UHGV virus genome: UHGV-0300947 | Direction: 5' to 3' (one strand) | DNA length: 11,196 nt | Origin: a virus | Part shown: positions 1 through 11,196 of the stretch, piece after piece | Layout: every line of letters starts with the position of its first letter | Numbering within the stretch: position 1 is the first letter of the stretch | Translations under genes and position numbers: made by a program | The notes under the pieces: model-generated | Told to the model about the DNA's origin: nothing | Database searches by the model: none | What the model saw: only the letters and a program-made list of their open reading frames with translations

Positions 1-163
1 CTACATCACGTTGACGCTTCCGCATATCAGCGATGATGGATGTGGCTTTATCGCGCTGCTCTTTGTAGGCGATTGCATTATCACGGTAATGATTAACAGC
101 CCATGACAGGCAGACGATGATGCAAATAATCAGAGCGGAGATAATCGCGGTGACTCTGCTCAT
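1..163 (-). CDS. Rz: Rz i-spanin, 5' portion only (gene continues beyond the window start)
   Basis: Reverse-complement translation from ATG at 163-161 gives [54 protein letters not shown], matching the recalled lambda Rz N-terminus with its signal-anchor. The start overlaps the R stop as ATGA. Rz1 would lie beyond the window. Confidence 0.85.
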
Positions 164-636
164 ACCTCAATCTCTCTGACCGTTCCGCCAGCCTCTTTGA
201 ATTTTGCAATCAGGTTGTCAGCCTTATGCTCGAACTGACCATAACCAGCGCCCGGCAGTGAAGCCCAGATATTGCTGCAACGGTCGATTGCCTGACGAAT
301 ATCACCGCGGTCAATCATCGGTAAAGCGCCACGCTCTTTAATCTGCTGCAATGCCACAGCGTCCTGACTTTTCGGAGAGAAGTCTTTCAGACCAAGCTGC
401 TTACGGTAGGCATCCCACCAACGGGAAAGAAGCTGGTAGCGTCCGGCGGCTGTTGATTTGAGTTTTGGGTTTAGCGTGACAAGCTTGCGAGGGTGATCGG
501 AGTAATCAGTAAATAGCTCTCCGCCTACAATGACGTCATAACCATGATTTCTGGTTTTCTGCCGTCCGTTATCAGTTCCCTCTGACCACGCCAGCATATC
601 GAGGAACGCCTTACGTTGATTATTGATTTCCACCAT
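160..636 (-). CDS. R: Endolysin R (lambda-type lytic transglycosylase)
   Basis: 158 aa [54 protein letters not shown]..., near-identical to the lambda R protein as recalled. It overlaps the S 3' end by 17 nt, as in lambda. Confidence 0.97.
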
Positions 637-943
637 CTTCTACTCCGGCTTTTTTAGCAGCGAAGCGTTTGATAAGCGAACCAATCGAGTCAGTACCGAT
701 GTAGCCGATGAACACGCTCGTTATATAAGCGAGATTGCTACTTAGTCCGGCGAAGTCGAGAAGGTCACGAATGAACCAGGCGATAATGGCGCACATCGTT
801 GCGTCGATTACTGTTTTTGTAAACGCACCGCCATTATATCTGCCGCGAAGGTACGCCATTGCAAACGCAAGGATTGCCCCGATGCCTTGTTCCTTTGCCG
901 CGAGAATGGCGGCTAACAGGTCATGTTTTTCTGGCATCTTCAT
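620..943 (-). CDS. S: Holin/antiholin S (class I holin, dual-start S107/S105)
   Basis: 107 aa [42 protein letters not shown]... matches lambda S. The Met1-Lys2-Met3 dual-start motif is present (ATG at 943-941 and 937-935). Confidence 0.97.
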
Positions 944-1067
944 GTCTTACCCCCAATAAGGGGATTTGCTCTATTTAATTAGGAATAAGGTCGATTACTG
1001 ATAGAACAAATCCAGGCTACTGTGTTTAGTAATCAGATTTGTTCGTGACCGATATGCACGGGCAAAA

Positions 1068-1097
1068 CGGCATGAGGTTGTTAGCGCAACCTCATGC
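1068..1097 (-). other. Perfect 12-bp stem / 6-nt loop hairpin in the late leader upstream of S
   Basis: ggcatgaggttg-ttagcg-caacctcatgcc is a perfect inverted repeat. On the sense (-) strand it is followed by GTTTTGCCC. Function unknown. Confidence 0.5.
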
Positions 1098-1477
1098 CAC
1101 CCGCTTTCACGAAGGTCATGTGTAGAAGGCCGCAGCATAACTATCACTGATGAATTCAGGATAGCCAGTGGCTACGGCTCAGGTTGGGTTGTGGCGGTCG
1201 GTGCTGAACTCCGACTTAATGACGATAGGCGTGTACCGACGCCTCGTTTTACTTCCTCCGCTTTCACGGCTTCACCCTAGACCAGCTTTACGAAATCCTC
1301 GTAAACCTAACCGCGGCAGATATGACCGGCACGGTGTGCCATATCACGGACCGGCGGGTGTCTCGTTCACCTGATTAACGCATCAGCCTGCGTATTCACC
1401 ACAACGATAAGAGTACTGCGCGGCACCTTTCACCAATTCCGCGAGGTCTGCGGGTTCAATGCTCTTACCTGTTGTGC

Positions 1478-1522
1478 AAACAAAAAAGCCACCGTTGCAA
1501 CTTAAGAGTCACTAACGGCAGC
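1478..1522 (-). terminator. tR'-like intrinsic terminator of the late leader transcript
   Basis: On the - strand GCUGCCGUU...AACGGUGGC can pair as a 9-bp stem (two G-U pairs) and is followed by TTTTTTGTTT. Sequence after the T-run (GCACAACAGGTAAGAGCATTGA) resembles the lambda tR' flank as I recall it. Confidence 0.5.
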
Positions 1523-1526
1523 TTAC

Positions 1527-1562
1527 CTTCTAATTATGGCTAAATGGATAATTGCATGTCAA
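1527..1562 (-). promoter_or_regulatory. Candidate late promoter pR' (Q-dependent late promoter with qut region)
   Basis: On the - strand: TTGACA (plus 1562-1557), 17-bp spacer, CATAAT (plus 1539-1534). The -35 overlaps the last Q codons and the Q stop lies in the spacer. The initial transcribed region runs into the tR'-like terminator about 50 nt downstream. Confidence 0.5.
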
Positions 1563-2058
1563 GGTTTTTAACAGCAACATGCTTAACTTTCTCAACACGT
1601 TTACGCATTTTGAAAGCATTTTGCATTGGCTGGTATAAAACAAATAATGACGCTTTCAGGATGTCGTCAATTTCGTTTCTACAGGTTGCCAGTGAAGGTT
1701 TTCTCCATCCCTCGCCACCACGTCCACACATCTTGCGTGGCTTTGCAGTCGCGTGATAGTAGGATGCAATTGCTCGCTTAGATGAACCATGAGCGTAGTA
1801 GCTGAGGAGGATGCCAAAGGCTTTCTTGTCAATGTACATGACGGAATCAACGACCTGAGAAATCAACATTCCATCATCATCATTACACATTGGCCTTGTC
1901 ATAATTCTTCCCGGCTCTACGCTCTCCATGAACTTCGCTATTACGCTGCTCATGCGCTTTTCCAGACGACCTGAATAAACCCATGCGCCCCACAGTTCAA
2001 GCCAGCCATTCAGCCACTCGTGCTGCTCTTTGGTGAGGTTTAGTTCTCTTATGCTCAT
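1540..2058 (-). CDS. Q: Late-gene antiterminator Q, non-lambda type (phage 21/82 or DLP12 QuuD-like family)
   Basis: 172 aa, positioned between ninH and pR'/S. Contains W-x-x-WGAW and RPMCNDDDGML motifs that I recall from QuuD/phage-82-type Q proteins. It does not resemble lambda Q. Start ATG overlaps the ninH stop (ATGA). Confidence 0.8.
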   Translation of the reverse strand: MSIRELNLTKEQHEWLNGWLELWGAWVYSGRLEKRMSSVIAKFMESVEPGRIMTRPMCNDDDGMLISQVVDSVMYIDKKAFGILLSYYAHGSSKRAIASYYHATAKPRKMCGRGGEGWRKPSLATCRNEIDDILKASLFVLYQPMQNAFKMRKRVEKVKHVAVKNLDMQLSI

Positions 2059-2243
2059 CGTCTTCCCCTCTTGCCTTGTTTGACCATCAGGACGCCGTTA
2101 ACTATTACGTGACGCTCGCCTTTGCTGTCTCGGTTGTACTTGAGCACTGTTCCTCTTGCGCAGGAAAGCATCCTCGCCACTTCGGTCTGATTGCCTCGTG
2201 TCTGGATAAGAAGCTCTGGTATCGTTTGAATTGTGGCGTTCAT
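2055..2243 (-). CDS. ninH: NinH-like small HTH protein
   Basis: 62 aa MNATIQTIPELLIQTRGNQTEVARMLSCARGTVLKYNRDSKGERHVIVNGVLMV... resembles lambda NinH (recalled ...IPDMLVEAYGNQTEVARRLKCSRGTVRKY...AIVNDVLMV). Overlaps rusA stop and Q start by ATGA. Confidence 0.8.
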   Translation of the reverse strand: MNATIQTIPELLIQTRGNQTEVARMLSCARGTVLKYNRDSKGERHVIVNGVLMVKQGKRGRR

Positions 2244-2602
2244 GCGTTCTCCAGTTCGGTGATTTTTATTCCAAGCCGTCCGCCTGGTACTTTCACACCA
2301 CGAATTACGCGAATGTCATCGAATTGCTCGTCGTCTTCCGCAAATCCGGCGTGGATAAGGGAGTCGAGTAAACCTTTCAGGATGTTGTCGAGGTCGCGGC
2401 GGCGGGAGTCTGGAACGTCTGCGATGACTTTGATACGGAGTCGTGATTTGGTGAAAATGTCTAACTTGAGTTGGCGGATGATTTGCTGAACGTCTTTTCG
2501 GTATTTCTGGCCTTTATCGCTTATGTAATATTGGCTTCCCCGTCTTCGCCAGTAGGTATTCACCGACGGCGGGTATGGAAGCACAAACTGATATTCGTTC
2601 AT
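2240..2602 (-). CDS. rusA: RusA-family Holliday junction resolvase
   Basis: 120 aa with RusA hallmarks: LPYPPSVNTYW near the N-terminus, DxxRRRDLDN and GGRL...I...E near the C-terminus, compared with recalled E. coli RusA. Confidence 0.9.
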   Translation of the reverse strand: MNEYQFVLPYPPSVNTYWRRRGSQYYISDKGQKYRKDVQQIIRQLKLDIFTKSRLRIKVIADVPDSRRRDLDNILKGLLDSLIHAGFAEDDEQFDDIRVIRGVKVPGGRLGIKITELENA

Positions 2603-2889
2603 GACTTAATCTTCCCCTCCCTCAGCAGTATCGCCTGCGTTCTGATCACGCCTTCGAGGTGGTAAAGTCTGGCGTCTTTGTTGTCGAGATTATGGGTGCG
2701 TCGGTCGATTTCATCGTGACACGCACTACAAGCCCATGCACCGATCAGGTCGTCAGGCTTCATTCCCGTTCCGCAAATTCCAGCCATCCGGTAATGTGCC
2801 AGAACTGTAGTTTCAGGGTTGCCATTGCATACGCCGTAAATACGTACCTGACATTCTCTTCCGCGCGCTTCTTTGCGTAGGTTAGCCAT
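2599..2889 (-). CDS. ybcO: YbcO-like protein (DUF1364-type, Cys/His-rich putative nuclease)
   Basis: 96 aa MANLRKEARGRECQVRIYGVCNGNPETTVLAHYR...CSACHDEIDRR..., close to the recalled DLP12 YbcO sequence. Conserved Cys/His spacing suggests metal binding. Confidence 0.75.
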   Translation of the reverse strand: MANLRKEARGRECQVRIYGVCNGNPETTVLAHYRMAGICGTGMKPDDLIGAWACSACHDEIDRRTHNLDNKDARLYHLEGVIRTQAILLREGKIKS

Positions 2890-3611
2890 TAAGCAGCCTC
2901 CCCTGTTACTTTCAGCATTCCGTTATCGAGCAGCTTTCTGGTCAGCCACTGTTGACCACGCCCGGTGATTTTTGTGGTGAACGATATCTGTATTCCGTGA
3001 TTTGTGTTGACCGCTGTTTCTTTCACTGTGAAATAGCCGCGATCCATATATTCCTGCATTGGCACATTGCGCCGGGAACCTGAAGCAATAAGGATTTTGT
3101 GATCACGCATCCACGCAAACAGTTTGTTTTGACCAATACCAACAACCTTTGCAAAGTTTCCAATCAAAATTCCGCTGGCCTCGCCAACGCGATCGGCAAA
3201 CTCAACTTTAGGTGCGACAATTGCGAGCTGGTTTTCCAGTTGCATTTTCTGCTCAGCAAGATCGGCAGCAAGGCGCAACGCTTCCGGTAGCGTTTTGGGG
3301 ATATTAACCGCAGCTTCTTCAAGCTCTCGCCAGCGGTCAACAAGGCGAGCGGTGAACTCTGGCGACAACTGGGCAACAACGACAATACTGTCTCGCTTAC
3401 CTTGTTCGCCCTCGAAGACGTAATGCTCGTACTGAACATTGAACCCTAAGTTATTGATTCTTTCGGAAACCTCAATTTGAGGAAGCCGGATAACACCATT
3501 TTTAGCCAGCGTTTCGATGGTACGTTTCACATTGTCATGACGCTTACCAACCAACTCAGCAATTTCAATGCTTGTCATTTTGATGGCATTGCCATTCATT
3601 AACTCATTCAT
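2889..3611 (-). CDS. Phage antirepressor (N-terminal Rha-type domain, C-terminal KilA-C/Ant-type domain)
   Basis: 240 aa. The N-terminal MTSIEIAELVGKRHDNVKRTIETL is typical of phage Rha regulatory domains and the C-terminal half resembles Ant/KilAC domains. Start ATG overlaps the ninF stop (ATGAATGA); its stop overlaps the ybcO start (TAATG). Confidence 0.8.
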   Translation of the reverse strand: MNELMNGNAIKMTSIEIAELVGKRHDNVKRTIETLAKNGVIRLPQIEVSERINNLGFNVQYEHYVFEGEQGKRDSIVVVAQLSPEFTARLVDRWRELEEAAVNIPKTLPEALRLAADLAEQKMQLENQLAIVAPKVEFADRVGEASGILIGNFAKVVGIGQNKLFAWMRDHKILIASGSRRNVPMQEYMDRGYFTVKETAVNTNHGIQISFTTKITGRGQQWLTRKLLDNGMLKVTGEAA

Positions 3612-3780
3612 CGTCTTCTTCCTCGTACATTGAGCTATTCGGATCGCTCATCAGTTCTGCGCAGCAGTGCTCACACATGTGAACTTCCAGCACATGCAGC
3701 TTCTGACCGCAGTTAGCGCACGTTAAAGCTCGCTCGACGCTTTCTTTCTGGCATTGAAGGGATTGGGATGGGCTAAGCAT
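3604..3780 (-). CDS. ninF: NinF (58 aa, below the ORF-track length cut-off)
   Basis: Manual translation of the - strand gives [58 protein letters not shown], matching recalled lambda NinF. Start overlaps the stop of the upstream gene. Confidence 0.8.
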   Translation of the reverse strand: MLSPSQSLQCQKESVERALTCANCGQKLHVLEVHMCEHCCAELMSDPNSSMYEEEDDE

Positions 3781-4126
3781 TATTGGCGTCCTGCATCATG
3801 AGAAAGACAATCATGGCGGCGCGGAGTTGGTTTTCATCTTGAGTCATATGATATGGGGTGCTATCACTGCCAACTTTTCTATGCGCTGCCTTCCATAATC
3901 CATTTTCTGGCGCTGGAATAATGCCAATTCTGTTCTCTACGATAATCGGCTCTGCGTCTTCAGGATTATTGCAGTAGTCGTACCATCGATAATTACCATT
4001 TGATTCATTGCCGACAGACCGTCCATCTGCGTTGTGCGGATAACCTAATGGTATTGCCCCCACTATCGCTTTAAATACTCGCTTGTTAATTTCAAAATCA
4101 CTTAACTGTGAATAATCCATTGTCAT
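3773..4126 (-). CDS. nin-region hypothetical protein (possibly NinX/DUF2591-like)
   Basis: 117 aa from the internal start [21 protein letters not shown]... I place the start at ATG 4126-4124 because it overlaps the ninE stop (ATGA); the longer track ORF begins further upstream. The family name is a weak recollection. Confidence 0.6.
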
Positions 4127-4299
4127 TTCCTCGCGCGATGTCTTAGCCACCGGATATCCCACAGGTGAGCCGTGTAGTTGAAGGTTTTTACGTCAGATTC
4201 TTTTGGGATTGGCTTGCGTTTATTTCTGGAGCGTTTCGTTGGAAGGTATTTGCAGTTTTCGCAGATGATGTCGGTGATACTTCGTCGCTGTCGTCTCAT
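4123..4299 (-). CDS. ninE: NinE
   Basis: [58 protein letters not shown] matches recalled lambda NinE. The true start is the internal Met of the 78-aa track ORF, overlapping the ninB stop (ATGA). Confidence 0.85.
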
Positions 4300-4736
4300 G
4301 CCGCCCTGTCTCCCCATCGCGCTTTCCATTCGAGAGCCAGTCGCGCTTCGTCTGACCACTTAACGCCACGCTCTGTACCGAATGCCTGTATAAGCTCTAA
4401 TAGCTCCGCAAATTCGTTTACACGCATCCTGCTGGTTGACTGGCCTATTACCACAAAGCCATTCCCGGCAAGGTTAGGAACAACATCCTGCTGCTTTAAT
4501 GCTGCGGTAAACACACACTTCCAGCTTTCTGCATCCAGCCAGCGACCATGCCATTCAACCTGACGAGAGACGTCACCAAGGCAAGCCCAAAGCTTTCGAT
4601 TCTGGTCTAAGCTGCGGTTGCGTTCCTGAATGGTTACTACGATTGGTTTGGTTGGGTCTGGAAGGATTTGCTGTACTGCGTGAATAGCGTTTTGCTGATG
4701 TGCCGGAGATCGAATTTCAAAGGTTAGTTTTTTCAT
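4296..4736 (-). CDS. ninB: NinB (Orf-family recombination mediator)
   Basis: 146 aa from [56 protein letters not shown]..., near-identical to recalled lambda NinB. The track ORF is extended to an upstream alternative start. Confidence 0.9.
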
Positions 4737-4752
4737 GACTTCCCTCTCCCCC

Positions 4753-4784
4753 AAATAAAAAGGCCTGCGATTACCTGCAGGCCT
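4753..4784 (-). terminator. tR2-like intrinsic terminator upstream of ninB
   Basis: On the - strand AGGCCTGC-AGGTAATC-GCAGGCCT forms a perfect 8-bp stem and is followed by TTTTTATTT. Same position and sequence character as lambda tR2 between ren and ninB. Confidence 0.75.
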
Positions 4785-4809
4785 GTTATTAGCTCAGTGA
4801 TGTAGATGG

Positions 4810-5100
4810 TCATCTTTTAACTCCATATACCGCCAATATCCGTTTCATCGTGGCACTCTGGCGACACTCCTTAAAAATCAGGTTCGTGCTCATCTTTCCT
4901 TCCCGTTCTTCCTTGGTAGCAAACCGGTAATACACCGTTCGCCAGACCTTACCTTCGATAACCAGAAGACCTGCCCGTGCCATTTTAGCCGCGGCCTGAT
5001 TTATGCTGGTTACTGTTGCGCCTGTTAGCGCGGCAACGTCCGGCGCACAGAAGCTATTATGCGTCCCCAGGTAATGAATAATTGCCTCTTTGCCCGTCAT
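4810..5100 (-). CDS. ren: Ren (Rex-exclusion resistance protein)
   Basis: 96 aa MTGKEAIIHYLGTHNSFCAPDVAALTGATVTSINQAAAKMARAGLLVIEGKVWRTVYYRF... matches recalled lambda Ren. Confidence 0.9.
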   Translation of the reverse strand: MTGKEAIIHYLGTHNSFCAPDVAALTGATVTSINQAAAKMARAGLLVIEGKVWRTVYYRFATKEEREGKMSTNLIFKECRQSATMKRILAVYGVKR

Positions 5101-5798
5101 ACACTTGCTCCTTTCAGTCCTAACTTAGCTTTAATTTCTGCGATCTTCGCCAGCGCCTGAACACGATTTAGAGGTCTGCCGCCCATGACAGGAAGTTGTT
5201 TTACTGGTTCAGGTATCGTCTCACCACGGTTAATTCGCGCTGTCATACAGGTCAGTTCATCGGCAGCCTTGCGTCGTAATTCCGCGTCAGTCAGCGCATT
5301 GGCCCGCATGTTCTGGTACAGGTTGGTAACCAGCCAGTAGTGCGCGTTCGATTTCCACGGATAAGACTCTGCATCCGGATACAGGCCTCGCTTCCGGCAA
5401 TACTCGTAAACCATATCAACCAGCTCGCTGACGTTTGGCAGTCCGGCGATAACGGATGCTTCTTCCCGGCACCATGCAACAAACTGCCCGGGTGATGGCA
5501 GAAATGGTCGATTCTGCCGACGGGCTACGCGCATTCCTGCGTTAACCTGTTCCATTGTGGTGATCCCGTTTTCCCGGAAAGCCAGAACCCACTGGCGGCG
5601 GATTTCGTTCAGTTCGTTCTGGTCACGGTTAGCCAGACTCGCCGGGAAAGTTGCCAGTAACTGGCTGAACACACCGTTGATGATCTGCGCTACCTGCTGT
5701 ACCTGCGGCTTTTCGTCGTACTGTTCCGGCATGTTGTTGGCGATCCGACGCATCTGCTCACGGTCAAAATTAACCATCTGTGCGGCGATGTTTTTCAT
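5097..5798 (-). CDS. P: Replication protein P (DnaB helicase loader)
   Basis: 233 aa MKNIAAQMVNFDREQMRRIANNMPEQYDEKPQVQQVAQIINGVFSQLLATF..., near-identical to recalled lambda P. Start overlaps the O stop. Confidence 0.95.
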   Translation of the reverse strand: MKNIAAQMVNFDREQMRRIANNMPEQYDEKPQVQQVAQIINGVFSQLLATFPASLANRDQNELNEIRRQWVLAFRENGITTMEQVNAGMRVARRQNRPFLPSPGQFVAWCREEASVIAGLPNVSELVDMVYEYCRKRGLYPDAESYPWKSNAHYWLVTNLYQNMRANALTDAELRRKAADELTCMTARINRGETIPEPVKQLPVMGGRPLNRVQALAKIAEIKAKLGLKGASV

Positions 5799-6694
5799 AA
5801 ATCCACCCCGTAAATCCAGTCAGTGTTTGTCAGGTCGAGTTTTGGTTTGCAGGCTGTCACACCTGCCTGTTGCTTGTTACGGTTGATTTCGAGCTGGGTC
5901 CACTTGTCGCGGAGTTTGGCCGGGCTCAGCACGTTACCGGACCAGAAGTTGTCCTGGCATGCCCAGCGGAACAGTACACACATGTCGCGATGGTTACGTC
6001 CGTCACGTTCACGCATCAGGCGGATATCGTTAGCCCACCCTGCAAAATTCGGTTTTCTGGCTGATGGCGCGATGGTCTTCACCATGTCAAACATCCATTC
6101 TGCGGCGGTCAGGTCTTCTGCTGTCCCCCACTTGCTGCCGCTCTGAATTGCAGCATCCGGTTTCACCACAGAAAGGTCGTTTTCTGGCTGGTCAGAGGAT
6201 TCGCCAGAATTCTCTGACGAATAATCTTTTCTTTTTTCTTTTGTAATAGTGTCTTTTGTGTCCCCCTGTTTTGAGGGATAGCAATCCCCCAATTTGAGGG
6301 ATGTTTTATCCCTCGTTTTAGGGGATTTTCCCTCGTTTTGAGGGATACACCATTCTGAGATGTTTTTATTTGGTCCAAACATGCCGCCTTGCTGCTTGAT
6401 AATATTCATTCTGACGAGTTCTAACTTGGCTTCATTGCACCGTTTGACGGGTAACTTTGTAATCTCGCTAAGTTGAGAATCGGTGATTCTGTCCATTGGT
6501 TTATTCCATCCATAGGTTTTACGCAGAATGGCAAGCAGCACTTTAAACTGTCGCTTGGTCAGATCTGCGCCTGAATAAGCCTCAAGCAGCATATTTGATA
6601 GTCTGGCGTAACCATCATCGAGATCTGCCACATTACGCTCCTGTTTGGCAAAGTTACCTCTGCAGAAGTTGAGTATTTTTGCTGTATTTGTCAT
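5795..6694 (-). CDS. O: Replication initiator O
   Basis: 299 aa MTNTAKILNFCRGNFAKQERNVADLDDGYARLSNMLLEAYSGADLTKRQFKVLLAILRKTYGWNK..., near-identical to recalled lambda O. The origin iterons lie inside the gene. AGGAG Shine-Dalgarno upstream of the start. Confidence 0.95.
   Translation of the reverse strand: MTNTAKILNFCRGNFAKQERNVADLDDGYARLSNMLLEAYSGADLTKRQFKVLLAILRKTYGWNKPMDRITDSQLSEITKLPVKRCNEAKLELVRMNIIKQQGGMFGPNKNISEWCIPQNEGKSPKTRDKTSLKLGDCYPSKQGDTKDTITKEKRKDYSSENSGESSDQPENDLSVVKPDAAIQSGSKWGTAEDLTAAEWMFDMVKTIAPSARKPNFAGWANDIRLMRERDGRNHRDMCVLFRWACQDNFWSGNVLSPAKLRDKWTQLEINRNKQQAGVTACKPKLDLTNTDWIYGVDL
6221..6346. other. ori-lambda-type replication origin inside O: four approx. 19-bp iterons plus adjacent AT-rich region
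   Basis: Iterons (plus strand): GTCCCCCTGTTTTGAGGGAT (6260-6279), ATCCCCCAATTTGAGGGAT (6284-6302), ATCCCTCGTTTTAGGGGAT (6308-6326), TTCCCTCGTTTTGAGGGAT (6328-6346), each with internal dyad symmetry. AT-rich tract ataatcttttcttttttcttttgtaatagtgtcttttgtg at 6221-6258. Confidence 0.85.
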
Positions 6695-6703
6695 AATGAC
6701 TCC

Positions 6704-6782
6704 TGTGGATTGATCCAGTAATGACCTCAGAATTCCATCTGGATTTGTTCAGAACGCTCGGTTGCCGCCGGGCGTTTTTTAT
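6704..6782 (+). ncRNA. oop: oop-like antisense RNA with its terminator, overlapping the 3' end of cII
   Basis: Candidate promoter TTGAGT (6669-6674), 17-bp spacer, CATAAT (6692-6697). GC-rich dyad aacgctcggttgccgccgggcg (6753-6774) followed by TTTTTTATT. Length (about 77 nt) and sequence match the lambda oop RNA as recalled. Confidence 0.6.
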
Positions 6783-7023
6783 TGGTGAGTCCATCAAGCG
6801 CATACTTAAAAGCCCTGCTAATCGGACTGATGTCTGATGCCATTCCGAAAGCACACAAGACCGAAGCAATAAATCTCCAGTCCGTTCTGCTTATCTTCGA
6901 TTCATGACAGCCAATCATCTTTGCCAGACCGCGCTGGGTAATAGCTGACAGATTGATAAGTAAATCTGTTTCTGCGCGATCAACGTCACGCTGTGATAGT
7001 TTGCTGTAACTTGTTCTTTCCAT
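6727..7023 (-). CDS. cII: CII-like transcriptional activator (mosaic: non-lambda N-terminal DNA-binding part, lambda-type C-terminus)
   Basis: 98 aa. The C-terminal TNKKRPAATERSEQIQMEF equals the recalled lambda CII C-terminus. The N-terminal 80 aa (MERTSYSKLSQRDVDRAETDLLINLSAITQRGLAKMIGCHESKISR...) is HTH-like but divergent from lambda CII. Confidence 0.8.
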   Translation of the reverse strand: MERTSYSKLSQRDVDRAETDLLINLSAITQRGLAKMIGCHESKISRTDWRFIASVLCAFGMASDISPISRAFKYALDGLTNKKRPAATERSEQIQMEF

Positions 7024-7108
7024 TTCTTAAGATTTCCAATAGTGAATAGTTAGTTGAAAGGTATGCGTGGAAACGCATATGGCCTTAGTTGGTCAGATAT
7101 CTTGGAAC

Positions 7109-7154
7109 TCGCTTTTCAGCGACGTAGGACGAATGTCCGTTGTTACAAAGAGCG
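7109..7154 (-). promoter_or_regulatory. nutR-like site (boxA plus boxB hairpin) downstream of cro
   Basis: On the - strand: boxA-like CGCTCTTTG (plus 7154-7146), then about 23 nt, then boxB-like hairpin UCGCU-GAAA-AGCGA (plus 7122-7109). Closely parallels the nutL-like site at 9791-9835, including a shared CTACGT before boxB. Confidence 0.55.
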
Positions 7155-7164
7155 GATCCGCTTA

Positions 7165-7380
7165 TTAAGCGGCTTTGTGTTCCGGCGGGAACACGTCATC
7201 AAGACTGACTTTTGCGCCTAACTTGTTTAGGCACGCAACAAGAGCACGGCATGTTTTAAGGTCTGGGAAGCGACGACCAGATTCCCAATGTCCGATAGCT
7301 CCCTGTGTGCATCCAACTGCCTTAGCAAGTGTTGTTTGAGAGATATTCAGTGACTCTCGATATTTTCGTAGGTTGCTCAT
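7165..7380 (-). CDS. cro: Cro-like HTH repressor (non-lambda specificity)
   Basis: 71 aa from the internal ATG (7380-7378) preceded by GGAGG: MSNLRKYRESLNISQTTLAKAVGCTQGAIGHWESGRRFPDLKTCRALVACLNKLGAKVSLDDVF... The HTH motif QTTLAKAVGCTQGAIGHW is shared with the CI N-terminus. Divergent from cI. The 128-aa track ORF is an artificial upstream extension. Confidence 0.8.
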   Translation of the reverse strand: MSNLRKYRESLNISQTTLAKAVGCTQGAIGHWESGRRFPDLKTCRALVACLNKLGAKVSLDDVFPPEHKAA

Positions 7381-7497
7381 ATGCCCTCCATAGTAAACAC
7401 GAATAAAAAAATACAATATGTACTTTGCGAATACAAGTAAAAATACACATTGTGCATGGATGGTTCCAGTACAGAGCGTAATAATAAGGACATGAAA
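7381..7497. promoter_or_regulatory. Divergent OR-type operator/promoter region (PR towards cro, PRM towards cI)
   Basis: AT-rich intergenic region between divergent cro and cI with repeated ATACAA/ATACAC motifs and short dyads (tacaatatgta, tactttgcgaatacaagta). Candidate PR on the - strand: TTGTAT (plus 7436-7431), 17 bp, TATTTT (plus 7413-7408). Exact operators not resolved. Confidence 0.55.
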
Positions 7498-8151
7498 ATG
7501 AAATGGTATGAACTGGCTAGATCCAGAATGAAAGAGCTCGGCATAACTCAAGAGAAGTTAGCCGAAGAGCTAGGTATGACGCAGGGTGGGATTGGACACT
7601 GGTTGCGCGGATCTCGTCATCCATCTCTTAGTGATATTGGTGTGGTGTTTAAATACCTTGGTATTGATAACATATCATTCAACCACGACGGGACATTTTC
7701 ACCTGTTGGCGAATACTCATCGGCCCCAGTTAAAAAACAATATGAGTACCCTGTTTTTTCTCATGTTCAGGCTGGGATGTTCTCTCCAGAACTCAGAACC
7801 TTTACCAAAGGCGATGCGGAGAGATTGGTAAGCACAACCAAAAAAGCCAGTGACTCTGCATTCTGGCTTGAGGTTGAAGGTAACTCAATGACCGCACCAA
7901 CAGGTTCCAAACCCAGCTTTCCTGACGGGATGTTAATTCTGGTTGACCCTGAGCAAGCTGTTGAGCCCGGCGATTTCTGCATAGCCAGACTTGGTGGTGA
8001 TGAATTTACCTTCAAGAAACTGATCAGGGATAGCGGTCAGGTGTTTCTACAGCCACTAAACCCACAATACCCAATGATCCCATGCAATGAGAGTTGTTCC
8101 GTTGTGGGGAAAGTTATCGCCAGCCAATGGCCTGAAGAGACGTTTGGGTGA
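7498..8151 (+). CDS. cI: CI-type prophage repressor (N-terminal HTH of non-lambda specificity fused to lambda-type S24 autopeptidase C-terminal domain)
   Basis: The C-terminal about 130 aa ([28 protein letters not shown]...GNSM...FTFKKLIRD...[16 protein letters not shown]) matches recalled lambda CI, including the Ala-Gly cleavage site and catalytic Ser/Lys. The N-terminal HTH ([20 protein letters not shown]) differs from lambda. Start chosen at ATG 7498 (AAGGA 7 nt upstream); ATG 7492 or 7456 are alternatives. Confidence 0.9.
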
Positions 8152-8190
8152 TGAAACCACTTTTATCTACAATTTACAGGGCGGTAAACA

Positions 8191-8748
8191 TTGGCAAAAA
8201 TAGATGATTATCAGCCAAGCCAAGTAGAAGTTGATAAAGTACTTTATTGTAAAAAAATAGTTAACTTTTCTGGCGTTAAATGGAAACAGAAACCAAGTCG
8301 CTCTGATATGTGGCTACAAGCCCATATCATCCCCTTGGATGAGGATTGTATACCTATACAAGGGCTAAAGTTTGAACTGAAATGGAAACCAGATCAGGAT
8401 TCAGAACCTGATGACCCGATTTCTTACCCTAAAATAAATATTATTGCTTTCTATCATAACAAGAGGGTTTTCGCGGTAGATACCTATCACTTTGACAAAC
8501 ACACGAATAGTTACAAGGTCGATCATCCGAAGTACCAAGATATCATTTACGGTGCTCACTACCATGTATACTATGAAGAAGCTGGATACTATAGTGATAG
8601 AATAGCGTTTCCAATCGAAGATGACATAAACCCAGATGACCTGGTAGGGTATTGGAATTACTTCTGTAAACATCTGAACATAACTTACTCTGGGAGAATA
8701 CCTTTACCGCTTGAAGATGAGTCGGGGCAAATGGGGTTTGGAATATGA
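8191..8748 (+). CDS. Hypothetical protein A of the rex-position cassette (no recognisable family; acidic, Tyr/His-rich, no predicted TM segment)
   Basis: 185-aa ORF beginning 40 bp after the cI stop. The first in-frame start after the upstream stop is TTG (8191); the first ATG is at codon 40 (8308). Its stop overlaps the start of the next ORF (ATGA). Sequence is visibly AT-richer than flanking lambda-type genes. Confidence 0.6.
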   Translation: MAKIDDYQPSQVEVDKVLYCKKIVNFSGVKWKQKPSRSDMWLQAHIIPLDEDCIPIQGLKFELKWKPDQDSEPDDPISYPKINIIAFYHNKRVFAVDTYHFDKHTNSYKVDHPKYQDIIYGAHYHVYYEEAGYYSDRIAFPIEDDINPDDLVGYWNYFCKHLNITYSGRIPLPLEDESGQMGFGI

Positions 8749-9497
8749 TGTGCTCAACAGTGATCTCACAACTAGGTTTCGAATGCCATCCAATAGGCAA
8801 GACCTTGAGAATTATCAGTCCATTCACTTACTGTGATGATGGAGAGCATGTCGGTGCCTTTATCCGTGAAGTCAATGGTAGGTATTTAGTTAGTGACAGA
8901 TGCGATGCCTTAATGAATATGGAGGCAAGAGGGATCTCGCTTACCAAAAAACGACTTGATGAGATACGACAATTACTGCTTAAAGAAGGCGCAGAACTCA
9001 ATGCTCGAGGAGAAATCATTGCTTGGGCAACAGAAAAGGATGTCGGTGCGATTACATCGAACATAATTAGAGCTGGTATACTCGCATCAACTTTGTCGTT
9101 AGACTGGTATCAGCCAGTTCAAGCTGAAAAGTTTGAAAGTATGGTTATTGATTATCTATATCACACAGAGCTTAGAGACGCACTTTCTCTTCGTGAAAAC
9201 GTATATGGCTTGAGTGGACATCAAATTACCGTCCCTGTAACAATAAAAACCGACATACCTAAATACGTTTTTACATCAAGCGTGAAACACGGAGGAAGCT
9301 GGAATAGTGCTTACTCATTGCTTGGGAAACTAATTGATCTTAAAGCTTCAAGTGAGGAGTATAACAACAGATTTGTTGTTATAGACAGCGAAGCAATTGG
9401 TGATCAAATGCAACAACTCTCCTTACTCTTCCATGAATCAAGCCAAGTTCTACCATTCTCCAAAAGAGAGACTTGGGTTAAGAGACTTGCAGCATAA
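8745..9497 (+). CDS. Hypothetical protein B of the rex-position cassette (no recognisable family; soluble)
   Basis: 250-aa ORF with ATG start overlapping the upstream stop, followed 5 bp downstream by an intrinsic terminator. No motif I can assign; it does not resemble RexA or RexB. Confidence 0.65.
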   Translation: MMCSTVISQLGFECHPIGKTLRIISPFTYCDDGEHVGAFIREVNGRYLVSDRCDALMNMEARGISLTKKRLDEIRQLLLKEGAELNARGEIIAWATEKDVGAITSNIIRAGILASTLSLDWYQPVQAEKFESMVIDYLYHTELRDALSLRENVYGLSGHQITVPVTIKTDIPKYVFTSSVKHGGSWNSAYSLLGKLIDLKASSEEYNNRFVVIDSEAIGDQMQQLSLLFHESSQVLPFSKRETWVKRLAA

Positions 9498-9502
9498 TAC
9501 AA

Positions 9503-9529
9503 CCCGGCCTCAGCGCCGGGTTTTCTTTG
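9503..9529 (+). terminator. Intrinsic terminator closing the cI-cassette operon (tImm-like)
   Basis: CCCGGC-ctcagc-GCCGGG is a perfect 6-bp GC stem, immediately followed by TTTTCTTTG. Confidence 0.7.
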
Positions 9530-9699
9530 CCTCACGTTCGCCCACCTAAAAACACATAACCAATTATATTTATTGAAAAATAAATAGATGCAACCCACTA
9601 AACCACGCAATTCTGATCTCTCCTTACATCGCCGAGGCAATACATCCACGCTAAAAAACAACACTATTAAATACAAAGCGTTATAAAAAACCACGCCAA

Positions 9700-9751
9700 C
9701 TTACAACAAATTGTATTGATCTTGTAAAGTACATATCGTACTATTTAACCG
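9700..9751 (+). promoter_or_regulatory. Candidate PL promoter with OL-type operators
   Basis: TTGATC (9716-9721), 17-bp spacer, TACTAT (9739-9744). Overlapping dyads TACAACAAATTGTA (9702-9715) and AGTACATATCGTACT (9729-9743) share TACA/TGTA half-sites with the OR region. Confidence 0.5.
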
Positions 9752-9790
9752 TCAGCAGGACGCTGGAAGCCAAATGGAACAGACTGGCAG

Positions 9791-9835
9791 GCTCTTTAAA
9801 CAACGTCGACTCTCGACTACGTGGCTGAAAAGCCA
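9791..9835 (+). promoter_or_regulatory. nutL-like site (boxA plus boxB hairpin)
   Basis: boxA-like GCTCTTTAA (9791-9799) and boxB-like hairpin UGGCU-GAAA-AGCCA (9822-9835), about 100 nt upstream of N. Confidence 0.6.
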
Positions 9836-9933
9836 GATCACCCAACCACATAAGCTGTGGGATGCAATGCCGAAGCAACCGTCTCAGGAGGAGCTTCGAG
9901 ATTGCATCGCCAAAGTTTATTCGGGAGGAATCC

Positions 9934-10206
9934 ATGTCCAGAAAAACAGAATTTAAAGGCACCGCAGCTTCTCGCCGTAGAGCTCGTCGCGCAAATCTGC
10001 AAAGTCAGGAGGCGATCAGCTCCGACAAGCTACACAGGCCAACCCCTTCACGAGTGGTCTTGCAATGCAAGCTCAAACCAGCAATGAGAGCAGAAGTGAT
10101 AACTCTGACAACGTTGACCAGAAAATATGAAGGTTCAACTTGTCTTCCGAACGTAGCTCTTTACGCGGCAGGCTACCGGAAATCAAAACAACTGACGGCG
10201 AGATGA
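9934..10206 (+). CDS. N: N-type antitermination protein (arginine-rich motif; C-terminus resembling P22 gp24-type N)
   Basis: 90 aa from ATG 9934 (GGGAGG 5 nt upstream): MSRKTEFKGTAASRRRARRANLQ... with an N-terminal arginine-rich motif. The C-terminus ...LPNVALYAAGYRKSKQLTAR resembles the recalled P22 N C-terminus. The longer track ORFs are upstream extensions. Confidence 0.8.
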   Translation: MSRKTEFKGTAASRRRARRANLQSQEAISSDKLHRPTPSRVVLQCKLKPAMRAEVITLTTLTRKYEGSTCLPNVALYAAGYRKSKQLTAR

Positions 10207-10222
10207 TAAATTCATTTGCTAA

Positions 10223-10804
10223 TTACTTGTTTTTGCCATGCTTATCCTGAGCGATAAGTTCATCCATAAGGCTGTCTGCCTTCCCGGCAAACCTAATGTA
10301 GCACTCATGTCTATAGCTTTCAGGGATAACGAAACGGTCGGTATCAGGATATCCAACAGCAGGAGGCCTTCGAACGAGGAGTCCTTTTTTGAGCAATGAA
10401 ATTGATTCATGAGCGCCCTTTTCCGTTTGTAGCTGGTTATTAGCGGCTACAGCGAATGCCAAATACGCTCTTTCTCCAAGAGTTAACGAATCAAACAAAT
10501 CTTGCACATATTTTTCTTCTTTAGATTTGCGCTTCTGAGCAGCGAATACCTCAATTCTTTCAGTCACAGCGTGATAAGCGGAATTAACAACGCCGTTAAG
10601 CACATAGCTAACGCAAAACAACAGGATGTAATACATCCAGTAATGAGGAAGGATTTCTGGATTATGCAGGTTTATCCATTCTTTTACGCTTACCGGCATA
10701 ACAATAATCAATATGATCAGGATGATTAGCATATGAATCAACTGTTTAAGTGTCATTCCTTGCAGGAAAAAATGCATTAGTTCCTGCCACCATGAGTTGT
10801 TCAT
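10223..10804 (-). CDS. sieB: SieB superinfection exclusion protein (membrane protein)
   Basis: 193 aa MNNSWWQELMHFFLQGMTLKQLIHMLIILIILIIVMPVSVKEWINLHNPEILPHYWMYYILLFCVSYVL... with two hydrophobic helices; matches the lambda/P22 SieB family as recalled. Convergent with N. Confidence 0.85.
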   Translation of the reverse strand: MNNSWWQELMHFFLQGMTLKQLIHMLIILIILIIVMPVSVKEWINLHNPEILPHYWMYYILLFCVSYVLNGVVNSAYHAVTERIEVFAAQKRKSKEEKYVQDLFDSLTLGERAYLAFAVAANNQLQTEKGAHESISLLKKGLLVRRPPAVGYPDTDRFVIPESYRHECYIRFAGKADSLMDELIAQDKHGKNK

Positions 10805-10947
10805 CGGCGTTTCTCTTTTGCTCTCTGTAGGGGTGAATAGAGTTTATCCGATTTCTCGTTGTAGGGGTACACGAGAACCACCGAGCCTGATGTGGTTAAA
10901 AGACAGGCACAATCTTTACTACCGCAATCCACTATTTAAGGTGATAT

Positions 10948-11034
10948 ATGGAAGAAGAATTTGAAGAGTTCGAAGAGCATCCTCAAGATGTGATGGAACA
11001 ATACCAGGACTATCCGTATGACTACGACTATTGA
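10948..11034 (+). CDS. Small acidic ORF (28 aa), resembling the orf28 annotated upstream of ral in lambda
   Basis: ATG 10948 preceded by AAGGTGA; encodes MEEEFEEFEEHPQDVMEQYQDYPYDYDY*. Its 3' end overlaps the ral start. Coding status uncertain. Confidence 0.45.
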   Translation: MEEEFEEFEEHPQDVMEQYQDYPYDYDY

Positions 11035-11196
11035 TACAAATCAATGGTGTGGACAATTCAAACGATGCAATGGATGCAAGCTGCAATCGGAATGCATGGT
11101 TAAGCCTGAAGAAATGTTTCCTGTAATGGAAGATGGGAAATATGTCGATAAATGGGCAATACGAACGACGGCAATGATTGCCAGAGAACTTGGTAA
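11018..11196 (+). CDS. ral: Ral restriction-alleviation protein (3' end beyond the window)
   Basis: Translation from ATG 11018: MTTTIDTNQWCGQFKRCNGCKLQSECMVKPEEMFPVMEDGKYVDKWAIRTTAMIARELG..., matching recalled lambda Ral. Confidence 0.85.
   Translation, partial: MTTTIDTNQWCGQFKRCNGCKLQSECMVKPEEMFPVMEDGKYVDKWAIRTTAMIARELG

Follow-up and report, generated by a model that had tools for sequence, protein, structure and literature searches.

The locus examined here raises the question of how a late-gene switch is built when an antiterminator gene that is not of the lambda type stands directly upstream of a lysis cassette that is, and whether such a combination is new. It lies in an 11,196-nt stretch of the viral genome UHGV-0300947, here called the window, whose minus strand carries all of the relevant genes; features are on this strand unless otherwise indicated. 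From its sequence, the module is very probably the ordinary late-gene switch of a lambdoid prophage, constructed on the plan of phage 21. The cassette is already known and common, having been published or annotated in CUS-3, Sf6, HK75 and phage L: about 80 bases hold the promoter, pause site and terminator, and the Q-binding site is a known variant. As a finding it matters little, since the phage 21 design is known and widespread, and the only mildly new aspect is a covariation, across the protein family, between residues of Q and bases of its binding site, from which a recognition code may be predicted.

The antiterminator gene and its setting

The genes of the minus strand follow the order Rha/antirepressor-like gene (roi in the CUS-3 annotation), ybcO-like gene, rusA, ninH and Q, followed by S and R; Q closes the nin/early-right region and immediately precedes the late promoter and the lysis genes. 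Window positions 940-2100 match phage CUS-3 (from E. coli K1 RS218) with 100% identity; in the CUS-3 record the open reading frame is annotated as gene Q, and S is marked as well, as are the boundary sequences bsq4 (window 1539..1476) and bsq3 (1184..944). Of the whole window, the best phage record covers 71%, and for this reason only the Q-to-S segment is equated with CUS-3. At 95% identity or more, the module from Q to the terminator tR' was retrieved in 418 records when 5,426 complete E. coli genomes were searched, and at least 598 IMG/VR matches to Q-derived peptide patterns, confirmed by tblastn, represent relatives of Q.

The Q gene (1540..2058) encodes a protein of 172 residues that belongs to the Q21 family, as indicated by its translation, by the CUS-3 annotation, by a Pfam match to PF06530 (Phage_antitermQ; E=1.6e-25) and by phmmer matches to the solved Q21 structures 6jnx and 6p18 (E~1e-91, residues 1-162), to which it is about 86% identical. 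Phage 21 (6P18-6P1C, 6JNX; genome OL657228) provides both the same protein family and the fold template. The Pfam search of Q returned no match to PF03589, the lambda Q family, which lambda Q itself matches at 6e-58, and none to PF06323, the family of Q82. The initial annotation was right in calling the gene non-lambda, lambda Q being a member of the unrelated family PF03589 (PMC9388147), but its assignment to a joint 21/82/QuuD family holds in part: QuuD of DLP12 also matches PF06530, while Q of phage 82 forms the separate family PF06323, without sequence similarity to Q21 (PMC9388147).

Pairwise alignment with phage 21 DNA divides the gene into two parts. Sliding identity is about 98% over codons 1 to ~88 (1795..2057), corresponding to the N-terminal part that in the Q21 structures supplies elements of the ring at the exit channel of RNA polymerase (RNAP; PMC6606751). 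[quoted passage not shown] The cassette extends to promoter position -1 and is enclosed by near-identical flanks. In Q21 the bases are contacted by His95, Ala124, Arg127 and Arg128, with Arg113 in the minor groove (Shi et al., PMC6606751); the aligned Q of the window keeps Ala124, Arg127 and Arg113, but has Arg95 and Asn128. The divergence of phage L from Q21 is likewise concentrated after residue 94 (Zaworski et al., PMC8022706).

Within the gene, a possible CII box of an antisense paQ promoter, TTGCgtggctTTGC (1733..1746, plus strand), occupies the position of the annotated phage 21 paQ CII site, and the window encodes a lambda-type CII (6727-7023, PF05269). The box is a perfect consensus, with a possible -10 element TAGGAT at 1760-1765 (plus strand), and occurs once in the window, where chance alone would give 0.83; the candidate is retained as positional homology only, with low confidence.

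Late promoter, Q-binding repeats and their covariation with Q

The late promoter pR' is formed by TTGACA (1562-1557) and CATAAT (1538-1533), separated by an 18-nt spacer, a suboptimal length that had initially been counted as 17. It matches the consensus at 11 of 12 positions and is the only such match in the window at one mismatch or fewer, where 0.09 would be expected by chance. The -35 hexamer (1557..1562) lies inside Q codons 166-168 (ctt gac atg), coincides in position with the -35 annotated in phage 21, and is invariant in 79 IMG/VR loci carrying the same Q, as is the -10 hexamer (1533..1538). The stop codon of Q, TAG (1542-1540), falls at -16..-14, and the last seven Q codons are overlapped by this sigma-70 promoter, which is homologous to phage 21 pR'. 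A near-consensus promoter at the 3' end of Q was correctly recognized from the outset. Transcription is predicted to start at a G (1526), 7 nt after the -10 element, by homology with the phage 21 start, which likewise is the base preceding TAAGCT.

The phage 21 genome (OL657228) has the -35, QBEu, QBEd, -10, start site, pause element (SDPE) and terminator of pR' annotated, and the layout of the window is the same: a -35 element, two tandem 8-bp QBE subsites ending at -12, a -10 element and the SDPE TAAGCTG at +2..+8. In the register of phage 21, QBEu is AATTATCC (1546..1553; -27..-20), corresponding to ATTGAGCA, and QBEd is ATTTAGCC (1538..1545; -19..-12), the counterpart of AATGAGCA; the latter contains the Q stop codon and shares its last base with the first base of the -10 element. 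The tandem repeat occurs only once in the window (0.07 expected by chance). Both subsites differ from those of phage 21 at the same positions, with G4 replaced by T and A8 by C, and where the phage 21 specificity group combines TGAGCA with His95/Arg128, the window combines TTATCC/TTAGCC with Arg95/Asn128. The protein is thus of the same family as Q21 but of a different predicted specificity. Further differences from phage 21 concern the -10 element (CATAAT versus AACACT), the spacer (18 versus 17 nt) and the end of Q, which in the window is ten residues longer and overlaps the promoter, whereas that of phage 21 stops 6 nt before the -35 element.

For phage L the difference in the QBE has already been published: an identical likely QBE, AATTATCC/AtTTAgCC, has been proposed (Zaworski et al., PMC8022706). 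The same variant module is found in phage L (gene 23), Sf6 (gene 59), HK75 and CUS-3; Sf6 and HK75 are about 97-98% identical to the window over the shared part from Q to tR', and their records annotate pR', a qut site and tR' at homologous positions. Across the 79 IMG/VR loci the -35, QBEd, -10, SDPE and terminator hairpin are essentially invariant, while QBEu position 6 is polymorphic (T in 33, G in 46), the discriminator varies (TAGAAGG, TAGAGGG, TAGCAGG and TAGCTGG) and the terminal T-run comprises 6-8 bases. The sister phages also differ from the window by single bases at QBEu position 6 and in the discriminator, and in the length of the T-run.

The ten additional C-terminal residues of Q, VKNLDMQLSI (1540-1569), are dual-coded: the -35 element encodes Leu-Asp, QBEu encodes Leu-Ser/Ala and QBEd encodes Ile and the stop codon. 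In relatives, a Ser/Ala polymorphism in the tail mirrors the T/G alternative at QBEu position 6. The tail is dictated by the DNA elements of the promoter and the QBE.

The relationship between protein and binding site was followed in 45 loci from different species (genome contigs). Residue 128 and QBE position 4 are strictly associated, Arg occurring with G in 30 loci and Asn or Lys with T in 14, with no exceptions (Fisher 9e-12). Residue 95 is similarly associated with position 8: Arg occurs with C in 19 loci and other residues (His, Tyr or Leu) with A in 24, the sole exception being locus L090, with Arg95 and A; position 8 of QBEd is promoter position -12, and part of this covariation could therefore reflect promoter constraints instead of contact with Q. 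For both associations, the effects of phylogeny and of recombination inside Q are only partly accounted for. In neighbour-joining trees calculated with both residues masked, the protein and DNA states switch in step, at least six times for the 128/position 4 pair and at least four times for the 95/position 8 pair, and all four combinations of the two residues occur in nature, with TGAGCA, TGAGCC, TTAGCC and TTAGCA. The covariation supports the identification of the repeats as the QBE and that of the module as a specificity dialect distinct from phage 21, in which TTAGCC would be read by Arg95/Asn128 in place of TGAGCA by His95/Arg128.

A module functionally identical to that of phage 21, in which the changes in the repeat and at residues 95 and 128 represent neutral drift and the two Q proteins are interchangeable, would be compatible with the high overall identity of the proteins, with the identity of SDPE and terminator and with the description of the Sf6 promoter by its annotators as 'nearly identical to phage 21'. 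Drift is nevertheless an improbable explanation for a change of both repeats at the same two positions, which moreover covary with published base-contacting residues over at least four to six independent switches, with zero and one exceptions, and for a divergence that is concentrated in the DNA-binding half of the protein and in the promoter.

It is somewhat more likely than not that the Q21 family uses a simple modular recognition code, giving rise to several mutually orthogonal Q/QBE pairs: at residue 128, Arg would read G and Asn or Lys would read T at position 4, while at residue 95, Arg would read C and His, Tyr or Leu would read A at position 8. There are hints of additional code positions at residue 124, where Arg pairs with TGGAC in the QBE, and at residues 123-124, where Glu-Glu pairs with TTACCC; the Glu123/Glu124/Lys128 class always occurs with ATTTACCC (13 IMG/VR loci). 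In a single locus from Edwardsiella hoshinae (L121), in which the promoter lies downstream of Q, the otherwise invariant Arg127 is replaced by Gln and the QBE consists of ATTGGCAC twice, with A in place of C at position 7; the Gln127/A7 pair may represent a third code position.

A family-wide Q/QBE code was not found in the literature searched, although published work notes that phage L differs from phage 21. The covariation of the 95/128 pair with positions 8 and 4 lends independent in silico support to the contacts published for Q21 and DNA. For prophages that share a cell, it also predicts which of them are able to switch on one another's late genes and which are not; Stx2c phages with Q21 proper are among those concerned. 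It further suggests orthogonal antiterminator/promoter pairs for use in synthetic circuits.

Leader, pause element and terminator

The SDPE of the window, TAAGCTG (1519..1525; +2..+8), is identical to the annotated element of phage 21 and doubles as the 5' arm of the terminator stem; a TAnnnT pattern 11-12 nt after QBEd is kept across the family and across genera. The terminator tR' (1482..1524) consists of a hairpin at +3..+41 (1524-1486), followed by UUUUUUGUUUG, with the T-run at 1487-1482 (+40..+45), and the terminated RNA is predicted to measure about 45 nt. On folding, the hairpin reaches -20.2 kcal/mol (z=-4.8), a value equalled by none of 200 shuffled sequences. A generic terminator scan did not call tR', because its stem is long and bulged, whereas explicit folding did.

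The terminated leader of lambda (6S RNA) measures about 194 nt, against the ~45 nt predicted here, and the shortness of the leader had at first been regarded as unusual. The stretch from SDPE through T-run (1525..1482) is, however, 100% identical to the SDPE and tR' of phage 21, including hairpin and U-run, and a short leader is simply the phage 21 architecture, which has a leader of about 45-50 nt. The hairpin and the compact packing of the Q-specific qut elements proposed in the initial annotation are both present, while the T-run, placed there about 50 nt after the start, begins slightly earlier, at +40. In the phage 21 genome the terminator is annotated at +3..+50 on the basis of earlier work (PMID 1704887), and 21tR' has been used in vitro (PMC6606751).

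A mechanism for the module can be proposed by homology with the work on phage 21 (10.1101/651190; PMC6606751), and its start site, pause position, Q binding and read-through are predictions of this kind; data on Q-dependent read-through of tR' and on QBE binding come from phage 21 itself only (PMC6606751; 10.1101/651190). Q would be expressed from the final gene of the early-right operon, and pR' would fire constitutively. Without Q, sigma region 2 would re-bind the -10-like TAAGCT at +2..+7, causing RNAP to pause near +14 to +18 and then to end at the hairpin and U-run with an RNA some 45 nt long. When Q is present, two of its protomers would bind to the tandem repeats AATTATCC/ATTTAGCC (-27..-12) and dock on the paused RNAP. 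One of them would form a ring on the exit channel for RNA, and the short nascent transcript would thread through this ring. The ring would block the formation of hairpins and so allow RNAP to pass tR' and continue into S, R and the late operon. The lambda system needs a -35-like element, whereas promoters of the phage 21 type are without one (PMC6606751).

The terminated transcript might, in addition, act in trans as a small RNA in lysogens, as does StxS, which also derives from a constitutive, prematurely terminated pR' transcript and shows that the terminated leader of an Stx phage can be a functional Hfq-binding small RNA (PMC7547250). The high conservation of the leader sequence would agree with such a role, but the functions of the SDPE and the terminator already account for it. 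StxS originates from a leader of a different kind, a 258-nt RNA that is cut down to 74 nt and has a free seed, while the ~45-nt RNA of the window is predicted to fold nearly entirely (+3..+41) into one hairpin, with no single-stranded seed, and no Rfam family matches the Q-to-S interval. With a leader that is essentially all hairpin, a StxS-like small RNA was set aside as quite unlikely.

Least credible of all is a late promoter and terminator located elsewhere, with TTGACA-18-CATAAT and the hairpin as incidental features: although the HK629 record marks another 'putative pR'' downstream of that phage's first terminator and the start at 1526 is set by homology only, the unique promoter of the window and its terminator are the positional homologues of the experimentally characterized pR' and tR' of phage 21, their elements are invariant in the 79 loci while neighbouring bases vary, and the distance from QBEd to SDPE is constant at 11-12 nt across genera.

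Mosaic joints and downstream cargo

In this switch of the phage 21 type, the T-run is a mosaic joint behind which the cargo varies. Among the 79 IMG/VR loci the T-run is followed by lambda-like sequence in 35, as in the window, by tRNA-Asn in 31, as in phage 21 and Sf6, and by another sequence in one, while the remaining 12 diverge earlier, downstream of the -10 element (11 with a leader of the HK629 type and one off the leader pattern). These alternative continuations identify the T-run as a real recombination junction.

In the window, the junction is followed by a 26-nt lambda-like stub (1456..1481); the blastn match, which includes the T-run, aligns window 1487..1456 with lambda 44776-44807 at 90.6% identity. 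The stub gives way to a 262-bp filler (1194..1455) in which blastn found no match to lambda; in the whole Q-to-S interval a tRNA scan detected no tRNA and an Rfam search no match at E<=1. The filler is unannotated in CUS-3 and IME10, and the same slot in phage 21 and Sf6 holds tRNA-Asn and tRNA-Thr. Short stretches of 60-110 nt within the filler resemble, at 85-92% identity, sequences from scattered Aeromonas, Acinetobacter and Hafnia phages.

Lambda-like sequence resumes at 1193, from where 1193..47 corresponds to lambda 44936-46082 at 96.8% identity and comprises the S upstream region, holin S (943..620), endolysin R (636..160) and the start of Rz. Holin S matches PF05106, and the R reading frame (160-636) gave no Pfam match at E<=0.01 even though its DNA belongs to the segment ~97% identical to lambda, lambda R included. 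The lysis cassette is hence of the lambda type, as initially described. The resumption of lambda-like sequence at tR' was also correctly noted as a recombination junction, but extends over 26 nt before the non-lambda filler intervenes. Nor is this junction the only one: Q codons ~89-172 and the promoter up to -1, divergent from phage 21, mark further boundaries, and the DNA-binding half of Q and the QBE appear, from the alignments, to move jointly, as a single cassette flanked by conserved sequence.

With lambda the module has in common the regulatory logic of Q, pR', 6S RNA and tR' and the genome position, as well as the lambda-like sequence after the T-run and the S-R genes. Downstream of its terminator phage 21 carries tRNA genes and a pinholin/SAR-endolysin cassette in place of the lambda S and R of the window, and the sister phages Sf6 and L carry tRNAs where the window has the lambda-like stub and the 262-bp filler.

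Loci of the HK629-type subclass (HK629 itself, L004, 1062-1922, and 11 of the 79 IMG/VR loci) possess the same Q, -35, QBE and -10, but diverge immediately after the -10 element, for example where CATAAT is followed by ATTCACATATGCTG, and their leader contains an SDPE-like TATGCT and a terminator of its own, GCCCACCTCCTGTGGGCTTTTTT. Next comes an HNH endonuclease gene, followed by a copy of the leader and terminator of the 21 type that lacks a promoter and corresponds to window 1526..1378. In the HK629 record, 'pR'' is assigned to a site other than the Q-adjacent promoter.

Finally, inverted-repeat arms, CACAACAGGTAAGAG and CTCTTATCGTTGTG, flank a variable core of about 50 nt after tR' (window 1398-1476). 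As a significant structure the inverted repeat (1476..1398) was discarded, the fold z values being only -1.3 and -1.6 relative to shuffled sequences. The same arms, enclosing a different core, are shared by lambda (L005, 1089-1160).

Follow-up and report, generated by a model that had tools for sequence, protein, structure and literature searches.

The three genes located between ninF and ninH of the phage DNA studied here, roi, ybcO and rusA, are very probably single-gene modules that can be exchanged independently of each other. They would be expressed as translationally coupled members of a delayed-early operon and encode a putative DNA-binding regulator (Roi), a nuclease-like protein (YbcO) and a predicted resolvase (RusA). 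The analysed DNA, hereafter called the window, has a length of 11,196 nucleotides and comprises the early-right and nin regions of a lambdoid phage or prophage as well as Q and the lysis region. The rightward operon is encoded by the minus strand. Read in 5'-3' direction of this strand, the gene order is cro, cII, O, P, ren, ninB, ninE, NinX, ninF, the ORFs for proteins of 240, 96 and 120 amino acids, ninH, Q, S and R. Judged by its sequence, the segment can be equated with the already described roi-hkbD(ybcO)-rus part of the nin regions of HK022/HK97/HK620/CUS-3-type phages.

Gene organization and expression of the segment

The upstream flank of the segment is formed by ninF (positions 3604-3780; like all features described here on the minus strand), which matched the Pfam family NinF (E 1e-10) and whose product is 85% identical to lambda NinF. 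It is followed by roi (2889-3611) for a 240-aa Roi-type regulator, by ybcO, also named hkbD (2599-2889), for a 96-aa protein of the DUF1364 family and by rusA (2240-2602) for a 120-aa member of the RusA family of Holliday-junction resolvases. Downstream, a diverged allele of ninH (2055-2243) was detected by the Phage_NinH profile (E 2e-24). The ninH stop codon is overlapped by Q (1540-2058), an antiterminator gene of the PF06530 type according to Pfam and to the annotation of phage CUS-3. All Pfam matches of the three ORFs and their flanks exceeded the curated cut-offs, and the PHROGs assignments were concordant. In lambda, the annotated order is NinF-NinG-NinH. The earlier note had placed three ORFs with the domain labels Rha/KilAC, YbcO-like and RusA at the position of lambda ninG (rap), and this was confirmed in both respects, by the exact ORF limits and the Pfam matches of the flanks on the one hand and by the Pfam profiles of the three proteins on the other. 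A domain search of the 240-aa protein, which the note had suggested, returned Phage_pRha and ANT/KilAC.

From ninF to Q, each gene overlaps with its neighbour, first by ATGAATGA, then by TAATG and at the remaining three junctions by ATGA. Since there is no junction without an overlap, it can be concluded that the genes are real and translationally coupled, and that they are not chance ORFs.

Upstream of the block, the terminator scan revealed a strong intrinsic terminator between ren and ninB (4761-4784), which we take to be the positional counterpart of lambda tR2. A pR'-like promoter was detected at the Q end. Due to the location of the tR2-like terminator between ren and ninB, the nin genes can be placed, by analogy, in an N-dependent delayed-early transcript, and roi, ybcO and rusA would be transcribed from pR through this terminator with the help of N. 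The number of promoter-like sites across positions 900-5200 did not exceed the chance level (5 sites, with 5.3 expected). Inside the block there is a single such site, which is weak (9/12) and lies on the opposite strand. From position 100 to position 5175 of the window, no LexA box with at most one mismatch was found. The whole window was also empty in searches for Rfam families and tRNAs, and no PADLOC model matched Roi, YbcO or NinX, so that a known defence role of these proteins was not supported.

Relationship to known phages and mosaic structure

Positions 2000-3800 of the window are 100% identical to the DNA of phage CUS-3 (CP000711), and over positions 1-4748 the identity still amounts to 99.98%. 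In CUS-3, the three genes are annotated as roi ('DNA-binding protein'), hkbD and rus. Within the coordinates of the block there is no difference at all between the two sequences, which share the order ninF-roi-hkbD-rus-ninH-Q and the overlapping junctions. By contrast, the remainder of the window is unlike CUS-3 and contains lambda-type O/P/ren genes and another immunity region. The same gene order, at 92-98% DNA identity, was found in Kapi1, HK75, N7, HK620, HK140, HK633, mEpX1/2, HK629, HK542, HK022 and HK97. The whole block (at least 80% of its length) was detected in 561 out of 5426 complete E. coli genomes, the three genes occur together in 29 phage records, and the orf96(ybcO)-rus pair has already been sequenced in phage 82 (X92588). 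The finding is thus already known: roi, ybcO and rusA are three ordinary accessory genes of lambda-like phages. As a discovery it carries little weight; the segment is a textbook case of the mosaicism of lambdoid phages, and each of the genes has been named in several published phage genomes. The activity of YbcO beside RusA and the target of Roi/KilAC in lytic growth concern the families as a whole and not this window in particular. Knowledge of either would annotate hundreds of prophages including those of Stx phages, but would leave current concepts unchanged.

To define the breakpoints of the segment, the window was compared with reference loci by blastn. DNA homology to lambda ends at position 3609, where ninF stops and roi starts, and resumes only at position 1193, upstream of S. 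Thus, the alleles of ninH and Q also differ from those of lambda; ninH has no match at the DNA level, and its product is 54% identical to lambda NinH. With the window, an Stx2 prophage of O157 has only roi in common (3633-2882, 86%), which is followed there directly by ninG and then by a phosphatase gene and Q. Another prophage (L005) shares ninF and, after a 70-aa ORF in place of roi, the genes ybcO, rusA and ninH (2890-2054). In a third one (L006), similarity begins with rusA (from 2602 onward), which is preceded by a NUMOD4-HNH gene and a 91-aa ORF with weak similarity to DUF968/YbcO. Finally, in phage 82 orf96(ybcO) and rus directly follow ninE, and NinX, ninF and roi, which are all present in the window, are missing.

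The earlier note had regarded the three genes as one inserted block replacing ninG. A stricter version of this idea holds that they form a single co-adapted cassette which moves as a unit and has jointly replaced ninG. It is true that the genes are contiguous and overlapping, and that they are found together in the E. coli genomes and phage records mentioned above. On the other hand, homology breaks at each gene boundary, and the combinations of roi with ninG, of ybcO and rusA without roi and of rusA with another upstream ORF all occur. On the basis of these mosaic junctions, the cassette is highly improbable and was rejected. Neither was the inserted block borne out, given that the Stx2 prophage possesses roi followed by ninG and that phage 82 and other prophages carry ybcO-rusA in the absence of roi. 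Since the breakpoints coincide with gene boundaries and both roi/ninG and ybcO-rusA without roi were encountered, the block consists of separate modules and did not arise by one insertion. As far as can be deduced from the compared sequences, it is ybcO-rusA alone that alternates with ninG, and roi has a variable slot of its own after ninF, where it combines with either type of resolvase gene. The alternation of rap and rusA as such has already been published (PMC4118853).

RusA and YbcO

The 120-aa protein was assigned to the Pfam family RusA (PF05866) with an E value of 1e-16 and a score of 62 bits, compared to a cut-off of 22.8. Its residues 1-119 can be aligned without gaps to the E. coli RusA structure 1Q8R (E 3e-26). 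In the E. coli protein, Asp70, Asp72, Lys76 and Asp91 are reported to have catalytic roles. All four residues (D70, D72, K76 and D91) are retained in the RusA protein of the window according to the 1Q8R alignment, and the crystallized D70N mutant (2H8C) differs from it at exactly residue 70. The protein is 45% identical to Rus of phage 82, whose record (X92588) established Rus as a junction-specific endonuclease, and for which resolution of Holliday junctions and suppression of ruv mutants have been shown. Based on this homology and on the conserved catalytic residues, RusA most likely resolves Holliday junctions and other branched concatemer intermediates of replication and recombination before packaging. 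It would thereby be a functional analogue of Rap (NinG) of lambda, to which RusA proteins are a known alternative.

The orf96(ybcO)-rus pair of the E. coli prophage DLP12 and of phage 82 (Mahdi et al. 1996; PDB 3G27, 1Q8R) resembles the genes of the window closely. The order of the two genes, their 4-nt overlap and their position upstream of Q are as in the window, and both the catalytic residues of RusA and the Cys/His residues of YbcO are conserved. The degree of conservation differs, however, since the YbcO proteins are approximately 70% but the RusA proteins only approximately 45% identical to those of the window.

The 96-aa protein revealed a strong similarity to the Pfam family YbcO (E 3e-44, 149 bits, cut-off 29.9) and matched the crystal structure 3G27 over residues 1-95 (E 5e-40). 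The family is unusually well conserved, with identities of at least 70% across Enterobacterales, Pasteurellaceae and bacteria of the Pseudomonas group. Among 28 sequences from three orders, the residues C13, C21, C54, C57, H32, H58, D59 and E60 as well as several basic residues are invariant. YbcO/DUF1364 has been described as a treble-clef zinc finger with a His-Me (HNH-like) fold (group 7) and a conserved histidine at the catalytic position, and as a predicted recombination nuclease (PMC4999995, PMC5714182). Following this classification, the four cysteines C13, C21, C54 and C57 would be zinc ligands and H32 the conserved histidine of the beta-hairpin. The structure model calculated with AF2 from the 28-sequence alignment was too poor for a fold search (mean pLDDT 56). 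According to the earlier note, YbcO has no established function. This statement stands insofar as a biochemical demonstration of nuclease activity was not found in the literature for any member of the family, but it overlooks that a crystal structure (3G27) and a published prediction as a His-Me finger nuclease already exist.

Six ybcO loci outside of E. coli, belonging to four genera, were inspected. In five of them (Gallibacterium, Proteus, two of Serratia and Metapseudomonas otitidis), rusA comes next after ybcO and overlaps it by 4 nt, and phage 82 likewise contains ybcO-rusA. The exception is a prophage of Metapseudomonas furukawaii, in which ybcO is not accompanied by rusA, but by a tiny Cys-rich ORF and a gene of the tyrosine-recombinase family. 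A survey of His-Me finger proteins also listed RusA, Q and antirepressor proteins as neighbours of YbcO (PMC5714182). Hence, YbcO, probably a zinc-stabilized, nuclease-like protein of the His-Me finger type whose gene is almost always located immediately upstream of rusA, most likely belongs to the same DNA-branch-processing pathway as RusA. It perhaps supplies the nicking of D-loops or flaps, which Rap can perform and RusA cannot. A further-reaching and rather doubtful suggestion is that YbcO is an obligate partner nuclease of RusA and that the tightly coupled pair mimics the broader substrate range of lambda Rap (D-loops and Holliday junctions). If true, such a partnership would explain why ybcO and rusA have stayed together in at least three bacterial orders.

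Lambda NinG (Rap), a structure-specific endonuclease, is likewise encoded between ninF and ninH and presumably has the same task, the cutting of branched recombination intermediates, but its fold is unrelated to that of RusA. Searches for a relationship of the three proteins to lambda NinG/Rap (PF05766) yielded no hit to the Pfam family NinG and a BLASTP E value of 4.3, and none of them can be counted as a member of this family. Rap and YbcO are both placed in the His-Me finger superfamily (PMC5714182). In the direct comparison of YbcO with lambda NinG, BLASTP did not detect a relationship and hhalign returned a probability of 0.4%, so that YbcO was not confirmed as a sequence relative of Rap.

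Roi as a putative DNA-binding regulator

The 240-aa protein contains a Phage_pRha domain (amino acids 12-99, E 6e-9) and an ANT/KilAC domain (amino acids 126-228, E 8e-33). It is 87% identical to Roi of phage HK022 across 240/241 amino acids and is thus a full-length orthologue of this protein. HK022 Roi has the same domain architecture and the same slot in the nin region, after ninF and before the resolvase gene. It is said to be a helix-turn-helix DNA-binding protein tied to IHF, which reportedly binds within its own gene adjoining an IHF site, where IHF stabilizes the binding. HK022 Roi reportedly also blocks lytic growth in IHF mutants.

The approximately 30 substitutions that separate the two proteins are not evenly distributed, as nearly all of them affect amino acids 22-67. 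A comparison of 113 close homologues revealed a similar picture, with variability concentrated in amino acids 21-60 and in the linker (101-110) and an almost invariant KilAC half. From an alignment of 70 sequences, AF2 yielded a confident model of Roi (pLDDT 91), which comprises an N-terminal domain (amino acids 11-100) with the succession strand-helix-helix-hairpin-helix, a long helix (108-144) and a domain composed of a helix and a hairpin (148-229). In this model, the variable residues map to the helix 25-37 and to the hairpin 45-67, which forms the modelled 'wing', and would fit an allele-specific recognition of DNA. Due to the position of the substitutions on the helix and the wing, the DNA-site specificity of Roi encoded by the window may differ from that of HK022 Roi.

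In the earlier note, the 240-aa protein was thought to be an antirepressor, which might cause cross-induction of other prophages. This proposal, derived from the name of a domain, was not supported. Roi shares the ANT/KilAC domain with the proven antirepressor Ant1 of P1, and PHROG and RefSeq carry the label 'anti-repressor', but the domain is not specific for antirepression. Several other activities of KilAC have been documented, and 'antirepressor' should be understood as a domain label only. Prophages can be coordinated by antirepressors acting in trans (Lemire 2011, PMC3121763). However, those of the Gifsy type are LexA-controlled modules located elsewhere in the genome (PMC3121763). By contrast, roi has no LexA box, and its surroundings contain promoter-like sites only at chance level. 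Since no promoter of its own stood out from the chance level and the gene is located behind the tR2-like terminator, Roi would be made only after the repressor of the phage itself is gone. Expression independent of the phage's own repressor, from a separate promoter, an immI-type region or a LexA-controlled unit, would be expected of functional antirepressors such as P22 Ant, P1 Ant1 and those of the Gifsy GfoA type, but was not found for roi. Moreover, HK022 Roi, to which the protein is so closely related, has been published as a DNA-binding protein (Clerget & Boccard 1996, J Bacteriol 178:4077). A true antirepressor binding and inactivating CI-type repressors, either that of its own phage, which would lock in lysis, or those of co-resident prophages, which would cause cross-induction, is therefore quite unlikely.

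Alternatively, the main target of Roi could be the host, with KilAC either damping RecA/SOS or arresting cell division, as P1 KilA and CreP do, and with the N-terminal domain serving only for targeting or autoregulation. The harm that HK022 Roi is said to do to lytic growth in IHF mutants can be counted in favour of this explanation. Further arguments come from other KilAC proteins. In the Listeria protein AriS, it is the KilAC domain that inhibits the SOS response, and a pRha+KilAC architecture occurs among AriS-like proteins (PMC9043618). A stand-alone KilAC protein is a bacteriostatic toxin which arrests cell division (bioRxiv 2024.01.05.574328). However, Roi is related to AriS and CreP only as a member of the same domain family, and AriS belongs to phages of a distant host group and is encoded at a different genomic position. 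The near-invariant C-terminal domain fits a conserved interaction partner, but does not identify it. An action primarily on the host is thus improbable. As a separate possibility, the invariant KilAC domain might affect RecA/SOS, or the repressors that co-resident prophages encode, in trans.

The most plausible role of Roi is that of a site-specific DNA-binding regulator. The orthology to HK022 Roi supports this assignment, and the mechanism can be envisaged as follows. The Rha-type winged helix at the N-terminus would carry the allele-specific residues, Roi would probably bind inside its own gene adjoining a conserved putative IHF site, and KilAC might be an effector or oligomerization domain. 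Roi would then modulate lytic development, through an effect on a host factor or on the transcription that leads to Q, and would not act as a classical antirepressor.

The IHF consensus is matched twice in the whole window. One of these matches, AATCAATAACTTA, lies inside roi (3447-3459), corresponding to nucleotides 152-164 of the gene, and is a candidate site as defined by the consensus. A perfect consensus is present at the same place in the three roi alleles of the window, HK022 and the Stx2 prophage. Its conservation could equally reflect the encoded peptide Ile-Asn-x-Leu-Gly rather than a DNA site. A repeat search in roi detected nothing but short matches in two copies, to which no clear meaning can be attached. 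Within the IHF motif, differences between the three alleles are confined to the unspecified N positions (N2-N4), although no other part of the gene varies as much as the sequence on either side of the motif.

Mosaic composition of the window

The window as a whole is a mosaic. At least 80% coverage of it was reached by no record in either the phage collection or the complete E. coli collection. Phage CUS-3, whose DNA is identical to the roi-ybcO-rusA block, is 99.98% identical to positions 1-4748, and lambda shows 95.7% identity over positions 4296-5380, comprising the end of P, ren and ninB. Phage ev207 and the prophages of strains ATCC 25922 and CFT073 are approximately 99.5% identical over about 65% of the window, a match composed of three aligned pieces spanning positions 47-11196. 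Contrary to the window, lambda possesses ninC, ninD and ninI. A gene for a P22-type NinX protein of 129 aa (3773-4162, minus strand; Pfam E 1e-17) is located between ninE and ninF. The Q gene of the window is of the PF06530 type and revealed no match to lambda Q at the DNA level.

Neighbours of YbcO and RusA in other prophages

In a Metapseudomonas furukawaii prophage (L007, 3001-4387), a YbcO protein 72% identical to that of the window is encoded. After its gene, the place of RusA is taken by a Cys-rich ORF of 41 aa and a gene for a 325-aa protein of the tyrosine recombinase family; a gene for a pRha+ANT protein lies upstream of the replication genes. This arrangement without RusA may provide YbcO with an alternative junction-processing partner. 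In the E. coli W4 prophage (L006, 1727-2504), the roi/ybcO slot holds a gene for a homing-type endonuclease (NUMOD4-HNH) together with an ORF of 91 aa. Since this ORF has a sub-threshold similarity to DUF968/YbcO, a small His-Me group-7 protein may regularly be encoded before RusA, even where its sequence has diverged.

LexA-box-like sites and genes surrounding cI and N

Allowing one mismatch, the LexA-box pattern CTGTN8ACAG was found at 11 sites on the plus strand of the window, compared to a mean of 3.9 in shuffled sequences, and is commoner in the window than in these; two of 200 shuffles reached this number. None of the 11 sites is a perfect match and none is situated near the roi-ybcO-rusA block.

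Immediately 3′ of cI, two overlapping low-GC genes on the plus strand occupy the slot held in lambda by rexA/rexB. The first (8191-8748, 185 aa) gave weak matches to DUF6978 and PADLOC PDC-M24A (E 5e-4), the second (8745-9497, 250 aa) contains DUF1828 and matches PADLOC PDC-M24B over its full length (E 5e-10). The pair looks like a candidate two-gene defence system that would be expressed by the prophage. N (9862-10206, plus strand) adjoins a SieB-family superinfection-exclusion gene (10223-10804, minus strand; Pfam E 2.5e-22), within which the second IHF-consensus match of the window is located (10736-10748).

Follow-up and report, generated by a model that had tools for sequence, protein, structure and literature searches.

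Does the immunity region of the viral genome UHGV-0300947 join a lambda-type CI C-terminal domain (CTD) to a DNA-binding module, a Cro and operators of another kind, and, if so, does it define an immunity specificity that was not known before? An original prediction, made from the DNA alone, had answered the first question in the affirmative and implied the same answer to the second. We re-examined them in a stretch of 11,196 nucleotides of this genome (hereafter the window), in which positions 7165-8151 are exactly cro, the OR region and cI. The reading that we favor, with a probability of roughly 85%, is that of a complete, ordinary lambdoid immunity switch belonging to an already catalogued type ('CI Clade I').

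Gene order in the window

The genes of the window are those of a lambdoid early region, which runs opposite to the standard lambda map. Its main features are as follows.

Upstream of P in the window: lysis genes, Q, nin genes and ren
5097-5798, minus strand: P
5795-6694, minus strand: O
6727-7023, minus strand: cII (Pfam Phage_CII, E 7e-34)
6790-7023, minus strand: non-lambda 5' part of cII (blastn against lambda)
7165-7380, minus strand: cro (open reading frame and translation, 71 aa)
7381-7491: intergenic OR region, 111 bp
7492-8151, plus strand: cI, from the likelier start, ATG 7492
8191-9497, plus strand: two open reading frames beyond cI
9501-9522, plus strand: intrinsic terminator closing the cI operon (terminator scan)
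Between the terminator at 9501-9522 and N: intergenic OL region
N, plus strand, ending at 10206 (Pfam N_peptide, E 1e-32)
10223-10804, minus strand: sieB

The layout of a lambdoid immunity region is thus present, with cI and cro diverging around a tripartite operator and a second tripartite operator upstream of N. The terminator lies in lambda-homologous DNA that originates from just downstream of rexB (window 9501-9622 is 90% identical to lambda 35708-35826 by blastn), and OL and N together make up a non-lambda patch of their own. When the whole 11.2-kb window was searched at a coverage of at least 80%, no match was obtained in any complete E. coli genome searched. Taken whole, the mosaic of the window is its own combination.

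A lambda-like tail and a different head in CI

The cI gene falls into two parts of different affinity.

7492-7740, plus strand: immunity-specific part, encoding the HTH_3 head and the N-terminal part of the linker, residues 1-83 (Pfam, blastn)
7741-8151, plus strand: lambda-homologous part, encoding the remainder of the linker and the S24 peptidase/oligomerization domain (blastn, Pfam)

The CTD had been predicted to be essentially that of lambda, and this is what we observed. The stretch of cI that begins with codon Y84 (nt 7741) and ends with the stop codon is 93.4% identical to lambda at the nucleotide level (blastn), and residues 84-219 are identical to lambda CI at 135 of 136 positions in an ungapped alignment. 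The only blastn match to lambda within 7165-8151 was 7741-8152, corresponding to lambda 37226-37637. The tail matched the lambda repressor structure 3bdn with an E value of 2.6e-96 and the lambda CI fragments in the PDB with E values of 1e-65 to 1e-96, and Pfam recognized Peptidase_S24 in the C-terminal part (E 1.1e-28). The predicted cleavage site and Ser/Lys pair are in place: the Ala-Gly scissile bond is encoded in the linker by codons 7771-7776 (A94-G95, equivalent to lambda A111-G112), the catalytic Ser by codon 7885-7887 (S132, lambda S149) and the catalytic Lys by codon 8014-8016 (K175, lambda K192). The 27 nucleotide differences from lambda in the tail amount to 26 synonymous codons and a single non-synonymous one, W129L, the sole amino acid change, which is located near the border of linker and CTD. 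Such a ratio indicates that the tail is under strong purifying selection and that the exchange was not very recent.

The head is another matter, as had also been foreseen. The N-terminal 83 residues are about 20% identical to those of lambda (MAFFT table; a pairwise alignment gave 23 identities in 107 columns). An HTH_3 domain was found at residues 11-58 (Pfam, E 1.9e-10), and the lambda N-terminal domain (NTD) was the best natural match to the head in the PDB, with an E value of about 5e-4. With this HTH head and the S24 tail, CI has the domain build of a LexA-family phage repressor. Over its full length, counted from the shorter start, CI is 65% identical to lambda CI in our own alignment. 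Glu is present in CI at the alignment positions of lambda E34 and D38, which we take to be the positive-control residues of lambda CI. The start codon itself needed attention. In the database, cI begins at ATG 7456 (231 aa), which lies inside OR2, so that the open reading frame would span OR2 and OR3. The Salmonella homologue, which is colinear, is annotated from MKMNW and so backs a start at MKMKW. For both reasons, ATG 7492 or 7498 is the likelier start of cI.

Identity to lambda within cI sets in sharply at the Y84 codon (lambda Y101) and ends at the stop codon. The joint, Q83/Y84 in the window and E100/Y101 in lambda, is in the linker, ten residues before the cleavage site; relative to lambda, the mosaic boundary that had been proposed inside cI is therefore real. 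No blastn similarity to lambda was found across 6790-7740, and homology (98%) restarts at 6789 and extends through the 3' part of cII into O. An immunity-specific block of 951 bp (6790-7740) is thus flanked by two lambda-like arms, one made of cII-3'/O (98%) and the other of the cI tail (93%). An exchange of immunity cassettes by homologous recombination is expected to give such an arrangement.

Cro and the recognition helix that it shares with CI

The mechanically called open reading frame 7165-7551 over-extends cro, and the real gene is 7165-7380. Its translation carries the motif quoted in the original prediction (VGCTQGAIGHWESG), and the motif quoted for CI was likewise found. Cro contains an HTH_3 domain (Pfam, E 4.2e-12). 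The Pfam family PF09048, which lambda Cro matches with an E value of 6e-35, was absent from it, in agreement with the view that this Cro is not lambda's. It shares 35% identity with the CI head (E 9e-13), and among solved structures its closest relative is 28tn_A (E 4.5e-17); the records of PhiR57_1 and AP005153 label the gene Cro or putative cro. By these comparisons it is predicted to be an all-helical protein of the HTH_3 type, paralogous to the CI head and not of the lambda fold.

The near-identity of the CI and Cro recognition helices (TQGGIGHW and TQGAIGHW) was confirmed, and we compared the helix pairs across lineages.

This window: CI TQGGIGHW; Cro TQGAIGHW
SPN9CC / sal5: CI TKGAVSHW; Cro TRGAVCHY
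S107 / mEpX1: CI APSRLGNY; Cro GQSRIANY

The two helices co-vary in all three lineages, which provides comparative support for CI and Cro reading the same operators. Within the window, helix 3 is identical at 8 of 11 positions against a background of 35%, for which a hand-calculated, post-hoc binomial probability is about 0.01.

Operators and promoters

Six 17-bp dyads, three in OR and three in OL, are the candidate operators (no strand is assigned).

7409-7425: OR1, AAATACAATATGTACTT; identical to a putative operator of AP005153; 21 bits, the best matrix score of the window
7441-7457: OR2, AAATACACATTGTGCAT; identical to a putative operator of AP005153; matrix
7467-7483: OR3, CAGTACAGAGCGTAATA; identical to a putative operator of AP005153; overlaps the putative PRM
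9669-9685: OL3, AAATACAAAGCGTTATA; 11.2 bits, second-best match outside OR; one base off a putative operator of AP005153
9702-9718: OL2, TACAACAAATTGTATTG; 8.3 bits; overlaps the putative PL -35; counterpart in AP005153, putative operator TAGAACAAATTGTATTG
9727-9743: OL1, AAGTACATATCGTACTA; 17.7 bits, best match outside OR; overlaps the putative PL -10; identical to a putative operator of AP005153

The consensus half-site, W-A-R-T-A-C-A-A-W, agrees with the non-lambda half-sites (ATACAA/TTGTAT and TACA/TGTA) read earlier from this region, and A5-C6 is invariant in 20 of 20 distinct half-sites. Measured from center to center, neighboring operators are separated by 32 and 26 bp in OR and by 25 and 33 bp in OL. 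A search for dyads common to OR and OL had been recommended as a check. We trained a half-site matrix on the three OR dyads only and scanned all 11 kb with it; outside OR, the sites at 9727 and 9669 ranked as the top two and that at 9702 ranked sixth, all of them upstream of N. Three such matches within 100 bp occurred in 0 of 300 dinucleotide shuffles, and the OL1 score was reached in 1 of 300. The operator dyads are more than chance.

Promoters were assigned by hand.

Putative PR, minus strand: -35 TTGTAT 7436-7431, spacer 17, -10 TATTTT 7413-7408
Putative PRM, plus strand: weak -35 TGGATG 7457-7462, spacer 17, -10 AATAAT 7480-7485
Putative PL, plus strand: -35 TTGATC 9716-9721, spacer 17, -10 TACTAT 9739-9744

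All three match the consensus at 8 of 12 positions or fewer, and a consensus scan (at least 9/12) of OR 7350-7530 and OL 9480-9960 found no promoter. The putative PR, with 8/12, agrees with the 'putative major rightward promoter' of AP005153, and the PRM annotated there has its -35 in the same place (7457-7462) and a -10 region at 7480-7495 that contains AATAAT. OR1 overlaps the putative PR spacer and -10, and OR1 and OL1 are positioned alike with respect to the putative -10 elements of PR and PL. The predicted PRM start is at or adjoining the A of ATG 7492, which suggests that the cI mRNA is leaderless, as in lambda. The center of OR2 is at about -43 from this start, suggesting a class-II-type activation of PRM from OR2, again as in lambda.

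One could argue that the dyads are not true operators, or not sites common to Cro and CI, and that the likeness of the two helices reflects paralogy only. The dyads are indeed imperfect and A+T-rich within an intergenic region that is itself A+T-rich, and the figure of 0.01 for the helix was obtained post hoc. Against this, the OL sites were recovered by a model trained on OR only, OR1 and OL1 are equally placed with respect to the -10 elements, and the positions of the sites are conserved in the Stx1 phage and in phage Dewey. In the latter, a diverged variant, all six positions and the invariant A5-C6 are kept and the DNA between the operators has changed; OR2 is retained with compensating symmetry and OR3 is a one-base variant (TAGTACAGAGCGTAATA). 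Separate sites for CI and Cro would also sit badly with the co-variation of their helices in three lineages. We therefore consider this objection very unlikely to hold.

Proposed working of the switch

On the reading of an ordinary lambdoid switch, CI dimers would bind the six 17-bp dyads through the HTH_3 head, with TQGGIGHW as the recognition helix. Bound to OR1-OR3, between cro and cI, and to OL1-OL3, upstream of N, CI would shut PR and PL; at OR2, with its center some 43 bp before the cI ATG, it would probably activate the weak PRM and so give a leaderless cI mRNA. Dimerization, pairwise cooperativity and OL-OR looping would be functions of the lambda-like CTD, which would also carry out RecA-stimulated self-cleavage at Ala94-Gly95. 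Since a single residue separates the CTD from that of lambda, SOS induction should be lambda-like. Cro would compete with CI at the same operators and run the lytic side. Whereas gene content, homology, the junction, the operator statistics and the distribution of the module are observed, we infer binding, promoter positions, activation, cooperativity and cleavage. In particular, OR1 and OR2 are spaced by 32 bp, compared with 24 bp in lambda, so that pairwise cooperativity with a lambda CTD is an assumption.

The same immunity type in other phages and in E. coli genomes

The segment cro-OR-cI is 100% identical in phages ev207, ev017, PhiR57_1 and PhiR63_2, and 98.5-98.7% identical in 2G7b, PhiR11_1, the Stx1 converting phage, Stx2 phage II, HUN/2013 and about 20 PA Stx2a phages. 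The CI head is identical at 83 of 83 residues in Stx2-II, the PA phages and ev017. Annotation of this immunity region in Shiga-toxin phages dates from 2003: records AP005153 and AP005154 (Stx1 and Stx2-II converting phages) describe cI as 'similar to phage lambda CI' and contain a putative cro and three plus three putative operators, and AP005153 also marks promoters. The CI set of Llarena et al. 2022 (PMC8951638) includes BAC77937.1, Eru3, and in that work 'Clade I' stands nearest to lambda among the CI types, with an overall identity of 61%. Among 5,426 complete E. coli genomes, the immunity-specific 576 bp were present in 776 (14%), including prophages of Nissle 1917 and of the type strain ATCC 11775.

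These results bear directly on the claim of a distinct immunity specificity. It is distinct from that of lambda, as proposed; it had, however, already been annotated in AP005153/AP005154 and described as 'CI Clade I'. The suggestion that it was new largely fell away, the head, Cro and operators being identical, or nearly so, to those of a deposited immunity type. That the specificity has escaped description altogether could be argued from the searchable literature, in which we found no footprinting, biochemical or genetic study of this immunity type and no paper containing the helix or operator strings. Given identical or near-identical annotated records, a described Clade I and a module carried by 776 of 5,426 genomes, this is almost certainly wrong. 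The immunity type is known and annotated, rather than 'well characterized'.

Three leads from the literature were followed and rejected. The 'phage repressor pr' of Nissle 1917 (Bury et al. 2018) is not cI, as its primers map to 6700-7069, the cII homologue. The work of Sedhom and Solomon 2023 on lambda CI at Stx phage operators concerns VT2-Sakai and Stx2-I, which have other immunity types. The operators of the BAA2326 (O104:H4) repressor are unrelated in sequence.

Origin of the mosaic cI

We compared the heads and tails of seven repressors separately.

Heads: window, SPN9CC and sal5, 48-49% (MAFFT table), 52% pairwise
Heads: lambda and P8983, 56%
Heads: S107 and mEpX1, 84%
Tails: window and lambda, 99%
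Tails: sal5 and S107, 87%
Tails: P8983 and mEpX1, about 61-65% to all

The histories of head and tail disagree across these relatives, which indicates that the linker is a recurrent exchange point. Over the same seven repressors, the type of Cro tracks the type of head.

Could the pattern have arisen by vertical descent from a common ancestor, without recombination, the CTD having been frozen and the head having diverged towards a new specificity? Purifying selection on the CTD is very strong (26 synonymous codons against 1 non-synonymous), and the heads are still remote homologues (lambda NTD, E about 5e-4), as this explanation would have it. It does not, however, account for a CTD that is 93.4% identical in nucleotides next to a region, left of 7741, with no blastn similarity and about 20% protein identity, nor for an abrupt change at a single codon boundary, nor for the conflict between head and tail trees of seven repressors. 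We regard descent without exchange as highly improbable.

Exchange at the linker being preferred, its direction can be read in more than one way. To speak of 'lambda's CTD with a foreign head' is lambda-centric wording, as neither cI is singled out as 'the hybrid'. It is conceivable that lambda is the recombinant, the head family of the window being the original partner of this CTD family and lambda's head a graft, or that CTDs have been repeatedly homogenized among prophages residing together in E. coli. These scenarios are favored by sal5 and SPN9CC, which carry the head family of the window (49-52%) on a CTD that is 80% identical, and by P8983, which has the head family of lambda on a CTD that is only 65% identical. 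An opportunity for exchange exists, in that both immunity modules reside together in 183 complete E. coli genomes (see below). Nothing polarizes the event, however; seven sequences are too few, and P8983 is perhaps itself recombinant. We hold this pair of scenarios to be a real possibility, at somewhat less than even odds.

The number of shared hosts was obtained by searching the same 5,426 genomes with the immunity-specific 604 bp of lambda, found in 620, and with a concatenated query for the union. The latter matched 1,213 genomes, compared with 776 + 620 for the separate queries; thus, 183 genomes carry both modules. About 89 would be expected under independence, a figure uncorrected for phylogeny. 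The idea that a shared CTD causes incompatibility and hence depletion of the two modules from the same genomes was rejected, since the 183 observed are about twice this expectation, an excess to be read with caution. With CTDs identical at 135 of 136 residues, mixed dimers and higher oligomers of the two repressors should form where both are made, and frequent co-residence of repressors with nearly the same oligomerization domain raises the question of cross-talk between them. We tentatively suggest, as a rather doubtful idea, that the formation of mixed CI dimers could lead to mutual titration, to induction at a lower threshold or to a coupled induction of co-resident prophages. If so, the two 'heteroimmune' groups would not be independent, and the DNA of the shared CTD would be a hot spot for the reshuffling of heads.

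As a discovery, the region carries little weight; it is a textbook case of modular phage evolution, in which the set of CI, Cro and operators travels together and the domain for oligomerization and cleavage is exchangeable. Its interest lies elsewhere: this immunity type controls Stx1 and Stx2a prophages of E. coli O157:H7, and the junction, the operator set and the promoter geometry form a basis for the quick design of biochemical work.

Comparison with known systems

The 434 and P22 paradigm is that of a small helical Cro paralogous to the head of the repressor. The window resembles these phages in having a Cro that belongs, like the CI head, to the HTH_3 fold family and carries an almost identical recognition helix; Cro and CI would be expected to compete for the same operators. 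It differs from them in that sequence similarity is marginal (E 0.009-0.5) and the operators are of another length and sequence.

The Salmonella P22-like phages SPN9CC and 103203_sal5 are closer. Their CI (219 or 217 aa) is colinear with that of the window and has a head of the same family (48-52% identity) and a CTD that is 80% identical; their Cro is of the same family (40%), with a conserved ...DDVFPP..KAA tail, and their OR region has dyads of the TACA...TGTA type. Unlike the window, they have a CTD of a Salmonella sub-type, and in CI as well as in Cro, Lys or Arg replaces Gln as residue 2 of the recognition helix, which makes a different specificity probable.

With lambda, the window shares 17-bp operators, three each at OR and OL, OR1 and OL1 lying over the -10/spacer, OR2 at about -42 or -43 from the cI start, a homologous terminator after the rex slot and a likely leaderless cI. 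In contrast to lambda, its CI head lacks the N-terminal arm, its half-site is WARTACAA (lambda TATCACCG) and rexAB is replaced. None of the marks of imm lambda is found in it, namely a lambda-type head, half-sites of the TATCACCGC type and a PF09048 Cro.

The closest systems are the Stx1 and Stx2-II phages, and the group with the same immunity region also takes in phage 2851. Four of their six operators are identical to those of the window, one is off by 1 base and one by 2 bases, and the CTD of their CI is lambda-like. The remainder of the early region sets them apart: in the window, O and P are of the lambda type and a cassette of two genes takes the place of rexAB, whereas the Stx phages have a different replication module (Eru3) and other open reading frames after cI.

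A candidate defence cassette at the rexA-rexB position

By blastn, homology to lambda ended at the stop codon of cI, the mosaic repressor gene, and returned from 9501. Two overlapping ORFs occupy exactly the position that rexA-rexB holds in lambda:

8191-8748, + strand: ORF A, 185 aa, 3' of the cI stop (8151), overlapping ORF B
8745-9497, + strand: ORF B, 250 aa, DUF1828, 5' of a terminator at 9501-9522

Both matched PDC-M24, a candidate defence system in PADLOC, with A (E 4.8e-4) preceding B (E 4.7e-10), and both also matched PHROGs of unknown function. The pair (8191-9497) is probably a defence cassette that is expressed from the prophage and co-transcribed with cI.

Start of cI and a structural relative of Cro

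Database annotations begin cI at ATG 7456 (231 aa), and the mechanically called ORF begins at TTG 7450; from either codon, the reading frame runs through OR2 and OR3, two of the three putative operators between cro and cI. We favour a start at ATG 7492 or 7498 (219 or 217 aa), on the basis of a Salmonella homologue and of the promoter geometry around the putative PRM. As for Cro, 69 residues, including its ...SIDDVFPP tail, aligned (E 4.5e-17) with PDB 28tn_A, a solved structure of 82 residues that is named 'lambda repressor-like protein'.

The Nissle 1917 'phage repressor' corresponds to cII

Bury et al. 2018 (PMC5987069) reported that a 'phage repressor (pr)' from prophage 3 of E. coli Nissle 1917 lowered the plating of lambda and of Stx phages by a factor of about 200. 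The primers used to clone pr (PMC5987069) map to 6700-6720, with one mismatch, and to 7051-7069, and the interval 6700-7069 that they bound contains:

6727-7023, - strand: cII homologue

Thus, the amplified gene is the cII homologue and not cI. 'Phage repressor' is also the label that the cII homologue carries in the records of phages ev207 and ev017.

Co-occurrence with lambda immunity and comparison with related phages

The immunity module of the window was present in 776 of the 5,426 complete E. coli genomes searched, and that of lambda in 620. Both were found together in 183, roughly double what independent occurrence would give, as raw genome counts that ignore phylogeny. In the window, the repressor tail is identical to that of lambda at 135 of 136 positions.

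The window also encodes an N that differs from that of lambda:

9862-10206, + strand: N (Pfam N_peptide, E 1e-32)

Its homologue in AP005153, an Stx1 converting phage record, is annotated as HK97-like. The annotated start of N varies by record, giving 273 nt in PhiR57_1 and ev207, 345 nt in AP005153 and 123 nt in ev017.

In complete E. coli genomes, coverage of the 11.2-kb window did not reach 80% in any case; the highest value was 74%. The phages ev207, ev017 and PhiR57_1 have the O-to-sieB part in common with the window; in all three, an OmpD/NmpC porin gene lies between Q and the lysis genes, replacing the Q/late-region genes of the window.

Follow-up and report, generated by a model that had tools for sequence, protein, structure and literature searches.

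In phage lambda, the exclusion genes rexA and rexB lie downstream of cI and encode a 279-aa cytoplasmic DNA-binding protein and a polytopic membrane protein, respectively. The first abortive-infection system (Rex) was found in this slot between the repressor and PL, and the mechanism of Rex is still not understood. In the virus genome UHGV-0300947, the same slot is occupied by two other genes, here called A and B, which raises the question of what this cassette is and whether it does the work of rexAB. The window analyzed was the whole stretch of 11,196 nucleotides. The features of the slot, from the repressor to the far boundary, were as follows:

7456..8151, plus strand: cI-type repressor (HTH plus S24 peptidase), the first gene of the operon; Pfam Peptidase_S24 (E=1e-28) and HTH_3
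8152..8190, plus strand: 39-nt spacer between cI and A, with a weak Shine-Dalgarno sequence (AGGGCGG); left lambda recombination junction at 8152/8153
8191..8748, plus strand: gene A, 185 aa, TTG start
8745..8748, plus strand: ATGA stop/start overlap of A and B, read from the sequence
8745..9497, plus strand: gene B, 250 aa, ATG start
9501..9530, plus strand: intrinsic terminator after B, homologous to lambda t_imm (downstream of rexB); right junction at 9500/9501
9716..9750, plus strand: putative PL promoter/operator, TTGATC-17-TACTAT, pointing away from the cassette and towards N
9934..10206, plus strand: N antiterminator, the far boundary of the slot; Pfam N_peptide (E=1e-32), with a RefSeq CDS at the equivalent position

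The boundaries of the cassette were defined by blastn comparison with lambda. On the left side, 93% nucleotide identity was observed over 7741-8152, up to 1 nt past the cI stop codon, and on the right side, 90% identity was observed over 9501-9622, corresponding to lambda 35826-35708, that is, the end of rexB and t_imm. Since the identity ended one base after the cI stop and restarted at t_imm, the 1348-bp cassette precisely replaces rexA-rexB, an exact swap. It lies on the cI strand, flanked by cI and the terminator that precedes PL, and its junctions are those of rexAB in lambda. The original prediction had placed the two genes in the rexA-rexB position, which was literally true, and had described the segment as AT-rich and as ending at a clean intrinsic terminator. 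Both descriptions held. The GC content of the cassette was 39.5%, the lowest among 985 equal-length windows in the 11.2-kb stretch (median, 47.7%), and the terminator was found to consist of an 8-bp GC-rich stem at 9501-9522 (-14.6 kcal/mol, z = -3.6) followed by UUUUCUUU. The C-terminal half of the repressor (7741-8151) was that of lambda cI, and RefSeq names the gene at the equivalent coordinates "LexA family protein".

The spacer between cI and A contained no terminator-like structure, its fold being no better than those of shuffled sequences (z = +1.0). Over 7000-10300, including 8173-8330 around the start of A, five promoter-like matches were found compared with 6.7 expected from shuffles, and no internal promoter is therefore claimed. 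The assignment of 9716..9750 as PL was inferred from a match to the consensus at 8/12 positions, below the threshold of the promoter scanner. This element holds an 11-nt operator-like word, AAAGTACATAT, of which an inverted copy is present in the cro-cI intergenic region (7416-7426). With PL directed away from the cassette, the repressor transcript from PRM/PRE is its sole evident transcription. The arrangement predicted from the sequence, and supported by it, is that the cassette is carried on the cI transcript and that this transcript ends at the t_imm-type terminator. No known RNA family was found by Rfam anywhere in the window.

The ATGA overlap is a sequence feature indicating translational coupling of A and B. 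The two coupled ORFs of 185 and 250 aa, as first described, are annotated identically by RefSeq in Escherichia coli Nissle 1917, both in their coordinates and in the TTG start of A (WP_001062368.1 for A and WP_000968518.1 for B). The unusual start suspected for A was also real. The (M)AK N terminus is conserved at the TTG position in all homologues. Most of them start with GTG and no more than two with ATG, TTG being the start codon of this allele; the TTG start is thus supported by conservation of both the N terminus and a non-ATG start codon.

Among 87 related loci, A was directly upstream of B in all (87/87), with an overlap or a gap of ≤9 nt in every case (87/87), and the 4-nt overlap was kept in the most distant pairs too. 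In nearly all 87, the pair was closely preceded, on its own strand, by the gene for an S24 or other HTH repressor; the upstream proteins fell into 33 clusters at 70% identity, and the pair was combined with ~30 repressor types and differing operators. The same arrangement was seen in Pseudomonas phage phPA-G and around A relatives of 21-25% identity. Overall, the pair was kept, with both ORFs intact, from ~100% down to ~21-29% identity across Enterobacterales, Aeromonas, and Pseudomonas phages, and a tblastn search starting from the Pseudomonas homologue found no more phage relatives. The view of the cassette as a moron that is exchanged horizontally and occupies the rexAB slot was supported. 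Two individual loci differed in detail: one distant pair adjoins a resolvase, with no repressor in view, and the locus L043 carries a natural frameshift in A, with B retained.

Lambda RexA-RexB resembles A-B in being two genes of low GC content on the cI strand, with lysogen-side transcription and an identical slot and junctions. The likeness did not extend to the proteins, as had been stated from the outset. When the A and B alleles were compared with lambda RexA by blastp, chance matches only were obtained (E>=0.2); neither protein had sequence similarity to RexB, and no Rex family was present among their Pfam or PHROG matches. The expected absence of transmembrane segments was likewise observed, with a maximal Kyte-Doolittle 19-residue mean of 0.45 for A and 1.19 for B versus 2.39 for RexB, and no signal peptide was found in A or B. 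Unlike RexAB, A-B therefore has no RexB-type membrane protein; B combines a chaperone-like with a PD-(D/E)xK-like fold, and the fold of A is an orphan.

It had further been claimed that the two proteins belong to no recognizable family and form an undescribed anti-phage module. The first claim failed, as B scored above the Pfam threshold for DUF1828 and both proteins matched the PADLOC models for PDC-M24. For B, the PDC-M24B model PDLC04540 was matched with E=4.7e-10 over residues 2-249 of 250 and PDLC04539 with E=1.5e-7. For A, the match to the PDC-M24A model PDLC04536 was weak (E=4.8e-4; residues 104-163 only), and three PDC-M24A submodels were each matched by 1-3 of 15 A family members. Gene order and adjacency were as PDC-M24 requires (A>>B), and no other PADLOC match was obtained for either protein. 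PDC-M24 (CAS_00098, FAM_00129>>FAM_00065) is thus like A-B in having two genes in the order A>>B and a B protein aligned end to end; the matches are nevertheless distant (B, E=5e-10; A, E=5e-4), and the A-B branch sits downstream of prophage repressors. PDC systems were defined by their embedding within BREX/DISARM/type I RM loci (Payne et al., bioRxiv 10.1101/2024.01.29.577857). Such embedding was not found here or in the 87 related loci, where the context is a prophage immunity region. Millman et al. 2022 was considered as the source of the PDC-M designation and rejected, its supplements containing neither DUF1828 nor the motif SGH[QNKERD]; the source is Payne et al.

Both exact proteins are also listed as "Predicted novel defense gene" by DefensePredictor (DeWeirdt et al., Science 2026, PMC13092281). 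WP_000968518.1 and WP_001062368.1 appear in its 69-strain Table S5, and WP_001062368.1 appears with a near-identical B variant, WP_000968517.1, in its 3000-strain Table S10 (PMC13092281). The log-odds for A and B were ~4.9-5.6, above the strict cut-off of 4, and B is annotated there as DUF1828 plus DUF1829 (PMC13092281). Since DefensePredictor draws on gene neighbourhood, this score is not independent of the argument from the slot, and 45% of its cloned predictions were validated overall, more than half not (PMC13092281). The A and B accessions and the term "DUF1828" were absent from the tables of screened TUs (S6) and validated systems (S8) of PMC13092281, and full-text literature searches found no experimental test, name, or mechanism for the A-B pair or PDC-M24. 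Comparison with the defence catalogues showed that the pair had been flagged before. What survives of the second claim is that A-B is a credible anti-phage candidate; "undescribed" does not apply to a pair that matches the candidate PDC-M24 and is already a DefensePredictor prediction.

The best explanation is that the cassette is a two-protein, lysogen-expressed anti-phage module of the superinfection-exclusion or abortive-infection type, with a probability of roughly 0.55. The evidence leans, by a little, towards a unit that lambdoid prophages can swap in and out between repressor and PL and that would be a functional counterpart of rexAB while unrelated to it. A slightly better than even case can likewise be made that the cassette is a prophage-borne branch of the PADLOC candidate family PDC-M24. 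The cI-N region is known as a mosaic hotspot with abortive-infection genes, including RexAB and BstA (PMC8585504, citing Degnan 2007). BstA, of Salmonella BTP1 and relatives, is like A-B in lying downstream of a prophage repressor and in being spread over diverse prophages, and is an abortive infection gene presumably sharing the repressor promoter; unlike A-B, it comprises one protein, accompanied by an anti-BstA DNA element of its own (PMC8585504). HepS (Nature 2026, Gifsy-1) was also considered as a match and is unrelated, being a single HEPN protein.

The profile and structure comparison proposed with the original prediction was informative for B, a DUF1828 protein with two recognizable folds. 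In the predicted structure, residues 1 to ~120 form the DUF1828 domain, with a YbjN / type III secretion chaperone-like fold; the Pfam match (PF08861) covered residues 26-110 with 33.5 bits, above the gathering threshold of 22. Residues ~125 to 250 form a DUF1829-type domain with a predicted PD-(D/E)xK restriction-endonuclease-like fold, in which the alpha-beta-beta-beta-alpha-beta core of the superfamily is present. By hmmscan, B gave no match to Pfam DUF1829 (PF08862, PDDEXK clan CL0236) at E<=1. By HHpred, DUF1829 was assigned to B residues 155-241 with 98.8% probability (DeWeirdt et al., Table S5, PMC13092281), and the predicted fold agrees with clan CL0236. From homologue comparison and the model, the canonical D...(D/E)xK residues were not found on strands 2 and 3. 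Strand 2 opens with the invariant S157-G158-H159, whereas conservation of strand 3 (K173-Y-V-F-T-S) is lost in distant homologues. Invariant positions were S157-G158-(H159), W186, D198, R209, and position 214, which is acidic. Nuclease activity is doubtful in view of the missing canonical residues, and the model may accommodate a relocated active site as in NgoMIV/Cfr10I.

Comparable proteins are the defence nucleases that join a sensor to a PD-(D/E)xK domain (Can2/Card1, Upx, Shedu-type) and type II restriction enzymes of the NgoMIV/PspGI/Cfr10I group. B differs from these in that the canonical D...(D/E)xK is not conserved and in an N-terminal domain that is YbjN/T3SS-chaperone-like rather than CARF/SAVED. 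Unlike the sensor-plus-PD-(D/E)xK nucleases, B also has an obligatory second protein, A.

A DNA-enzyme fold without canonical catalytic residues would be compatible with DNA binding only, and the pair shares both slot and transcript with cI. It could accordingly have an accessory part in regulating the lysis-lysogeny switch or prophage induction, acting on phage or host DNA through the nuclease-like domain of B; a role of this kind was recently proposed for RexA, which is reported to bind DNA and bias the switch (PMC11077077; bioRxiv 10.1101/2021.04.19.439022). Such a role is distinctly unlikely: the ~30 repressor types and their different operators argue against a partner-specific function, the distant PDC-M24 relatives were defined inside BREX/DISARM/RM loci, outside any phage switch, and the pair beside the resolvase has no repressor in view.

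Protein A is soluble, acidic (pI 5.3), and mostly beta. Its model gave no fold match, and no genuine match was obtained when PDB was searched by sequence, either with single proteins or with family profiles. Two features of A stood out:

8479..8565, plus strand: codons of the cluster D97, H104, N106, G121, H123, H125 of protein A, defined by residue conservation, with strands from the model
8698..8745, plus strand: C-terminal tail of A, P..LEDESGQMGFGI, conserved yet predicted disordered

The residues of the cluster showed little or no variation among homologues with as little as 21% identity. The D/H/N/HxH cluster lies, in the model, on adjacent beta strands and is a putative metal or active site; as A has no fold relative, the "enzyme" reading derives solely from the conserved residue pattern. 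Residues 175-185 had a pLDDT below 50 in the structure model, and P173 and the G-Q-x-x-hydrophobic end were kept family-wide, including in the Pseudomonas homologue, so that the modelled tail is a putative docking motif. Against Pfam DUF6978 (PF22398), A scored 22.0 bits, below the gathering threshold of 29.6 and over residues 104-164 only, and 5/15 A family members matched this family, with a best E of 1e-4. By sequence, A is at best a distant relative of DUF6978 / PDC-M24A, the likeness being weak and confined to the C-terminal third. A profile match of A to the designed Kelch propeller SAKe6AC (E=3e-12) was rejected as an artefact, because six 5.6-7.5-bit matches of the hairpin "RIYAVD..H.N" had been summed over six identical blades.

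Two small genes, strictly linked and translationally coupled, also suggest a toxin-antitoxin-like addiction or stabilisation module that retains the prophage or immunity region, with phage exclusion secondary. The conserved weak GTG/TTG start of A would suit a toxic partner whose dose has to be controlled, and L043 combines a frameshifted A with a retained B. In the validated DS-6/HipAD system, moreover, a DUF1829 protein partners a toxin, the HipA-like kinase (PMC13092281). DS-6B and B are both DUF1829 proteins; DS-6B differs in its HipA-like partner and in its N-terminal domain, DUF3037. However, none of the known families of toxins or antitoxins in Pfam, NCBIfam, or PADLOC was matched by A or B, which contain no HTH or other autoregulator domain and have no evident promoter of their own, riding instead on the repressor transcript. 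An addiction module is thus considered rather unlikely, and since such a function and defence are not mutually exclusive, it is partly a subcase of the anti-phage module.

Among complete E. coli genomes, the pair was present in 250/5426, a second allele in 61/5426, and rexAB in 99/5426; the pair is therefore commoner than rexAB (250 + 61 versus 99 of 5426). The second allele has ~40-52% protein identity and the same lambda junctions and occurs in prophages with lambda's own cro-cI. A diverges faster than B, with 40% versus 52% identity between the E. coli alleles. Carriers of the pair include the probiotic Nissle 1917, the reference strains ATCC 25922 and ATCC 11775, UPEC NU14, and APEC O18, and carriers of the second allele include the O104:H4 outbreak lineage and ED1a. 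Among the matches listed, the pair was enriched in ExPEC, APEC, and commensal B2-type strains. Enrichment, among those matches, in Nissle 1917, NU14, APEC O18, and ATCC 25922 could point to a moron that serves host fitness or virulence, as bor and lom do, or to cargo without selected function in the lysogen; morons of any kind are typically low in GC. This explanation appears improbable, given that the ORFs are both intact and conserved as a pair over the whole identity range, that neither a signal peptide nor a membrane segment, as surface virulence morons should have, was found, and that PADLOC and DefensePredictor both flag the pair.

For the anti-phage module, a mechanism can be proposed. 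Protein A would act as the effector, with the invariant D97/H104/N106/H123-x-H125 cluster at the core of a small metal-dependent enzyme, and its conserved GTG/TTG start would keep its dose low. Protein B would be the sensor or regulator, its type-III-chaperone-like DUF1828 domain holding A, probably by gripping the conserved disordered C-terminal tail, while its degenerate PD-(D/E)xK (DUF1829) domain would bind nucleic acid or a phage product. Heterologous phage infection would then disturb the A-B complex, releasing the activity and blocking phage growth. As a whole, this scheme of a low-dose effector, a leash and sensor, and release on infection is inferred and is offered tentatively; the roles of A and B could be reversed. 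By analogy, a B domain holding the tail of A recalls toxin-antitoxin-chaperone (TAC) systems, in which a SecB-like chaperone binds the chaperone-addiction element (bioRxiv 10.1101/2024.02.24.581848). TAC comprises three genes and a SecB chaperone, compared with two genes and a YbjN/T3SS-class fold in A-B, and no homology between A-B and TAC systems was detected.

A more specific version, in which A is a new-fold metal-dependent effector leashed to B by its tail and is unleashed by a phage product competing for or remodelling B, is rather doubtful. It is similarly speculative that the pair is a "chaperone-addiction" style two-gene switch, unrelated to characterised systems and more widespread in E. 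coli than RexAB. On the same new-fold reading, there is a slim chance that the pair is behind the residual, otherwise unexplained resistance to lambda and Stx phages in Nissle 1917, which Bury et al. (PMC5987069) ascribed to "the entire prophage 3".

Isogenic lambda (rexAB) comparators are available for the cassette. If it is a defence system, PDC-M24 and the DefensePredictor prediction would gain an easily testable E. coli representative, and A-B would be a mechanistically new two-protein module composed of an orphan-fold protein with a His cluster and a chaperone-like/degenerate-nuclease protein. It would then also be relevant to phage therapy and to the Stx-phage resistance of probiotic strains.

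The stretch comes from a lambdoid prophage and covers its immunity and early region, oriented opposite to the lambda map, with its genes in the following order.

minus strand: lysis genes, Q-like gene, nin region, P, O, cII, cro, in that order
7456-8151, + strand: cI, preceding the A-B pair
8191-8748, + strand: gene A, 185 aa, TTG start
8745-9497, + strand: gene B, 250 aa, ATGA stop/start overlap with A
9934-10206, + strand: N, after the A-B pair
10223-10804, - strand: sieB, beyond N

A blastn comparison with lambda located both junctions of the cassette. Identity of 93% over 7741-8152, spanning the C-terminal half of cI to 1 base past its stop codon, was followed by no lambda similarity between 8152 and 9501 and then by 90% identity over 9501-9622 to lambda 35826-35708, comprising the very end of rexB and the terminator that follows. 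Therefore, 1348 bp here replaces the 1400 bp of lambda carrying rexA-rexB, the position given in the original prediction, and the cassette terminator is the homologue of lambda t_imm. As also predicted, neither protein contained a hydrophobic segment or resembled RexA or RexB. The slot between cI and N has been recognised as a hotspot of mosaicism, where RexAB and BstA sit (PMC8585504).

Several neighbouring features were also recorded. The cI gene is a mosaic with a junction near 7741: its S24 (C-terminal) half has 93% DNA identity to lambda cI, and no lambda cI nucleotide similarity was detectable for the N-terminal DNA-binding half, which implies that a lambda-type cleavage domain is joined to a putatively different immunity specificity. 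The gene at 10223-10804 belongs to the SieB superinfection-exclusion family (Pfam SieB, E=2.5e-22; PHROG 1301, E=3e-122), and hence the immunity region holds a second, known type of exclusion function beside the cassette. A 60-aa hypothetical ORF annotated by RefSeq (9774-9956) overlaps the start region of N, for which the RefSeq version is short (90 aa, 9934-10206) and the longest ORF begins at 9862. The cII gene lies at 6727-7023 (- strand). A fragment cloned as the "phage repressor (pr)" from prophage 3 of Nissle 1917 was reported to cut lambda and Stx-phage plating >200-fold (Bury et al. 2018, PMC5987069). Its primers fall at 6699-6720 and 7051-7069; from these positions, the fragment encodes the CII homologue and not the cI repressor. 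The same authors remarked on a further unidentified factor in this prophage (PMC5987069).

The two ORFs and their overlap were found as expected, and the unusual start of protein A also held. RefSeq likewise chose the TTG codon, and across 87 related loci the (M)AK.. N-terminus was conserved at exactly this position, with a start codon that was mostly GTG, TTG in the window allele, and ATG in 2 only. Gene A has thus kept a weak start in evolution, and the TTG codon is no annotation artefact. The intrinsic terminator anticipated 3' of B was present (8-bp GC-rich stem plus U tract, -14.6 kcal/mol, z = -3.6), and the cassette was confirmed as AT-rich, its GC content of 39.5% being the lowest among all 985 same-length windows of the 11.2 kb. 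Folding of the 39-nt cI-A spacer revealed no terminator-like structure. An operator-like word common to the cro-cI intergenic region (7416-7426) and 9726-9736 would place OL/PL beyond the terminator, directed away toward N. This leaves the repressor transcript (PRM/PRE) as the only evident transcription of the cassette, which, judging from the anatomy, is probably expressed with cI.

The segment 8152-9530 was 100% identical in six deposited phage records (two each of ev017 and ev207, and PhiR57_1 and PhiR63_2 from ECOR13), 99.9% identical in a seventh, an Stx1a-converting phage, and present at at least 99% identity in 250 of 5426 complete E. coli genomes. The matches listed were all 100% identical, among them Nissle 1917 (defective prophage at icd), ATCC 25922, ATCC 11775, NU14, and APEC O18. 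A second E. coli allele (180 aa plus 258 aa; identity to the window allele 40% for A and 52% for B) occupied this slot too, with unchanged lambda junctions, in 61/5426 genomes, compared with 99/5426 for rexAB; its hosts include the O104:H4 outbreak lineage and ED1a, in whose prophage cro-cI shares 96% identity with that of lambda. When the window was aligned with two loci of this allele (L010 and L012; 8191-8234, 9363-9622), the ends were near-identical (~44 nt at the start of A; ~35-135 nt at the end of B, together with the terminator), whereas identity of the interiors had dropped to ~65% or was undetectable. Such a pattern suggests either recurrent exchange at the conserved ends or diversifying selection on the interior.

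Linkage was examined at 87 loci encoding a B relative at 47-100% identity, 7 of them from genomes and 80 from IMG/VR viral contigs. An A relative lay directly upstream of B in 87/87, with an alignment gap of -9 to +9 nt, and a cI/S24-type gene was immediately upstream on the same strand in ~68. For the other 19, the upstream ORF almost always encoded an HTH repressor of a different type (among them 933W-like repressors and a short 131-aa HTH protein), a few loci having an extra small ORF in between. The nearest upstream proteins formed 33 clusters at 70% identity, and the cassette has thus been combined with roughly 30 immunity types. Judged from gene order across these loci, A and B form a conserved mobile unit linked to the repressors of prophages. 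A Rex-like role as modulator of the genetic switch is improbable, being disfavoured both by this range of repressors and by relatives outside prophages; that the pair confers a fitness benefit unrelated to phage, or is neutral cargo, was rated just as low. Separately, some loci in Providencia, Izhakiella, and related viral contigs (L004 ~5050-5395, L002 5044-5385) carry an extra 113-aa ORF (MAFNDIE...) between repressor and A, and Pseudomonas phage phPA-G a 216-aa ORF. One IMG/VR contig (L043 ~4447-5001, IMGVR_UViG_2526164629_000012) has a frameshift near the start of A with B intact and 100% identical, possibly a case of A inactivation.

The A family is very small: a search of 1.84 billion representatives gave 20 clusters at E<=1e-3. 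In Pseudomonas phage phPA-G, the pair was present at 23-29% identity downstream of the CI-like repressor. Its A homologue is an unannotated ORF of VB_PaD_phPA-G (L015 3486-4004; PP083311.1 ~14515-15033) over which the GenBank record has no gene, with a MAKQK... start, HxH motif, GQMGFDV end, and ATGA overlap with the annotated B homologue. Members of the A family at 21-25% identity were again followed by a protein of ~230-250 aa, with a 4-nt overlap in 3/4 examined and a weak DUF1828 match in 3/4; one such pair was again behind an S24 gene.

The claim that neither protein belongs to a recognisable family did not survive: B scored above threshold for DUF1828, and both matched PDC-M24, a PADLOC candidate system, A weakly. 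Structure prediction was informative for B, whose AlphaFold model (pLDDT 80) has two domains, in agreement with the HHpred annotation of the exact protein as DUF1829 (PDDEXK clan) (DeWeirdt et al., PMC13092281). In an alignment down to 26-31% identity, invariant positions were S25, P26, D32, D51, and G89-E90-I91 in the first domain and F130, V134, L138, S157-G158(-H159), W186, D198, R209, and an acidic residue at 214 in the second. The canonical D...(D/E)xK residues were not conserved, making nuclease activity doubtful; B may have a binding role or a relocated active site. The mostly beta model of A (pLDDT 82) had no informative structural neighbour. Invariant or nearly so across its family were K22, W31, R92, D97, H104, N106, G121, H123, H125, F158, and P173; H123-x-H125 lies on one modelled strand with H104 and D97 on neighbouring strands, the geometry of a putative metal site. 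The last ~15 residues are predicted to be disordered, yet keep a conserved G-Q-x-x-hydrophobic end, as would be typical of a docking peptide. Residues ~83-108 (window ~8437-8514) contain an n-K-R-[VI]-[FY]-A-V-D-x-x-x-x-D-x-H-x-N motif resembling the Kelch blade consensus. A Kelch propeller relationship was rejected, the E-value being inflated by a six-fold designed repeat protein (8pjr), and the likeness was judged to be chance or a convergent beta-hairpin.

Nor is the module undescribed, as had been proposed. Comparison with defence catalogues gave a full-length match of B to PDC-M24B (E=5e-10) and a weak but repeated match of A to three PDC-M24A sub-models (E ~1e-4; 5e-4 for window A). PDC systems are untested "phage defence candidates" defined by embedding in BREX, DISARM, or type I RM loci, PDC-M24 being cassette CAS_00098 (bioRxiv 10.1101/2024.01.29.577857). 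DefensePredictor (Science 2026, PMC13092281) lists WP_000968518.1 (B) and WP_001062368.1 (A) under "Predicted novel defense gene". Their mean log-odds, 5.6 and 4.9-5.4 respectively, both exceed its strict threshold of 4, and 45% of the predictions that were cloned validated. The accessions of both alleles and "DUF1828" are absent from its tables of screened TUs and validated-system domains, and the pair thus seems to be a prediction only. The DUF1829 domain validated there, in DS-6B, is from a different protein, the partner of a HipA-like toxin kinase. No functional study emerged from a full-text literature search covering the DUF names, PDC-M24, and the accessions.

We put the chance at somewhat better than even (about 55%) that the two proteins make up an anti-phage module expressed in the lysogen; it would represent a branch of the PDC-M24 candidate family carried by prophages and correspond in position to RexAB. 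A stabilisation module of toxin-antitoxin type is unlikely, and overlaps with this anti-phage reading. Very tentatively, from the conserved residues, weak start, disordered tail, and fold analogies, A would be a dose-limited metal-dependent effector, and B a sensor, both chaperone-like and degenerate-nuclease in character, that would hold A by its tail.

The pair is a catalogued but experimentally untouched candidate, and the finding is real and well placed. To it are added here the exact rexAB-replacement junctions and the conserved non-ATG start; a second allele, with the frequency of each; the assigned domains and fold of B with its missing nuclease motif, and a candidate active site and tail in A; and the strict linkage of A to B and to repressors of ~30 immunity types, extending into Pseudomonas.
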